NCBI GenBank assembly: GCA_041641295.1
Contig: JBEPYO010000001.1
Span: 416,001 to 480,000 of the forward strand
Length of the DNA stretch: 64,000 nucleotides
Reading direction: 5' to 3'
From: Nitrososphaerota archaeon
GTDB taxonomy: Archaea; Thermoproteota; Nitrososphaeria_A; Caldarchaeales; Calditenuaceae
The notes beneath the pieces are model-generated. The model had not been told where the DNA came from. It did no database searches and saw only the letters and a list, made by a program, of their open reading frames with translations. The translations under genes and the position numbers were made by a program. Position 1 is the first letter of the stretch, and the number at the start of each line of letters is the position of its first letter. Shown here in pieces: positions 1 through 64,000 of the stretch.

Positions 1-189
1 GAGATACTTGACCTCCTTTCCCGTACGGCTTTCGCGTCTAGCTACGCCGAGAAATATAGCCACTGCGCCTGCGTTGCCAGACTCGTAGATGCGCGACAAG
101 TTTGATAATAGTTCGCCGATCCTGAGCTCGTGTTCTGCATAGACTCCCGGGCGCGGTAGGCCCTTCAGTCCAGCCTCCTCCAGACTCAC
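1..189 (-). CDS. moaE: Molybdopterin synthase catalytic subunit MoaE, N-terminal part (runs off window start)
   Basis: Manual translation from GTG at 189, overlapping the mrp stop (GTGA): ...GAVAIFLGVARRESRTGKEVKYL, matching the MoaE GAxxxFxGxxR...V..L motif. Confidence 0.7.
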   Translation of the reverse strand, partial: MSLEEAGLKGLPRPGVYAEHELRIGELLSNLSRIYESGNAGAVAIFLGVARRESRTGKEVKYL

Positions 190-1253
190 TGCGCCCCCCT
201 CCTGACCGCCAGTACGCTTAGTGCAGCGGCTACGCGTCTCGCTAGGCTCCTGAAGCTCTCAGCAGCCTCAGATTCTGGATGCGAGACTATGATTGGTATA
301 CCTTCGTCGCTATTCTCGCGGAGTATGGGCATTAACGGTATTTCAGCAAGTAGTGGGACGCCTATGTCTTCAGCTGACCTTGCCCCACCTCCCTTGCCAA
401 AGATGTACTCTTTCCGCCCGCAGCCCGGGCAGATGTAGTAGGACATGTTCTCTACTATTCCCAGGATCTCAACCCCGAGTTTCTGAAACATTCTGAGGGC
501 TTTGATAGCTATGTCTAGGGATGCCTGCTGGGGGGTGGTTACGATTATGGCACCTGTTATGGGTATTGTCTGGGCGAGTGTTAGGGGTGCATCACCAGTT
601 CCGGGAGGCAGGTCTACGATAAGGTAGTCCAATTCACCCCAATCGACCTCTAATAGCATCTGCCGCACAGCACCACCCACAAGCGGCCCCCTCCAGATAA
701 TTGGTGTGTCGTCAGTTACGACTAGGCCCATAGACATCATCTTCAATCCTAAAGGCCCTTCGGCAGGTGAGATCTTCCCTTTCCCCCTTGCCTCGAACCT
801 GTATGATCGTATAAAGCGTGTGAGGCTTGAGCCGTATATGTCGGCGTCAAGTATCCCTACGGCGGCTCCGGTCTCTGAGAGAGCAATGGCGAGGTTGGCG
901 GCTACTGTAGTCTTGCCTACACCACCTTTTCCACTCCCCACCGCGACGACATTCTTTATACCGGGGATCTCTGAGGGGACAGGCCGCATTCCCCAGCCCT
1001 GCCTAACCCTCGCAGTAACCCTCATGTTCACAGACCTGACCCCCGGCACCCCCTCCACAGCGCTCCTCGCCATCTTCTCTATCTGGGCATTGAAGGGGCA
1101 GGCGGGCGTCGTCAACTCCAGCGTAAAGGAGACTTCACCATCCCTCACGCTCAAATCCCTAATCATCCCCATGCTCACAATATCCATGCCCAGTTCAGGA
1201 TCCTTAACCCCCCTAAGGGCCTCTAGAACCTCCCTTTCAGTCGGCTTGGTCAA
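186..1253 (-). CDS. mrp: Mrp/ApbC/Nbp35 Fe-S cluster carrier ATPase with N-terminal DUF59/SufT-like domain
   Basis: DPELGMDIV and TTPACP (DUF59); GKGGVGKT P-loop; DLPPGTGD; CPGC. Confidence 0.93.
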   Translation of the reverse strand: MTKPTEREVLEALRGVKDPELGMDIVSMGMIRDLSVRDGEVSFTLELTTPACPFNAQIEKMARSAVEGVPGVRSVNMRVTARVRQGWGMRPVPSEIPGIKNVVAVGSGKGGVGKTTVAANLAIALSETGAAVGILDADIYGSSLTRFIRSYRFEARGKGKISPAEGPLGLKMMSMGLVVTDDTPIIWRGPLVGGAVRQMLLEVDWGELDYLIVDLPPGTGDAPLTLAQTIPITGAIIVTTPQQASLDIAIKALRMFQKLGVEILGIVENMSYYICPGCGRKEYIFGKGGGARSAEDIGVPLLAEIPLMPILRENSDEGIPIIVSHPESEAAESFRSLARRVAAALSVLAVRRGAQ

Positions 1254-1368
1254 CCAAATGTCATGTGGTATCGCTTATTTAAAAAACGAATCCCTAAAAC
1301 ACGACAATGAGAGTCTATACAAACGGTATATAAACAAGAATACGGGTGTATGCGTTTGAATAAAGGCC

Positions 1369-2931
1369 ATGACGATGCTAGAGTCTAGCCAGCTTGGCAA
1401 GCCCAGTCTAAGGCTGAGCAGCTACTTCGACGACCTCTACACCCTCAACGAGGAGGGGGTGCCGGTCTTTAAGATGTTTATAAACGGCGAGTGGGTGGAG
1501 AGCCAGACTGGAGAGACATTCCCAGTAGACACCCCCATCGACGACAGTGTTGTGGCGTATGCACAGAAGGGGGGCGACCTCGACGTTGATGCCGCTGTCA
1601 GCGCCTCCCGCGATGCGAGGCCGAAGATACGGTCCATAGCTGCGATCGACAGGATAGAGATTTTCCACGAAACGGCCAAGATAATTGAGGACCACATAGA
1701 GGACTTTGTTAACGTCCTAATGCTTGAGGCGGGTAAACCCCGTGCAGACGCGGTAGGAGAGATAACAGCAGTTATTGAGCGTATGAAGATGACGATGGAG
1801 GATGTCTCCAAGGTTGGAGGCGAGTATAGGCCCGGTGACTGGTCCGCTGACACGATGGGCAAGGTTGCGATCGTCCTCCGGGAACCCATCGGGACAGTAG
1901 GCGCCATAGGCCCCTTCAACTACCCCCTCTACATACCCGCGGCCAAGATCATACCAGCCCTCCTCTCAGGGAACACGGTCGTCGTTAAACCAGCAAGCGA
2001 CACACCTCTAAGCCAGCTACTACTCGCCAAGGCTCTCGAGGAGGCTGGGGTTCCAAAGGGGGCGCTCAACGTCGTTACAGGCCCAGGGCGTGTTGGTGCG
2101 AGGATAGCGGCACATGAGGACGTAGGCATGATATCCTTCACGGGGAGCACAGAGGTTGGCAGGGAGATCGCGAGGATCGCGGCAAATAAGCGGCTCCACC
2201 TCGAGCTTGGAGGCAAAGCGTATGCAATCGTTCTGGATGACGCGGATATAGCATTAGCCGCCAATAGATGTGTTGCAGGCTCTCTGAGAAATGCTGGTCA
2301 GAGGTGCGACGCAGTCAGTGCAATACTGGTGGTCGAATCTGTGGCAGATGAGTTCGTGGATAAGGTGTTAGCCGAGGTTGATAAGATAAAGTTTGGCGAC
2401 CCGCGGATTGAGGGTGTCAACATGGGCCCGCTAATTAACAGGGCTGCCGCAGAGAGGGTCAACGCCCTCGTGAGGGACGCGGTAGCTAAGGGTGCAAAGC
2501 TGCTTAGGGGAGGGAGCTATAAGGGCTGCTATCATGAGCCGACCGTACTCGACAGGGTTCCGCAGGAAGCCAGGATCTTATGGGAGGAGACATTCGGCCC
2601 AGTAGTAACAATAGCTAGAGTCAAGGATGAGAATGAGGCAATAGCGATAGCTTCTAGGAGCAGATATGGCTTGGACAGCTGTGTATTCACGAACAACTTC
2701 TACAGGATGTGGAGGGTGGCGAAGTCGCTCCAGACCGGTGCCGTGACAATAAATGATTTTCCACGCCACGGAGTCGGCTACTTCCCATTTGGAGGAGTTA
2801 AGGACTCAGGGCTGGGTAGAGAGGGTATAGGATACTCGATCGAAGAGATGATGGTTCTCAAAACCATCGTATTCAACTTGGAGCCGGCTCAGCTCGGTAA
2901 GGTAAGGAGGCCAAAGCAGAAGCATCACTAG
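1369..2931 (+). CDS. gapN: Non-phosphorylating glyceraldehyde-3-phosphate dehydrogenase (archaeal GAPN, ALDH family)
   Basis: PFNYP, FTGSTEVG, LELGGK, GQRC, EETFGP; GDW and PRHGVGYFPFGG segments typical of Thermoproteus-type GAPN; near apgM. Confidence 0.85.
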   Translation: MTMLESSQLGKPSLRLSSYFDDLYTLNEEGVPVFKMFINGEWVESQTGETFPVDTPIDDSVVAYAQKGGDLDVDAAVSASRDARPKIRSIAAIDRIEIFHETAKIIEDHIEDFVNVLMLEAGKPRADAVGEITAVIERMKMTMEDVSKVGGEYRPGDWSADTMGKVAIVLREPIGTVGAIGPFNYPLYIPAAKIIPALLSGNTVVVKPASDTPLSQLLLAKALEEAGVPKGALNVVTGPGRVGARIAAHEDVGMISFTGSTEVGREIARIAANKRLHLELGGKAYAIVLDDADIALAANRCVAGSLRNAGQRCDAVSAILVVESVADEFVDKVLAEVDKIKFGDPRIEGVNMGPLINRAAAERVNALVRDAVAKGAKLLRGGSYKGCYHEPTVLDRVPQEARILWEETFGPVVTIARVKDENEAIAIASRSRYGLDSCVFTNNFYRMWRVAKSLQTGAVTINDFPRHGVGYFPFGGVKDSGLGREGIGYSIEEMMVLKTIVFNLEPAQLGKVRRPKQKHH

Positions 2932-3464
2932 ACACTGTTGAGATAGATACTCATCAGCAGTGCAGCTATACTTTTCAAGTCTCTAATTCTTCCATTCCGA
3001 ATAGCGTCTAAAACCTGTTCGCGTGTTAGCCTGATGACCTTGATGTTCTCATCCACATCATGTCTCGGTACGCCGGCTGTGGATGCCCGACCCGCGAATA
3101 TGTATAGTCGCTCGGTTGTGTATCCGGGGGTTGTGTAGGTCTCTGAGAGAAGTCTTAGACCATCTGCCTTCAACCCTGTCTCCTCTTCAAGCTCTCTCTC
3201 CGCGCACCTAGCCGGCTCCTCACCCTCCTCAAGCGTACCCGCAGGTATCTCGAGAGTCTCCTCGCCCACGCCAATCCTGTATTGAGACACCAGAAGAAAC
3301 CTCCCCTCAGCATCAGTCGCCACTATTGCCACAGATCCAGGATGCTCGACCACCTCTCTCACAACCTCCCGCTCATCATACTTCGCCCTGACACGCCTAA
3401 CGGAGACGAGCTTACCACTATAGACTAGCTCGCTGGAGACGATTTGGGGTGGACGGCTCATCAC
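2928..3464 (-). CDS. NUDIX hydrolase, ADP-ribose pyrophosphatase type
   Basis: REVVEHPGSV; Nudix box AGTLEEGEEPARCAERELEEETG; TPG. Confidence 0.9.
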   Translation of the reverse strand: MMSRPPQIVSSELVYSGKLVSVRRVRAKYDEREVVREVVEHPGSVAIVATDAEGRFLLVSQYRIGVGEETLEIPAGTLEEGEEPARCAERELEEETGLKADGLRLLSETYTTPGYTTERLYIFAGRASTAGVPRHDVDENIKVIRLTREQVLDAIRNGRIRDLKSIAALLMSIYLNSV

Positions 3465-3524
3465 AGTTTCACGGATTTCTCATACGGAGATGTTTTTATA
3501 AATTAGCGGCGATGTGGTAATCCC

Positions 3525-4754
3525 GTGAAGATCTTAATTGTTCTCTTGGACGGTGTGGGTGATAGGCCTTCACGCATTTTGAACGGCCTGACACCTCTTC
3601 AGGCTGCACGTATTCCATTTCTGAACGGCCTTGCACGCGAGGGTATTAACGGCATAATGGACCCAGTCGCGCCGGGAATCCCGGTTGGGAGCGATACGGG
3701 CCACCTATCAATCCTCGGCTATGACCCCTACAAGTATTATCCTGGCAGGGGGCCCTTCGAGGCGCTGGGCGCTGGCATCAAGCTCAAACCCGGTGACGTG
3801 GCTTTTAGATGCAATTTCGCCACAGTTAGTGATGATGGACGGGTTGTGGATAGGAGGGCGGGCCGTATAAGCAGCCAAGAGGCCGCCCAGCTTGTCGAGA
3901 GCCTCAAAGAGGTTGTGGAGGTAGACGGAATAGAGGTCTTGCTGAAACACACTGTTGAGCACAGGTCTGTCCTCGTGCTACGAGGAGAAGTCTCCGACAA
4001 GATCTCGGACGTCGACCCGCATAAAGATGGGGCAGTAATCCACTGGCCTAAGCCCCTGGACAATTCCCGGGAGGCGGAGAGGACAGCAGAGGCCTTGACT
4101 AAGCTCCTCAAAAAATATAGGCAGATACTTGAGGGCCACCCAGTAAATGCTAGGAGGCGTGAGGCAGGTTTACCAATCGCCAATATGCTGCTGCCGCGCG
4201 GAGCAGGGAAGATGCCGAATTTGCCATCTCTCTCCGAGCGATTCGGTGTTAGAGCCGCTGTTATAGCTGGCGGAGCTCTCTACAAGGGAGTGTGCAGCTC
4301 TGTGGGCATGGACGTGGTCGAGGCACCGGGAGCAACCGGCACACTAAACACCGATTTGGACTCCAAGTTCAAAACAGCGTTCAAAGCCATGGGCGATTAC
4401 GACCTAGTCTTCCTCCACATTAAGGGGACAGACACAGCAGCCCATGACAAGGACCCGGCCACGAAGGCAGCATTCGTAGAGAAGATCGACACAGCTTTTG
4501 CAAAAAACTATAACCCTCCACGCGACGAATTCATCGTCTGCGTCACAGGCGACCACACAACCAGCTCTCTCACCGGTGAGCATAGGGGAGACCCGGTACC
4601 GGTGCTGATTTGGGGACACGGCGTGAGGGTGGACTACGTAAACAGATTTAACGAGGTTGACTCGGCCCGTGGCGCTCTCGGACGGATAAAGGGCACGGAC
4701 CTGATGAATATTCTGATGGACCTGGCAAACAGGACCGAGAAGTTCGGCGAATAG
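3525..4754 (+). CDS. apgM: 2,3-bisphosphoglycerate-independent phosphoglycerate mutase (archaeal type)
   Basis: [42 protein letters not shown]. Confidence 0.95.
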
Positions 4755-4759
4755 AGGAC

Positions 4760-4951
4760 CTACCCTCTCCGCAAAACAGTTCTGCGGAGAAGCACCTCCG
4801 CCTCCTTCCTATACTCAGTCTCGAGCCCGCATCTTAGTCGTAAATAATCCTCTAAGCCCAGCACCCCATCTTGAAACTCCTTTTTGGCGCTCCAAATCCT
4901 TTCTGAGAGCTCTCTCAGATGGTTTTCAATTCTTAACGGTGGCAGCCTCAA
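4760..4951 (-). CDS. Small hypothetical protein (63 aa) coupled to rps19e
   Basis: TTG start overlaps the S19e stop (TTGA); charged helical sequence fills the gap to the convergent apgM. Confidence 0.5.
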   Translation of the reverse strand: MRLPPLRIENHLRELSERIWSAKKEFQDGVLGLEDYLRLRCGLETEYRKEAEVLLRRTVLRRG

Positions 4952-5379
4952 GCCTTACCTGCCTGTCTCTTCAATATGCTCTCACTGATCTCTTCGAGTA
5001 ACTGTCTGCCCTTCTTCGTCAATACTCTACCCTTCTTAGACTTCTCCACCAGCCCAGCGCTCTCCAACTGCTGGAGGGCTTTTCTGATAACACTACCGCT
5101 GCCCGGCGCGAAGTGGGGGTTTCTATGACCCATCCTATGTCTCCCACCATACATCTTCCTCAGACGCGAGACCCCCAGCCCCTTCTCGTGGATATACAGT
5201 TTCCGCAATATTGCTGCACACCTCACATACCACCAGTCAGGGTCGGATGGGGGCCTGTCCTTAGAGACTCCCGTCTTTACAAATAGCGCCCATTTAGGCA
5301 TGGATACTATCCGATTCTCCTTGAGGTAGCGGGCTGTTGTCTTGATGAGCTGTAGTGGCTCAACCAGTCTCACACTCAT
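4948..5379 (-). CDS. rps19e: 30S ribosomal protein S19e
   Basis: PKWALFVKTG, DWWYVRCAAILRKLY, GSGSVIRKALQQLE. Confidence 0.97.
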   Translation of the reverse strand: MSVRLVEPLQLIKTTARYLKENRIVSMPKWALFVKTGVSKDRPPSDPDWWYVRCAAILRKLYIHEKGLGVSRLRKMYGGRHRMGHRNPHFAPGSGSVIRKALQQLESAGLVEKSKKGRVLTKKGRQLLEEISESILKRQAGKA

Positions 5380-5502
5380 TTCCCCCGATTTCTGACATGC
5401 TTTTCATTTAAGCCATATTTAACGCTGCCTCAGAGCAGCCTAGTCAGGGCTACGACCTAATGGATTATTCCTTATTAGATGCCTTGAAAATTTGACAAAC
5501 CA

Positions 5503-6147
5503 ATGGACTGGCCCCAACTCATCGCCACCGTTGTCCTCGTCTCCGCATCAGGAGCTCTTGCGCCGGGTCCACTACTTATTGCGACCTTGAGCGAGAGTGT
5601 TAAAAGAGGGGGCCGCGTAGGACTCCTATCAGCCACCGGGCACATGATCGTGGAACTCCCCCTAGTCCTCCTTATAGCCCAGGGCATAGCCTTCCTCCTA
5701 ACCACCGAGGTAATGGCTAGGCTAGCTATAACTGTCGCCGGAATAGCGGCCCTCACATTCTTCGGTCTCAACCAGCTCCGCGAATCCCTCCTAGCAAAAC
5801 CCACTACGACCAATGGACTGGACGCTAAGACGCCTAAGAATGGTGTTGCGATAGGCATAATATTCACTGGGCTAAACCCATACTTCATCACTTGGTGGCT
5901 GACCATCGGTGCAAAGCTGGTCTATGACGCGCTAGCCCTCGCGGCCTGGCTGGGCATCGCCGTGATGTACGCCTCACACATCTGGATCGACTACGCCTGG
6001 CTCTATATCACAGGTAGTCTGGCATGGAGAGGGGGTAGAATACTCGGATCAAAGCTGTTGAGGCTCATAAACATAGTTCTTGGATCCTTCCTCCTAGTCC
6101 TTGCACTTATGATGAGTCTAGAGCTTGTGCCCCTCATATTCTCTTAG
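5503..6147 (+). CDS. LysE family amino-acid translocator
   Basis: SGALAPGPL, GH..VE, NPYFITWW; several hydrophobic helices. Confidence 0.88.
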   Translation: MDWPQLIATVVLVSASGALAPGPLLIATLSESVKRGGRVGLLSATGHMIVELPLVLLIAQGIAFLLTTEVMARLAITVAGIAALTFFGLNQLRESLLAKPTTTNGLDAKTPKNGVAIGIIFTGLNPYFITWWLTIGAKLVYDALALAAWLGIAVMYASHIWIDYAWLYITGSLAWRGGRILGSKLLRLINIVLGSFLLVLALMMSLELVPLIFS

Positions 6148-6219
6148 ATATACAGGGAGAATGTCCTTTCGCCTAGGCGACGACCCCGGTATAAATGTGA
6201 ATCTGTCAGATGTATCTGC

Positions 6220-6762
6220 ATGCGCTTCTCATGGTCGAGGGAGTCAAAGCTCTGGTCCAAAATCGAGGAAGTATCCCTCAGCCTCTCAGTCCTGAACAAA
6301 AAGCTCGCAGCGAGAGTAGACCAGATGAGCAGGAGAAACAGAGACCTCTTCGAAGCATGCGTCAAGGCCTATCAGGAAGGCGACACGGAGAGGGCGGCAG
6401 TCTACGCCTCTGAGCTGTCCCAGCTCCGAAAAACATTCAATAACACCCTACGATGCCAGCTCTCCCTGGAGGCAGTGATATACAGGCTTGCGACAGTCAA
6501 AGACCTCGGCGACGTGAGGATGGCCCTTCAGCCGATTAAAGGGATCGTGTCTAAGATTGGCGAAGACCTTCAAGGCGCCCTGCCTGAGGTCAGTGGGCGA
6601 GTATTACGGGTTCAGGAACTCATCGACGATGTTGCGCTCGAGATCGGCTCGGCTGATGATATAGGCTACTCAAAGTTTGAGGCCACAGATGACGAGGCAA
6701 AGCGAATATTGGCTGAAGCAGCCGCCATAGCTAGTCGAAGAGGCGAGCGGAACATAGCCTAG
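6220..6762 (+). CDS. ESCRT-III (Snf7/CdvB-like) paralog
   Basis: LFEACVKA...D.ERAAVYASEL..LRK, LEAV..RL.TV..LGD, PEVS, EAKRILAEAA typical of CdvB-family helical core. Confidence 0.85.
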   Translation: MRFSWSRESKLWSKIEEVSLSLSVLNKKLAARVDQMSRRNRDLFEACVKAYQEGDTERAAVYASELSQLRKTFNNTLRCQLSLEAVIYRLATVKDLGDVRMALQPIKGIVSKIGEDLQGALPEVSGRVLRVQELIDDVALEIGSADDIGYSKFEATDDEAKRILAEAAAIASRRGERNIA

Positions 6763-6809
6763 CCACGCAAAGATTTATTCGGAAGAGGCGCCTATAGGCA
6801 AGTGGAGAG

Positions 6810-7271
6810 ATGAAAATAAAGCGATCGTCAGGGGCTGTAGTGTTCAACGACTCAATCGGCGAGAACTACTATCTCGTACTGTTATATGGCGGTGGTCACT
6901 GGGATTTCCCAAAAGGCGGCATAGAAGAGGGAGAGTCTGAGATAGAGACCGCGCTAAGAGAGATTAGAGAAGAGACGAGCCTGCAGAATGTTCAAATCAT
7001 CGAGGGTTTCAAACGAATAATAAGCTACACCTACAAAAGCGACGATGACACAGTATATAAGACGGTCACATTTTTTCTGGGGAGGACCAACGAGTTCCGA
7101 GTAACTCTCAGCAAGGAGCATAAGGCTTATGCTTGGCTAAAATATCCGGACGCACTCACTCAGCTCACATTCAGGACGGCGAAGCAAGTCTTGATGGATG
7201 CCGAGGACTTCCTTAGAAAGAACCACTTCATACATGGTGGCGGAAGATCTTCCATCCGTAATATGAGTTGA
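6810..7271 (+). CDS. NUDIX hydrolase, bis(5'-nucleosyl)-tetraphosphatase (Ap4A hydrolase) type
   Basis: SSGAVVF, HWDFPKG, ETALREIREET, LSKEH. Confidence 0.88.
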   Translation: MKIKRSSGAVVFNDSIGENYYLVLLYGGGHWDFPKGGIEEGESEIETALREIREETSLQNVQIIEGFKRIISYTYKSDDDTVYKTVTFFLGRTNEFRVTLSKEHKAYAWLKYPDALTQLTFRTAKQVLMDAEDFLRKNHFIHGGGRSSIRNMS

Positions 7272-7278
7272 GGAAAAA

Positions 7279-8985
7279 ATGAGACTGACTGTACTAGTGT
7301 TAGCTGTAATGCTCGTTTTATCTCAGCTGGCTTTAAGCTATGGGCAGGGTGAAAGCCTCACTGTTAGAGTTTTTGACATTTCTGGGAGCCCTCGTGGAGG
7401 TATAGAGCTGAGGCTATCCAACTCCACGTTTACTAGGATGTTTGAGACAACGGCGCAGGGTGTTGCGGAGTTCAGGCTCATCGCACCCGGAGTATATAAT
7501 CTTTCAGCCATCGTAGACGGTGTAGAGGTGGCTCAAGCAACTGTCTCTTTCCCAGCACAGACCCAGGTAAATCTTACACTCATGGTGCAGAATGTAGAGG
7601 TGCTGGTATACGATTTAGATGGGAGACCGGCTAGCGGTGTAGCGATTGAGCTTAGATCGGAGAATGGGCCGGTTATACGCAGGGGCTCAACAGACCCTAA
7701 CGGCAAAATCTCGATACGCGACCTGCCCTTCTCAAACCTATCCAAAGTAGGCCCATACAGGGTACTTGGTAAGCTGGGGGATGTTGCTGTCCTTAACACG
7801 TCCATAATTGTGTCTCCACAGGTCTCGGAGTATCGTCTGACCGCTGAGATCGTCAGGGTGGGGGTAAATATTCTTGACTACAGGGGCGGGGCCGTGAATG
7901 TAACTCTGAGGCTAAGCTCTGAGGCTCTAAACTTTTCCACATCGCTTGCGGCTGGGCGGACATATAGTATTCCCTCATCAAGGATTGCCGGTCCATACAT
8001 TATAGAGGCCTCTAAGCGATATTCCCCACAAACACCGGAGATACTCCTACTCAAGGAGACGGCTTTACTGGAAAGGAGCCAGAACCTAACATACGTGCTT
8101 GACCTCTCAGACATAGTGGTTGTAGTGAAGGACGACGCTGGGTCGGCAGTTAGGGGCCTCAGGGTCGTCATAGAGTCTGAGAAGCTTGGCGTGCTAGGCT
8201 CATCGACAACCAATACTGGCGGAGAGGTTACATTCTCTGCAATACCCTTTAGCGAGGGGCGGCCTGGTGCAGGAATCTACCGCATATCTGTGTCCAAGGG
8301 CGGTATCCAGCTTAGTGCAATGGATGTAAACTTGGTTCCCGGCTCTGAGAGGGTTACAGTGACTGTGAATCGTGTTGAGACCTTGTTCTACATCCAGAAT
8401 CCCCGGGGGCAACCTCTTCCCAATGCAACCCTCACACTGCTAGACCCAATAACGAGACGGGTTTACACTGCGACGAGCGATGCTGAGGGGAGGGCGACAC
8501 TACACCTGATCCAGGGAGTGCACCAGTATTCCGTATCTTACATGGGTGTAGAGGTGGCTAGTGGGGAAATGAACACAACAGAGACGCGGGTATTGATACA
8601 AGCCACTAAAGTTGATATAGAGTTTAGGGTACGGGTCCGGGACTGGGCTGGAAATATCTTGAGAGACGCTAGGATCTCTATAGTTTGGAGGGGGCAGGAG
8701 CTTCAGGGCGAGAGGCAGGATGACGGCTCTATACAGGTAAGAGTCCCCGTAGCGGGCGAGGTCCAAGTTAATGTCTATCTCGACGGCACTCTTGTAGAGC
8801 GGAGGCTGGTCTGGGTGAGCTCGCCCATGTTGTTTGAGGTTAGGATTAGGGGGGTGCTTATGGGTGGCAGGCTGGTTGACGTTGAAACTGTCTCCTCCGT
8901 CGTAGCCGGTGTTCTACTAGCCCTCTCTGCAGCCTCAATATTCATACTGTGGAGGCGTAAGGCTTCTCGTGCCACAGCAAGCTAG
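7279..8985 (+). CDS. Membrane-anchored surface protein with tandem beta-sandwich (carboxypeptidase-regulatory-like) repeats
   Basis: Signal peptide; repeated V.V.D..G.P..G..I.L and T...G units; C-terminal TM helix plus basic tail. Confidence 0.75.
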   Translation: MRLTVLVLAVMLVLSQLALSYGQGESLTVRVFDISGSPRGGIELRLSNSTFTRMFETTAQGVAEFRLIAPGVYNLSAIVDGVEVAQATVSFPAQTQVNLTLMVQNVEVLVYDLDGRPASGVAIELRSENGPVIRRGSTDPNGKISIRDLPFSNLSKVGPYRVLGKLGDVAVLNTSIIVSPQVSEYRLTAEIVRVGVNILDYRGGAVNVTLRLSSEALNFSTSLAAGRTYSIPSSRIAGPYIIEASKRYSPQTPEILLLKETALLERSQNLTYVLDLSDIVVVVKDDAGSAVRGLRVVIESEKLGVLGSSTTNTGGEVTFSAIPFSEGRPGAGIYRISVSKGGIQLSAMDVNLVPGSERVTVTVNRVETLFYIQNPRGQPLPNATLTLLDPITRRVYTATSDAEGRATLHLIQGVHQYSVSYMGVEVASGEMNTTETRVLIQATKVDIEFRVRVRDWAGNILRDARISIVWRGQELQGERQDDGSIQVRVPVAGEVQVNVYLDGTLVERRLVWVSSPMLFEVRIRGVLMGGRLVDVETVSSVVAGVLLALSAASIFILWRRKASRATAS

Positions 8986-8986
8986 G

Positions 8987-10015
8987 TTATCTGTGCCTGA
9001 CTCGGGGATCGATGAGTGGTGTTAGGAGGTCTAGTATAAAGACAGACAACGTTATTACAATACATGAGATGAGAGCTATCGCTGCTAGCAGGTTATAGTC
9101 GAAAGCTGTGATGGCCCTGTAGATGAGGTATCCCATGCCTGGGTAGGTGAAGAGAATCTCGGTTATGAGGGCTCCACCGAGTATCTGGCCCATCTGGAGG
9201 GTCAGGAGCGTAATCTGTGTAAGGCTGACCTCGCCCCAGAGATGCCTCCTCCTAATCTCGCTCTCCCTCACACCCATGAGCCTGATGAATTGGATATGAT
9301 CCTCAGCTATTTTCACTCTGGTGGCTGAGTAGGCGCTGAGGAAAAACCAGCCGAGGCTCGCGGGGATTATGAGGGAGAGGGCTGGCAGGGCGGCATGGTA
9401 AAGTATGTTGAGGACAAGTGACAGGTTGTGTAGAGGGTCTTCGGTCAGGCGTGGAGGGACTACGCTAACCCCTCCGCCTAGAGGGAAGATAGGCACCAGG
9501 TATGCGAAGAGGAAGATTAGTACGAGGCCGAAGAGGTAGTATGGTATTGGGTATAGCACGGATGATAACCCTATCAGGAGCTTGGAGAGGCTTTTCGAGG
9601 GGGCAGAGCCTGAGAAAATACCCATTAGGGTCCCGGCAAGCCATGAGATGATTATGCTCATGGAGAGTAGACCTATTGTCCATGGAAGCGCCCTCAGAAT
9701 CAGCACAGATACAGGTGTTGGGAAGCTAACTAGTGATGGTCCGAAGTCGAAGGTGAAGAGTCTCCTCCACACCTCGAGATAGTGTGACCATAAGTCGCCT
9801 TCAAGCCCGTAAAAGCTGAGCCAAGCATTTCGAAGCCTCTCAGCCTCCTCTGGGTATCGTATAATGCCGACTTGGAAGGCCTGTTGGAGGCGGGCCTCAA
9901 CCGCGCCTAACGGCGCTAGCCGTAGAATAATGAAGATGATATTGATTCCTAGGAAGAGGTTGAGCCAAGCCGCTAAGACCCTCTGCCAGATGTACTTCCA
10001 ACTTATTGGCGCCAT
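8987..10015 (-). CDS. Opp/Dpp-family ABC permease (OppB-like), second copy
   Basis: DFGPSLVSFPTPV, LPWT, PYY, GALITEILFTYPGMG, DPRVR; paralog of 14098..15105. Confidence 0.9.
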   Translation of the reverse strand: MAPISWKYIWQRVLAAWLNLFLGINIIFIILRLAPLGAVEARLQQAFQVGIIRYPEEAERLRNAWLSFYGLEGDLWSHYLEVWRRLFTFDFGPSLVSFPTPVSVLILRALPWTIGLLSMSIIISWLAGTLMGIFSGSAPSKSLSKLLIGLSSVLYPIPYYLFGLVLIFLFAYLVPIFPLGGGVSVVPPRLTEDPLHNLSLVLNILYHAALPALSLIIPASLGWFFLSAYSATRVKIAEDHIQFIRLMGVRESEIRRRHLWGEVSLTQITLLTLQMGQILGGALITEILFTYPGMGYLIYRAITAFDYNLLAAIALISCIVITLSVFILDLLTPLIDPRVRHR

Positions 10016-10119
10016 ATCTTCACATGCTTCTCCACTTCTAGGTCAAGCATTTCAAGTATATTTCAATGTATCAACTCTTATATTTTACATGAGATTCTTA
10101 ATCACTGCGGTGTTTAGTC

Positions 10120-11196
10120 TTGGAGGATGTTAGGGTTGGAGTAATAGGTGTTGGCGGGCATGGCAGGGGAAGACACCTCATACCCCTCACCCGAACGCCT
10201 GGGGCAAGAGTGGTAGCTGTCTGCGACACCAATCCTGTAACGCTTGAGAACGTATGCAGGGAGTTTCACCTCGCAGGGTACTCGGACTTCAGAGAGATGA
10301 TTGAGAGGGAGAGTTTGGAGGCTGTAAGCATAGCCACTCCCTCCGGACTCCACCACAGAATTGCTCTGGAGTGTCTCAGGAAGGGGGTCCACGTACTGGT
10401 CGATAAACCTCTCGGAGCAAACCTCCAAGAGGTGGTCGAGGTAGTGAAGGCGGCGAAGCATCATAATAGAGTGCTTATGGTCGGGTTCTGGTCGAGGTTC
10501 TCGCCCGCCCTCAAGTACGGGGTAGAACTCTACGAGTCGGGCAGCCTTGGGGAGCCCTACTACGCGTATGGATACCTCGTGAGGCGGAGGGGGATACCGG
10601 GCAAGCCAACCTTCATCGACAGGGAGCTCTCAGGCGGCAGAGGTGTGCTCCTAGACATAGGCTGCTACATGCTCGACAACATACTGGCACTGACAGGCTT
10701 CCGAAAACCGGTGGCCGCCAGTGGCGCGGTCTACACGAAGTTTGGAAGGAACCCTGAGGAGGTAAAGTTTAACTGGGGGTCATGGAATCCTGACCAGTTC
10801 GAGCTCGAGGACTTCGCCGCAGGGTTTGTGAGGTTTGAGGATGGTTTAACCCTGTGCATAGAGACGGCCTGGGCTGCTAACGTCTCACATAGGGGGGAGG
10901 TGGGTAGACTGAGGGTTTTAGGCGACAAGGGCGGACTAGAGGCTGAAGGACATGAAGCACTCCAAGACATAGGGTTCTACTCAAGGACGTCAAACTTCTT
11001 AACCGACGCTAAACCCGTCCTCCCCAACGTAGACCTCCCCCTCGAGATGACAAAGGCCTTCATCAGGTCGGTTCAGGAAAAAACTGAGCCGCCTGTAACA
11101 GGCTGGCAGAGCATCATACTACACGCCATAATAGACGCCATCTACGAGTCATCCAACACGGGAAGAGAAACAAGAATATCTCTCCCAACAGTCTAG
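10120..11196 (+). CDS. Gfo/Idh/MocA family oxidoreductase
   Basis: GVIGVGGHG, HVLVDKPL, RRRGIPG, GVLLDIGCY. Confidence 0.9.
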   Translation: MEDVRVGVIGVGGHGRGRHLIPLTRTPGARVVAVCDTNPVTLENVCREFHLAGYSDFREMIERESLEAVSIATPSGLHHRIALECLRKGVHVLVDKPLGANLQEVVEVVKAAKHHNRVLMVGFWSRFSPALKYGVELYESGSLGEPYYAYGYLVRRRGIPGKPTFIDRELSGGRGVLLDIGCYMLDNILALTGFRKPVAASGAVYTKFGRNPEEVKFNWGSWNPDQFELEDFAAGFVRFEDGLTLCIETAWAANVSHRGEVGRLRVLGDKGGLEAEGHEALQDIGFYSRTSNFLTDAKPVLPNVDLPLEMTKAFIRSVQEKTEPPVTGWQSIILHAIIDAIYESSNTGRETRISLPTV

Positions 11197-12173
11197 TGTT
11201 TCTCATCAGAGTAGAGCCAGCAGGCCACTTCCACTCCACCACTAGTTCTTATCAGCGGCGGCGCCTTCTTTCTACAGATCTCCATAACGTAGGGACACCT
11301 GTCTGCAAACTTGCAGCCCGGTAGAAGATATTCCTCAACATCCGTTACCGCCACCTTAATCCTCCCAGCCCACTTCCTGTCAACCCTGGGTATTGAGTCG
11401 ATGAGGAGCTGGGTGTAGGGGTGGAGCGGCTCCCTGAAAATGGCCTCAGCCTCTCCAACCTCCGCGAATGACCCCTTATACATCACCGCTATCCTGTCGC
11501 TGATGTAGTAGGCTGTGGCTAGGTCGTGTGTAATGTAAATGAAGTTGATTCCTAAGTCTTCTTTGAGCTGCTTGAATATGTTTAGGATACCCATCCTGAG
11601 GGAGGCGTCAATCATTGAGACAGGCTCATCCGCCACAATTAGCTTCGGCCTCGGAATGATCGCCCTGGCTATTGATAGTCTCTGGACCTGGCCGCCTGAG
11701 AGCTCGTAGGGGGACCTGTCTGCGATGTCCGGTGAGAGTCTCACAGCCTCGAGGGCTTGGTTCACCCGCTCCACAGCCTCATCCCTGTCCTCGACACCAG
11801 CCACCTTGACCGCGGTATGGATGAGGTATGGGTACACCTTCCTGAGGGGGTTGAAGCTCTCAAAAGGGTTCTGGAAAACCGGCTGAACGACCCTAGGCAG
11901 CCATCTGCTCCTCTCCTTTGAAGAGAGTTCTAACACCTGCTTACCCAGAATCTCAATTCTTCCAGACGTTGGCTCTATGAGGCTCAGAATCATTCTAGCA
12001 AGCGTCGTCTTGCCACAACCGCTCTCGCCAACGATCGTGAATATGCTGGCAGAGTCTCCTCCAAGCGTAAAGGAAACATCATCAACCGCCCTGAACTTTT
12101 TCCCAAAAAATATACCGCCGGTCTTGAATACTTTTGTGAGATTCTCGACCTTAAGTATGCTGTTCTCTCTCAT
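11193..12173 (-). CDS. Opp/Dpp-family ABC ATPase (OppF-like)
   Basis: GESGCGKT, LSGGQ, ADEP, HPYT, GCKFADRCP. Confidence 0.93.
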   Translation of the reverse strand: MRENSILKVENLTKVFKTGGIFFGKKFRAVDDVSFTLGGDSASIFTIVGESGCGKTTLARMILSLIEPTSGRIEILGKQVLELSSKERSRWLPRVVQPVFQNPFESFNPLRKVYPYLIHTAVKVAGVEDRDEAVERVNQALEAVRLSPDIADRSPYELSGGQVQRLSIARAIIPRPKLIVADEPVSMIDASLRMGILNIFKQLKEDLGINFIYITHDLATAYYISDRIAVMYKGSFAEVGEAEAIFREPLHPYTQLLIDSIPRVDRKWAGRIKVAVTDVEEYLLPGCKFADRCPYVMEICRKKAPPLIRTSGGVEVACWLYSDEKH

Positions 12174-13160
12174 CTATGCCTTCCCCTCCAAGAGCCAGCA
12201 GGCCACCTCTCTGTCTCCGAGCTTGAGGAGTGGCGGCTCCTCCCTCGAACACTTCTCCATCCTGTAGGGGCATCGTGGATGGAATCTACAGCCAGGGGGC
12301 GGGTTGGCGAGGCTGGGCGGGAGGCCTGAAAGCCCCTCAAGCCTCTTAGACCCACCTATGCGTGGCAGAGAGTTGATAAGGCCCTCAGTGTAGGGGTGGA
12401 GGGGTTCTTTAAACACGTCATCAGTCTTGCCAACCTCTATTATCTTCCCCGCATACATGAGGGCTATCCTATCCGTCACCTGATAGTGAAGACCCATATC
12501 GTGCGAAACGAGAATAAATGAGGTTCCATACATCTCTCTGATTTTCTGTATCATCTCCACAACTCCCCTCTGGTAGACGACGTCGAGGGCAGAGGTTGGC
12601 TCGTCAGCAAGCACAATGCTCGGGTTCATTATAGTTGCGAGGGCGATTACAGTCCTCTGACGCATGCCTCCGCTAAGCTGGTGTGGATAGGAGTTTAGTA
12701 TGCTCTCGCGGAGACCAAGCTCCCGTAGCCTGTCCTTAACTTGCTGAAGAGCCTCCTCCTTCCTAACCCCTCCATACTTCTGGAAAATCTCCAAGAACTG
12801 GCTCCTAATCCTTGAAGTTGGGTTAAGAACGGACATCGAGCCCTGGGGAATGTAGGAGATTACCCTAGCCCTCATCTCTCTCAGCTTATCCTCGCCTATA
12901 CTGTAGAGGTCAACCATCTCCCCATTTGTCGCCTGAAGCCTTATCGTACCTGATAACACCCTCAGAGGCGGAGTCACATCCCTGTATATCGTCCTCATCA
13001 GAGTGGTTTTTCCACACCCCGACTCGCCAGCCAGCCCCACTATCTCACCCTTCTTCACATATAGGCTGACATTGTCCACCGCCCTCACCCTAATACCGTT
13101 TCCGAAAACGTAGTGGGCGGTAACGCCCCTGCAATCTAATACAAGATTGTTCATCGACAT
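12174..13160 (-). CDS. Opp/Dpp-family ABC ATPase (OppD-like)
   Basis: GESGCGKT, LSGGMRQR, DEPTSALD, GCRFHPRCP. Confidence 0.93.
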   Translation of the reverse strand: MSMNNLVLDCRGVTAHYVFGNGIRVRAVDNVSLYVKKGEIVGLAGESGCGKTTLMRTIYRDVTPPLRVLSGTIRLQATNGEMVDLYSIGEDKLREMRARVISYIPQGSMSVLNPTSRIRSQFLEIFQKYGGVRKEEALQQVKDRLRELGLRESILNSYPHQLSGGMRQRTVIALATIMNPSIVLADEPTSALDVVYQRGVVEMIQKIREMYGTSFILVSHDMGLHYQVTDRIALMYAGKIIEVGKTDDVFKEPLHPYTEGLINSLPRIGGSKRLEGLSGLPPSLANPPPGCRFHPRCPYRMEKCSREEPPLLKLGDREVACWLLEGKA

Positions 13161-13170
13161 CCTATGACTT

Positions 13171-14091
13171 TCACCCCCTCGCCTGCCACCTAAGACGTGG
13201 ATTAGAATAGTCCGAGATGCCTTTCGAGATTAGGAAGAGGGAGACGAATATGAGTATTATCGTTATAACTGGTGAGATGAGCCACCACCAGAGACCCCTG
13301 AATAGCGCCGAGTAGTTGAGTGCCCAATATATCATGACTCCGAGTGTCGCCTCGCTAAGTATTGAGACCCCTATTACGGCCAGCGCCGCCTCGCTCGATA
13401 TTGCGAAGAGCACTGTATTCGTCAGGTTTACTAGATGCCAAGGGAGGATGAAGGGTAGATAGTCCCTGAAAACACGTCCCAAGACACCATAGCCTGAGAA
13501 GATTGATGTCGCAATAAAGTCCCGCTCACGCAGAGATAGCACCATAGCCCTGACCTGCCTAGACGGCCAAGGCCAAGAGAAGATACTTATAATCAGGCCC
13601 ATGAGGGGGATAGTCATCACATCCCTCAATAAGACTGCGAGCAGAATAAGAGTCGGGAGTGAGGGTATAACCACGAAGGAGTCTGTCAAAATCATGAGTA
13701 TTCGGTCAGCCAGCCCACCCCTCGCCCCCGCTAGCATACCGAGAATAAGACCAACGTGCGAGGCAACCATGGCAGTTATTAGACCAATAATCAGAGAATT
13801 CTTGATGCTCCACGTCAGAAGCCAGAATACATCCTGCCCGTTCGTCGTCGTGCCTAGGGGGAACTCTAGGCTCGGCGGCTTGTTAGGTGGAACAAGATAC
13901 CAGCGCCTGGGGTCGAAGGGTGAGAACGAGCTGACAGCAACACCTAGGACAATCGTCACCGTAAATATGATCAGCCCGACTCTGAATGCGCGGCTCGTCC
14001 TGAAAACTTCGAGGAAAATACTTGAGAATCTTGCAAGACTTATACCAAGAAATCTTAATGCGTCAACCCCCGTGCGCGGAATTAGGGTCAA
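13171..14091 (-). CDS. Opp/Dpp-family ABC permease (OppC-like)
   Basis: FPLGTTTNGQDVF, RAMVLSLRERDF, GLWWW. Confidence 0.92.
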   Translation of the reverse strand: MTLIPRTGVDALRFLGISLARFSSIFLEVFRTSRAFRVGLIIFTVTIVLGVAVSSFSPFDPRRWYLVPPNKPPSLEFPLGTTTNGQDVFWLLTWSIKNSLIIGLITAMVASHVGLILGMLAGARGGLADRILMILTDSFVVIPSLPTLILLAVLLRDVMTIPLMGLIISIFSWPWPSRQVRAMVLSLRERDFIATSIFSGYGVLGRVFRDYLPFILPWHLVNLTNTVLFAISSEAALAVIGVSILSEATLGVMIYWALNYSALFRGLWWWLISPVITIILIFVSLFLISKGISDYSNPRLRWQARG

Positions 14092-14097
14092 CTTGCC

Positions 14098-15105
14098 TCA
14101 CCTATACCTTACAGTGGGGTCTATTAATGGGTAGAGCAGATCGAGCAGAAGCGTGGCGAGCGAGACACCGAGGATGGATAGCAGAGATATTCCCATTATC
14201 ATGTTGTAGTCATTGTTTATTATCGCTTGGTATAATAGACGACCTAGGCCCGGGTATGCGTAGACAACTTCGGTTAACAGTGCTCCGCTGAAGATTCCAC
14301 CGAGCGCAAGTCCTAAGGCTGTGGTTTGGGGCATGAGGATGTTCCGGATCAGGTAGCGCCTCAACACAATGCTGTTGGGCAAACCCTTTAGCTCGGCGTA
14401 TCTTACATAGTCTTCAGTTTTCTTCTGGCTTGTCAGTGTGAAGGAGGAGAGGAACCACCACCCCAATGCTCCTGGGATAATAATGGATATTGCTGGGAGT
14501 GCCGCGTGCTTTGCCAAGTTCAAAACTAGGTCTAGGCTGAATCCAACCCCAACAATAGTTATCCCACCACCAAGCGGGAAGATAGGTATCAAGAATGCGA
14601 ATGTGAACATCAGGACTAGGGCGAGGATGAAGTAGGGCACCGGGTAAAGGACAACGGCCATGCCTGTCAAGACCTTTGAGAATTTCTTTTGACTGAAGAA
14701 GCCTGAAATTGTCCCAATTATGTTTCCAAGCGTCCAAGAGATAAGTACAGAGAATGTAAGTAGGCCGAGGGTCCAAGGTAGCGCGATGCCTATCAACGTG
14801 GCTACGGGGGTTGGAAAGCTCATTATTGATGGACCCAAGTCTAGTGTAAGCAATCGGCGCCAGACGCCTAGATATTGCTCAACTGGGTTTCCCCTCAGGC
14901 CATATAGCTCGTATAACGTCTGTCTTAGACTCTCAATTGCAGTCGGGTCGTAAAACTGTCCAATCGAGTAGATGAAACCTATCTGTGCCTCGACGGGGTT
15001 GTAGGGGAGTAGTCTTGGTATTACGAAGACTACTGTTACGCCTATCACAACGGTAAGTGCAAAGGCCACAATTCGTGAAGCAATGAATATAAGCAGCTTG
15101 CTCAA
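14098..15105 (-). CDS. Opp/Dpp-family ABC permease (OppB-like)
   Basis: DLGPSIMSFPTPV, EDYVRYAELKGL (EAA loop), GALLTEVVYAYPGLG. Confidence 0.92.
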   Translation of the reverse strand: MSKLLIFIASRIVAFALTVVIGVTVVFVIPRLLPYNPVEAQIGFIYSIGQFYDPTAIESLRQTLYELYGLRGNPVEQYLGVWRRLLTLDLGPSIMSFPTPVATLIGIALPWTLGLLTFSVLISWTLGNIIGTISGFFSQKKFSKVLTGMAVVLYPVPYFILALVLMFTFAFLIPIFPLGGGITIVGVGFSLDLVLNLAKHAALPAISIIIPGALGWWFLSSFTLTSQKKTEDYVRYAELKGLPNSIVLRRYLIRNILMPQTTALGLALGGIFSGALLTEVVYAYPGLGRLLYQAIINNDYNMIMGISLLSILGVSLATLLLDLLYPLIDPTVRYR

Positions 15106-15185
15106 GTGCCCCCGTTAATTTAAGAATGACAGCTTGAATATATATGTTGCATGATAAATCGAAAAATAGAAAAATTCTGAGATGT

Positions 15186-17396
15186 TTACTGGGCTGGTCT
15201 CCTCCGACCTAGTGCTCTGCCAACAGCGATACCGACGACGAGTAATACAATTCCAACAGCCGCAGCAACTCCAGACAGCATTCCCCAGTCAACGGCAGTT
15301 ACGGTCTGCGTCTGCACTTGTGTGACAACCTGTGTTCTCAGCTCAGTTACACGCTGGGTTACTGTCTCTCTCAACGTGACGGTTGTAACACCAGCAGCCG
15401 GTGGAGGACCGCCTACTAGGCTCTGCCACTCGGCCGCAGAGGCAATCTTGACGAGTGGTGTGTTGGCAACTTGTAATGGCTTCGGATCCATTATCGCATC
15501 CTTAGTCGGCGCTCTGCCTGTCGGCTTGACCTTCAGTATAACGAAGAGGTGCTGGCTCCACCATGAGACGGGATCCATGTAGTAGTTTTCTGGGAATGTT
15601 GGCCAGTTCTCCCAAGCATATCCGTCTTGGAACGTGTAGAATGGTGTCGGGAAGAATCCGAGCCAAGGCAGGTCTCTAACCCAGATCTTCAATGCCTCCC
15701 TGTAGAGCTCGAAGGCTCTCGGAGAGCTTGGATCCGTCCTCTCGAGCTCATCAACTATTCTATCAAGCTCTGGGATGGGGGCATCTTTAGTGTTCCAGCC
15801 TGTCCCGTGACCGCCCTCACCCTTCTTCTGGACCCAATACTTGCTACTCCATCTGTTGAACCAGTTGGCGTACAGGTCGAGTATCTGGCTGCAGCCAGGC
15901 CAGAAGGTGCCTACTTGGAAGTCGCCTATGCTGTATGAGGTAGAGAATGGCCCCGACTCTAGTGGAGTCACCTTAACATCGATCCCGAATGCCCTCCACT
16001 GGTCTGCGACTAGGAACGCTATCCTCTGGCTCTCCATCTCGAAGCCTGAGGTGGTCTTAATCTCTATCGTCCACGGAGTACCATCGGGCAATAGCCACTT
16101 GCCGTCAGGACCTCTCTTGAATCCTTGCGCTGTTAGAAGCTGTTCGGCCTTAGCTAGGTCTTGCTTCCAGAATCCGAGCACAGGATACTTCTCGACCCAC
16201 CACGCGTTGTTCTCCCTAGCTATGTCGAGGACCAGTTCTGGGTCATATCCATACTGTTTCAGGTAGTCTAGCAGTGGTATATAGTATGTCTCGATGTCTG
16301 CTGCGTGGGGTATGACTGGGAGGGCAGCAGGTGTTGGTGTGGACTTGTCGATTCCTACGAATGCTCGATATATCGTTCTGTAGTCGATTGCATAGGCTAG
16401 AGCCCATCTTACCTCCCTCTTATCGAAGGGCGGAGTCTTTGTCTGGAAAGCGATACCCTTCACACAGGGGTCAAGCGGCCATGCGAATGGCGCGCTAGCC
16501 CTCCAGCCCTTCAGATACGGGTTATTCTTTATGACGAGCTCCGCCTGCTCGGGAAGCAAAGTCCTCAGAGCGTCCAACTCGTGCTTAGTCATAGCTAGAG
16601 CCTTGGCCTCGTCTGGGCCATGGTTGATGTAGAGGACATATTTCGCAGCAGGAACAACGCCGAAGACCTTTGACCCCCACCAGTTATCAAACCTCTCCCA
16701 CAGGAACCAGTTCCCTGCCGGGTCAACAGCCCTCAGGTTGTATGGGCCGGCACATGTAGGCGGATTATCCTCAAACTTCTGTGGATCCTTTCCCTGCCAG
16801 ACATGCTTAGGTAGAATCCCGCTAGCACCGTATATTATCACTGCATAGAAGTAGTGCCATCTCGGGTTCGGTGAGTTAAGCTCTATTAGAACTGTTAGCC
16901 TGTCTAGAGCCCTTGCGTCCTTTACTGACGCCTTCTCGTTTACACCTATTGGAGCGGGAGCCTCTTTAAGATATTTCAGAGTGAATACGACATCCTCTGC
17001 AGTCAAGGGCGTGCCGTCATTCCAGTACACACCATCCCGCAGCTTCACGATTAGACTGGTGAAGTCTGGCGAGTAGATCGGCGGCTCGGCCGCGATCCAG
17101 GGAATCAACATGCTGTTAGATGTGTTGATGTACCATAGGAAAGCCTTACAGAGCTGCTGATAGCCGCTCCCACCAGGCGCAATAGACGCAGGACCCACAC
17201 CAGGTGAGGCTATCGGGTTCCAGTTATTGGGGTTGGCATAGGTTCCCCAGTGGTTCTCAATTACTAGGACATCGCCCCGTGGGACACCGGCCGGCAGTGG
17301 CAGCTGGCCATAGCTAACCGGCACTGCGGAGAGGGCCAGAGCGGCAACAAGCACCAGCGCGGCGGATATAGCTATATAGGACGTTTTCCTGTTCAT
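15186..17396 (-). CDS. Family 5 solute-binding protein (OppA-like, probably oligosaccharide-binding), C-terminally anchored
   Basis: LRDGVYWNDGTPLTAEDVVFT signature; signal peptide from ATG 17396 (TATA about 26 nt upstream); Thr/Val-rich linker plus TM tail; divergent from GH1. Confidence 0.9.
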   Translation of the reverse strand: MNRKTSYIAISAALVLVAALALSAVPVSYGQLPLPAGVPRGDVLVIENHWGTYANPNNWNPIASPGVGPASIAPGGSGYQQLCKAFLWYINTSNSMLIPWIAAEPPIYSPDFTSLIVKLRDGVYWNDGTPLTAEDVVFTLKYLKEAPAPIGVNEKASVKDARALDRLTVLIELNSPNPRWHYFYAVIIYGASGILPKHVWQGKDPQKFEDNPPTCAGPYNLRAVDPAGNWFLWERFDNWWGSKVFGVVPAAKYVLYINHGPDEAKALAMTKHELDALRTLLPEQAELVIKNNPYLKGWRASAPFAWPLDPCVKGIAFQTKTPPFDKREVRWALAYAIDYRTIYRAFVGIDKSTPTPAALPVIPHAADIETYYIPLLDYLKQYGYDPELVLDIARENNAWWVEKYPVLGFWKQDLAKAEQLLTAQGFKRGPDGKWLLPDGTPWTIEIKTTSGFEMESQRIAFLVADQWRAFGIDVKVTPLESGPFSTSYSIGDFQVGTFWPGCSQILDLYANWFNRWSSKYWVQKKGEGGHGTGWNTKDAPIPELDRIVDELERTDPSSPRAFELYREALKIWVRDLPWLGFFPTPFYTFQDGYAWENWPTFPENYYMDPVSWWSQHLFVILKVKPTGRAPTKDAIMDPKPLQVANTPLVKIASAAEWQSLVGGPPPAAGVTTVTLRETVTQRVTELRTQVVTQVQTQTVTAVDWGMLSGVAAAVGIVLLVVGIAVGRALGRRRPAQ

Positions 17397-17570
17397 GCGG
17401 TAAGAACTGAGTATTGGAAGCATATAAATCTTTTCGGATACACCATAAATTTTACCATCCAAATCCATTCGCATGCCATGCTATTTCATGCACATCTATA
17501 GCTATAATTCTCAAAAATTATTAATAAGCACCATAATCTAGAATTTTTGCTGTGAGAGGGGAGCGCGTAT

Positions 17571-19079
17571 ATGCTCAGGCGTGATTTTATGTGGGGTTTT
17601 TCCGAGGCGGGCTTCCAGTTTGAGATGGGCTACAGCGATGCGGCGATAGATAGGGGAACCGACTGGTATGTCTGGGTTACGGACCCGTTTAACATAATGA
17701 ATAGGGTTGTCAGCGGAGATAGGCCTGAGGATGGGCCGGGCTACTGGGATCTCTACAAGCAGGATCATAAACTGATAGCGGAGCTTGGAGCGAACACGAT
17801 GAGGATTGGGATAGAGTGGAGCAGAATCTTCCCAAAAACAACCCACGAAGTCAAGGCAAAATCAACAATCGAGAACGGAATAGTGAAGGATGTCGAGATA
17901 CCTGCAGAGAGTGAGGGGGAGCTTGAAAGGCTGGCCAACATGGATGCACTCAACCACTACCGCGAGATGATAAGGGATATGAAGGACAGGGGCTTCAAGG
18001 TAATAGTAAACCTAAACCATTTCACACTACCGATTTGGGTTCACGACCCGCTCCGAGCAAGGGCTTCAGCCCTCAGGGAGGGGCCATTGGGCTGGGTGGA
18101 TACTGCCAATGTTGTGGAGTTTGTGAAATATGCACACTTCGTAGGCTCTAAGCTCGCCGACCTTGTTGACATGTGGAGCACCTTCAACGAGCCATATGTT
18201 GTCTCAGATATTGGCTATGGCCGCTACCCGTCCGAGTATGCCTTCCCGCCCGGATTCTTCAGCATCGAGGGACTGACCAAAGCGCGGCTAAACCTGCTAA
18301 TGGCACACGCCCGAGGATACGATGAATTGAAGAAGGTCCTAGGGAAAAACTCGCAAGTAGGAATAATCTATGCGACATCAGCAGTCGAGCCATTCAACAA
18401 GGACAGCGACGCCGACAAGGCCGCCGCCGAAAAGATGAACCATTTCTCCAACCTCTGGTTCTTCGAGACACTGAGTAGGGGAGAGTTAGACCGCTCGATG
18501 CTCGGTCTACAACCTGCAGAGAAGGTACCAGAACTCAAGGACAAGTTCGACTGGATAGGAGTAAACTACTATTCGCGACTTGTGGTGAGGGCTTCGGCGA
18601 TACCGGGCCTCCCCCTGCCATGGACCGTTGTTCCCGGGTATGGGTTTGCCTGTGAGCCGGCCTCGTTCTCGCTGGCTGGGAGGCCTACCTCAGAGTTTGG
18701 TTGGGAAATCTACCCAGAGGGTCTTCGGAACGTCTTACTCATGCTTCAGAGATATGGGAAGCCCATGATAGTAACTGAGAACGGAACGGCCGACAGGTAT
18801 GACAGGATTAGGCCACAGTTCCTGTTCTCCCACATAGCTGCGGTGGAAGATGCCGTCAAGAATGGGGCGGATGTCAGAGGGTATCTGCACTGGAGCTACA
18901 TAGACAACTTTGAGTGGGCACGCGGGTTCGCTATGAGGTTCGGCGTAATCACCTACGACTCCTCTACTAAGAAGAGGAGGCCACGCCCATCATACTATAT
19001 TCTACGCGACATAATACAGCAAAATGGCTTGGACGAGAAGATGCGAGACACTGCAGAGCTACTCTATACTCCTCGCTGA
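17571..19079 (+). CDS. Glycoside hydrolase family 1 (LacS/CelB-like beta-glycosidase)
   Basis: FMWGFSEAGFQFEMG, TFNEP (acid/base), VTENG (nucleophile), DNFEW. Confidence 0.95.
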   Translation: MLRRDFMWGFSEAGFQFEMGYSDAAIDRGTDWYVWVTDPFNIMNRVVSGDRPEDGPGYWDLYKQDHKLIAELGANTMRIGIEWSRIFPKTTHEVKAKSTIENGIVKDVEIPAESEGELERLANMDALNHYREMIRDMKDRGFKVIVNLNHFTLPIWVHDPLRARASALREGPLGWVDTANVVEFVKYAHFVGSKLADLVDMWSTFNEPYVVSDIGYGRYPSEYAFPPGFFSIEGLTKARLNLLMAHARGYDELKKVLGKNSQVGIIYATSAVEPFNKDSDADKAAAEKMNHFSNLWFFETLSRGELDRSMLGLQPAEKVPELKDKFDWIGVNYYSRLVVRASAIPGLPLPWTVVPGYGFACEPASFSLAGRPTSEFGWEIYPEGLRNVLLMLQRYGKPMIVTENGTADRYDRIRPQFLFSHIAAVEDAVKNGADVRGYLHWSYIDNFEWARGFAMRFGVITYDSSTKKRRPRPSYYILRDIIQQNGLDEKMRDTAELLYTPR

Positions 19080-19420
19080 CCAAGAACACCCACCTCAACG
19101 GATTTTTACAGAGCTCGTCGCTTGCTTAGCCGATATTATCCGATTTTATGGATAATGGCTACTAGGTTCCAAACATTCACCGACTGGGAGGATAATCCTA
19201 GTATTGCTTTAGTCTCAGGTGTTATCCCTTCCATCCTTGCTTGTCTCTCGCCTAGAAGCGCTGGAAAAACTGCCGCAGCCCCCTAACCTCCTCCAGCACC
19301 TCGTGAGATATCTTAATCGACAGAGCCTGAGTTCCTTTCAAGAGTCGTCTAATCTGAAACTCTAATGCGTCGAGAGGGGCTGTATTTTGGGAGGGTGGAA
19401 CCCTGTCTACCGTTACTTTG

Positions 19421-19819
19421 CTATCTGTAGCTCTTTTGCTTGAAGCGTCGTGCTGACCGCCTGTTGGGTTTTTTCGGCTCTGTCCTTCTGGGGTCGCCGA
19501 CGAGCAGGTGTCTATCAAGTGATATTATCTTCTCTTTTAGGGCTGCGCTGGCTGCTGCCATTGCGCGGGCGATAGCCATTGCGCAGGCCTCGGCCTGGCC
19601 CATGACCCCTCCTCCCCTGACCTTTATCAGGAAGTCGTGTTTCTTCGCGAATTTCTCGTCGAGCCTCAGAGGCGCTAGTATCTTTTCCCGGGCAAGGGAG
19701 TTGGGTAGGTGGTCTAGGAGCATGCCGTTTATAAATATCCTGCCTGTCCCCGGCCTAAGAAGTAGCCTCGCCTTCGCCTCTTTCCTGAAGCCTGTGAATA
19801 TTGTCTCGGCCTTGACCAT
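19421..19819 (-). CDS. rps9: 30S ribosomal protein S9 (uS9)
   Basis: GGGVMGQAEA, DRHLLVGDPRRTEPKK, QKSYR C-terminus. Confidence 0.96.
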   Translation of the reverse strand: MVKAETIFTGFRKEAKARLLLRPGTGRIFINGMLLDHLPNSLAREKILAPLRLDEKFAKKHDFLIKVRGGGVMGQAEACAMAIARAMAAASAALKEKIISLDRHLLVGDPRRTEPKKPNRRSARRFKQKSYR

Positions 19820-19878
19820 TCTCTGCTAAGAGGATTGTTTGGGGCCCCAACTTATATAGATTCGTCGCTTATGTTCTG

Positions 19879-20301
19879 TTGGTTTTGGCTGAGCCAGGTT
19901 GGGATGAGCGTGTTGAGGCATGGCTCTCAAAACAGACCCGCATCTTACAGGATATTTTCCCTGCGCGGAGAGCCTCGATAAGGGAGCTTCTAGGCCAGCC
20001 GAGACCCTACGTGGAGACTAGAGGTGGGGGGCGGCACTATTTTTCCAGAAGAGATCTGGAGGAGGCTGCTTCGAAGCTGCCCGCCGAGCTCTTGGATGCT
20101 CCCATCTTTCCAATTGTCTTCGCTAGGGGTGAGGCCGAGGACCTATACCTAGTTAGGGGGGCGGAGGCGGCGGCCGCGTTTGCGAAGCTCTCGGATCTCA
20201 GAGGTTTGGACCGCCTTCCTACGGGCGAGTTCTACACGTATAAGTCGCTTGTCCTACACTTCTTATCGAGATATCCGTCTCTGGGAATAATTACTGGATA
20301 G
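19879..20301 (+). CDS. DUF61/UPF0216 family protein
   Basis: P.RR.SI.ELL....P.V.TR.G..HYF...DL pattern; archaeal conserved hypothetical. Confidence 0.7.
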   Translation: MVLAEPGWDERVEAWLSKQTRILQDIFPARRASIRELLGQPRPYVETRGGGRHYFSRRDLEEAASKLPAELLDAPIFPIVFARGEAEDLYLVRGAEAAAAFAKLSDLRGLDRLPTGEFYTYKSLVLHFLSRYPSLGIITG

Positions 20302-20319
20302 TTTGGTGGAGGCTGTCTT

Positions 20320-21258
20320 TCAGCGGTAGTCTTCGTGCCTGACTATGTTTAGTGGCTTCTCGCCTTTCAGATATCTTACAACATTTTCGACGGCCTGCCG
20401 CAGCATCTCTTCATAGGTTTCCCTGGAGCTGGCCGCCCCAGCTACCCAAGGCGTGGAGAGGGTGTTAGGGAGTGAGTATACGTCAGAGTCCTCTGATGGG
20501 CTTCGAATATTCCACCAGACATCGTTCGCGAATATGAATGAGGGGTTCTCCTTGAGGAATCTCACTAGGTCCTCCTTGACCACTATGGGCGCTCTACCCA
20601 CGTTTACTAGTATCCCGTCACGCTTCATGAGGCACAATCTCTCATAAGTTATGAGGCCGCGGGTGTGCTTGGTGAGGGGCAGGGCTATTACGGCGTAGTC
20701 GCACCCCTTCAACGCCTCGTCGATCCTCTCAGGAGGGTAGAACTCGTCTACTACAGCCCCACTCCTGAGAGACCTACCGTAGCCCACAACATGCATCTTG
20801 AACGCCTTAGCAATCTCAGCCACCCTAGTGCCGATCGCACCGAGCCCGAGAATGCATATTCTTCGCCCGTGAAGCATTTTCGACTCTCCTACAACTTCAA
20901 AGTTTCCACCCCTAACCCGCTGGTCAAAGAAAGTTATGCGTTTCGCAGCAGCTAACAGCAGTGCGAACGCGTGCTCCGCGACTGCGTCCGCGTTTGACCC
21001 CACATTGCTAGCCACGGTCACGTCCTCTCGTATGTGGCTCCAGGGAAGGGAGTCAACACCTGCATAGACACACTGTATGAATCGCAGATTCTTCATGGCA
21101 TCGAGATCCTGCCCCGTGACGGGCCCGCAGAGCAAGACGGTCACGCGGCTTAGGTCTGGTGCGCCACCCTCCCCCACCTCGTACACTTCGGCATAGTCCT
21201 CGATCATGCGTCTGAGTTCCGGCTTCAGCTTAACCGTGCTGTACACCACCTGTTTCAA
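20320..21258 (-). CDS. D-2-hydroxyacid dehydrogenase family protein
   Basis: AGVD, AVAEHA, GLGAIG, LPLT..T.GLI, NVGR, TPWVAG. Confidence 0.9.
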   Translation of the reverse strand: MKQVVYSTVKLKPELRRMIEDYAEVYEVGEGGAPDLSRVTVLLCGPVTGQDLDAMKNLRFIQCVYAGVDSLPWSHIREDVTVASNVGSNADAVAEHAFALLLAAAKRITFFDQRVRGGNFEVVGESKMLHGRRICILGLGAIGTRVAEIAKAFKMHVVGYGRSLRSGAVVDEFYPPERIDEALKGCDYAVIALPLTKHTRGLITYERLCLMKRDGILVNVGRAPIVVKEDLVRFLKENPSFIFANDVWWNIRSPSEDSDVYSLPNTLSTPWVAGAASSRETYEEMLRQAVENVVRYLKGEKPLNIVRHEDYR

Positions 21259-21324
21259 TTCGAGGGACTAGGAATAGCCGGCCGTGATATATTTAATCCT
21301 AGACTAGTGGCTGATCTTTTCTCC

Positions 21325-21396
21325 CGGGCCCGGTGGGATTCGAACCCACGACCTTCCGGTTAACAGCCGGGCGCTCTACCACTGAGCTACGGGCCC
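21325..21396 (-). tRNA. tRNA-Asn (GTT), no intron, CCA not encoded
   Basis: Cloverleaf: GGGCCCG/CGGGCCC acceptor, loop CT-GTT-AA, GTTCGAATC T-arm; TATA (TAAATATAA) upstream. Confidence 0.96.
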
Positions 21397-21435
21397 AAGG
21401 AACGTCCGCTGGTGGTGTTATATTTACCTAACATG

Positions 21436-22668
21436 CTATGTCAATCCCTTCTCGGCCAAGTAGAGCTTCGCTATGTTTCGGGCGACTGTTGATTTTCTGG
21501 CCTTTGATATCGGGTAGATTTTTCCTGACCGTCCGACTACTGTCACCTCGTTGAATGCTGAGGCGAAGCCGATGTCCCTGCGGGAGACGTCGTTGACAAC
21601 GACCATCAGTGGGTTTAGATGGGATAGGCTCTCTACAACCTTCGCCAAGCCTTCGCCTAGCCCGTAGGCTGCCTTGAAAGGTATAATCTCGATCTCTGGG
21701 AACTTCTTCCTGACTGAATCGAGTATCTTGGGTGTCGCCTCAAGTTCTAAGACAATCTTGGGGTGGGTGGCGGTCTCGATCTTCTCGTCGATTGTGCGGA
21801 CTGGTTTGTAGTCTGCTACGGCCGCTGCCGAGAAGAATGCTTCTGCCCCTTCCGCCTCTTCTAAGACAGCCTTCTCCATCTCTTTGCTCGACTCGACTCT
21901 TCTGACCTTGAGGCCTGTGGGAGGTTCGATGTGTGTGGGGCCCAGCACCAGAGAGACCTCGCCTCCAAGCATCCGCAGACTTCTAGCCATCTCGATGCCC
22001 ATCAACCCGCTACTAGGGTTTGAGATGTAGCGAACCCTGTCAATGTATTCTCGAGTAGGCCCGGCGCTCACTACGAAGCGCCTACCCTTTAATGGCTTGG
22101 GAGAAAGATGGTAGATAACCTCGTCAACTATGTGCGTCTCGGGGGCCAGCTTGGCCTTTGACTCCTCCACCACCGGCTCAACTACCCCAACCCCCATTTC
22201 TTTTAGACGTCTAAGCGATTCCACCACAGCTGGATTATTCGTCATGGAGGCGTGCATCGCTGGCGCAACCACGACCGGAATCCTAGACCCGAGCGCGGCG
22301 GAGCATACAAGTGTGACTGGATTGTCTGAGACTCCCAGACTCATTTTGACGAGGGTGTTCGCGGTGGCCGGTGCGACTAACACTAGGTCCACCCGTCCCT
22401 TCCCCTCTGTAAGCTCGACGTGCTCCACACGGCCACCTATCTCGACTATGGGAGTGTTTCCAGTGGCCCACTCCATTAGTTGGGGGTTTAGCAGTTTAGA
22501 AGCGTCAGGTGTCATTACTGGAATGACGTCGGCGCCGTGCCTGATTAGGGCCCTCGCGATGTCTGGAGCCCTGTATACTGAGATGCTCCCAGTTAGACAG
22601 TGGGCTATACGCAGGCCCGAAAGCTCGTCTCCCCATGACCCTCGAATCGAATCGCCCGACTCACTCAT
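21436..22668 (-). CDS. coaBC: Bifunctional phosphopantothenoylcysteine decarboxylase/synthetase
   Basis: TGSIS, APATAN, APAMHASM, AGPTREYIDRVRYISNPSSG, AAVADY. Confidence 0.95.
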   Translation of the reverse strand: MSESGDSIRGSWGDELSGLRIAHCLTGSISVYRAPDIARALIRHGADVIPVMTPDASKLLNPQLMEWATGNTPIVEIGGRVEHVELTEGKGRVDLVLVAPATANTLVKMSLGVSDNPVTLVCSAALGSRIPVVVAPAMHASMTNNPAVVESLRRLKEMGVGVVEPVVEESKAKLAPETHIVDEVIYHLSPKPLKGRRFVVSAGPTREYIDRVRYISNPSSGLMGIEMARSLRMLGGEVSLVLGPTHIEPPTGLKVRRVESSKEMEKAVLEEAEGAEAFFSAAAVADYKPVRTIDEKIETATHPKIVLELEATPKILDSVRKKFPEIEIIPFKAAYGLGEGLAKVVESLSHLNPLMVVVNDVSRRDIGFASAFNEVTVVGRSGKIYPISKARKSTVARNIAKLYLAEKGLT

Positions 22669-22711
22669 CCATAAGACAATGGTCGTGGAACTCTAAATAT
22701 CCTCTTCTCAG

Positions 22712-23311
22712 CTATCTCTTGGCGGTTTTGAGAAAGTTTTCCAGTATTTTGTGCCCCTCCTCCGTCATTATTGACTCTGGGTGGAATTGGACGCCGTAGA
22801 TTGGATACTTCCTGTGCTCTAGGGCCATTATCTCGGCGTCGTCTAGGGCGACGGCCGTGATCTCCAAGGCTTCTGGGAGCGGGGGCTTGACAGCCAGTGA
22901 ATGGTAGCGGGCGACTCGGAGTGGGTTCTTAACGGCTTCGAAGATTCCCGAGCCGCTATGCCGCACCATACTCACCTTCCCGTGCATCAGCCTAGAAGCC
23001 CTTTCTACCCGCCCTCCAAAGACACAGACAATCCCCTGATGCCCAAGGCACACTCCCAGAACTGGGCGCTCCTTACCCATCTCCAAGATAATGTCGCCTG
23101 AGACGCCGAAGAACCTCCTATCAGCTGGATGGCCTGGCCCGGGTGATATGATGATCGCATCGGGGTCGAGTTTGAAGGCCTCCTCGAGGGTCAGCTTATT
23201 GTTTCTGAAGACTATTGGGTATGAGCCCAGCTCTCCGAGATACTGGACTATATTGTAGACAAATGAGTCGAAGTTATCTATCACCAGCACCTTTAGCACC
23301 ATCACCCTCAC
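22712..23311 (-). CDS. trpG: Anthranilate synthase component II (glutamine amidotransferase)
   Basis: IDNFDSF, ISPGPG, GVCLGHQ, RYHSL, QFHPES; overlaps trpE stop. Confidence 0.92.
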   Translation of the reverse strand: MRVMVLKVLVIDNFDSFVYNIVQYLGELGSYPIVFRNNKLTLEEAFKLDPDAIIISPGPGHPADRRFFGVSGDIILEMGKERPVLGVCLGHQGIVCVFGGRVERASRLMHGKVSMVRHSGSGIFEAVKNPLRVARYHSLAVKPPLPEALEITAVALDDAEIMALEHRKYPIYGVQFHPESIMTEEGHKILENFLKTAKR

Positions 23312-24690
23312 CTCGCCATCGCTGAGAGAAGTGCAGCCGCCTTATGCTCCGTCTCATACCACTCTGCCTCAGGCTTACTGTCTGCAACCACCCCCATACC
23401 CACCTGAATACTCGCCCTCGTGCCAGAGTGGCCTAGAAGCGTCCTAATGGTTATAGCGAAATCAGCACTGCCGTTGAAGGAAATATATCCTACACAGCCC
23501 GCATAGGGTCCACGCCTCACAGGCTCAAGCTCATCAATTATCTCGATGGCCCTGAGCTTAGGAGCGCCAGTCACGGTCCCGGCGGGGAAGGTGGCCTCGA
23601 GGGCGTCTATTGCGCTCAAGCCAAGCTTTAGTTCTCCAACTACGTGGGAGACGAGGTGCTGGACATGGCTGTACCTATGCACCTCCATCAGCGAGGCAAC
23701 CCTCACGGTCCCATACCTGCAGACCCGGCCAAGATCGTTACGCGCCAAGTCAACCAGCATTACATGCTCGGCCAGCTCCTTCTCGTCTCTCCTAAGCTCC
23801 TCCATCAATCTATCATCCTCTTCTGCACGCCCAGTCATCGGCCTGGTACCCGCAATCGGAAATGTCTCAACCCGAGACCCCTCGACCCTAACCAGCATCT
23901 CAGGACTAGTCCCAACAATCCACCTATCATCCAGCCTAAACACATACATGTATGGTGAAGGGTTAATCCGCCTCAACTCCCTATAGTATCCCAGATAACT
24001 CCCCGCCACCTCTACGTCAATCCTCCTAGAAGGGACGACCTGGAGAACATCCCCAGCAGCAATATACTCCTTCGCCCTAACCACCATCTCCTCGAACTCC
24101 TCCTTCGAAATGCTTGACCTAACGCTGACGGCACGTAGAGGCTCCTCATCCCCCTCATCCCTCACCAACCTTTTGACCTCCTCCCACTCTGCGCTCGGAT
24201 CACGGCCATAGATGTATGCCTCATTCATCCGGTGGTCGAATATAATACCCCGGTCGTAGATCCCGAACTCCATCTCTGGAAAGTCGTGTCCCGCCTTCTC
24301 TCTGAACTGGATATCCTCCCAGTATTTCACAGTCTCGAAGGAGACATATCCAACGGCCCCGCCTAGAAACCTGAATCTGTTCTCTCTATTCTTGGAGCTT
24401 AGAACGAGCTCTCCAAGAATCCGAATCGGGTTTTCAGCGTCTACCCTGAGCCTCACACCCTCCAACTTATCGAAAACCTCAAGCACACCATCCTCGACGA
24501 CTAGAGTCGCGACTGGATCCCAGCCAATAAAGGAAAATTCGGCCAACTTTCTCGGCCCGGAAACAGACTCTAGCAGATAGGTGCGCTCATATTCTTTTGA
24601 CAGTGCGCTGAAGATTTTGAAGGGTTGATAGCTGCAATCTATCTTCTCTACCTCAATATTCCGCTGACTTATCGCCTCTGCAAGGCCAAA
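23308..24690 (-). CDS. trpE: Anthranilate synthase component I; frame open from 24690 but no ATG/GTG/TTG until 24546
   Basis: YLLES motif lies upstream of the ORF-track start; NPSPYM, PIAGTR (Ala, not the PabB Lys), EHVMLVDLARND, GAPK, AITIRT. Confidence 0.93.
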   Translation of the reverse strand, partial: FGLAEAISQRNIEVEKIDCSYQPFKIFSALSKEYERTYLLESVSGPRKLAEFSFIGWDPVATLVVEDGVLEVFDKLEGVRLRVDAENPIRILGELVLSSKNRENRFRFLGGAVGYVSFETVKYWEDIQFREKAGHDFPEMEFGIYDRGIIFDHRMNEAYIYGRDPSAEWEEVKRLVRDEGDEEPLRAVSVRSSISKEEFEEMVVRAKEYIAAGDVLQVVPSRRIDVEVAGSYLGYYRELRRINPSPYMYVFRLDDRWIVGTSPEMLVRVEGSRVETFPIAGTRPMTGRAEEDDRLMEELRRDEKELAEHVMLVDLARNDLGRVCRYGTVRVASLMEVHRYSHVQHLVSHVVGELKLGLSAIDALEATFPAGTVTGAPKLRAIEIIDELEPVRRGPYAGCVGYISFNGSADFAITIRTLLGHSGTRASIQVGMGVVADSKPEAEWYETEHKAAALLSAMAR

Positions 24691-24709
24691 CTAAACCCCC
24701 TCTACTCAA
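24653..24709 (-). other. Upstream ORF MSRGGLVWPCRGDKSAEY with candidate +1 frameshift cassette into trpE
   Basis: TTG 28 nt below TTAAATA (24743-24737); GGGGGT-TTA-GTT-TGG-C; trpE frame opens at the +1 codon TTT. Confidence 0.55.
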
Positions 24710-24835
24710 CCCTCGCAGACACCAGCCCCCATCGGCTATTTAATCCTTCACCACCCCCACGCGTGGAAAAGCCATACCGCAAGGCCAGACAGCGCTAAAA
24801 TAGTGGCTTAAAACATATCGTGGTTGGGATAAGAT

Positions 24836-25231
24836 TTGAGCAGGCCAGCCGAGCTTGGATCAATCAAGGAGGGCAGCAACATCGTAATTGATGGCGAGCC
24901 GTGCCGCGTGGTCGAGGTTGAGAAGTCTAAGACAGGGAAGCACGGGTCGGCAAAGGTTAGGGTGGTGGCCATAGGCATTTTCGACGGCGTCAAACGGAAC
25001 ATAGTTGGCCCTTCGGACCAGAGGGTCGAGATACCGATAATCGAGAAGAGGTCGGGGCAGGTCGTAACGGTGGGCGAGGTGGTCTCGGTGATGGATAAAG
25101 ACACCCTAGAAATAGTCGAGATACCGCTTCCAGCAGAGGAGGAGCTGAGGGCAAAGCTCGAGCCTGGAGCCAATGTCGAGTACTGGGTCGTCCTTAATAG
25201 AAAGATGATAAGTCAGGTACGTAAAGAGTAG
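24836..25231 (+). CDS. eif5a: Translation factor aIF5A
   Basis: SKTGKHGSAK hypusination motif. Confidence 0.97.
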   Translation: MSRPAELGSIKEGSNIVIDGEPCRVVEVEKSKTGKHGSAKVRVVAIGIFDGVKRNIVGPSDQRVEIPIIEKRSGQVVTVGEVVSVMDKDTLEIVEIPLPAEEELRAKLEPGANVEYWVVLNRKMISQVRKE

Positions 25232-25331
25232 TATGCACTTTGTATGATGAGAATAGTAATTGATATTTAAGCTTTTCTACAACATTAAGCATAACTATTT
25301 ATACTACTGAAAATACACTATATTCCGCAGT

Positions 25332-25946
25332 ATGACAGCCGCAACATACAAACCCCATACAACACGCAAAGCAGCGCTGACAGGCCTCGAGACAGCGATA
25401 ATACTGATCAGCTTCGTCATCGTAGCAGCTGCCTTCTCGTTCGCCGTCTTAAACCTCGGACTCTTCACTACACAGAAAAGTGGAGAGGTGGTCCAAGCTG
25501 GAATCGACGAGGCAACCTCGGCGATAGAGACGGTAGGCTCGGTGATAGCTAGGAGCGACCTTAACTCAGGGAGCAGGCAGGTGGCTAACGTTACAATATT
25601 CTTCAAGGTTGCTGTAGGGAAGAGGCCTATTGACTTGCGGGTCGGCTCTCTCGTGGTAACCTATCACGACCCGAGGACAAGCATCGAGAACGTATACACG
25701 AGCAATGCAACCGCACCTGTGATATCCTTCAGCTCCCCCGGCGTCATCGTAAAGCAGATTGTAGGTGATGGGGACCATCTGATCGAGTTTGGAGAGCTCT
25801 GGTCGATAACTGTCGGTATCAGTGAGATGCAGTCTCTACAACCGACGGAGGTCTTCACTATTCAGTTGAAGCCGGTGATTGGCTCTGTGCTTAAGGTTGA
25901 GAGGAGGTTGCCGCCGTCCCTAGACCCGGTCATGGACTTGGCATAA
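25332..25946 (+). CDS. flaB: Archaellin (FlaB/ArlB-like)
   Basis: Class III signal peptide then LTGLETAIILISFVIVAAAFSFAVLNLG; GDGDHLIEFGE; C-terminal R.LP..LD..MDL. Confidence 0.9.
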   Translation: MTAATYKPHTTRKAALTGLETAIILISFVIVAAAFSFAVLNLGLFTTQKSGEVVQAGIDEATSAIETVGSVIARSDLNSGSRQVANVTIFFKVAVGKRPIDLRVGSLVVTYHDPRTSIENVYTSNATAPVISFSSPGVIVKQIVGDGDHLIEFGELWSITVGISEMQSLQPTEVFTIQLKPVIGSVLKVERRLPPSLDPVMDLA

Positions 25947-25982
25947 GAAACGATAATCTAACCGAGTACCTCCACACTCCAC

Positions 25983-26891
25983 CTATTTTTTGCCTTTATA
26001 CCACTCAACGTATTTTTTCACTATAGACTCGAGGCTGGTTCTGGGCATCCACCCAAGTATCTGTCTCGCATTAGCTATGTCGGCCCAGCTCATCAGGGGT
26101 TCGTGCTGTGAAAGCTCCTCCAGCAATATCTCCGCCCCACTACACGTCTCCCTGAGGACTAGTTCCGCCAAATCCCTTACGCTAACAGGCTTACCACACC
26201 CGATATTCAGCTTGTAGACGCCGGGCTCGAGGAAGAGTGCTTTGACGGTCGCATCAGCCACATCCCCGACATAGATGAAGTCTCTTGATGCGGGGACGAA
26301 CTCGCCCCCGATCCATCGGCCCCTGACTACTAGCGGCCTTCCATCCACAGCGTTTTCTACGAATATCTTCAGGACGTTTCGGCCACCCTCTCCAAGCACG
26401 TTGAAGTATCGTAGGATTGTCGCGTCGGTGCCGAAGCTCGCGTGGTAGTTTTGGGAGAGGAGTTCACAACAGAGTTTGCTGAGGCCGTATGGGTTCGTAG
26501 GTCTGACCTCTGCGTCCTCTCTAAGAGGAGGGGGAGCGTCTCCATAGACAGCTGCACTCGAGGCGAGCACAACCTTCTCCACTCCCAAGCGCCTCGCAGC
26601 CTCGAGGACGTTCAGGTGCACGGTGAAGTTGTTTTGGAGATACTTCTGTGGATGAAGCAGTGATTCGTGTACGTCGATGTATGCTGCAAGGTTCACCACA
26701 CCTCTAACCCCGCGCATGGCCTCTAGGACTGTGGAGAATTCCGCGGCGTCTCCCCTAACGATCTCCACACCCTCCGGCAAGTGTCCACCAGCTTCAGCCT
26801 TATCCAGGACCCGAACACCCTCGCCCATAGAAGCCAGGGACTCGACAACCCGCCTGCCGATATAGCCGAGACCACCTACGACAAGTATCAA
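25983..26891 (-). CDS. NAD-dependent epimerase/dehydratase (GalE-like)
   Basis: GGLGYIG, SSAAVYG, YGLSK, LRYFNV, RDFIYV. Confidence 0.92.
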   Translation of the reverse strand: MILVVGGLGYIGRRVVESLASMGEGVRVLDKAEAGGHLPEGVEIVRGDAAEFSTVLEAMRGVRGVVNLAAYIDVHESLLHPQKYLQNNFTVHLNVLEAARRLGVEKVVLASSAAVYGDAPPPLREDAEVRPTNPYGLSKLCCELLSQNYHASFGTDATILRYFNVLGEGGRNVLKIFVENAVDGRPLVVRGRWIGGEFVPASRDFIYVGDVADATVKALFLEPGVYKLNIGCGKPVSVRDLAELVLRETCSGAEILLEELSQHEPLMSWADIANARQILGWMPRTSLESIVKKYVEWYKGKK

Positions 26892-26946
26892 TCAACAGAG
26901 GTGAGCGCGGAGGCATCAATATAATTATCAGCACGCTCCCAGCCTG

Positions 26947-26960
26947 CAAAGACTTATAAG
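26947..26960 (+). promoter_or_regulatory. Putative BRE/TATA promoter of the 16S transcript
   Basis: CAAAGAC-TTATAAG about 200 nt upstream of mature 16S and upstream of the processing stem. Confidence 0.55.
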
Positions 26961-27155
26961 TAGCCCATCTACACATACACTTGGGCCAGGGCTCATAGGC
27001 GGCGCCACCGCCAAGGCAGGTGTAAAACACCTCAGCGATGAGGCGGTGACATCCGGCTCTGGCTATAATAGGGGTGAAGACCTGAGGGACCATAAACGAT
27101 CCTCAGGTCCAATGTGGGCCGCTTCCGTGCAGACCCCGCCAATAAAATTGGCCGG

Positions 27156-28647
<1,492 letters not shown>

Positions 28648-28654
28648 AAAATCT

Positions 28655-28690
28655 CACGGAAGCGGCCCACACATCACCCCTACATTTTTC
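28655..28690 (+). other. 3' arm of the pre-16S processing stem followed by a T-tract
   Basis: 28655-28671 is the exact reverse complement of 27113-27129; 28674-28682 pairs with 27069-27077; TTTTT at 28685-28689. Confidence 0.8.
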
Positions 28691-28763
28691 TAAATACATT
28701 CCACAGATAGGCTTCTCTCTAAGCCTGTATACGATTACGATCACAATATTGTGATTAAGCCCG

Positions 28764-29891
28764 CTACTGGGCTATTTCTTTTGGGCCCAGGCTTATTTTG
28801 GTTAGGTAGAGGTTTTCGTCGGGTCCGGGTGTGAGGAATATTTTGTCGGGGTATAGGATTGAGAGTTTGTTTATTGTGTCTCGGACCATTGTTGGCGTTG
28901 CTATTTGGTTGTTTTCGAGTAGTCTCATGCAGACCGCCATCTCTAGTAGGCTTACCTTTACCGGCCCGCCTAGCCAGGCTGACATTGTGTTGAATGTCTG
29001 GACTAGCTCTCTGTTTAACGCCTCCCTAGAGGGCCGGCCTGTGTAGGGGATGAAGAGCGGTGCTAGCATTGTGAAAATGTTTTCGCGGAGTCGTGATGGC
29101 GGGTAGGTGAGCGCCTTAGCCACCACCTCCTTATGGCTTAGAATCTGGTCAGAGACTGTGTACCGCCCTCTCCTGTATCTGTTGAGTATCCCCAAGTCGA
29201 CGAGCCATTCGAGCCTGGGTGGGACCACGTGTCGGTACTTGGCGTAGAGGCTGCTTCTAATCCAGAGGGCCTTTGTGGCGTATTTCAGCCTCTCCTCCCT
29301 GAACCTCTTAGCCATCTCTATCTTAGAGAGAATCTCTCCCCGCGCCCTTTTCCCTGCCGCCGTTAGCAGCGATGCTAGAGCTTGGGGGTAGAGTTCCTCC
29401 ATGACGTAGTTCATAGCGTCTATTCTCGCGAAGGTCTCGTGTTCTAATGCCCACCTGATTATGCCTGGGAGTATTAGGTAGTCTTGTGTGAGTAGTAGCC
29501 AAGTGAAGAAGACCTTGTCCACCGGTTTGAGTGAGATCAAGTCTAGGAGTGTTAGCTTCGTCTCTCCTTTGAGGTATGCGTCAATAGGTGATATGCTCCG
29601 TGTGAAGGCGTAGATGATTCCATTCTCTCCGAGTCTTTGTGTTTGCCGGTTGATGAGACCCAGCTCTGCTGCAAAGGAGACATAGTTTCTCGCAGCCACC
29701 GGGCTCCGTATCAAACCTATGACGTCTTGCCCTACCTGATGCCCCTCTTCAAGCTTTTTCAAGCTCTCCTCCAACACGGCGGCGATAAATCCCGGAGAGA
29801 CCTCTCTGCCGTGGGACTCGGTCTTGGCTGCCCCAACTATCAAGCGGAGGTAGCCGAGCCTACATACTTCGCCGTGAGTCTCAAGTATCAA
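28764..29891 (-). CDS. Hypothetical protein, probably tandem winged-helix DNA-binding domains
   Basis: ARNYVSFAAELGLI and PRLEWLVDLGIL..R.GRY.V resemble wHTH recognition helix plus wing; start overlaps MTase stop. Confidence 0.6.
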   Translation of the reverse strand: MILETHGEVCRLGYLRLIVGAAKTESHGREVSPGFIAAVLEESLKKLEEGHQVGQDVIGLIRSPVAARNYVSFAAELGLINRQTQRLGENGIIYAFTRSISPIDAYLKGETKLTLLDLISLKPVDKVFFTWLLLTQDYLILPGIIRWALEHETFARIDAMNYVMEELYPQALASLLTAAGKRARGEILSKIEMAKRFREERLKYATKALWIRSSLYAKYRHVVPPRLEWLVDLGILNRYRRGRYTVSDQILSHKEVVAKALTYPPSRLRENIFTMLAPLFIPYTGRPSREALNRELVQTFNTMSAWLGGPVKVSLLEMAVCMRLLENNQIATPTMVRDTINKLSILYPDKIFLTPGPDENLYLTKISLGPKEIAQ

Positions 29892-31078
29892 GTCAGGGCA
29901 ACACCCCTAAGCCGGGCCTCACCACCCCAATTAATGTTTACTTTGTTCTCAACCGCTTCTCCTTTCTCAAGCTCCAGTATTACTTCACCACTAACACCCT
30001 GCTTCGCGTCAAGATACATTAAATACTTGTTTTCTTTGGGTATGTTGTCGTAGACAATCCGCCTCACACCGAAGCCTGCCCTAACAGCTATTGGTTCCAC
30101 AAACTCGGCTAGGTCTATACGCTCGCCATTCTTCTTGACAACGCCTAGCACGACTACGCATGCCTTATCCCATTTCAATACCCTGAATATTTCCCTGAAG
30201 ACCTCGTCCATGAAGACTGCGAATTTTTGAAGGGAGTTTGAGTGGAAGAGCCTCTCCGCTACACTCTTATAGTCTTCTCCTAAGAACCATAGTCTTAGCC
30301 AGTTGTCCCAAGCGTATGTCTGCATGTTAAGGTAGGGTGGTGATGTGATGACGAAGTCGACAGACTCGTCCTGTATTGGGAGGCTTCTCGCGTCATGGCT
30401 GTATGCCGCGCCATCCACGAGGTGGACGTGGGACTGGAGGACCCTTCTCGCCTTCATTAGAAGGCACTTGGGCAGGCTTCTGAGAGGCTTCTTCAGCCCT
30501 AATATTCTTTTAGACCTGGCAACGTATCCTGGAGACATGGAGAATGAGTGTGAACACTTCACCGATAGGCTAAGACTGCTTGAGCCGTGTAGTATTCCGA
30601 GGATTAGCGCCTTGATGAACATTCCAGTCCTAGAGTAGTCATCCATTAAGAGCTCCCGCGCAGCTAGGATTTGCCTGAGGGTTTTCCTGTGATAGAAGAC
30701 TTGAACCTCCTCGGGAACGTCATCATCGACTCCCCTCTCGAGATATTCCCTATTTCTCGAAACCCACTCCTCCACCTGGCTGTATGTGATTGGCTGTACC
30801 TTCGCGTGTGTTAGCACATACGCCTCTGGCGCCAAATCGTTACCCACTCCCACCCGGCCTGTAACGCAGGCTTCAAGAGGGGCGGTCCCCTTCCCCGAGA
30901 AGGGGTCTAGGACCACATCGCCCGGTTGGGAGTATTTTACGATATAGTAGTGTGCCATGGCAGGTGGGAATGAGCCAGTCCTCGAGCATAGGCGGTGCAG
31001 CGATGACCCCCAAGCGTGTGGCGAATACTTCCAACTCCCGCTTAGTTCCCAGCTTGACACATGCTTTAACTCCAGCAT
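29888..31078 (-). CDS. DNA amino-methyltransferase, alpha motif order (probably N4-cytosine)
   Basis: Motif I VLDPFSGKGT near N-terminus; motif IV VITSPPY near C-terminus. Confidence 0.88.
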   Translation of the reverse strand: MLELKHVSSWELSGSWKYSPHAWGSSLHRLCSRTGSFPPAMAHYYIVKYSQPGDVVLDPFSGKGTAPLEACVTGRVGVGNDLAPEAYVLTHAKVQPITYSQVEEWVSRNREYLERGVDDDVPEEVQVFYHRKTLRQILAARELLMDDYSRTGMFIKALILGILHGSSSLSLSVKCSHSFSMSPGYVARSKRILGLKKPLRSLPKCLLMKARRVLQSHVHLVDGAAYSHDARSLPIQDESVDFVITSPPYLNMQTYAWDNWLRLWFLGEDYKSVAERLFHSNSLQKFAVFMDEVFREIFRVLKWDKACVVVLGVVKKNGERIDLAEFVEPIAVRAGFGVRRIVYDNIPKENKYLMYLDAKQGVSGEVILELEKGEAVENKVNINWGGEARLRGVALT

Positions 31079-31216
31079 CTCGCGAGCGAGGCAACCCTTG
31101 CACCAGCATCTTTAACTATTGAGACGATTCTAATGCATCAGACTACTATATTATATCCAGGTGTAATATACTGGGAATGTCGAGAGCCTCAGAGTGGAGC
31201 TCCTCTGCCTATTACT

Positions 31217-31786
31217 TCAGACTGTCGCCTTGAATATCGGGAGAATCCCTAGGTATTCCACATCTTCGAACACTCCACCCTCCAAGAGGATTGCAGCCTT
31301 CTTGCGGACCCTCCCACCAGCCATAACGACGAGCTTCTCCAATGCGGAGAGGGTCTCCCTTGTACTCACTATGTCATCCACAATCCCCACATTTTTATCC
31401 TTGATGTATGGGACGTAGCGTCCATCAATGCAGAGCTTTATCGGGGCCTTGCTGGTCACTGGCTTGCACTCGGTGACCAGCGGGTTTATCATGAAGGGCT
31501 TCAACTCTTTTCTCGCCACTATGTATCTCTTGTGGTCTAGGATTTTGGCGATCTCGTGAACTAGCGGTATGCCTTTGCTCTCCGACGTGACCAGTATGTC
31601 GCACTCCCTTAGCCTCTCTGAGAGCTTCTCGGCGCACTTGGATATGAACTCCCTGTCTCCTAGGCTGTCGAAATAGGCTATCCACGTGTCCTCTGCTACT
31701 TTGAGGAGTGGGAGCCTACGCCTGATGCCCTCAACCTCTATCTCGTAGTATTCCCTATTCTGGTAGGGGAGGATTACCTCCTTCAC
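31217..31786 (-). CDS. Purine phosphoribosyltransferase (APRT-like)
   Basis: ESKGIP, ARK, PRPP loop IVDDIVSTRET. Confidence 0.85.
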   Translation of the reverse strand: MKEVILPYQNREYYEIEVEGIRRRLPLLKVAEDTWIAYFDSLGDREFISKCAEKLSERLRECDILVTSESKGIPLVHEIAKILDHKRYIVARKELKPFMINPLVTECKPVTSKAPIKLCIDGRYVPYIKDKNVGIVDDIVSTRETLSALEKLVVMAGGRVRKKAAILLEGGVFEDVEYLGILPIFKATV

Positions 31787-31810
31787 GGCTGATAGCGTCT
31801 ATGCTCTGGA

Positions 31811-33910
31811 TTAAAAGTTTAGCACGTCTTGGTCGCGGTGCTGGATTCCGAGGGTTTCGGCTATATATCGGATCGTGTGTCTCACTTTTAACCCGGTGAA
31901 TTGTCTGAGCTGTTGTGCGCAGACGCTGCTCTCGGTTGCAATCTCCATGCAGCCTGTCCCCAGTATGATTTCCGCGACCCTCCGGCCTATCTCCGCGCTT
32001 ATGAGGAAGCCTTCAGCACCCCGCCTCATCCCCCAGGTTCCGGCAATGCCGCAGCAGCCGTAGTCGAATGAAAGCACGTTCAGCCCCACTTTCTTCAGAA
32101 GGTCTTCAGAAGGCCTGCCGGGTGATAGGAGTCTCGAGTGGCATGGGTGGTGGTAGAAGACGTAGGTGTTGGATTGTAGGCCGGTGCCCGGCGATAGGGA
32201 CTTGGCTTCAGCAGCTATGAAGCTAGTGAGCTCCCAAGTATACTCCGCAACCCGCTGTGAGGCGGCCGTGTCTAGTATCTTTGGATATGCTTCGCGGAGG
32301 CAGTAGGCGGCTGTGGGCTCTGAGCAGACAATCCTCGCACCAGACTCTACGTAGCTTTTCAGCTTCTCGACGTTCTTTTCGGCGACCTTTTTAGCCTTTG
32401 AGAGGAAGCCATACTGGATGGAAGGCATTCCAGAGCCATACGTTCTCGGGACAGCTACTGTGAACCCTAAAGCCTCTAGGACCCTAACCACCAGTACCCC
32501 TATCCCCCAGTCTATATAGGCGGCATACGTGTCTGGGAAGTACACAATGTCGGCGTCTCTCCTGCTGAGATATCTTTCTCCTAGGATTCCGTAGAGGCTG
32601 CCTCCCCTGAACCTGTGCATCAGCCTCCGCCTATCTATGCCCAGCAGACCCTCCATGAGCCTTCTAGACACCCTGCTACCCTGGAGCCAGTTGAAGAGAC
32701 GTGGCAGGCGCGAGCCCAGCTTGGCGTAAAACTCATAAGTCGTCAGTATTCTCTCCCGTAGAGTTTTTTCCCCAGCTGCATGCTTAATCCAGGATATCGT
32801 CATTGGGATGTCTATCTGGACAGGGCAGACGTGTAGGCATAGGCTGCACGAGACACAATACTTTGCTATCACGGATGCGTCTTTGATGCCCTTCGTTATT
32901 GCAGTCCATGGAACACCCATCGGGCCCGAGTAAATGTCTCCGAAGACATGGCCACCCAATATGCGGAAAGTGGGGCAGACGTCCAAGCAGGCGGCGCACC
33001 TAATGCATCTGAGCGCATCCTTAAGCCAAGGATCCCTGCTCGCGCCCACGCGCCCATTATCCAAGAGCACGAGGTGGTATTCTGGCACCTTGACATGTCT
33101 CGACATTCCGCGGGGGCCTATAACTGTGATGTAGCTCGTCGCGTCTCTTCCCACAGCGCTTACAGGCAACACCCTCAACACGTTGAAGGCGTCATCCCAA
33201 GTCTCAACTATCTTCTCCACACCAGCAATAGAGACGAGTATTCTAGGCATAGTTGCGACAAGCCTTCCATTCCCCTCGTTAGTTACCAGTACTGCTTGCC
33301 CGGTCTCTGCAACCACAACGTTGGCACCTGTAATACCCATCCCCGCCCTTTTGAAGTCGGCCCAGAGGTCTTGGCGGAAGAATCTCGTTATCGCCTCCGG
33401 CTGTGGCGGAAGGTTAGCCCCCCTTTTCTCACTAACTAGTCTCGCAATCGCATCCCGGCTAAGGTGGACTGCTGGTGCGATGATGTGCGAGGGCCTCTGA
33501 CCGGCCAGCTGGACGATCCTCTCGCCTAGGTCTGTTTCGACGACCTCGATTCCCCGGCTGAGCAGCGCCTCGTTAAGCCCTATCTCCTCAGTCGTCATGG
33601 ACTTAGACTTGATTACGCACTTGACCCCTCTACTCTCGGCTAGACTGACGATGTATCTTCGCGCATCCTCCACCGTCTTGGCGACATAGACGTTTCCCCC
33701 CTCCTTCTTGGCAGACTCGACAGTTAGAGCTATGAGCCTCTCAAGCTCCTTGACCGTCTTCTCCCGCGACTCGAAGAGACCCGCCAGATATCCACGCTCC
33801 AGCCTCCCCATACTATCCCTGCTCCTCAGATGCATAGTTAGCATGCTGCGCCAGCGCGTCTCAATCTCCCACCTCTTCCCCAACGCCTCGAGGACTCTAG
33901 ACTTATTCAT
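31811..33910 (-). CDS. LutB/LldF-like lactate utilisation Fe-S protein fused to C-terminal CCG domains
   Basis: KSKSMTTEE, ETDLGE, PSHIIAPA, NEGNGR, two CxxCxxCxxxCP, HHPCH, GCCGIAG. Confidence 0.88.
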   Translation of the reverse strand: MNKSRVLEALGKRWEIETRWRSMLTMHLRSRDSMGRLERGYLAGLFESREKTVKELERLIALTVESAKKEGGNVYVAKTVEDARRYIVSLAESRGVKCVIKSKSMTTEEIGLNEALLSRGIEVVETDLGERIVQLAGQRPSHIIAPAVHLSRDAIARLVSEKRGANLPPQPEAITRFFRQDLWADFKRAGMGITGANVVVAETGQAVLVTNEGNGRLVATMPRILVSIAGVEKIVETWDDAFNVLRVLPVSAVGRDATSYITVIGPRGMSRHVKVPEYHLVLLDNGRVGASRDPWLKDALRCIRCAACLDVCPTFRILGGHVFGDIYSGPMGVPWTAITKGIKDASVIAKYCVSCSLCLHVCPVQIDIPMTISWIKHAAGEKTLRERILTTYEFYAKLGSRLPRLFNWLQGSRVSRRLMEGLLGIDRRRLMHRFRGGSLYGILGERYLSRRDADIVYFPDTYAAYIDWGIGVLVVRVLEALGFTVAVPRTYGSGMPSIQYGFLSKAKKVAEKNVEKLKSYVESGARIVCSEPTAAYCLREAYPKILDTAASQRVAEYTWELTSFIAAEAKSLSPGTGLQSNTYVFYHHPCHSRLLSPGRPSEDLLKKVGLNVLSFDYGCCGIAGTWGMRRGAEGFLISAEIGRRVAEIILGTGCMEIATESSVCAQQLRQFTGLKVRHTIRYIAETLGIQHRDQDVLNF

Positions 33911-34511
33911 CGAGCTCGACCCCCGCCACAATACACCCGCAACCGACTGGGCCGTGTACGCCGATGACGTGTGTCAGCTCGATGTCTGAGGTGCTGCTGG
34001 GACCCGATATTATGGCTACTCCGCCGGGCCTAGACTGCCGAATTAGGCTCGCAAGATCACGGTAGTTTTGGAGGATTTCACTCTCCTCCAAGAGAGCGAC
34101 GGAGTACTCAGGTACTAGTGATGCGAGGTTCGACGCCCAGTCGTCGAATATTACGACGCCACCAGTCTCCAAGATTCCAGCCTTGGCGCGGAAGACCCCT
34201 AGCGAATTGTTTCTATACTCTTCAATCTCCATCTCCACCCTATCTATCTCCAAAACCGTGTAGCCGCCCCTTCCCGCAAGCCCTGAGCGTATCCTTAACG
34301 CCAGCCCTTTAGAAAGCCCTCCCATGACAATTCTTCTCACACCCCAGCTAGAGGCCCAGTCGGCCAACACGTCTACGAGAGCATCCACGCTATGGACGTG
34401 TACAACCTGAAACCCATTATTTCTACACCTCTCCAGAAACCCCTCCACCTCGAGTCTCGCTCCACGCTTAGCTAACTTTGCTTCACGCTGCGAGTTGTTT
34501 CTCTCCGCCAA
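33903..34511 (-). CDS. LutC/LldG-like LUD-domain protein
   Basis: GILETG, SLVP, ISGPSSTSDIE, GVHGP; start moved to TTG 34511 below a TATA. Confidence 0.85.
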   Translation of the reverse strand: MAERNNSQREAKLAKRGARLEVEGFLERCRNNGFQVVHVHSVDALVDVLADWASSWGVRRIVMGGLSKGLALRIRSGLAGRGGYTVLEIDRVEMEIEEYRNNSLGVFRAKAGILETGGVVIFDDWASNLASLVPEYSVALLEESEILQNYRDLASLIRQSRPGGVAIISGPSSTSDIELTHVIGVHGPVGCGCIVAGVELDE

Positions 34512-34569
34512 CTGTTGCGGACTTGTCTTGGAAAGGATATATACCCTCCTCGCACTCAGTATACTTGCT

Positions 34570-35532
34570 ATGAAGTTAGGCATTTTTACTGTCCTATATA
34601 ATGAGGAGCCCCTCGAAAAGGTGTTGCGGTATGTCTCGGGCCTGGGTTATGAGGCTGTTGAACTTGCCGCCTGGCGCGGGAGCAATCACCTAAACATTGA
34701 TAAGGTGTTGAATGGTGGTGCGCAGGAGGTTAAGAGGCTTGTGGAAAAATATAACATGACAATCTCGGGCATCTCCAACCACTTGGAGGGGCAGCTGATA
34801 CTGGGGCCCCACGATTCCTCGACTGACGCCTTCTTCAAGGGCTCGCCAGAGGAGAAGATCAAGTATGGCATTGAGAGGATGAAGAAGACCGCGGAGGCTG
34901 CAAAGCTGCTGGATGTCAGTGTTGTGAACGGGTTTATAGGTTGTCCGAACTGGGGCGCATGGTATATCTTCCCAGCAGAGTATGAGAGGATCTACGAGAG
35001 CTACTTCACCCTATTCGCGGAGCGCTGGGGAGAGGTCCTAGACCATTTCGCAGCTAATGGGGTCAAGTTCGCCCACGAGGTCCATCCCCAGGAGGTCGTC
35101 TACAACATCGAGACGGCCGAGCAGGCGATAAAGGTGTTAAACGGTAAGAGAGAGTTTGGATTCAATTTTGACCCAAGCCATCTCGTCTGGCAGCTTATAG
35201 ATCCTGTGGTCTTCATCAAGAGGCTGGGTGACAGGATATACCATAGCCACGCGAAGGATGGAGAGCTTGTGAAGGAGAACCTCCCGGTCTCCGGCTCCAT
35301 CCCTACAGGGTCTTGGACAAGGCCGACCAGGGGCTTCCGCTTCAGGATACCCGGCTGGGGCGACGTCCCGTGGAAGAGGGTGATAACAGCCCTAGCTGAA
35401 GTGGGCTACGACCACGTCTTGAGCTATGAGCATGAAGACCCAGTGATGAGTAGGGAGGACGGTGTTGAGAAGACCGCGGCCTTCCTAAAACCACTACTCA
35501 TCAAGAAGCGGCTGGAGAAGGTCTGGTGGTAG
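34570..35532 (+). CDS. Sugar phosphate isomerase/epimerase TIM barrel (IolE/LgdB-like)
   Basis: MKLG start; metal ligands AHEVHP, NFDPSHL, HSHAKD, SYEHED. Confidence 0.88.
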   Translation: MKLGIFTVLYNEEPLEKVLRYVSGLGYEAVELAAWRGSNHLNIDKVLNGGAQEVKRLVEKYNMTISGISNHLEGQLILGPHDSSTDAFFKGSPEEKIKYGIERMKKTAEAAKLLDVSVVNGFIGCPNWGAWYIFPAEYERIYESYFTLFAERWGEVLDHFAANGVKFAHEVHPQEVVYNIETAEQAIKVLNGKREFGFNFDPSHLVWQLIDPVVFIKRLGDRIYHSHAKDGELVKENLPVSGSIPTGSWTRPTRGFRFRIPGWGDVPWKRVITALAEVGYDHVLSYEHEDPVMSREDGVEKTAAFLKPLLIKKRLEKVWW

Positions 35533-35550
35533 TCGGGAGGGTGGTTAGGG

Positions 35551-36690
35551 ATGGTCAGGGAGATAGGCGTAGGCATGCTGGGCTACGCCTTCATGGGCAA
35601 GGCTCACAGCAACGCCTTCATCAAGATGCCGAGGATGATGCAACAAGTCCCCGCCCTCCCCAAGCTCGTAGCAATATATGGACGGACTGAGCAGCAGGTG
35701 AAGGCAGCGGCTGAACGATTCGGATACAAGCGATACTACACCGACTGGCACAAGCTAGTACAGGACGCTGAAGTCGAGCTCGTTGACAACGGACTCCCAA
35801 ACAACCTGCACAAAGACCCATGCATAGAAGCTGCCGAACGCGGCAAGCACATCCTCTGCGAAAAACCACTGGCCATGAATGCGAAGGAGGCTGAGGAGAT
35901 GTACCGGGCGGTGGAGAAGGCGGGCGTCAAACACATGGTAGCCTTCAACTACAGGTTCGTCCCCGCAATCGTGCTCGCTAAACGCCTGATCGAGAGGGGC
36001 GTGATAGGTAAGGTCCTACAGTTCCGGGGAGCCTACCTCCAAGACTGGATAATGGACCCGTCATTCCCCCTAGTCTGGAGGCTTAGACGAGAGGTGGCTG
36101 GCAGCGGCGCGCTCGGCGACCTCGGCTCCCACGTGTTTGACTTGGCGCGCTATCTGGTGGGTGAGGTTGAGGCGGTTATGGGGCTGACCAAGACCTTCAT
36201 TGAAGAGAGACCACTCCCCGAGAATCCCTCGCAAAAGGGCAGGGTTACTGTGGACGACGCCTTCATATCCCTCGTCAAGTTCAAGAATGGCGCTATCGGT
36301 TCTGTGGAGGCGACCCGGTTCGGGGCAGGCTGCAAGAACCTCCTAAGGGTTGAGATCCACGGCTCGGAGGGGACGCTCGTATTCAACTTGGAGAGGCTCA
36401 ACGAGCTTGAGCTGTTCGAGAGGAGGGGTGATGCCGAGACGCAGGGGTACCGGAGAATACTTGTCACAGAGCCCGCCCACCCCTACATCGCCAACTGGTG
36501 GCCCCCGGGACACATAATTGGCTGGGAGCACACCTTCGTCCACGAAATACACCACTTCCTCGACTGCATAGTGAATGATAAGCCAGTCGCACCGATGGGC
36601 GCCACATTCCTCGACGGTCTCAAGAACAATCAGATACTAGACGCTGTCTTGAGGTCTGCGGAGACTGGGCGCTGGGAGCAGATACCCTAA
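35551..36690 (+). CDS. Gfo/Idh/MocA oxidoreductase, levoglucosan dehydrogenase-like subgroup
   Basis: GYAFMGKAHS, CEKPL, AFNYR, YLQDW, GSGALGDLGSH, WWPPGH. Confidence 0.88.
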   Translation: MVREIGVGMLGYAFMGKAHSNAFIKMPRMMQQVPALPKLVAIYGRTEQQVKAAAERFGYKRYYTDWHKLVQDAEVELVDNGLPNNLHKDPCIEAAERGKHILCEKPLAMNAKEAEEMYRAVEKAGVKHMVAFNYRFVPAIVLAKRLIERGVIGKVLQFRGAYLQDWIMDPSFPLVWRLRREVAGSGALGDLGSHVFDLARYLVGEVEAVMGLTKTFIEERPLPENPSQKGRVTVDDAFISLVKFKNGAIGSVEATRFGAGCKNLLRVEIHGSEGTLVFNLERLNELELFERRGDAETQGYRRILVTEPAHPYIANWWPPGHIIGWEHTFVHEIHHFLDCIVNDKPVAPMGATFLDGLKNNQILDAVLRSAETGRWEQIP

Positions 36691-36703
36691 AAGCGTTTAT
36701 CTA

Positions 36704-37405
36704 TTATCTGTCCTGATAGGATAGGCCTAGCGCGCTTCGGAGGAGTTGCTGGCTCTCCGCCAAGCGGTCACGCCCAATGATCGCTTTTATCTCTCCCGCC
36801 TCCATAAGTGCTAGCTTGTCTGCTAGCTCGAAGACTAGGGCCGGATTCTGTTCTGCAATTATGGCTGACGCGCCCTGACTGGTGAGTTGCTTAACAGCCT
36901 CTACCATCCGCCGGATTATAGGTGGAGCAAGCCCTGTGGCAGGCTCATCCATCACCAAGAGCTTTGGCCTGGAGGCTATGGCTCGCGCTACCGCAAGTAT
37001 CTGCTGTTCACCACCGCTGAGCTTGCCTCCCTTCCTATCTCTGAGGGGCTCTAGCTCGGGGAATAGCTTGAAGGCCTCTTTCAAGATCTCTCCGTTTAAT
37101 CCCTCCGCTATCCGGAGATTCTCCTCGACGGTCAGCCTAGCGAATACCCCCCTGTCTTGGGGGACATATCCCACACCCATCCGCGCTATCGCGTGGGGGC
37201 TCCAGCCCGTGACATCATGGCCGTCTATCACTACCCTTCCGCTCATAGGTCTTATGTGTCCTACGACCGTCTTCAGCAGTGTCGTCTTACCAACCCCGTT
37301 TCTACCCATAACAAACAGCACCTCACCCTTCTCTACCTTGAGGGAGATGCCTCTCACAATCTTGAGCCCGTAGTATCCTGACACCAGTCCACTTATCTCC
37401 AGCAT
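36704..37405 (-). CDS. LIV-type ABC ATPase (LivF-like)
   Basis: GRNGVGKT, LSGGEQQ, DEP. Confidence 0.92.
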   Translation of the reverse strand: MLEISGLVSGYYGLKIVRGISLKVEKGEVLFVMGRNGVGKTTLLKTVVGHIRPMSGRVVIDGHDVTGWSPHAIARMGVGYVPQDRGVFARLTVEENLRIAEGLNGEILKEAFKLFPELEPLRDRKGGKLSGGEQQILAVARAIASRPKLLVMDEPATGLAPPIIRRMVEAVKQLTSQGASAIIAEQNPALVFELADKLALMEAGEIKAIIGRDRLAESQQLLRSALGLSYQDR

Positions 37406-38121
37406 CAGGACCCCCCTCTCAGATACACCTCTTCAATCTTCTCAGTAACCCAACTGTCCCTTGCGTTGCCAAGCGCCACAATCCTTCCACGACTCATGAT
37501 AGCGATCCTCGATGAGAGCGAGACCACGAAATCGACTCTATGGTCGATGATGATTATCGCCAGCCTCTCCGCCAAGCCTCTAAGGATCTCTACGAGGGTG
37601 TGCACCTCTAGACCGGTTAGGCCTTGGGTAGGCTCATCCATCACCAGCAACCGCGGCCGCGAGATGAGGGCCATGCTTATCTCTAATAGCCTTATTTGGC
37701 CGTGAGAGAGTTGGGAGGCTTTAAGTTCCAATACTGGTTGGAGGCCTAGTAAGTCCGCCGTTTCGATTATCCGCTGCCTAACGTCCTTGCCGGAGGTGTG
37801 GAGGGCGGCTAGTTCGAGGTTCTCGTAGACTGTGAGCGAGGGGAAGGACCGCGGTATTTGGTGGGTGTTGGCTATTCCTAGGCGGGCTCTTTTCCTCACG
37901 GGGAGACCGGTAATCTCTCTGCCTAGGAAGAATATTCTGCCGCTGTCGGGCTTGAGGGAGCCTACAATGACACCGGCTAAGGTGGATTTGCCCGCACCGT
38001 TTGGACCTATTATTCCGAGGATCCCTGTATCACCTACCTCGAGGGAGACCCCCGCCAGGGCCTGGACACCGTCAAAGGACTTTGAGATATCTTGGAGTGA
38101 GAGTAGGGGTCTAGGCTGCAC
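37405..38121 (-). CDS. LIV-type ABC ATPase (LivG-like)
   Basis: GPNGAGKS, LSHGQ, DEPTQGL. Confidence 0.92.
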   Translation of the reverse strand: MQPRPLLSLQDISKSFDGVQALAGVSLEVGDTGILGIIGPNGAGKSTLAGVIVGSLKPDSGRIFFLGREITGLPVRKRARLGIANTHQIPRSFPSLTVYENLELAALHTSGKDVRQRIIETADLLGLQPVLELKASQLSHGQIRLLEISMALISRPRLLVMDEPTQGLTGLEVHTLVEILRGLAERLAIIIIDHRVDFVVSLSSRIAIMSRGRIVALGNARDSWVTEKIEEVYLRGGS

Positions 38122-39070
38122 GGCTCCTCCACCTTCCCAGTATTTGGTAGGCCCACCGCAGCCTCCCTGTCGCGAGGGCGAAGGCTACAAGCCCGGCCCC
38201 AACAACCAGCACATGCCCCCTCAGGAGGCCTCGCGCAGTGTCCGCCAACAGGTTCACCAAGAGGCTTCCGAGAAAAGGCCCGAACTCCACGTAGGGGCCG
38301 CCCACGAGCACCCATAGGACAGGCTCCACGGAGTTGAGGACTCCAGCATATCCAGCCCCGACATAGCTGTATAGGAGTGCTAGGAGGGAGCCTGAGGCAC
38401 CGGATAGGGCGCCAGAGATCGAGAAGGCTAGGAGTTTGAGGATGGAGGTGTTGTAGCCGAGGCTCTCCAGCTTCTCCTCGTCATCTCTAACAGCCAGCAA
38501 CATGCGGCCCAGGCGTGAGGAGGAGAGGATGGTTATACCTGCTACCACGACAGTTAGTGCAATTAGTGAGACCATGTAGCGGGCGTCCAGCTCGGAGAGT
38601 AAGGGTTTGAGGGCTCCTGTGATGGTGGCCTCGCCTCTCAGGACCAGCCCCTGCTCACCCCCAGTTATCTCGTTAAAGTGCAGTGCGACTAGGTAGAGCG
38701 CCTGTGACGCGAGAAGGGTCCCTATCATCAGGTAGGCTCCGCCGACACGCATAGCGAGTACGCCCAAAAGCATGGAGAGGAGCACCGAGGATGCGACACC
38801 AACAGCCAGTGCCACGAAGGGGTCTGGCGAGATGTAGTAGGCGTAGAGGCCAGCGCCGTACATGCCGGCTGCGAATAGAGCCGCATGCCCCAGACTCATG
38901 ATGCCAACCATCTGGAAACACACGGCATAGCCGTAGGAGTAGATGGACAGTATCATGATTCGGGCTACCAAGGCTTTTTGATACTCTGGAAGGAATGGGT
39001 AGGCTACTGCTAGGATTATCGGGATTGTGAGCGATGCTATAATTGTGGGCCGCGGCCTCAATACCTCCAC
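38111..39070 (-). CDS. LIV-type ABC permease (LivM-like)
   Basis: SLGHAALF, TGGEQG, GR.L.AVRDDE. Confidence 0.9.
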   Translation of the reverse strand: MEVLRPRPTIIASLTIPIILAVAYPFLPEYQKALVARIMILSIYSYGYAVCFQMVGIMSLGHAALFAAGMYGAGLYAYYISPDPFVALAVGVASSVLLSMLLGVLAMRVGGAYLMIGTLLASQALYLVALHFNEITGGEQGLVLRGEATITGALKPLLSELDARYMVSLIALTVVVAGITILSSSRLGRMLLAVRDDEEKLESLGYNTSILKLLAFSISGALSGASGSLLALLYSYVGAGYAGVLNSVEPVLWVLVGGPYVEFGPFLGSLLVNLLADTARGLLRGHVLVVGAGLVAFALATGRLRWAYQILGRWRSRAA

Positions 39071-39927
39071 ACCCCCCTAATCGAGCCGAGCCTCCTAGCT
39101 ACGACGTATATCAGGGCCAGAGTCAGTGTAAGGACCCTTGCCACTGTAGGCGCGAGGAAGAGGGCAGCGAGACTCTCTAGCAGGCCCAGCCCAACACCTG
39201 CCGCAATAGTCCCGCCAATCCTACCCACACCCCCCAAAACCACAACAACAAACGACACGGCAAGGGCGTCAAACCCCATGAGGAAGTGTATCTGCCTGAA
39301 GGGTGAGGTTAGAGCACCGGCAAACCCCACTAATGAGCCGGCCAGGGCGAAGCCAATCAAAAACACCTTGCTAGTGTCTATGCCTAGAGACTCTGCCATC
39401 AGCCTGTTCTCCTGAGCAGCCCGCAGAAGGGGGCCAATCCTACTCCGCTCAACACCAAGCCAGACGAGGAGACAGGCCATAAGCGAGAATAGGCCTGCGA
39501 AGAGCTTGAAGCCCGAGTAGCTGAAGCCAGAAAACTCTATGATGGGGTTAAAGGGGGGTGAGATCGAGCGCGGAGCAGGCCCCAGTATGGCTAAGCCCAG
39601 TTGCTGAAGGATGAGGAGGAGTCCAAAGGTTGCGAGAACCGTTTGGCCGGGCTCATGCCCAAACCTCTGGAGAATGAACATGTTTATAGCAACGGCCAGC
39701 CCCCCGACAAGAAGGGGGGCCGCGACCAAAGCAGAGGCATATGGGAGAGCAGCCTGTACCATGAGCCAGCTTATCATCGCACCGAGCATGTATAGCTCGC
39801 CATGGGTCAGATTCACGACATTCATTATACCGAAGACGATAGCAAGTCCGAGGGCTATGAACGCCATAACTGAGCCGTTGACTAGGCCATCAACTACCGC
39901 CAGCCCCAGATGCTCTAGAGGGAGCAA
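39058..39927 (-). CDS. LIV-type ABC permease (LivH-like)
   Basis: GL.IVFGIMNVVNLTHGE, VVVLGG.G. Confidence 0.9.
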   Translation of the reverse strand: MLPLEHLGLAVVDGLVNGSVMAFIALGLAIVFGIMNVVNLTHGELYMLGAMISWLMVQAALPYASALVAAPLLVGGLAVAINMFILQRFGHEPGQTVLATFGLLLILQQLGLAILGPAPRSISPPFNPIIEFSGFSYSGFKLFAGLFSLMACLLVWLGVERSRIGPLLRAAQENRLMAESLGIDTSKVFLIGFALAGSLVGFAGALTSPFRQIHFLMGFDALAVSFVVVVLGGVGRIGGTIAAGVGLGLLESLAALFLAPTVARVLTLTLALIYVVARRLGSIRGVWRY

Positions 39928-39929
39928 TT

Positions 39930-41246
39930 CTAGAACAACGGCTGCTTAGTATAATCGTTCGGATGCTCGTAGAATGAATCTTCTATCTCAGTCCTGTGGA
40001 CAACCACTAGTCTGCCATTTCTCACAACCGATATGAACTGATGCCCAAATGACTGGTGTAGTTTGCCGTTGAAACGCTTGTCTCCTTGTGGGTGCCACAG
40101 ACCCTCATTGAACCAATCCATAGACTCGAGCGTCTTGATAAAGGCCTCATAGTCGCTGCGAGTCGGCTCGCTGTAGCCGCTCTGCTCCACAGCCTCCTTA
40201 ATTACGAAGAGGGTCTCCCAGACCCCAAACATGTGGCTAAATGCGGAGACTCGAGAAGGATCTGACTTGTCGGCGCCACTTTCGTCAACACCAACCGACT
40301 CCCTATAGAACCTTGCATAGGGGGTGTCGTAGCCGTCAGCATACCTTGGAAAAGCCTCCCAGAAATAAGTCCCCTCAAGATACTCCAACCCTGGAGCGGA
40401 GAGTGGAACAGCCTCAATGCTGTCTATAAATCCGAACAACTCAGGCCTATCACGCCCAAGATAGACCCCAAGCTCCCTGATAAAAGTAAGCACGTCGCCA
40501 ACCATCACATGGTAAAGCACATCAATATCTCTCGGAATCCGGGTGAAGTATTTCGTAAAGCTGGTCTCACCCGGCGGGATGGGAATCTTCTCAACAATCC
40601 TCGCACCATACCTCTCCGCCGCCTTGGTGAGGGCATCCCTATGATCATGCCCAAACGCATAGTCAGGGTAGATCATCGCGACCCTCTTCCCCAGGTTCTC
40701 GAAGATCCACTTAGCCACGGCAGTCACTTGGCCAGGGACATCTGTTATTCCTGGCTGGAAGCACCACCTATTCAGCTTGCCGAAAGGTACATGGGTTCCC
40801 TCACTGACTGCGAAGTAGGGTCTCTTAAGCTCGCCAGCCCTAGGGCCGGATGCAAGCACCACGTCCGAGAAGAGGGCCCCGAGGATGAAGTCTACATTGT
40901 GGGCTAGCACAAGCCTCTCGACGACCTGCGCACCCTTGGCGGGACTTGTCTCGTCATCCTCAGCTATGAGTTCAACTGGCCGCCCAGCTATCCCGCCGAT
41001 CTTGTTTATGTAGGAGACAGCGGCGTTGGCCACCCTCTCATACCAGAAACCGTATGGTGCCCCGATCCCAGTTCTGTGTACTTGGAACCCGATCTTGATG
41101 GGTTTCACACCTGGTTCGCGTCCCTGTGGAGGCTGCGCTCCGATTGAGCTGCCTGACAAGTATCCGGCAACAGCCCCTAGACCTGCCGCACCAGCGGCGA
41201 TAATACCGGTCTTTAATAGACTTGAGAGAGCCCGCCGTCGATCCAT
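39930..41246 (-). CDS. LIV-type ABC substrate-binding protein with Tat-like signal
   Basis: MDRRRAL twin-arginine N-terminus; INKIGGIAGRPVEL..EDD; PDYAFG. Confidence 0.88.
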   Translation of the reverse strand: MDRRRALSSLLKTGIIAAGAAGLGAVAGYLSGSSIGAQPPQGREPGVKPIKIGFQVHRTGIGAPYGFWYERVANAAVSYINKIGGIAGRPVELIAEDDETSPAKGAQVVERLVLAHNVDFILGALFSDVVLASGPRAGELKRPYFAVSEGTHVPFGKLNRWCFQPGITDVPGQVTAVAKWIFENLGKRVAMIYPDYAFGHDHRDALTKAAERYGARIVEKIPIPPGETSFTKYFTRIPRDIDVLYHVMVGDVLTFIRELGVYLGRDRPELFGFIDSIEAVPLSAPGLEYLEGTYFWEAFPRYADGYDTPYARFYRESVGVDESGADKSDPSRVSAFSHMFGVWETLFVIKEAVEQSGYSEPTRSDYEAFIKTLESMDWFNEGLWHPQGDKRFNGKLHQSFGHQFISVVRNGRLVVVHRTEIEDSFYEHPNDYTKQPLF

Positions 41247-41385
41247 TTCCAGCGAAGTAGGTTATAGCCCCTCGTTTTATAGCTAACGAAACTGGCAAAA
41301 AATGATTCAAAACATCGCTCAGCTGTAATATTGCCGGAATGCCCAAAATTGATAAGCCTCCCTAAGAATATAATGTCAGGACGAC

Positions 41386-42420
41386 ATGGAGATCATAGTT
41401 AAGGTCTCTGGGCGTAGCATCGGAGTTAGGCGCGAGGTGGAAGAAGTTCTGAAGGACAGGCTACAGGGTGTTAAGGTTTGTGAATCTCTAGACGATGTCA
41501 GACTCGAGAAAGGTGACGTACTTGTAGTCGTTGGTGACGATAGAGATATTCTTCAGACTCTCCACACAGTTAGCGATAGAGAGGTGAGGGTCTTAGCAGT
41601 CAGCCGCGAGGCTACGCGAGGATTCCTATCACAGGTGATGCTTGACGAACTCCCAAGCGCCTTGGAAAGGATTGAGAAGGGGCAGTTCATGACAGAGAGT
41701 CTAACCGCGTTAAGAGTGACGATCGACGACCAAAACCTTGCCATAGCCGTAAACGAGGCAGCACTCTTCTCGCAGATAAGCGCTACACTTGTGGAGTATA
41801 GCCTTTATGTGGATGGAGAGCTCCTCTGGCGCGACTTGGCCGATGGCTTAATCGTCTCCACCCCCCTAGGCTCAAGCGGATACTCACTCTCAGCGGGAGG
41901 ACCCTTGATACACCATGCAGCCAAGGCCCTAGCTATTGTACCCGTAAACTCGATAGACATGACGCGTAGACCCCTAATCGTCAGCGACCAGTCAGCCATA
42001 TCTGTGGAGAGCGTCTCGTCGCGGGGCGGGGCGGAGGTCATAGTTGACGGGCTTCTCCGCGTCCCTGTCGAGGAGAGCCTCACGATCAAGGCCTATGAGC
42101 CGCCCATCAAATTCATCAGGCTTAACGGCCCTTCCCCCATATTCAGCAAGATTGAGAAGAAGATACATCTGGCGGAGGAGCTGTTAGACACGCCACCGTC
42201 AGCGAAACTCATACTAAAGACAATAGAGTATGAAGGGCCTCTCACCTATTCCCAGCTCCTCAAAAAGACTATGCTACCCGAGAGGACCCTCCGCCACGCA
42301 CTTAACATACTGGTCTCGAAGAGGCTTCTCGCTCGTAGACCACTCACAAGAGATGCGAGACAGAAGATATATTATATTCCCGAGAGTAATCGTATTGGAG
42401 AACCGAAAACAACGGAGTGA
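41386..42420 (+). CDS. NAD kinase-like domain fused to C-terminal winged HTH
   Basis: AVNE, DGLIVSTPLGSSGYSLSAGGP; PPSAKLI...L.LPERTLRHALNIL HTH; GGDG motif reads GDDR. Confidence 0.85.
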   Translation: MEIIVKVSGRSIGVRREVEEVLKDRLQGVKVCESLDDVRLEKGDVLVVVGDDRDILQTLHTVSDREVRVLAVSREATRGFLSQVMLDELPSALERIEKGQFMTESLTALRVTIDDQNLAIAVNEAALFSQISATLVEYSLYVDGELLWRDLADGLIVSTPLGSSGYSLSAGGPLIHHAAKALAIVPVNSIDMTRRPLIVSDQSAISVESVSSRGGAEVIVDGLLRVPVEESLTIKAYEPPIKFIRLNGPSPIFSKIEKKIHLAEELLDTPPSAKLILKTIEYEGPLTYSQLLKKTMLPERTLRHALNILVSKRLLARRPLTRDARQKIYYIPESNRIGEPKTTE

Positions 42421-42427
42421 ATAGGTA

Positions 42428-42934
42428 TTGGATGTTGGGCTGGGAGATCTTGCGGCGAGACAGGAGGGTCTAAAGGCCTTCATGAGGCTATACCCTCAGG
42501 GCGTGACGGTTGTCACCACAAGGGTAGGCGGACTTGCATACGGCATTACTGTCAGCTCCTTCACCTCAGTCTCCTTAAATCCACCCCTCGTCATGATAGC
42601 CGTTGACAGGTCGGCAAACTCCTACAAAGCCTTCAGAGAGGCAGAAATATTCGCGATACATCTCCTCTCAAGCGGGCAGGCAGAGTTAAGTGAGATTTTT
42701 GCCGGCAGGAAGAAGACCCGCGATAAGTTTGAGGGCGTGGATTATGAGGAGGGGCCCGAGAAAGTCCCAATCCTCCGCGACACTCCAGCCTACATGATCT
42801 GTAGGAGGTATAGGATTTACGAGGCTGGAGACCACGACCTGATACTCTGTGAGGTTTTAAGCGTTGCTATAAGAATGCCGGATTCAAAGCCGCTAGTATA
42901 TAGGAATAGGACCTATACCACTGTTGCCAACTGA
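42428..42934 (+). CDS. Flavin reductase (HpaC/RutF-like)
   Basis: GVTVVT, SFTSVSLNPP, GDH, PLVY. Confidence 0.92.
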   Translation: MDVGLGDLAARQEGLKAFMRLYPQGVTVVTTRVGGLAYGITVSSFTSVSLNPPLVMIAVDRSANSYKAFREAEIFAIHLLSSGQAELSEIFAGRKKTRDKFEGVDYEEGPEKVPILRDTPAYMICRRYRIYEAGDHDLILCEVLSVAIRMPDSKPLVYRNRTYTTVAN

Positions 42935-42970
42935 GGTAAAGGCTAAATCAACGCTTAGGAAATCTTCTTG

Positions 42971-43037
42971 ACGTGATGAAACCGACCTGCGCTGAGGGCT
43001 ATCTGCCCGGTGAAGAGCATGTCTCCTCTCTGAGAGT
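42971..43037 (+). ncRNA. C/D box methylation-guide sRNA
   Basis: C GTGATGA 42973-79; D' CTGA 42992-95; GGGC/GCCC hairpin; C' GTGAAGA 43010-16; D CTGA 43030-33; both guides complementary to the 16S in this window. Confidence 0.85.
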
Positions 43038-43056
43038 TTTAGGGGTGTAGTTCGGC

Positions 43057-43329
43057 TTGATCGTCCAACTCTACGGACACCTCCGCACAGAGGTGAAGGA
43101 CCGGCTCATCGAAGTCAGGCTAGGTGAGAGGAAGCCGCTTAAAGCCGCTCTAAAACTCCTACCCGAGACAGTAAGGCGCCAAGTCCTTGATGAGGGCGGG
43201 GAAATAAGACCAGGGTTCCTAATTCTCGTAAACGACGTGGATGCGCGCTCAGTCTACCGGTATGAGGTGGAGGTATCGGATGATGACAGGGTCACTATTG
43301 TGCCGATGATCCATGGCGGCTGTAATTAG
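43057..43329 (+). CDS. Urm1/SAMP/MoaD-like beta-grasp protein
   Basis: LILVND.D, D.VTIVPMIHGG, followed by CN; SD AGGGGTG upstream. Confidence 0.88.
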   Translation: MIVQLYGHLRTEVKDRLIEVRLGERKPLKAALKLLPETVRRQVLDEGGEIRPGFLILVNDVDARSVYRYEVEVSDDDRVTIVPMIHGGCN

Positions 43330-43861
43330 GTCCAGCTACGGGCCCTACAGGTTTGCTGCAGCACTGATAACCAACGTAAAGAAGAATCCACTGAAGCTCC
43401 TAGATGAAATGCGTCTCAGCGGCTCGTCGGGAATACAGTTCTGCAGGCCAGAGATAGTTGTGTCAGCCCGCCACCTAGTCGCAGCATTCGCAGCCGCTGC
43501 CACAACCACCTTAGCCGGGACAGCAAGGTCCAAGCGTATCGAGGTAGAATACCTCCTAAGACTATCATGCCAGAGACAGATCCAAGACGCCCTCAAAGTC
43601 GCAGGCATCAGAGGCGGCGAGGACAAGATAGTCGCAGCAGCAATAACTACAGGCGACACGGACCCGGAGACACTACTCTACAAAATAGTAGAGGAGCTAG
43701 GCGGAACTATCGAGCCCTTCAGACAAGTAGCGTCCCCAGCGACTCTAATGGAAATCTACAACATAAGTAAAGAGCTGCTGGAAGTAGTCCCAGCACCCGA
43801 CCCAGCAGACGCCCTAGAACTCCTAATAATCGAGAAAGTAGTCTCAAGCTATGTCGGGTGA
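43313..43861 (+). CDS. cgi121: KEOPS subunit Cgi121
   Basis: IQ......S..HL..A, A.SK.IEVEYLLRLSCQRQIQDAL..AG. Confidence 0.85.
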   Translation: MAAVIRSSYGPYRFAAALITNVKKNPLKLLDEMRLSGSSGIQFCRPEIVVSARHLVAAFAAAATTTLAGTARSKRIEVEYLLRLSCQRQIQDALKVAGIRGGEDKIVAAAITTGDTDPETLLYKIVEELGGTIEPFRQVASPATLMEIYNISKELLEVVPAPDPADALELLIIEKVVSSYVG

Positions 43862-43921
43862 AAAGCAGTCACGCGGCGCGTGCTCATACAATTACGTGTG
43901 TGGCGAGTGTAGAACGAGGGC

Positions 43922-44368
43922 TTATTCGTATTTGTAGAGTGTTTTTACCTCGAAGTTTTCGGGCAGTACACCGGTGGACTTGTAGTACTTCACGAGCCTG
44001 TGTATCTTGGCCTCCACTAGCTGGAGCCTCTTTCTGTTGTAGCGGTCTGATCGGTGTGTTTGCAGGTGTACGTGCATTCTCCTAGCCCTTGCGATGAGGT
44101 TTGAGAGGTCTTCAGGTATTTCCGGAGCGAGGCCGTTTTCCTCTAGAATCTTAAGCATCTTCTTGCCCACTATCGGTTTGACGAGGGGGATACCGTGTTG
44201 GTCACGGAGTATAACGCCTATCTGGCTGGGTGGGATACCGCTTTTTGCATACTTCACGACCAGCGCCTCTACCTCGTCTGGGGAGACTGTGAGCCAGGGT
44301 GGAGGCACCTTACTTATGGGTCTCTTAGACCCTGAGCGGCCTCTTTTCCTCGCATGCATCCGCGCCAA
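43922..44368 (-). CDS. rps15: 30S ribosomal protein S15 (uS15)
   Basis: [45 protein letters not shown]. Confidence 0.97.
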
Positions 44369-44486
44369 GCCTAAACCACTTAAGGCTAGTTTTCCCCCGG
44401 CGTGATTTAAATCTAACCCGAGCCATGATTGGCAGTCGAGGGGCTAAATAGCCTTAAATGAGGCGTGATGAGGCTAAACATTTTAG

Positions 44487-45590
44487 ATGAGTGTAGATAG
44501 GAGGGAGATTCTAGTCTATGCTGTTTGTGTCGCCTCGTGGATTGCCAGTGGGTTCATACACTTTCCCCAGCTTGGATGGAGCATATACAGTGACATAGTC
44601 AGCTTCTGGTACAGGCCCGAGAGCGGAGATATGCTTAGGGCCGGCTCCGCGCCCTGCTTCCAATTCTTCTTCGAGTATCCCCCCGCCTCCTGCCTCTCAA
44701 TCTATGCATCAGCCCTGCTCAGCTCAGGAGACACTATAAGATATTATCAGGCATTCTTTTATCTCAGCCTACCAGCATACATCGCGATCGCATGGTCCAT
44801 TATACGTATCTCTAGAATTAGTGGCTCGGGCTGGCTTGGCCTCGTCTTCGCAGCCTCCCCCAGTCTTGTCTTATACGGAATATACAATTTTGACCATTAT
44901 GCCGCAGCTCTCGCAGGCTTGTCAACTGTACTTATGCTAAGGAAGAGATATTTTATCGGTGGGCTGGCGGCTGGTCTGGGCTTCGCATTCAAACTCTACA
45001 CAGCCCTCCTCATACCAATAGTATTCATTGAGACGAGGGGGCGTGAGAGGCTTGATTATTTGCTGGGATTCATAGCGGGTGCGGCTCCGCTATATCTCGC
45101 TCAGGCGGTCCTAAACCCTGCAGGGCTCGTCCAATTCATAGAGTATCACAGTGGATGGGGGCTGGAGAATGCCTGGTATATCTGGATATTCTGGGACCAG
45201 TTCTCACCCACAGCTAAGATGCTCGGAACACTGCTGGGCGCCTTCCTAGTCCTTCAGGCAGCGCTAATGAGGGGCCCGGTTCTTCCGCGGATGTTTCTCG
45301 CAGTCTCATCCTGGCTGATCATGTCCTATATCTTCACTCCTCAGATGGTTATCTGGCTCATCCCATTCTGGGCCGCAGTTCCGAGGTCCGTGCTTCCATA
45401 TTGGCCGAGCCTAGAGATAAGCAACGTCGCCATAATATTGACGTGGTTCGGCGACTACAACCCAGTCATGCCACCCTCGCCACCTCAGGTCATGACGCTG
45501 ATCAGGGCAGCATCCCTAGCACTAATGATGGTTGCAGTATACCGCAACGACATCAAAAAAACTAAAATTGAGACCCCGCTACGTGGCTGA
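44487..45590 (+). CDS. GT-C fold membrane glycosyltransferase (GT87/DUF2029-like)
   Basis: YSDI, FEYPP, NFD, KLY, PQ..IWLIP; many TM helices. Confidence 0.72.
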   Translation: MSVDRREILVYAVCVASWIASGFIHFPQLGWSIYSDIVSFWYRPESGDMLRAGSAPCFQFFFEYPPASCLSIYASALLSSGDTIRYYQAFFYLSLPAYIAIAWSIIRISRISGSGWLGLVFAASPSLVLYGIYNFDHYAAALAGLSTVLMLRKRYFIGGLAAGLGFAFKLYTALLIPIVFIETRGRERLDYLLGFIAGAAPLYLAQAVLNPAGLVQFIEYHSGWGLENAWYIWIFWDQFSPTAKMLGTLLGAFLVLQAALMRGPVLPRMFLAVSSWLIMSYIFTPQMVIWLIPFWAAVPRSVLPYWPSLEISNVAIILTWFGDYNPVMPPSPPQVMTLIRAASLALMMVAVYRNDIKKTKIETPLRG

Positions 45591-45594
45591 TGTA

Positions 45595-46674
45595 TTATCT
45601 CTCCCGCTTCCCCTCTATAAACTCCTCAAGCATTGTCCGCGCGACGTCATCTGGGTATTGGATTGGTGGAGACTTCATGAGGTAGGCCGACGCCGATATG
45701 AGCGGCCCCCCGATCCCTCTCTCCTTGGCTATCTTAACACATCTTATCGCGTCAATTACGACGCCTGCAGAGTTGGGAGAGTCCCAGACCTCCAGCTTCA
45801 CCTCCACAGTCAGTGGAGAGTCACCGAAGTTTCTTCCCTCGAGGCGGATGTACGCCCACTTCCTGTCCCCAAGCCACGGGACATAGTCGCTGGGCCCAAC
45901 ATGTATGTCGGACTCGCTCAGCTTGTAGGGAATCAGCGACTCTACGGCTGAGGTTTTAGAAATCTTTTTCGACTGAAGCCTCTCCCGCTCAAGCATGTTT
46001 AGAAAGTCGGTGTTTCCGCCGAAGTTTAGCTGGTAGGTTCTGTCGATTTTGACTCCTCTGTCCACGAATAGCTTCGCCAAGACCCTGTGGAGGATCGTGG
46101 CACCGAGCTGGCTCTTAACATCATCACCCACTATCGGAACATTTCTCTTCTCGAATATCTTCTGCCACCTCCTCTCCCGCGCAATAAACACGGGTATAGC
46201 GTTCACAAACCCAGTACCCGCATCAAGAGCCTGCTCAACATACCACTTAGTCGCAGCCTCGCTGCCGACTGGGAGGAAGTTGACAACTACGTCGGCCTCA
46301 GTCTCCTTCAGGACAGAGGCGACATCAACCGTCTCGCCGGGTGCCTTCTTAATAACATCTTTAAGATATTTCCCAATGCTGTCAAAGGTCATTCCCCTCA
46401 TGACCTCGACGCCCAGTCTGGGGACATCGGCGAACTTTCGAGTATTGTTAGGAGGGGCGAAAATTGCTTCAGATAAGTCTTTCCCCACCTTCCTCTCATC
46501 AATATCGAAGGCCGCCACGAACTCTATGTCAGATACGTGATAACCGCCTAGCCTCACATGCATGAGGCCGGGGACAAACTCGTCGTCAGGCGCGTCTTTG
46601 TAATACTCGACGCCTTGGACGAGCGAGGAGGCGCAGTTCCCCACACCCACTATGGCGACCTTAATTTTCCCCAT
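45595..46674 (-). CDS. ino1: myo-inositol-1-phosphate synthase
   Basis: [39 protein letters not shown]; start set at MGKIK. Confidence 0.95.
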
Positions 46675-46800
46675 ATCACTCGTCAGACACTTCCTCTTTA
46701 ATAAGTGTTTAACGGGGTATAGAAACAAATATATACCATGCACCCCCTAATTACATGGTGCAGATTAGTGTCTTCTTTCGATTATTCTAGTAAGACCCTC

Positions 46801-47808
46801 TTGAGTATACGATTCGTTCTGATATTCTCTCTGATCATCGTGGGGCTCACAGCTGGTGTTTTTTCACAAAATGTGATCACTAGGACTAGGACTTCTACTG
46901 TGCTGGAGACCATGGGAGGTACGACAATTACAACCACCATCTTGGTTGAGGGTGGTGAAAGAACAATCACTATGGTTATCCCGGGCTATGTGCTTATTGA
47001 CGTTCGTTTAGAGTCGGGTAGGACGTGCGTAGTTGTCTTCAGAGCGTTGAGAGAGATTCCTGAGCAGACTGTGACGATCGAAGGAGGGACGTTTGAGTTT
47101 CCGGGAACGACGCTGTCAACCGTGATTAGGGAACAGACAGTTGTCTTCTCTACAGCCTACACTGACTCAGGCTGGACAACCACATATACTGGCGCCGGCC
47201 CCGGCTATGCAACTACAATCCTAGGATATGCAACCACTTTCCCTGCGCTGGGTGAACTCAGGGAGACGTGTGGAGAGAACATAATCTCGCTATTGAATAC
47301 GGTCATCTTCGAGACCGCCCCAGCCACCTTCTATCTAGCGTTTCCAGGCTACACTGTCACAATTTCAGCAGCCACCTACACTATTCCAGGAATCACAATG
47401 GAGATAGAGCCATTCACTACCACCTACACGAGTACCATTGAGGGAGTATCTGAGACGCTGACAACAACGTTCCGAGGTTCAACCACTCTTCAGACCGTCA
47501 CTCTACAACCCAGCACATACGTGAGTACAATGGTAAAAGAAGGAAGTACTGTAACTAGGCTTGTAACAGTTGTCGAGACCGTAACTCTTGAAGAGACCAC
47601 CACGCCGCCAGCAACAACCACAACACCTACAACAACAGCGACTCAGACACAGACAACGCAGACAGCCACCACGACACCACAAGTTACTACAAGGACAGAG
47701 ACTCAGCCACAGCCTGCACAGTTTGATGTAGCTATAATTGCCATTGTCCTAGTTGTGTTAGCTGTTGTCGCAGGAGCAGTGGTCTATATTTTAAAGAGAA
47801 AGCGGTAG
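46801..47808 (+). CDS. Threonine-rich membrane-anchored surface protein
   Basis: Signal peptide; very Thr-rich beta-like body; TTTP linker; C-terminal TM plus KRKR. Confidence 0.75.
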   Translation: MSIRFVLIFSLIIVGLTAGVFSQNVITRTRTSTVLETMGGTTITTTILVEGGERTITMVIPGYVLIDVRLESGRTCVVVFRALREIPEQTVTIEGGTFEFPGTTLSTVIREQTVVFSTAYTDSGWTTTYTGAGPGYATTILGYATTFPALGELRETCGENIISLLNTVIFETAPATFYLAFPGYTVTISAATYTIPGITMEIEPFTTTYTSTIEGVSETLTTTFRGSTTLQTVTLQPSTYVSTMVKEGSTVTRLVTVVETVTLEETTTPPATTTTPTTTATQTQTTQTATTTPQVTTRTETQPQPAQFDVAIIAIVLVVLAVVAGAVVYILKRKR

Positions 47809-47838
47809 AGTAAACCTACAAACTTTTTATTTTATAGA

Positions 47839-49077
47839 TTATCTATCCCACTCGACAGGCCAGAAGTTGTTGGACCAGTAGATGACAGGTATGTCTGCAA
47901 TCCTTTTTCCACGTCCAGTATATGGTATGACGATCAGGTTCCTGAATGATGGTGCAAGTATTCTTACCCTGTATGGTTTATCTGAGCCGTCCGACCTGAT
48001 GTAGTAGGCCATCTCGCCGTGGGCGGCTTCGGCCCTCGCGAAGGACTCTCCGGCGGGGACCCTGATGTTTATCGGGTGTTGTTTGAGCTTGAAGGGCCCG
48101 TCCGGAAGCCCTTCAATAAGCTGTCTAATAATCTTGAGGCTCTCCTTCATCTCTCTGAAGGCTACTACAGCCCTGGCGTAACCATCACCGTCAGTAAGCA
48201 CTGGAACCTCGAACTTCACCTCGCTGTATGCGTCATAGGGCTCGTCAACCCGTACATCTCTTTTCAAGCCTGAGGCTCTTATGGTGACTCCGACGGCTCC
48301 TAGTGCCGCGGCCTCCTCGGGTGTCAGCCTACCGACCCCGCGTGTCCTGCTTATGAATATTGAGTTGTCGAGTATCAGGTCCCAGTAGTAGTCCAGCCGG
48401 CTGTCTATGAAGTCGGCTACGTGTAAGGCGTATTTGCGGAAGTCGTCTGTGAGTTCAGACTCGCTCGGCCTCTTACCTGTAGCTTCTGTATACCATGTCC
48501 TGAAGTGTTGTACGAGCTTGGGTGGAACCCTCGCAAGGACGTCGTTCCTAACACCGCCGGGCACAAAGTAGGAGTGTGTGATTCTCTGGCCTCCAATGAA
48601 TTGGACTAGGTCGACGATGAATTCGCGGTCTCCGAAGCACCAGAGGAAAGGTGTGGGAAGCCCCAGGAAGACTCCATAGAGGGCGAAGTAGTAGAAGTGG
48701 CTTCCAATCCTGTTGAGCTCGGCCATCAGGGCTCGGAGGTATTTTGCGCGTGGTGGGGGCTCGACGCCCATCAGCTTCTCAACGGCTAGGCAGTACGGGT
48801 ATAGTATTCCGGCGGAGTCGAGGATGACTGGCCTCTCAAGGTGTGGGATATTGGTTATCCAGGTCTTTGACTCGCACATCTTCTCCTCACCCCTGTGGAC
48901 GAATCCAGGGTCAGGCTCCGCCTCAAGCACCGTATCACCCAAGACTCTAACGATTAGTCTGAAATGACCTGTGCCGGGGTGCTGTGGGCCGTAGGAGAAG
49001 ACAAGCCCCTCGCCAGTGTCGTATATGTATAGCTCCCTTGCCTCCCGATCCTCCGCCTGCATCCAAATCTCCTCCAC
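47839..49077 (-). CDS. nuoD: Complex I-like subunit NuoD
   Basis: GPQHP, GFVHRGEEK, ELNRI.SH, GGVR.D, RILAPSF, C-terminal E.DR; no Ni-binding CxxC. Confidence 0.9.
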   Translation of the reverse strand: MEEIWMQAEDREARELYIYDTGEGLVFSYGPQHPGTGHFRLIVRVLGDTVLEAEPDPGFVHRGEEKMCESKTWITNIPHLERPVILDSAGILYPYCLAVEKLMGVEPPPRAKYLRALMAELNRIGSHFYYFALYGVFLGLPTPFLWCFGDREFIVDLVQFIGGQRITHSYFVPGGVRNDVLARVPPKLVQHFRTWYTEATGKRPSESELTDDFRKYALHVADFIDSRLDYYWDLILDNSIFISRTRGVGRLTPEEAAALGAVGVTIRASGLKRDVRVDEPYDAYSEVKFEVPVLTDGDGYARAVVAFREMKESLKIIRQLIEGLPDGPFKLKQHPINIRVPAGESFARAEAAHGEMAYYIRSDGSDKPYRVRILAPSFRNLIVIPYTGRGKRIADIPVIYWSNNFWPVEWDR

Positions 49078-49119
49078 ACCGCCTCTATTATAGTGTTATT
49101 CTCCACAACAACCACTTTT

Positions 49120-49326
49120 CTATCTCTTACCCTGCTTCATCAAGAGAAAGGCAAGGACGAGTACTACAAGTATTAGAATGATGCCTAAACGGAATAGTAC
49201 ACCCAGAACAGCTCTAACTCCTGCAAAGACTCCCCAGAGAAAGGCTCCCCCCACACCAATGAAGGTGACGAGAATAGCGAGCAAAATGATGACTAGTCTC
49301 GGGCTCAACTCTCTCTCCTGCCCCAC
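49120..49326 (-). CDS. Small two-helix membrane protein between nuoC and nuoD
   Basis: GTG 49326 downstream of CATAAAT; two hydrophobic stretches; basic tail. Confidence 0.55.
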   Translation of the reverse strand: MGQERELSPRLVIILLAILVTFIGVGGAFLWGVFAGVRAVLGVLFRLGIILILVVLVLAFLLMKQGKR

Positions 49327-49367
49327 TCTGGGGGTGGTGATGCTCTTTGAGAGATTTATGAGTTGTG

Positions 49368-49868
49368 TTATTCTCTTCCAGGTGGCCTGTAATCCTTCCT
49401 GAGCGGCGGAATATCTGACCACCACTCCGGGAGCAAAAGTCGCTTAAGCTTTGGATGCCCCTCGAATACCACTCCGAGCATCTCGTAGGTCTCGCGCTCG
49501 TGGTACTCAGCACTGGGCCAGACTTTAACAAGGGACGGCGACACTGGCTTGTCGCGGGGAAGCTTGGTGGCTAGGTTCACGACGTAGGGGGCTAGATCGT
49601 TATCAAGATAGGCTCCCGCATGGTAGATTAGCTCTATCGCGTTTTCACTCTGTTTGAGTGCAATCAAGTCAACTCCAGTCACGCCCTTCACATGATCAAA
49701 GCCCATCTCCTTCAAGATCGCCGCCGCCTCAACCAGCGCCCCAGAAGCCACCTCAACCTTGATTATCTTCTTATCGACTGTAACCCCCTTAAGCTTATCG
49801 CCTAAGACCTGCTTGAGCCTCTCAAGGATTGCTGCGAGTTTGGGGTTGACACTCTGCTCCCCGCTCAT
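49368..49868 (-). CDS. nuoC: Complex I-like subunit NuoC
   Basis: WPSAEYHERETYEMLG..FEGHP.L.RLLL, PPLRKD. Confidence 0.93.
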   Translation of the reverse strand: MSGEQSVNPKLAAILERLKQVLGDKLKGVTVDKKIIKVEVASGALVEAAAILKEMGFDHVKGVTGVDLIALKQSENAIELIYHAGAYLDNDLAPYVVNLATKLPRDKPVSPSLVKVWPSAEYHERETYEMLGVVFEGHPKLKRLLLPEWWSDIPPLRKDYRPPGRE

Positions 49869-50509
49869 ACTAGATCCTCGTTCAATATCTTATCACGAAG
49901 CAGTACAAAACCTTGTATGAGTGTCTGAGGGTTTGGTGGGCATCCGGGTACGTAGACATCTACGGGGACTATGTCGTCAACTCCTTGGAGGACATTGTAG
50001 GAGTCTTTAGCATAGAGGCCGCCAGATATGGCGCAGGCACCCATCGCAATCACATACTTCGGCTCAGGCATCTGGTCATAGATTATCCTGACCCTCTGGG
50101 CCATTTTAGTAGTCACTGTCCCCTCCACGATGAGGAGGTCGGACTGCCGTAGTGAGCCGACCGCGTTCAATATTCCAAACCTCTCGGGATCGTATCTGGA
50201 GCCTACTGTCCCGGCGAACTCGACCGAGCAGCAGGCCGTGGTGAGGTGGACTGGGAAGAGGGATGAGAGACGGCCCCAGTTCACTATATATTTGATGAGG
50301 GACCGCCTCCTAAACCACTGAATAATGAAGTTCCCTCCTCCCGCGTCGTTAAGCCTGCCTACCCCATACCTTCTGACCGATTCGGGGATTCTCTGCGGGG
50401 GAACCTCCTCCTTGGCTATAGACTCCACAACAACCCGTGAAGAGCCTAGTGTGAGATTGAAGAGGCCTATCCTCCGCCTAGAGCCCGCGAACGTGCAGAA
50501 GTGGGCCAA
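49865..50509 (-). CDS. nuoB: Complex I-like subunit NuoB
   Basis: TACCSVE tandem Cys, QMPEPKYVIAMGACAISGG, PGCPP. Confidence 0.94.
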   Translation of the reverse strand: MAHFCTFAGSRRRIGLFNLTLGSSRVVVESIAKEEVPPQRIPESVRRYGVGRLNDAGGGNFIIQWFRRRSLIKYIVNWGRLSSLFPVHLTTACCSVEFAGTVGSRYDPERFGILNAVGSLRQSDLLIVEGTVTTKMAQRVRIIYDQMPEPKYVIAMGACAISGGLYAKDSYNVLQGVDDIVPVDVYVPGCPPNPQTLIQGFVLLRDKILNEDLV

Positions 50510-50586
50510 TTACGGTTCTCAGCCGTTCTAGCGGTTCACGCCTTATTTAACCCTATTTGACAACTCCAAGCATCACTGTTCTCCAC

Positions 50587-51603
50587 TCAGAACACTAAAA
50601 CCACTTTTCCAATATTTTCTCTCCTCTCGACGATGCCTAGCGCCTCTGATGCCCTTTCGACCGGTAATCGCGTGATTGCTGGTTTGAGGCGGCCAGACCC
50701 CCAAAGCTCCAGAGCCTCTTCCATGTTCCTTCGCGTAGAGCCTACGGCGCCGACCACCATGTTTTCTCTAAGTATCATGTAGCCTAGAGGTACCTTTACA
50801 TTACCGACTGAGACGTTTCCAATCACGACTACGCGGCCTCCCCACGCCGTCGATCTTAGCGACTGCTCAAATGTTGGGGTGCCCACACACTCTAAAACAA
50901 CGTCGACACCCTCGCCCCCCGTTATCTCTCTTACCCTCGCGGAGAGCTGCTCAACACCTATTATGACGTGGTCTGCCCCGGCCTTCTTGATACTCTCTGC
51001 CTTGGAGCTGCTTGAGGTGTTGGCGACCACCTTGCACCCCAGTAGCTTGGATATCATGACCGCGTGGATTCCGACCCCGCCCCCAGCACCTGTAACTAGT
51101 ACCGTCTCACCTGCCCTAACCTTCGCTTGGTCTCTTAACGCATGAATTATCATTCCCAAGACACAGCCGGTTATTGAGGCATCTGCTAAGTCGACCGTGT
51201 CTGGAACCTTAACCAAGTCTCTCGCATTTACTACTATGTACTCGGCCCAAGAGCCGTCCCTCTCCTCACCTAGCTGGAGCCTGTTTCTGCATAGATTCTC
51301 CCTCCCCTCCAGACAGTATCTGCATCTGCCGCATGTGGTGTGTGGTAGGCCAGCCACCCTATCACCAACCTCCAAGCCCTCTACACCCTCACCCAGCTCG
51401 ACGACAACCCCTGAAAACTCGTGCCCCATCACGACTGGACGCTTGGCCCTCGGCATCATCCCCCGCTGATTGAGGAGGTCGCGGTAACAGACACCCGCAG
51501 CCTCCACCTTGACCACGACCTCGCCTCGCCCCGGACGCGAAGGCTCCTGCACACTGGCAATCAGTAGATTGGACTCCTCCTGTCTAAGGATTACAGCCTT
51601 CAA
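50587..51603 (-). CDS. Zn-dependent MDR dehydrogenase, acryloyl-CoA reductase-like
   Basis: CYRD, GHE, CGRCRYC...C, CVLGM, TGAGGGVGIH, VGTPTF, GNV. Confidence 0.8.
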   Translation of the reverse strand: MKAVILRQEESNLLIASVQEPSRPGRGEVVVKVEAAGVCYRDLLNQRGMMPRAKRPVVMGHEFSGVVVELGEGVEGLEVGDRVAGLPHTTCGRCRYCLEGRENLCRNRLQLGEERDGSWAEYIVVNARDLVKVPDTVDLADASITGCVLGMIIHALRDQAKVRAGETVLVTGAGGGVGIHAVMISKLLGCKVVANTSSSSKAESIKKAGADHVIIGVEQLSARVREITGGEGVDVVLECVGTPTFEQSLRSTAWGGRVVVIGNVSVGNVKVPLGYMILRENMVVGAVGSTRRNMEEALELWGSGRLKPAITRLPVERASEALGIVERRENIGKVVLVF

Positions 51604-51649
51604 ACCTCACCAACAATATGAAAATAGTTAGTCGGCGGCATATTCTGTC

Positions 51650-53755
51650 CTACTTCCTTGCCTTGAGGTAAACCACCATGCTCTTGTAATCACCCCTAAT
51701 TCCGAGGTCTAAGCCATAGCTCATAAGGTATGAACCGCTGAACACTTGGCCGCTACCGTCAAGCTCGTAGGCAAGATCTGGGTCCAGTCCGCGGAGCCGT
51801 ATATTCGGCATTCGCTTTCCAAACCCTTGCTGTAGAGTGAAGGCGAAAAGTAACGACTCTGTCTTCTCAGGTGTAACATACTGGAAGGCGGCGAACTCTC
51901 CGGTCCTCGGACTCTTAAGCCTGTAGAGGTCTCCATCCTGCACAATATGCCTAACCTTCTTATAGAAGTCTATATGCATCTTAACCTCTTCAATCTCATT
52001 CTTACTTAGCTCTAGTAGGTTGACGCTGATACCTAGGGCTCCCATCATCGCAGAGTGGAACCTGAACTCGAGTGAGAGGAACCTGTTGGTAAGGAAGTTC
52101 GGAACACCTGTCACCCACGCCCCCATGGTCTTCGGACAATAAGCCATCGTGAACCCCTCTTGTATGAATAGCCTGTCAAGGGCGTCGGTGTTATCGCTTG
52201 TCCAGAACTGGTCAAACCGCTCCATTGCCCCAAGATCGACTCTACCACCTCCACCGGAGCAGCCTTCAAAGATCACGTTCGGATGCCTCCTCCTGAGCTC
52301 CTCAAGAATCTCGTATACTGCTTGGACATGCCTAACCCAGATCTCCCTCTGCCTCTCGCGAGGAGCGTCCGGCCAGCCAGGCTCGCTAAAGCTCCTATTC
52401 ATATCCCACTTGACGAATCCAATATCATTCTCCGTTAGCAATCTATCGAGCCATCCAAAAACATACTCTCTCACATCCTCTTTACACAGATTTAGGACAA
52501 GCTGATTTCTCATCTCACTTCTCGGCCTTCCAAGGAAGTGATACACCCAATCTGGGTGAAGCCTGTATAGGTCACTGTTGGGGTTTACCATCTCGGGCTC
52601 AACCCAGATTCCGAAGATCATACCCTTAGACTTGACATGCTCAATCACTGGGCCAAGCCCGCGGGGAAACTTCTTAGGGTCTGGAACCCAGTCTCCGAGC
52701 CCCGCCCTGTCATCATTTCGACCCTTAAACCAGCCATCATCAACCACGAAGACCTCTACGCCGATCTCCGCTGCAAGGTCGGCCAGCCTTTTCAGGTTCT
52801 CCTCGTTGACATTGAAATACAGTGTCTCCCAAGTGTTGTAGACTACTGGGCGCGGCTTCTTGGCATTGTTTCGCGGCAGGACTACATCTCTCTCGAAACG
52901 GTGGAGGGACCTGCTCAGCGCTCCGAAACCACCTTCACTGTGTGTCAGGACCATTTTAGGGGTCTTGAAGGTCTCTCCCGGCCCCAAATAGAGGCTGAAG
53001 TCGAAGTCGTTTACACCCATCGAGACTCTGAGCTGGTCATGCCCCACATATTCCGAGACACACTTCCAGTTACCACTCCAAGCCAGCAGACAGCCCCACA
53101 CCTCACCCTCCTCCTCACCCGCATCACCCGCATCAAAGAACACAGCGGGGTTAAGCTGGTGACTGGTTACACCACGCCTACTCTCCAAGACCTTCTTGCC
53201 AGCCCTAAGCTCCTCCTGAACAATCTTCGTCTCACCAGCCCAGTGGCCCGCCAGAAAAGTCATACGCCAGCTGCTTCTCCGCGGAAGCGAGACAGCCCCA
53301 GAGAGGACCTCCTCGAGGATGACGGGCCCAGGCCCCGCGTTGCGGATCTCAGCCCACCTCACAACCAAATTGTACTGGGGGTATGCGCGATAGTGAAGGT
53401 CAACCAGGAGATTGTATCCAATATCTTTGAGCGTTATTGAGAGTCCATTCTCATCGATCAGTCTGTGACCTTCGTATTTTAGGACACAGTCCCTCACCCC
53501 TCCCGGAAGCTCAGCCTTGAGACACGGCTCCATGAACCTGAGACCTCCAAATGTGCTATACTCCTCGCGCAACAGGTGCAGCCCAGGCTCAAAGGGGAAG
53601 TGGCCCCCCAGCTGGATTGACTCTCCAAACTCCGCACGACCACCAAAATGCACGTTAATAAGCGACCCGTCATCAGCCACCTTCAAGACATAGTGGAGCT
53701 CCCCAGCACTAATCGACCACAGCCTCTCTGAAGGAAGAAAACTGACAGGCGCCAC
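51650..53755 (-). CDS. Alpha-galactosidase, GH36
   Basis: YNTWE, VDDGWF, WVEPEMV, KWDMNR, CSGGGGRVD, WTSDNTD. Confidence 0.95.
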   Translation of the reverse strand: MAPVSFLPSERLWSISAGELHYVLKVADDGSLINVHFGGRAEFGESIQLGGHFPFEPGLHLLREEYSTFGGLRFMEPCLKAELPGGVRDCVLKYEGHRLIDENGLSITLKDIGYNLLVDLHYRAYPQYNLVVRWAEIRNAGPGPVILEEVLSGAVSLPRRSSWRMTFLAGHWAGETKIVQEELRAGKKVLESRRGVTSHQLNPAVFFDAGDAGEEEGEVWGCLLAWSGNWKCVSEYVGHDQLRVSMGVNDFDFSLYLGPGETFKTPKMVLTHSEGGFGALSRSLHRFERDVVLPRNNAKKPRPVVYNTWETLYFNVNEENLKRLADLAAEIGVEVFVVDDGWFKGRNDDRAGLGDWVPDPKKFPRGLGPVIEHVKSKGMIFGIWVEPEMVNPNSDLYRLHPDWVYHFLGRPRSEMRNQLVLNLCKEDVREYVFGWLDRLLTENDIGFVKWDMNRSFSEPGWPDAPRERQREIWVRHVQAVYEILEELRRRHPNVIFEGCSGGGGRVDLGAMERFDQFWTSDNTDALDRLFIQEGFTMAYCPKTMGAWVTGVPNFLTNRFLSLEFRFHSAMMGALGISVNLLELSKNEIEEVKMHIDFYKKVRHIVQDGDLYRLKSPRTGEFAAFQYVTPEKTESLLFAFTLQQGFGKRMPNIRLRGLDPDLAYELDGSGQVFSGSYLMSYGLDLGIRGDYKSMVVYLKARK

Positions 53756-54010
53756 GAATAGGCACTAGTCCACGGTGGCATATTTTCCTTTCCAGCACAG
53801 CACACTGCACGCCTAACGCTCTTCTCACGATAATCCAGCCTCCAAGACGACAACGCCACCGCTCAGATACTGCCAAACCCCCTGTAAAATCGCCTTCACA
53901 GCCTCTAAATGGGGAATGCCCCGCAAAAGCCAGTCCACCCATTAAATCGGCCCTAAGGCCCGGTGAAACTTAAAAACAACCACATAATAACATAGCAACG
54001 GAGGCAAAAA

Positions 54011-54085
54011 GCCTGGGTAGTATAGCCAGGTCTAGTATCGGCGGCTGTCGCCCGCCGGACCCGGGTTCAAATCCCGGCCCAGGCG
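54011..54085 (+). tRNA. tRNA-Asp (GTC), no intron, CCA not encoded
   Basis: GCCTGGG/CCCAGGC acceptor, GGCGG-CT-GTC-GC-CCGCC anticodon arm, GGTTCAAATCC. Confidence 0.95.
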
Positions 54086-54317
54086 CCTTATATTATCTCG
54101 CCACGTATTCGCATTGACGTGTAAGTGTAGTGAGGTTGAGTGTTGAAGAGAGATTTGTTGTGTGTTCTTCACACTATATTCTACGTTGGGGCTTTCCTCC
54201 TCCATTCTCTAATGGTTGTGGGGGTCTTTGATCTTACCGCTATTCGAAATATTACCACGAAACTCGAGGTAAGACTGCGGGCTTAAATATTAGGGAGGGG
54301 TGATGGGGTTGGGGCTT

Positions 54318-54704
54318 ATGTCTGTGGTGAAGGGCTCGTCTTCTGTTCCTGAGGAGCCTGTGGATAACGCGGTGGATACTTTTATCCAGTGGCTTATTGA
54401 TAGGCGTGATGGCGCGCCCAATTTTGAGCTGAGAAAGTTCAGGATTAAGCGGGGTGGAATGATTCCCCCTCACATGCACCCGGATATTGAGCATATCCAG
54501 TACGTGCTGAGGGGGAGGTATAGGGTCAAGCTGGGTGATAGGGAGGTCGTCGTGAGTAGGGGAGATGCAATACTGATACCCGCGGGGACAGTGCACGCAT
54601 ACTACAACGACGGCGAAGAGGATGCCGAGTTCCTATGCATCATCCCGAGAAAAAGCGAGTACAAGACAGTATGGGTGGATGAACAACCTCCGAGGAGCTG
54701 CTAA
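54318..54704 (+). CDS. Cupin-2 domain protein
   Basis: GAPNFELRKF, PHMHPDIEH, IPAGTVH. Confidence 0.88.
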   Translation: MSVVKGSSSVPEEPVDNAVDTFIQWLIDRRDGAPNFELRKFRIKRGGMIPPHMHPDIEHIQYVLRGRYRVKLGDREVVVSRGDAILIPAGTVHAYYNDGEEDAEFLCIIPRKSEYKTVWVDEQPPRSC

Positions 54705-54774
54705 CTGTGCAGATAAAAACGATGCATGGTGGAGATGCGATAGAATTAAATAAAAGTGCACTATTAAATCGTCC

Positions 54775-55656
54775 GTGCCCAAGTTTGAAGTTGATACAAA
54801 ATATATTCACGGAATGCTGGATCCCAAGTATATAGGTAAACCCGAAGAAGTACTCATAAAACCAATTCTCAAATTATTCGGCGAAGAGGTAGAGGTTTAT
54901 GACTTATCCCATCCATTCGGCCCCGGTGTTCCTCTCTGGCCATACTTCCCAGACATAAGGGTTGAAAGAATGCACTACCACGCTAAATCACGTGTCCTGT
55001 CCCAAGTGATAACTACAGTGATGCATGTCTCTACCCACGCAGACGCGCCAGTACATGTTGAAGAAGGATTTCCCTCCATAGACCAAGTGCCTATTGAAAG
55101 ATACATGGGTGATGGAGTGGTCGTATCTATTCCTAAAGGAAAGTGGGATGTAATAACAGCTGAAGATTTAGAAAAAGCCGATCCACCTATTGAGCGGGGC
55201 GACATAGTTATCGTAAACACGGGCTGGCATAAGTATTGGGGAGATACAGTGAAATACTTCTGTTATGCCCCTGGTTTCTATAAAGAGGCAGGCGAGTGGT
55301 TCGTAAAGAAAGGGGTGAAGGCGGTCGGCATAGATACACAAGCCTTAGACCACCCCCTGGGGACGAGAGAAGTCTGGTACCAAGATGGGGGAGACGAAAG
55401 AAACGTCGTAGTACCATGGCTGGCTGATGAATATAAAAAAGAGACTGGAAGAGATGTCCGTGAAGACTTTCCATACTGGGAGCCATGCCACAGACTGTTG
55501 CTGACACATGGGATCGTCGGCTGGGAAAACGTTGGCGGAGACATAGACAAAGTAACGGGCAAACGATGCTTCATAATAGGGTTACCGATAAGATGGGTTG
55601 GCGGAGACGCATCAATAGTTAGGCTAGTTGCAATAGTCAAAAAATCCAAAGCGTGA
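54775..55656 (+). CDS. Cyclase-family metallohydrolase (dihydrophloroglucinol cyclohydrolase-like)
   Basis: DLSHP, HVSTHADAP.H, GIDTQALDHP, DFPYWEPCH, ENVGGD. Confidence 0.85.
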   Translation: MPKFEVDTKYIHGMLDPKYIGKPEEVLIKPILKLFGEEVEVYDLSHPFGPGVPLWPYFPDIRVERMHYHAKSRVLSQVITTVMHVSTHADAPVHVEEGFPSIDQVPIERYMGDGVVVSIPKGKWDVITAEDLEKADPPIERGDIVIVNTGWHKYWGDTVKYFCYAPGFYKEAGEWFVKKGVKAVGIDTQALDHPLGTREVWYQDGGDERNVVVPWLADEYKKETGRDVREDFPYWEPCHRLLLTHGIVGWENVGGDIDKVTGKRCFIIGLPIRWVGGDASIVRLVAIVKKSKA

Positions 55657-55661
55657 TAATA

Positions 55662-56498
55662 TTACGTCCAGCTAGTCACTCCACCGTCAATGTATAGTAT
55701 CTGGCCAGTGACAAAATTTGACGCATCAGAAGCAAAATAAACGATAGCCCCTATCAAATCGTCTGGCACCCCCCACCTACCCAGCAATATTCTTGACAAC
55801 ATACTCTTTGAAAGCTCTGGATCTCTCATAATGTGAGACGTTAATGGAGTGGCTATGACTGTCGGGGCTATAGCATTGACTTGGATATTGAACTTCGCCC
55901 ACTCACAGGCAAGCTGCTTGGTAAGCATGTTGACGGCACCCTTGCTGGTACAATATGCCACATAATTTCTTGGAAGACCAAAAGCTCCTCTAACGGAGGA
56001 GACATTAATTATTTTACCCTGTCTCTGCCGTATCATTACTTTTCCCACTTCTCGGCATGATAGGAACACTCCTGTAACGTTTACATCCATTACAGTCTTC
56101 CAATCCTCGAGAGGATATTCTTCGGCTGGCCTTAGAATATTAATTCCAGCATAATTGACGAGAATATTTATCTTTCCAAAATTATCGACAGCCTCCTTAA
56201 CCATGTTCTTAACATCGTCAGGCTTAGTTACGTCGCATGGTACGGGGAGACATTTTCTCCCCAGCTGCTCGACCTCTTTTCTCACACGCTCCAGTTTATC
56301 CATATTCCGCCCTACTACCACTATGTCCGCCCCAAAGTCGGCCAGTCCCAAAGCTGTTGGCCTACCTAGACCTCCCCCGCCTCCAGTTATCACAGCAACT
56401 CGCCCTGAAAGATCGAAGAGCTTACGGTAGCCCATAGATCCGCTTTTTATCCTCTCGTCCAGCGATTTCTGGTACTCATCTAGATAGGAGTCGCTCAT
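55662..56498 (-). CDS. Classical SDR reductase (phloroglucinol reductase-like)
   Basis: TGGGGGLG, SSVRG, YCTSK, LACEW, NAIAPTV, DGG. Confidence 0.85.
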   Translation of the reverse strand: MSDSYLDEYQKSLDERIKSGSMGYRKLFDLSGRVAVITGGGGGLGRPTALGLADFGADIVVVGRNMDKLERVRKEVEQLGRKCLPVPCDVTKPDDVKNMVKEAVDNFGKINILVNYAGINILRPAEEYPLEDWKTVMDVNVTGVFLSCREVGKVMIRQRQGKIINVSSVRGAFGLPRNYVAYCTSKGAVNMLTKQLACEWAKFNIQVNAIAPTVIATPLTSHIMRDPELSKSMLSRILLGRWGVPDDLIGAIVYFASDASNFVTGQILYIDGGVTSWT

Positions 56499-56505
56499 CT
56501 ATTCA

Positions 56506-56856
56506 TCATCCCTTCTTCTCAGGGTATGCGCTGATAACCAACATAGTAGCAGGCAAGTTAGTCTTATTGATGATTGCTCGCTTCTCGCCAGCCTCTATGT
56601 AAAGCGAATCGAAGGGTTCCAACACTATTTCCTTACCATCCTCCGTAATGATGGTAAGCTTGCCTGAGAGCATGACGTATACTTTATCAGAATCATTCAC
56701 CGAAGATTCAGCACCTCCGCCGGGCAAATAGTGAGACAAGCCGACCCAAAACGACTTCGTGCCAGTAGTGTCTCTGTGATGGAGTCTCAGAGCCACCATG
56801 TTAAAGTGTTTAGGCGGGTCGTAGGGTTTTGCCTCTTCCAACTTGACGAGCTTCAT
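56506..56856 (-). CDS. Cupin protein of the cyclase/SDR cluster
   Basis: AKPYDPPKHF, FWVGLSHYLPGGGA, KVY. Confidence 0.8.
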   Translation of the reverse strand: MKLVKLEEAKPYDPPKHFNMVALRLHHRDTTGTKSFWVGLSHYLPGGGAESSVNDSDKVYVMLSGKLTIITEDGKEIVLEPFDSLYIEAGEKRAIINKTNLPATMLVISAYPEKKG

Positions 56857-57133
56857 TTTTGATCGTAGATTTTCACGCAATACCCAATATTTGAAGTTTT
56901 ACGAAGTTCATTTAAAGCCTAGAACTAACTTTCACTACTGCAGAACACGTATACACATTACCACTATATAGGCCCAGTCGGCCTTGCAGCTCAATCTTAG
57001 CCATAAAACCATCACCAACAGATCCTCCTGGGCACGAGAATGAAGGTGCGTTTCCGATCAAAGCATCTCTTCCCAACGAGTATAGGATACTCTACAAAAA
57101 CCCCTTGAAAAATTTAACAAATCTGGTCAACAA

Positions 57134-58120
57134 CTAGCTGGAACTATTGGAATCATTAGCTAAGAAATAATTTGATAGATCTTCGGCCCGTTGCAGCTTC
57201 AAGATTTCAAGAAGAGCTTTGTTTCTTCTCTTTACTATTTCGCTTATAGCAACCTGCTGATACGCATAAAAACCTCTACCGCTCTTAACTCCAAGTAGTC
57301 CATTTGCAACATATCTCGCAAGTCTTGCTGAAGGGGTAAACCTTTCCCCCAACCTTTGAGCGAGATACTCTAGCGCCTGCAAGAAAACGTCGAGTCCCCC
57401 CAGATCAGCGATCTGAAAGGGACCCAGCATGGGATACCTTAAACCCACTGTAAGTCTAACTACTTTATCTATATCCGAGGGAGAGGCAAGATTTTCATCC
57501 AACATTCTCATAGCTTCTGCGAACAATGCTGCCTGCAGACGAACACCAATACCACCAGGTGAGTCCTTACACACCACCACCTCTTTTCCTAGCTTTTTAG
57601 TAAATAGATCTACAACTTTTTTTATGATGTCCTCGTTATAATCTGTCTTTATTATTTCAACCAAGGGCATTAGGTATGGAGGGTTCCACCAATGCGTTCC
57701 CACAACCCTCTCTTTGTGTCTTACTTCCTTCGCAATCTCCGAAATCTTAAACGACGAGGTATTCGTAGCTAGAATAACATCTTTTCCACAAAAATCGTCA
57801 AGCTCCTTGAATAGCCTAATTTTTAACTCAAGTACCTCCGGCGCTGCCTCAGTTACAATTTCGACACTCCCTCTAACAGCACTCTGTAGGGAAGTGGTTG
57901 TCGATACTCTTTCTAAAAAATCGTTGCTACTCCCATGCTTTAGAGCACCAAATAAGGAGGGGTCCTCCAAAATGTTTTTAATGTTTTTTACACTTTTTTT
58001 AAGGATTTCTTCATCAACATCAACCAGTGTAACTTCGTATCCCGCTGTCAAGTAAACTACTGCTATACCAGTTCCCATTAAACCAGAGCCTATTATTACT
58101 GTCTTCGGCGCAGAACTCAT
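57134..58120 (-). CDS. 3-hydroxyacyl-CoA dehydrogenase family protein
   Basis: GSGLMG, EAAPE..K, ATNTSS, HWWNPP, RLQ.AL..EA, D.GGLD. Confidence 0.9.
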   Translation of the reverse strand: MSSAPKTVIIGSGLMGTGIAVVYLTAGYEVTLVDVDEEILKKSVKNIKNILEDPSLFGALKHGSSNDFLERVSTTTSLQSAVRGSVEIVTEAAPEVLELKIRLFKELDDFCGKDVILATNTSSFKISEIAKEVRHKERVVGTHWWNPPYLMPLVEIIKTDYNEDIIKKVVDLFTKKLGKEVVVCKDSPGGIGVRLQAALFAEAMRMLDENLASPSDIDKVVRLTVGLRYPMLGPFQIADLGGLDVFLQALEYLAQRLGERFTPSARLARYVANGLLGVKSGRGFYAYQQVAISEIVKRRNKALLEILKLQRAEDLSNYFLANDSNSSS

Positions 58121-58142
58121 TTTCTTTCCCGCACACCATTAA

Positions 58143-59351
58143 TCATTTGAGTTTCTTCACAATATTTAGAAATTCCTCGTCTGTAAGCGCTCGTCTTAGC
58201 CTTATAGCTTCCTCCTTAACAAGATCAACTAGCTTGGCTATCTCCGACTCTGACAATTTAATGTTGAACTCCTTCAGTTTATACTCTATACTTGTGGCAC
58301 CACTCTTCTTACCGACTACTATCTTGACCGGCGGGCGCCCCACTAATGATGGCAGGTATGGCAACATACCTAGCTGAAGGCCTGCCTCTTCGCACATTTT
58401 CCACATGAATACTACCAAACCTGATTCGAAAGTGAACTGGTTGTCGCCTACCACGGCCTTCGTTGGTGAAGGCTTAAACCGCGTTATTTCCGCCACGAGT
58501 TTTGACACCTCATAGATCTTCTCGAGCTTGATTCCGGTATCTACACCCATTAAGAGTTTCAACGCTAATGCAACCTCCTCTGTAGCAGGGTTGCCCGTCC
58601 TCTCTCCAAGCCCATTTACACAACAGTGTACATACTCAGCACCCGCTTGAATAGCTGCCAGATAGTTCGCAACGCCAAGCCCGAAATCATTATGGGTATG
58701 CCACTCTATTGAGACCCCGCTGCCTACCCATTTTCTGACTTGTCTGACCCTAAGCTTTACTGCATCAGGAAGACACATACCGAACGTATCGGCTATGACC
58801 ACTGAATCACATTTAGCCTCTTTGACAACCTGCGTCACAGCTCTCTCAACAAATGATGGATCGGCCCTGGCAGCATCTACAGCCATGAATGAGACATAGA
58901 GTCCATGTTCCTTTGCATACTCATGGATCTCGATATACTTTTGAATTGCTTCCTCCTCACCCCACTTGAACAATGCTTTGATGCTCTTGGGGTTGATAAG
59001 TGTGTCCGTCACAATCGCTTTTACCTCGGTATCCAAAGCAGCATCTATGTCTTCTTTTTTAGCTCTACAAAGACAAGTTACCTGTGCCCTTAATCCTTGA
59101 CGCACCAATTCCCTTATGGCTTTTTTGTCTTCTTCTGAAACTACGGGCATACCTGCCTCGATGCGTGAGACACCAAGCTCATCCAACGCGATAGCTATTC
59201 GAATCTTATCCTCTTTCGTCAGAGTTACTCCCGGAGTCTGCTCACCATCACGTAAAGTTATATCATGAATATGTACGCGGTCAGGAATGGACCAGTCTCT
59301 TCTTACATCAGGGAGCTCGTTAAGCGGTGTTACCCACCACTTTTCCCCCAT
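58143..59351 (-). CDS. DRE-TIM metallolyase (homocitrate/isopropylmalate synthase-like, no regulatory domain)
   Basis: DITLRDGEQTPG, ADTFG, HTHNDFG, GLGERTGN. Confidence 0.85.
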   Translation of the reverse strand: MGEKWWVTPLNELPDVRRDWSIPDRVHIHDITLRDGEQTPGVTLTKEDKIRIAIALDELGVSRIEAGMPVVSEEDKKAIRELVRQGLRAQVTCLCRAKKEDIDAALDTEVKAIVTDTLINPKSIKALFKWGEEEAIQKYIEIHEYAKEHGLYVSFMAVDAARADPSFVERAVTQVVKEAKCDSVVIADTFGMCLPDAVKLRVRQVRKWVGSGVSIEWHTHNDFGLGVANYLAAIQAGAEYVHCCVNGLGERTGNPATEEVALALKLLMGVDTGIKLEKIYEVSKLVAEITRFKPSPTKAVVGDNQFTFESGLVVFMWKMCEEAGLQLGMLPYLPSLVGRPPVKIVVGKKSGATSIEYKLKEFNIKLSESEIAKLVDLVKEEAIRLRRALTDEEFLNIVKKLK

Positions 59352-59599
59352 AGACTACATGCACCTCACCAAACGCCCATAAAGGTGTAAAATAAATGTT
59401 CTTTAAGGAGGAGCCGGCTATGCACTGTTTTTTGATTAAAACCGGTTCACTAGGATGCTAAAAGACCAGCATTATACTTTTGACAAATTAATATACGCCA
59501 ATTGTTGAATTTGTAAGTTACAGTTCACGCCAGCGACCATGGATGTAAACAAATATATGCATTAATGTTTAAATGCAGGCACATATCCTAACAAACGAC

Positions 59600-60997
59600 A
59601 TGTCTCGAATCAAAAACCAGCACTCGCTTCCACTCAGAGCTGCAATAACTAAAGTCACCGCGATAATCCTTGCATCCATAGTCGTTGTGGCTGCCGTTGC
59701 CGCAGTTTTGTACTATGTGATGGTTGTACAAGCCCCAGCCGCCCCCGAGGTAATAAAAATTGGATGGCCAGTTCCACTCACAGGCCCAATAGCATCATTC
59801 GGAGAGCCAGACCCATGGGTTGCACAACAGATTGAACAGGTCGTTAATCGCGATGGAGGAGTCTTCCTATCAGCATATAACAAGAAGGTACCTATCAAAA
59901 TCATAATCAGAGACACAAAGAGCGATCCTAACTTCGCGGCTACAGTCGCCGAAGAGCTAATTACCCGTGAACAAGTAGACCTTATAGTTGTCCTCCATAC
60001 ACCGGGAACCACTGTTCCAGTAAGCGGTGTCTGTGAGAGGTATAAAGTGCCTTGCATAGTTTATGACACCCCCGTTTTAGCGTGGCTTCAGGGTGGACCA
60101 TACGAATGGTCATTTTTAGCATTCTGGACAGAAGTAGATGTAGCTCAAATCTTCGTTGGGATATGGGATAAACTCGGGGCAAAAACCAACAAAGTAGTAG
60201 CGGGAATATGGAGTGACGATCCAGACGGCCGCACATTCCGAGAACTTACAATTGCATTAGCCCAGGCTAGAGGGTACAAAGTCATTGATTCAGGTGTCGT
60301 ACCATATGGAACTCTGGACTTTTCAGCCTATATACGGGAGTGGAAGGCACAGGGTGCAGAGATACTGACAGGCAACCTAATACCACCAGACTTTGCAACA
60401 CTCTGGAGACAGAGCAGAGAGCTTGGATTCATTCCCAAAGTAGCCACCATAGGCAGGTCCATCCTCTTCCCATCGTCAGTTGAGGCTTTAGGCGGAGACC
60501 TAGGTATCGGTCTCACAACCGAAGTATGGGTGCACAAAGTTTCACCTTTCAGGTCTTCTCTTACAGGGCAAACTCCAAGAGAACTTGCTGAAGAGTATGA
60601 GAGGGCAACTGGGAAGCAATGGTCCACGCCTCTAATATTCTCCCACGCGGCCTTCGAAAATGCAATAGACGCTCTGAAGCGCGCAGGAAGTCTAGATAAG
60701 GAGAAGATAAGGGACGCTATCGCCAATACCGATTTAGACACCATCGTTGGTCATATAAACTTCAAAAGAAGCCTAACAGAGATACTTACACCTGAAGAGT
60801 TGGAATTGTATAAAAAGTACCCTGCTCTAATACAATACCAAAACAGTTATTCCATTACTCCAGTAATTGGAGGCCAATGGGTCAAAGGTACAAAGTGGCC
60901 TTATGAACTCGAAGTAGTGTATAACTGGAAGTACGATAATATACCAGAAACTGCAGAACTCAAAACGATCCCAGAACTTCTCGGCACCGGAGGATAA
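59600..60997 (+). CDS. LIV-type ABC substrate-binding protein
   Basis: N-terminal anchor; KIG..VPLTG..A.FG; DTKSDP; T.LDTIVG.INF. Confidence 0.88.
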   Translation: MSRIKNQHSLPLRAAITKVTAIILASIVVVAAVAAVLYYVMVVQAPAAPEVIKIGWPVPLTGPIASFGEPDPWVAQQIEQVVNRDGGVFLSAYNKKVPIKIIIRDTKSDPNFAATVAEELITREQVDLIVVLHTPGTTVPVSGVCERYKVPCIVYDTPVLAWLQGGPYEWSFLAFWTEVDVAQIFVGIWDKLGAKTNKVVAGIWSDDPDGRTFRELTIALAQARGYKVIDSGVVPYGTLDFSAYIREWKAQGAEILTGNLIPPDFATLWRQSRELGFIPKVATIGRSILFPSSVEALGGDLGIGLTTEVWVHKVSPFRSSLTGQTPRELAEEYERATGKQWSTPLIFSHAAFENAIDALKRAGSLDKEKIRDAIANTDLDTIVGHINFKRSLTEILTPEELELYKKYPALIQYQNSYSITPVIGGQWVKGTKWPYELEVVYNWKYDNIPETAELKTIPELLGTGG

Positions 60998-61028
60998 ATT
61001 CGGCAGCATTTAAATAATAAAGTTCAAA

Positions 61029-61763
61029 ATGATCGGCATGCTTGAAGTAATTGGACTCACAAAACGTTTCGGAGCCTTGACGGCCGTTAAAAATGTAAGT
61101 TTTAAAATTAGCGAGAAAGAGATAGTGGGTTTGATTGGCCCGAACGGCTCTGGAAAAACAACTCTCTTTAATCTTATTTCTGGATTTTATAAACCAGATT
61201 CTGGCAAAGTGATGTTCAGGGACCATGAAATTAGTGGTCTTCCTCAGCATAAAATTTGCAAAATGGGCATTGCGCGGACTTATCAAATTCCTAGGCCGTT
61301 TCTAGAAATGAGCGTGCTTGAAAATGTTATGATCGGTGCATTATATGGTGCAGATGAAAGCCTAGGTAAAAGCCGTTCCCACGCATTGGAGTGCTTAAAG
61401 TTTGTAGGCCTAGAGAAGAAAAAAGATGTCCCCGCCCATAATCTTAACGTCTCAGAAAGAAAAATGCTTGAGATAGCTAGAGCCTTAGCTACGAAGCCCA
61501 AACTTTTGCTACTTGATGAACCTCTAAGCGGATTAAATCCGAAAGAAGTAGCGCAGGCTAGAGAACTCATTAGAAGAATTAGAGACGACTTCGGCGTCAC
61601 CGTGTTTTGGATTGAGCATATTATGAGAGCCCTAAGGGGTGTGGTTGAACGCGTTATCGTATTGAACTATGGAGAAAAGATTGCTGAAGGGTCTTTTGAA
61701 GTGGTATCCAGTAGCAGTAAAGTAATAGAGGCTTATCTGGGAGAAAAATGGGTAATTGGGTGA
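61029..61763 (+). CDS. LIV-type ABC ATPase (LivG-like)
   Basis: GPNGSGKT, DEPLSGLN, EAYLG. Confidence 0.93.
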   Translation: MIGMLEVIGLTKRFGALTAVKNVSFKISEKEIVGLIGPNGSGKTTLFNLISGFYKPDSGKVMFRDHEISGLPQHKICKMGIARTYQIPRPFLEMSVLENVMIGALYGADESLGKSRSHALECLKFVGLEKKKDVPAHNLNVSERKMLEIARALATKPKLLLLDEPLSGLNPKEVAQARELIRRIRDDFGVTVFWIEHIMRALRGVVERVIVLNYGEKIAEGSFEVVSSSSKVIEAYLGEKWVIG

Positions 61764-61769
61764 TACGTA

Positions 61770-62477
61770 ATGTTAGAGGTTGAGGGAGTAAACGTGTTTT
61801 ACGGCGATCTGCAAGTACTTTGGGATATATCCCTTAAGGTGGACAAAGGGGAAAAAGCAGCATTAATTGGCCCAAACGGGGCTGGAAAAACAACACTCTG
61901 CAAAACCATAATAGGTGCACTTCCCCCTAAAACTGGTTCGATAACTTTTCTGGGGAAGCGGATAGATAAACTTTCAATACCTGAAATTATAAGGCTTGGA
62001 ATAGCCATCGTACCTGAGGGGAGAGGACTTTTCGGCAACATGACAGTAATGGAGAACCTTGAACTCGGGGCCTACGCTTCAGATGTGAGGAGAAAATATA
62101 ACGATACGTTAGAATGGGTGTTTAGCCTATTTCCACTATTAAAGGAGAGAAAAAACCAGCTGGCAGGTCTTATGAGTGGGGGTGAACAACAAATGCTAGC
62201 CATAGCGAGAGCATTAATGTCGAAGCCCAAGCTGCTTATATTGGATGAGCCTTCACTGGGCCTCGCCCCTAAAATAGTGCTAAAAGTATACGAGGTGATA
62301 AGAAAGATTTGTGACGAAGGAGTGACTGTGCTGCTCGTTGAGCAGTACGCAGGCCATGCTTTGGAAAATTCTGATAAGGGCTTTGTGCTAGAAAATGGGA
62401 GAATTGTAATAGAGGGGCCATCAGAGAAACTTCTTAAAGACGAAAAAGTTAGGAAAGCTTACCTAGGGGAAGAATGA
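61770..62477 (+). CDS. LIV-type ABC ATPase (LivF-like)
   Basis: GPNGAGKT, MSGGEQQ, DEPSLGLAP. Confidence 0.93.
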   Translation: MLEVEGVNVFYGDLQVLWDISLKVDKGEKAALIGPNGAGKTTLCKTIIGALPPKTGSITFLGKRIDKLSIPEIIRLGIAIVPEGRGLFGNMTVMENLELGAYASDVRRKYNDTLEWVFSLFPLLKERKNQLAGLMSGGEQQMLAIARALMSKPKLLILDEPSLGLAPKIVLKVYEVIRKICDEGVTVLLVEQYAGHALENSDKGFVLENGRIVIEGPSEKLLKDEKVRKAYLGEE

Positions 62478-63346
62478 TGGAGATACTCAGTTACATAAAT
62501 CTCATATTGAATGGCTTATTGCTTGGGGGACTCTTCGCTCTAACAGCTTTCGGCTTATCAGTGCTAGCCGGCATAATGAGAGTTATCAATATAGCGCACG
62601 GCGACTTTGCAATCCTAGCCGCATATTTGTCACTTACCATTATGAATTCTTTCGGAATGGATCCATTTTTAAGTTTAGTCTTTGTAGCGCCAATAATGTT
62701 TGCGGTGGGCTACTTTTTCCAAAAATTCACAATAAACAGAGTCCTTGCGATGGGGGCAAACCAAGTGGTTCTAGTAACATTTGCCTTGAGCATTGTAATC
62801 CAAAACCTTCTGCTCTTAATATTTACTGCTGACGCGAGGAGCTTGATAACGCCGTACCTTCTTACAAATATAGAGCTGTTTGGACTGAATCCATCACCAC
62901 GCTACGCTGTAGGCTTCATTTCGGCTTTAATAGTGTTCGGACTGATCTTCATCTTTTTCAAGAAAACATACTTAGGCAAGGCTATGCGTGCTGTCCCCTT
63001 CGACCCCGAAGCAGCAAAAATGATTGGAATAAAATCTGAAGTCATCTACAATTATGCCGCCGGATTAGCCCTATTAGTGGTGGCCATAGCCGGAGTACTG
63101 CTGGGCTTGGCTTTCACTTTTTATCCCGATACGGGTCCAATGTACGTACTACTTTCTTTCGGTGTCGTTGTTATGGGAGGTTTGGGAAGTTTGAAAGGTA
63201 CTTTGATTGGAGGATTTATCCTAGGTGAAGCATTAGTCTTGGGAGGCTTCTTCTTCGGTTCACGATTTCAGCTAATGTTCTGCTATCTCGTCATACTAGC
63301 CATCCTATATCTGAGACCTCGAGGGCTCTTCGGGGGGAAAGTTTAG
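62474..63346 (+). CDS. LIV-type ABC permease (LivH-like)
   Basis: GIMRVINIAHGDF, VVVMGGLGS, RPRGLFG. Confidence 0.92.
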   Translation: MMEILSYINLILNGLLLGGLFALTAFGLSVLAGIMRVINIAHGDFAILAAYLSLTIMNSFGMDPFLSLVFVAPIMFAVGYFFQKFTINRVLAMGANQVVLVTFALSIVIQNLLLLIFTADARSLITPYLLTNIELFGLNPSPRYAVGFISALIVFGLIFIFFKKTYLGKAMRAVPFDPEAAKMIGIKSEVIYNYAAGLALLVVAIAGVLLGLAFTFYPDTGPMYVLLSFGVVVMGGLGSLKGTLIGGFILGEALVLGGFFFGSRFQLMFCYLVILAILYLRPRGLFGGKV

Positions 63347-63347
63347 A

Positions 63348-64000
63348 GTGTTGGAGTTAAAAAGCCGTTACATCTACATTGTCATTTTGCTAGCTGTTCT
63401 TACCTCGCTGCCTTTATGGGTTGGAGGCTTCCTAAGAGATGCGCTAATATTGTTCTTCCTATATTTGGCTGCTGCAGAAGTTTGGGGGTTTATGGCCAAG
63501 CACGCGGGTATAGTCTCTCTTGGCCAACAAATTTTTATAGGGGTCGGAGGCTATACGACGGCTGTTCTTTCCATGTATTTTGGAATCCCCATGTATGCTA
63601 GCGTTATAATATCTGGGCTCCTTGGAGCCGGCTTGGCTGGCCTGCTATCCTTTCCACTTTTGAGGTTACGTGGTGTTTACTTTGCAATAGGCACTTTTCT
63701 TGCAGCGGAAGTTATTAGACTTGCCTTTAGTGGCTGGGAATTTGTGGGTGCTGGCAAGGGACTGATATTTAGAGACGCTTATGGCATTCCTACGACTATA
63801 ATCTACTATCCTGCCTTAGCCCTTGCAGTAATTTCAATTTTCTTGGTATACCTGCTATATCATTCAAAGTTAGGATTTGGGTTAAGAAGCATAGGGGCAG
63901 ATGAGGATGTTGCCTGTGGACTTGGAGTAAACACCTTCGTGTGTAAAGCCACGTGCTTCATCCTCGCTTCACTTATCACGACCCTTGTAGGAGCTGTTAA
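63348..64000 (+). CDS. LIV-type ABC permease (LivM-like), truncated by window end
   Basis: Manual translation from GTG 63348: AGIVSLGQQIFIGVGGY, LRLRGVYFAIGT. Confidence 0.88.
   Translation, partial: MLELKSRYIYIVILLAVLTSLPLWVGGFLRDALILFFLYLAAAEVWGFMAKHAGIVSLGQQIFIGVGGYTTAVLSMYFGIPMYASVIISGLLGAGLAGLLSFPLLRLRGVYFAIGTFLAAEVIRLAFSGWEFVGAGKGLIFRDAYGIPTTIIYYPALALAVISIFLVYLLYHSKLGFGLRSIGADEDVACGLGVNTFVCKATCFILASLITTLVGAV

What the first reader, a model, noticed from the sequence alone, without database searches (positions are those of the whole stretch)
24546..24745. Candidate tryptophan-sensing +1 ribosomal frameshift for trpE (prfB-like cassette with UGG in place of UGA)
Seen: the trpE frame is open from 24690, right after a TAG. 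It encodes TrpE-like N-terminal sequence (QPFKIFSAL...YLLES) but has no ATG/GTG/TTG until 24546, downstream of LLES. A TTAAATA box (24743-24737) precedes a TTG at 24709 in another frame, giving an 18-codon uORF: TTG AGT AGA GGG GGT TTA GTT TGG CCT...TGA. Its only Trp codon follows GTT, and the trpE frame opens at exactly the +1 triplet (G-TTT-GGC). GGGGGT 3 nt upstream of GTT can form 6 pairs with this genome's anti-SD (ACCUCC). Known: bacterial prfB uses AGGGGG-UAU-CUU-UGA-C, an internal SD plus a slow A-site codon, to shift +1; hungry codons promote shifts; LLES is the TrpE feedback site; PIAGT marks TrpE rather than PabB. Inference: when Trp-tRNA is scarce the ribosome stalls at UGG, tRNA-Val slips from GUU to UUU, and full TrpE (MSRGGLV-GLAEAISQ..., 466 aa) is made. 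With Trp present only the short peptide is made. I know of no described amino-acid-sensing frameshift of this kind in archaea. Caveats: the SD is 1 nt further away than in prfB, and GUU to UUU re-pairs only 2 of 3 bases.
Basis: partly seen in the sequence, partly recalled or inferred. Interest (0 to 1): 0.92.

Follow-up and report, generated by a model that had tools for sequence, protein, structure and literature searches.

The report
Tryptophan-sensing frameshift start of trpE
The first tryptophan-synthesis gene of this hot-spring archaeon has no start codon of its own and can apparently be made only when a ribosome that began one base out of frame slips forward at a tryptophan codon, a layout kept in most relatives examined and best read as a built-in tryptophan sensor.

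Summary
trpE (minus strand) is open from 24690 directly after TAG. It has no ATG/GTG/TTG until 24546, past LLES. A short ORF in the -1 frame starts at TTG 24709 and reads ...GGT TTA GTT TGG. Four public assemblies show no indel there.

The layout is conserved. Of 103 trpE loci from distinct genomes of the phylum, 89 have a frame-B start, 2-7 codons, then NTT-TGG with trpE opening at TTT-GGN. Of those, 46 have no canonical in-frame start upstream. An SD-like G-run precedes the site in all 89.

New here: the 15-nt core GGNGRTYTAGTTTGG occurs only twice in this 1.56-Mb genome. The second copy leads the distant trpD-to-trpA gene block. There the +1 frame stays open and stops 22 nt past the trpD start. 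In a related genus where I found no trpE or trpA, the same leader precedes an amino-acid-binding transporter gene.

Best reading: a prfB-like programmed +1 frameshift with UGG as the slow codon, that is, a Trp sensor. The shift and its Trp dependence are inferred, not measured.

I found no description in six literature searches and three papers searched for passages. This scan has reported the same cassette on other genomes before.

The parts
24737..24743 (-). TATA-like box TTAAATA of the trpE-trpG promoter
   Evidence: Read directly. Its first T lies 34 nt before TTG 24709. In the genus the distance is 33-35 nt, so the transcript should begin a few bases before the TTG. This is inferred, not mapped.
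24707..24709 (-). TTG start codon of the leader (frame B, the -1 frame relative to trpE)
   Evidence: A TTG stands at the matching place in all 7 loci of the genus. A 3-nt (AGT) indel after it keeps frame B.
24653..24709 (-). Leader ORF in the zero frame, 18 codons plus TGA (MSRGGLVWPCRGDKSAEY*). This is the product when no shift occurs.
   Evidence: The part after TGG is not conserved. Frame B stops 2 to 47 codons after NTT in the 89 cassette loci, and 4 codons after it in two genus members.
24695..24700 (-). SD-like GGGGGT, 3 nt upstream of the P-site codon
   Evidence: Predicted duplex with the 16S 3' end GAUCACCUCC is -8.6 kcal/mol with 6 pairs. Across the loci, 78 of 89 have a duplex of -6 kcal/mol or better in the 14 nt before the P codon. 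Three downstream control windows give 3-10 of 89.
24685..24691 (-). Shift site G-TT-TGG-C: P-site GUU (Val), zero-frame A-site UGG (Trp), +1 A-site GGC (Gly)
   Evidence: TTTGG is invariant in the 89 cassette loci. The first base varies: CTT 48, GTT 28, ATT 10, TTT 3.
24691..24693 (-). TAG that closes the trpE frame directly before TTT, so frame A cannot be entered from upstream
   Evidence: The same TAG stands in 13 loci of genera g1, g3, g4 and families f18, f19.
23308..24690 (-). trpE reading frame (460 codons plus TGA). The predicted shifted product is MSRGGLV-GLAEAISQ..., 466 aa.
   Evidence: Among the five closest genus members, the variable columns in the 16 codons after TTT fall 6/5/12 on frame-A codon positions 1/2/3.
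22712..23311 (-). trpG (glutamine amidotransferase subunit). Start candidates are GTG 23311 (overlapping the trpE stop as GTGA), GTG 23305 and ATG 23302.
   Evidence: That it is translationally coupled to trpE is inferred from the overlap.

Best explanation
trpE is expressed through a programmed +1 ribosomal frameshift that uses its own end product as the signal. The mRNA probably begins a few bases before TTG 24709. Ribosomes start there and translate M-S-R-G-G-L-V. With tRNA-Val on GUU in the P site, the A site shows UGG, the only codon for Trp, read by the genome's single tRNA-Trp(CCA). The G-run GGGGGT, 3 nt behind the P codon, pairs with the 16S 3' end, as in bacterial prfB. If charged tRNA-Trp is plentiful, UGG is read and the ribosome ends at TGA 24655-53 after an 18-residue peptide, so no TrpE is made. 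If tRNA-Trp is scarce, the A site stays empty. The P-site tRNA then re-pairs one base forward on UUU, GGC is read by tRNA-Gly, and translation continues into full-length TrpE (466 aa). It also reaches the overlapping trpG. Shown here: the anatomy, its conservation and the change of coding frame at the site. Inferred: the transcript start, the slip itself, the role of the SD-like run, and the dependence on Trp.
For: 1. trpE has no usable start. Frame A is closed by TAG directly before TTT and has no ATG/GTG/TTG for 48 codons.
2. The sequence is real. Three assemblies are identical, and a relative has no indel in the leader.
3. The layout is conserved. It stands in 89 of 103 trpE loci from distinct genomes and in 19 of 19 named Nitrososphaerota, Aigarchaeota, Bathyarchaeia and Nitrosothermus loci. 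It is absent from the 9 bacterial and euryarchaeal loci that could be placed. Of the 89, 46 lack any canonical frame-A start upstream, and 35 also lack one in the next 15 codons.
4. The coding frame switches at the site. Upstream of it, genus members differ by GGG/GGC and TTA/CTA, which are synonymous in frame B, and by a 3-nt indel. Downstream, CTT/CTA/CTC, GCA/GCT and GCG/GCA are synonymous in frame A, with variable columns 6/5/12 by codon position. Frame B acquires stops at varying places.
5. The shift window is narrow. It is bounded by TAG on one side and by frame-B stops 2-4 codons after NTT on the other.
6. One Bathyarchaeia locus has ATT where its neighbours have ATG. This removes the frame-A start but gives a perfect TTT_T slip site.
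7. The SD-like run is conserved.
8. The TATA distance puts the frame-B start at or near the 5' end. It is 28-31 nt in family f5, genera g12 and g15 of family f3, and family f56, and 33-35 nt in this genus.
9. The cassette is tied to Trp. The core GGNGRTYTAGTTTGG occurs exactly twice in this genome, before trpE and before the trpD-to-trpA block. In 41 related genomes it gives 24 hits against 1 for the reversed control: 11 before trpE, 10 before trpD, and 3 before a Peripla_BP_6 amino-acid-binding gene. Those 3 are in a genus where no TrpA or chorismate-binding match was found.
10. The +1 frame is used even without a fusion. In all 13 non-fusion loci the +1 frame has 0 stops from the site to the downstream start and ends 5-22 nt after it, while the other two frames have 1-11 stops. 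In the AT-rich genus only 0.4-2% of shuffles keep it open.
11. The required tRNAs are present: Val-GAC, Gly-GCC and a single Trp-CCA.
Against: - There are no RNA, ribosome-profiling or protein data. The transcript start is inferred from a TATA-like box only.
- GUU to UUU re-pairs only 2 of 3 bases.
- The G-run is weaker in genus members (GGCGGT, GGCGAT), and its distance to the P codon varies from about 3 to 6 nt across lineages.
- 43 of the 89 cassette loci also have a canonical frame-A GTG or ATG upstream of the site. These include all 15 loci of family f5. There the shift is not obligatory, and the conserved letters serve two frames at once.
- 14 of 103 loci lack the cassette: f10 7 of 7, f21 4 of 4, and three singles.
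- The 80 loci fetched from the phylum-wide search were picked by hand to span families, from the 150 best of 227 matches. The weaker-matching families were not sampled.
- There is only one Trp codon, and nothing here measures regulation.
- The genomes are related, so the counts are not independent events.
- No conserved RNA structure was found.
- Nearly all genomes examined are metagenome assemblies.
Confidence: 0.7

Rival explanations
1. A +1 frameshift is needed to make TrpE, but it is constitutive. It would be a fixed recoding event of set efficiency that does not respond to tryptophan.
For: All the anatomy and conservation evidence for a shift fits this equally well. Nothing here measures a response to Trp. 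The SD-like run and the weak G:U wobble of tRNA-Val(GAC) on GUU could drive shifting by themselves.
Against: The zero-frame A-site codon is UGG in all 89 trpE cassettes. The search defined a cassette by TTTGG, so this is partly by construction. The independent 15-mer search is not circular. Of its 24 hits, 21 lie before trp genes and 3 before an amino-acid-binding gene in a genus where neither TrpA nor a chorismate-binding enzyme was found. A sensor explains that link; a fixed shift does not.
Confidence: 0.13
2. There is no frameshift. TrpE starts at a non-canonical in-frame codon (ATA 24672, ATT 24657 or ATA 24642). The upstream ORF is a separate leader peptide or has no function.
For: ATT 24657 lies 29 codons before LLES, where family f21 loci have their ATG or GTG. 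The NCBIfam TrpE-arch model only begins at residue 23 of the open frame, so the first residues are not needed for a match. NCBI's own annotation of a genus member starts its 454-aa product at the ATA (MDRRNIEVER...). ATA at codon 7 is kept in the five closest genus members.
Against: ATT 24657 is GTT in L006 and CTT in L007. ATA is absent from L009 and L011. Codons 3-6, which lie upstream of the ATA, change mostly synonymously (CTT/CTA/CTC, GCA/GCT, GCG/GCA), so they appear to be translated. This reading does not explain the invariant TTTGG, the frame-B start at a fixed distance, or the SD-like run in 89 loci. It also does not explain the open +1 bridge frames before trpD and the transporter gene.
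Confidence: 0.07
3. The leader is a stalling sensor of the bacterial attenuation kind. A ribosome paused at UGG would change RNA folding or decay and so open trpE translation or transcription, without changing frame.
For: A short leader with a Trp codon ahead of trp genes is the hallmark of bacterial trpL (established knowledge, recalled). In the genus without trpE, the MFE fold pairs the downstream gene's GGAGGTG with an upstream CCCCUC.
Against: In this genus there is no start codon in the trpE frame for such a mechanism to open. There is one Trp codon, not a tandem pair. RNAalifold finds no shared structure in 10 leaders of the family. Fold z-scores of the trpD-type leaders are unremarkable, -1.65 to +1.24, with one exception at -3.21. 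Stalling alone does not require NTT before TGG, nor an open +1 frame.
Confidence: 0.05
4. The frame is corrected at the RNA level. The polymerase would slip or the transcript would be edited in the G5 or T3 run, so the mRNA carries trpE in frame with TTG 24709.
For: The leader holds short homopolymer runs (GGGGG, TTT). I have no RNA reads with which to exclude this.
Against: The G-run is interrupted in genus members (GGCGGT, GGCGAT) while the frame offset stays. One G more or one G less in the window gives a stop, not trpE (worked out). Known slippage needs longer runs (established knowledge, recalled; PMC5009743 passages seen deal with such runs).
Confidence: 0.03
5. The gene is broken or mis-assembled: a pseudogene or a sequencing error.
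For: Gene callers treat it as truncated. The public call for this gene is the 412-aa product from TTG 24546, and cluster mates are called at 431, 454 and 376 aa.
Against: Independent assemblies are identical. The frame is intact for 460 codons with full TrpE domains. The same arrangement stands in 89 of 103 genomes.
Confidence: 0.01

Closest known systems
Bacterial prfB (release factor 2) autoregulatory +1 programmed frameshift, CUU-UGA-C with an SD-like AGGGGG 3 nt upstream. Established knowledge, recalled; the general treatment in PMC5009743 was seen as passages.
   Same: A short ORF is followed by the main ORF in the +1 frame with no start of its own. The P-site codon is NUU followed by U, so the tRNA re-pairs on UUU; 48 of 89 loci have the very CUU. 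[quoted passage not shown] An internal SD-like G-run lies a few bases upstream. The logic is autoregulatory: scarcity of the factor that reads the A-site codon raises output of the pathway that supplies it.
   Different: The slow codon is a sense codon (UGG) read by a tRNA, not a stop read by a release factor. The sensed quantity is an amino acid or charged tRNA. The host is an archaeon. The shift occurs only 5-8 codons after initiation. The same cassette is also used without a protein fusion, as bridge ORFs before trpD and a transporter gene.
Yeast Ty1, ABP140 and EST3 +1 frameshifting at CUU-AGG-C (PMC5009743, passage seen)
   Same: A +1 shift at CUU with a slowly decoded sense codon in the A site. 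Efficiency is set by the supply of one tRNA.
   Different: There the codon is slow because its tRNA is rare, and this is not used to sense an amino acid. No SD-like stimulator is involved. Those are eukaryotic cases.
'Hungry codon' frameshifting in amino-acid-starved E. coli (Gallant and co-workers, as summarised in PMC5009743; passages seen)
   Same: An empty A site at the codon of a limiting amino acid provokes a one-base slip of the P-site tRNA. This is the elementary step proposed here.
   Different: It was described with reporters and mutant genes under starvation. The review states that its extent and use under natural conditions are unclear. Here it would be a selected, conserved gene-control device.
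Bacterial trp operon leader peptide (trpL) attenuation. Established knowledge, recalled.
   Same: A short leader ORF ahead of the first trp gene whose translation reports the supply of charged tRNA-Trp.
   Different: trpL has tandem Trp codons and alternative terminator and antiterminator hairpins, and it acts on transcription. Here there is one Trp codon, no conserved hairpin, and a proposed readout by change of reading frame.
Mammalian and fungal antizyme +1 frameshift (polyamine sensor). Mentioned in PMC5009743; details recalled.
   Same: A metabolite-responsive +1 frameshift that is obligatory for synthesis of a regulator or enzyme of the same pathway.
   Different: The shift is at UCC-UGA, stimulated by polyamines and a downstream pseudoknot. 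It is not a tRNA-charging sensor.
Known archaeal recoding: the -1 frameshift of the alpha-L-fucosidase gene of Saccharolobus solfataricus, magnesium chelatase, and virus tail genes (PMC8211752, PMC3711429, PMC5009743; passages seen)
   Same: Programmed frameshifting occurs in archaea.
   Different: The cellular cases are -1 (one archaeal virus case, HSTV-2, is +1). None is linked to amino-acid supply. The passages searched hold no mention of trpE, anthranilate or tryptophan sensing.

Membership tests
prfB-type +1 programmed frameshift cassette | Main ORF in the +1 frame of a short upstream ORF, with no initiation codon of its own | tested here: met
   TAG stands directly before TTT, and there is no ATG/GTG/TTG for 48 codons. 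The same holds in 46 of 89 cassette loci.
prfB-type +1 programmed frameshift cassette | P-site codon whose tRNA can re-pair one base forward (CUU_U in prfB) | tested here: met
   NTT_T is invariant. In the window GUU goes to UUU, which re-pairs 2 of 3 bases. CUU, as in prfB, is found in 48 of 89 loci, and the perfect UUU_U in 3.
prfB-type +1 programmed frameshift cassette | Zero-frame A-site codon is the stop UGA, read by the gene's own product RF2 | tested here: not met
   The codon is UGG (Trp) in every cassette. This is therefore a variant of the kind, not a member of the prfB family.
prfB-type +1 programmed frameshift cassette | SD-like element a few nucleotides 5' of the shift codon that pairs with the 16S 3' end | tested here: met
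   GGGGGT lies 3 nt before GTT and gives -8.6 kcal/mol with GAUCACCUCC. 78 of 89 loci reach -6 kcal/mol or better, against 3-10 of 89 in control windows. Whether it stimulates the shift was not tested.
prfB-type +1 programmed frameshift cassette | Shifted protein product demonstrated | not testable with these tools
   No RNA holder was listed. No proteomic data are available.
Bacterial trpL-type transcription attenuator | Leader peptide with two or more adjacent Trp codons | tested here: not met
   There is one TGG in 18 codons. There is one in the trpD leader as well.
Bacterial trpL-type transcription attenuator | Conserved alternative hairpins (terminator and antiterminator) after the leader | tested here: not met
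   The RNAalifold consensus of 10 leaders of the family is empty.
Anthranilate synthase component I (TrpE) | Anth_synt_I_N plus Chorismate_bind domains, best match to TrpE models, and an adjacent trpG | tested here: met
   Pfam E-values are 1e-25 and 9e-93. TIGR01820 TrpE-arch scores 497.2 bits, just below its 512.05 cut-off but well above the PabB models. trpG overlaps the stop.

The most novel reading that the evidence does not exclude
A portable tryptophan sensor made of a start codon, an SD-like G-run and N-UU-UGG is ancestral to a large part of the archaeal phylum that holds Nitrososphaeria (including ammonia oxidisers and Caldarchaeales) and Bathyarchaeia. It takes the place that leader-peptide attenuation holds in bacteria. 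It works by hungry-codon +1 frameshifting and has at least three output modes. The first is direct fusion to TrpE. The second is a non-conserved +1 'bridge' ORF that carries ribosomes to the start of the trpD-to-trpA block for termination-reinitiation or unmasking. The third is the same bridge before an amino-acid uptake gene in relatives where I found no trpE or trpA. If so, hungry-codon frameshifting is a selected, natural mode of gene control, and cultured ammonia-oxidising archaea would offer a direct test.
Probability: 0.5. Interest if true: 0.93.

Novelty: new variant of a known kind. Interest (0 to 1): 0.88.

Why it matters
How most archaea sense amino-acid supply is largely unknown. 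A few transcription factors such as TrpY are described (recalled), but no counterpart of bacterial attenuation. Here the sensor would be the decoding step itself. The supply of charged tRNA-Trp would decide, by a one-base slip, whether the first enzyme of the Trp pathway is made at all.

This would be a natural, conserved use of hungry-codon frameshifting. The 2016 review of frameshifting says that the extent of such frameshifting under natural conditions is unclear (passage seen).

It also matters for annotation. Gene callers give this gene four different, mostly truncated N-termini in one 90% cluster.

The cassette is also present in family f5. From its size and complete genomes this family probably holds cultured ammonia oxidisers, but that identity was not checked. 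If it does, the idea could be tested at the bench.

Tried and rejected
**Reads and RNA**
- No RNA holder was listed for window 24300-25000, so expression and transcript ends could not be examined.
- Only assembled contigs could be laid. They exclude an indel, but they cannot show rare variants or RNA changes.

**Search of this genome for other cassettes**
- I looked for other cassettes of the kind start, 2-9 codons, NTT-T, with a long +1 ORF. Of 348 raw hits, 17 had no frame-A start, and trpE was the only convincing one.
- A looser scan added only the trpD leader.
- Three other candidates were checked by Pfam and dropped. An Rce1-like gene has its own GTG. A THUMP-domain ORF (THUMP is an RNA-binding domain) was dropped as unrelated to tryptophan. 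A glycosyltransferase is interrupted in a T7 run, which is a different matter.
- An ABC ATPase hit (GTT TGG at C1:1368206) is the protein's own FGG motif with starts upstream.
- So I found no sign here of analogous cassettes with Tyr, Phe, Cys, Ser or Leu codons.

**Other checks that gave nothing**
- The motif ATGGGTG-N6-TTTGG, searched in five complete family f5 genomes, gave 7 hits. Five are trpE and two lie inside unrelated coding regions, so there is no second cassette there.
- No conserved RNA structure was found around the site. Folds of the trpD-type leaders were unremarkable except in one locus.
- An ungapped entropy analysis across distant families was uninformative, because the N-terminal extension is poorly conserved and has indels. 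Only the within-genus comparison was usable.

**Literature**
- Six searches returned listings: trpE + frameshift + archaea; anthranilate synthase + programmed + frameshifting; ribosomal frameshifting + Thaumarchaeota; leader peptide + tryptophan + archaea + frameshifting; hungry codon + archaea + frameshifting; programmed ribosomal frameshifting + tryptophan biosynthesis.
- I searched three papers for passages: PMC3711429, PMC5009743 (first 300,000 characters held) and PMC8211752. They hold 0 occurrences of trpE or anthranilate.
- Supplements were closed. The cluster tables of PMC3711429 could list frameshifted trpE genes, and I could not see them.

- The search for homologous proteins, the search of protein representatives, structure prediction and complex prediction. 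None would bear on the question.
Full report
**1. What is there**

All features lie on the minus strand.
- A TATA-like TTAAATA lies at 24743-24737.
- It is followed by TTG 24709 and a short ORF: TTG AGT AGA GGG GGT TTA GTT TGG CCT ... TGA (24655-53), which gives LSRGGLVWPCRGDKSAEY*.
- The long ORF that ends at 23308 is in the +1 frame of this leader.
- That long frame is closed by TAG 24693-91 and opens at TTT 24690.
- It encodes FGLAEAISQRNIEVEKIDCSYQPFKIFSALSKEYERTYLLES....
- Its first ATG/GTG/TTG is TTG 24546, which is codon 49 and lies past LLES.

The long ORF is trpE.
- Pfam finds Anth_synt_I_N and Chorismate_bind.
- The best NCBIfam model is TIGR01820 TrpE-arch at 497 bits, just under its 512-bit cut-off and well above the PabB models.
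- trpG follows, with start candidates at 23311 (GTGA overlap with the trpE stop), 23305 and 23302.
- After trpG comes an unrelated CoaBC-type gene (a predicted coenzyme A synthesis gene), so this is a two-gene unit.

The 16S rRNA of this genome ends ...GGATCACCTCC. GGGGGT 24700-24695, 3 nt before GTT, is predicted to pair with it over 6 positions.

**2. Not an artefact**

Logan contigs from three public runs in two studies carry the 701-base stretch without any difference. All three may be the source of this genome. A fourth run holds a relative about 87% identical. It shows substitutions, but its indels are only at 24756, 24769 and 24830, outside the leader.

**3. Who it is**

Close relatives of the TrpE protein are metagenome-assembled genomes. 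They are labelled Nitrososphaerota, Thermoproteota, Aigarchaeota, 'Archaeon HR02' and Candidatus Caldarchaeum, from hot springs. The genome is 1.56 Mb in 5 contigs and 93.8% complete.

**4. Conservation near home**

Among 41 genomes of the order, including this one, 23 have a TrpE match.
- In all 7 loci of the genus, and in the 4 loci of genera g3 and g4, the trpE frame opens at TAG|TTT GGC. It has no start in a sensible place.
- In those same loci, frame B has a start codon and a short peptide: M(S)RGGLV-W, MGDLV-W or MSGGLV-W.
- Genus members differ by GGG/GGC and TTA/CTA, both synonymous in frame B, and by a whole-codon indel (AGT).
- After the site they differ by CTT/CTA/CTC, GCA/GCT and GCG/GCA, all synonymous in frame A.
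- In the five closest members, the variable columns of the next 16 codons fall 6/5/12 on frame-A codon positions 1/2/3.
- Frame B runs into stops at different places, after 4 codons in two members.
- The in-frame ATT 24657, a possible alternative start, is GTT or CTT in two members.

**5. Conservation far from home**

A search of 401 genomes of the phylum found TrpE in 215.
- From the 150 listed places I fetched 80 5' regions, chosen by hand to span families.
- The 77 weaker matches were not listed and none was fetched, so several families are unsampled.
- Together with the first 23 loci, this gives 103 loci from distinct genomes.

In 89 of the 103 loci, TTT GGN in the trpE frame is preceded by a frame-B start 2-7 codons upstream of NTT-TGG. 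The distance is 4 codons in 56 loci.
- The P codon is CTT in 48 loci, GTT in 28, ATT in 10 and TTT in 3.
- The +1 codon is always GGN.
- 46 of the 89 have no canonical frame-A start between the upstream stop and the site.
- 35 of those also have none in the following 15 codons.
- 13 loci, from genera g1, g3, g4 and families f18, f19, have a stop directly before TTT.
- 43 loci do have a frame-A GTG or ATG just upstream. These include all 15 loci of family f5, which read ATG GGT GGA CAC CTT TGG A.

Fourteen loci lack the cassette.
- Family f10 (7 of 7) has a start codon about 25 nt after its TATA-like box and a TGTACA-rich palindrome before that box.
- In family f21 (4 of 4), sequence that reads as coding runs up to the trpE start, so trpE does not look like the first gene of its unit (not checked further).
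- Three single loci also lack it.

The named loci give the same picture. All 19 named Nitrososphaerota, Aigarchaeota, Bathyarchaeia and Nitrosothermus loci carry the cassette. None of the 9 bacterial or euryarchaeal loci that could be placed does. One Bathyarchaeia locus has ATT where its neighbours have ATG. It loses the frame-A start but gains a perfect TTT_T slip site.

**6. Accessory elements**

- The 14 nt before the P codon are predicted to bind the 16S 3' end, with a median of -8.1 kcal/mol. 78 of 89 loci reach -6 or better, against 3, 6 and 10 of 89 in three downstream control windows. I used this genome's 16S end for all loci.
- A TATA-like 7-mer lies upstream of the frame-B start in 81 of 89 loci. 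Its first T is 28-31 nt before the start in family f5, genera g12 and g15 of family f3, and family f56. That fits leaderless transcripts beginning at the frame-B ATG. The distance is 33-35 nt in this genus and 38-56 nt elsewhere.
- No shared RNA structure was found.
- The genome has tRNA-Val(GAC), tRNA-Gly(GCC) and one tRNA-Trp(CCA).

**7. A second cassette in the same genome**

The remaining trp genes I searched for (trpD, trpC and trpA by Pfam) lie in one block 600 kb away.
- Its leader reads GTG ATA TCC GGT GGT TTA GTT TGG TCG GAG TAG, 24 nt after a TTATATA box.
- The 15-nt core GGNGRTYTAGTTTGG occurs exactly twice in the 1.56 Mb, at these two leaders.
- In this second leader the zero frame stops 2 codons after TGG.
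- The +1 frame runs on for 31 codons, across the trpD start (GTG, C1:1034834). It stops 22 nt after the first base of that start.

In 41 related genomes the pattern gives 24 hits in 15 genomes, against 1 hit for the reversed control.
- 11 hits are trpE leaders.
- 10 are leaders of the same trpD type. I identified these by the similarity of the downstream N-terminal translation, not by a family scan.
- 3 lie in genus g5. No TrpA or chorismate-binding match was found in three g5 genomes that are 97-98% complete.
- In g5 the leader precedes a Peripla_BP_6 gene, the LivJ-type amino-acid-binding protein of ABC importers.

In all 13 non-fusion loci the geometry is the same.
- The +1 frame has no stop between the site and the downstream start, and it ends 5-22 nt after that start.
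- The two other frames have 1-11 stops.
- In the AT-rich g5 loci only 0.4-2% of shuffles leave the +1 frame open.
- In the GC-richer trpD loci 20-54% of shuffles do, so each of those alone is weak evidence.
- The bridge peptides are not conserved.

I read this as ribosomes that shifted being carried to the next start codon, for reinitiation or for unmasking. This step is inference.

**8. Mechanism**

The simplest account of all this is a prfB-like +1 frameshift.
- The P site holds NUU.
- The tRNA re-pairs on UUU.
- The A site holds UGG, which is slow when charged tRNA-Trp is scarce.
- The incoming +1 codon is GGN.
- An SD-like run acts as stimulator.

Low Trp gives TrpE, TrpG and, through the second cassette, the rest of the pathway. 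High Trp gives only a short peptide.

The link to Trp rests on the fact that the cassette is found before Trp genes, or before an amino-acid uptake gene where no trpE or trpA was found, and nowhere else in this genome. It has not been measured.

**9. What is known**

Six full-text searches and three papers searched for passages did not turn up a frameshift in trpE or a Trp-sensing frameshift. The papers are PMC3711429 and two reviews, PMC5009743 and PMC8211752. The 2016 review says that the extent of hungry-codon frameshifting under natural conditions is unclear. Supplements could not be read.

Earlier notes of this scan report the same trpE cassette on other genomes, with the same reading. 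They are AI notes and not independent evidence. A note on this genome had seen the long trpD leader without explaining it.

**10. Verdict**

It is a new variant of the prfB kind of autoregulatory +1 frameshift. The shift itself and its response to tryptophan remain to be shown.

Noticed in passing
own genome C1:1034716-1034858 (outside the window, about 555 kb beyond its end); loci L165, L164, L166, L167, L154-L157, L147, L163: A second copy of the Trp cassette (GTG ATA TCC GGT GGT TTA GTT TGG TCG GAG TAG) leads the trpD-to-trpA gene block. Its +1 frame is open across the trpD start and stops 5-22 nt after it in all 10 such loci of two genera.
   Followed up: yes
L159:1511-1700, L160 (reverse strand), L161:1511-1700 (genus g5 of the same order): The same leader (LGDLVW...) precedes a LivJ-type amino-acid-binding protein gene (Peripla_BP_6). 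No TrpA or chorismate-binding match was found in these three genomes. The +1 frame stays open for 57-62 codons of AT-rich spacer and ends 8 nt after the gene's ATG. The MFE fold pairs the gene's GGAGGTG with an upstream CCCCUC.
   Followed up: partly
L089-L091, L129-L132 (family f10); L037, L039-L041 (Bathyarchaeia): trpE loci carry TGTACA/GTACA-rich palindromes just upstream of the TATA box. These resemble operators of the archaeal Trp repressor TrpY (recalled). Family f10 has these but no frameshift cassette.
   Followed up: no
own genome C1:1154190-1155400 (outside the window); locus L143: A family-4 glycosyltransferase gene changes frame in a T7 run (GTG AAG ATT CTA CAC GTT CTT CCC TTT TTT TGA). 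The N-terminal MKILHVLPFF is in one frame and the rest (393 codons) in the +1 frame. This could be a sequencing error, phase variation or another recoding site.
   Followed up: partly
own genome, about C1:1094700-1094950 (outside the window): This is the aromatic-rich leader (MSRGRGVGRSYLTPLWGTTTYAYFFGPID*) noted by another reader. It lies before a gene beginning MSRLGVAILGATGMVGQ. Its +1 frame is also open from inside the leader to a TAG 10 nt after that gene's ATG, but there is no NTT-T slip site. The geometry may be chance.
   Followed up: partly
window 24836-25231 (+): The gene divergent from the trpE leader encodes translation factor aIF5A (IF5A-like_N, EFP_N). It shares the 90-nt intergenic promoter region. 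This is probably coincidence.
   Followed up: no
window 23311-24546 and cluster mates P0002, P0003, P0005: Public gene calls for this trpE and its 90% cluster mates have four different N-termini (412, 431, 454 and 376 aa). One NCBI product starts at an ATA codon. These are annotation errors caused by the missing start.
   Followed up: yes
window about 27000-28645 (+): A 16S rRNA gene ends near 28645 (...GGATCACCTCC). This explains the G+C rise to 0.62-0.65 from 27000 onward.
   Followed up: no
L147, L159 (leaders of genera g4 and g5): In the MFE folds, the G-run of the leader (UUGGGGGA) pairs with a CCCCC stretch 60-70 nt downstream. This may be a long-range helix that hides the leader start or the SD-like run. 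It is not seen in the window's genus.
   Followed up: no
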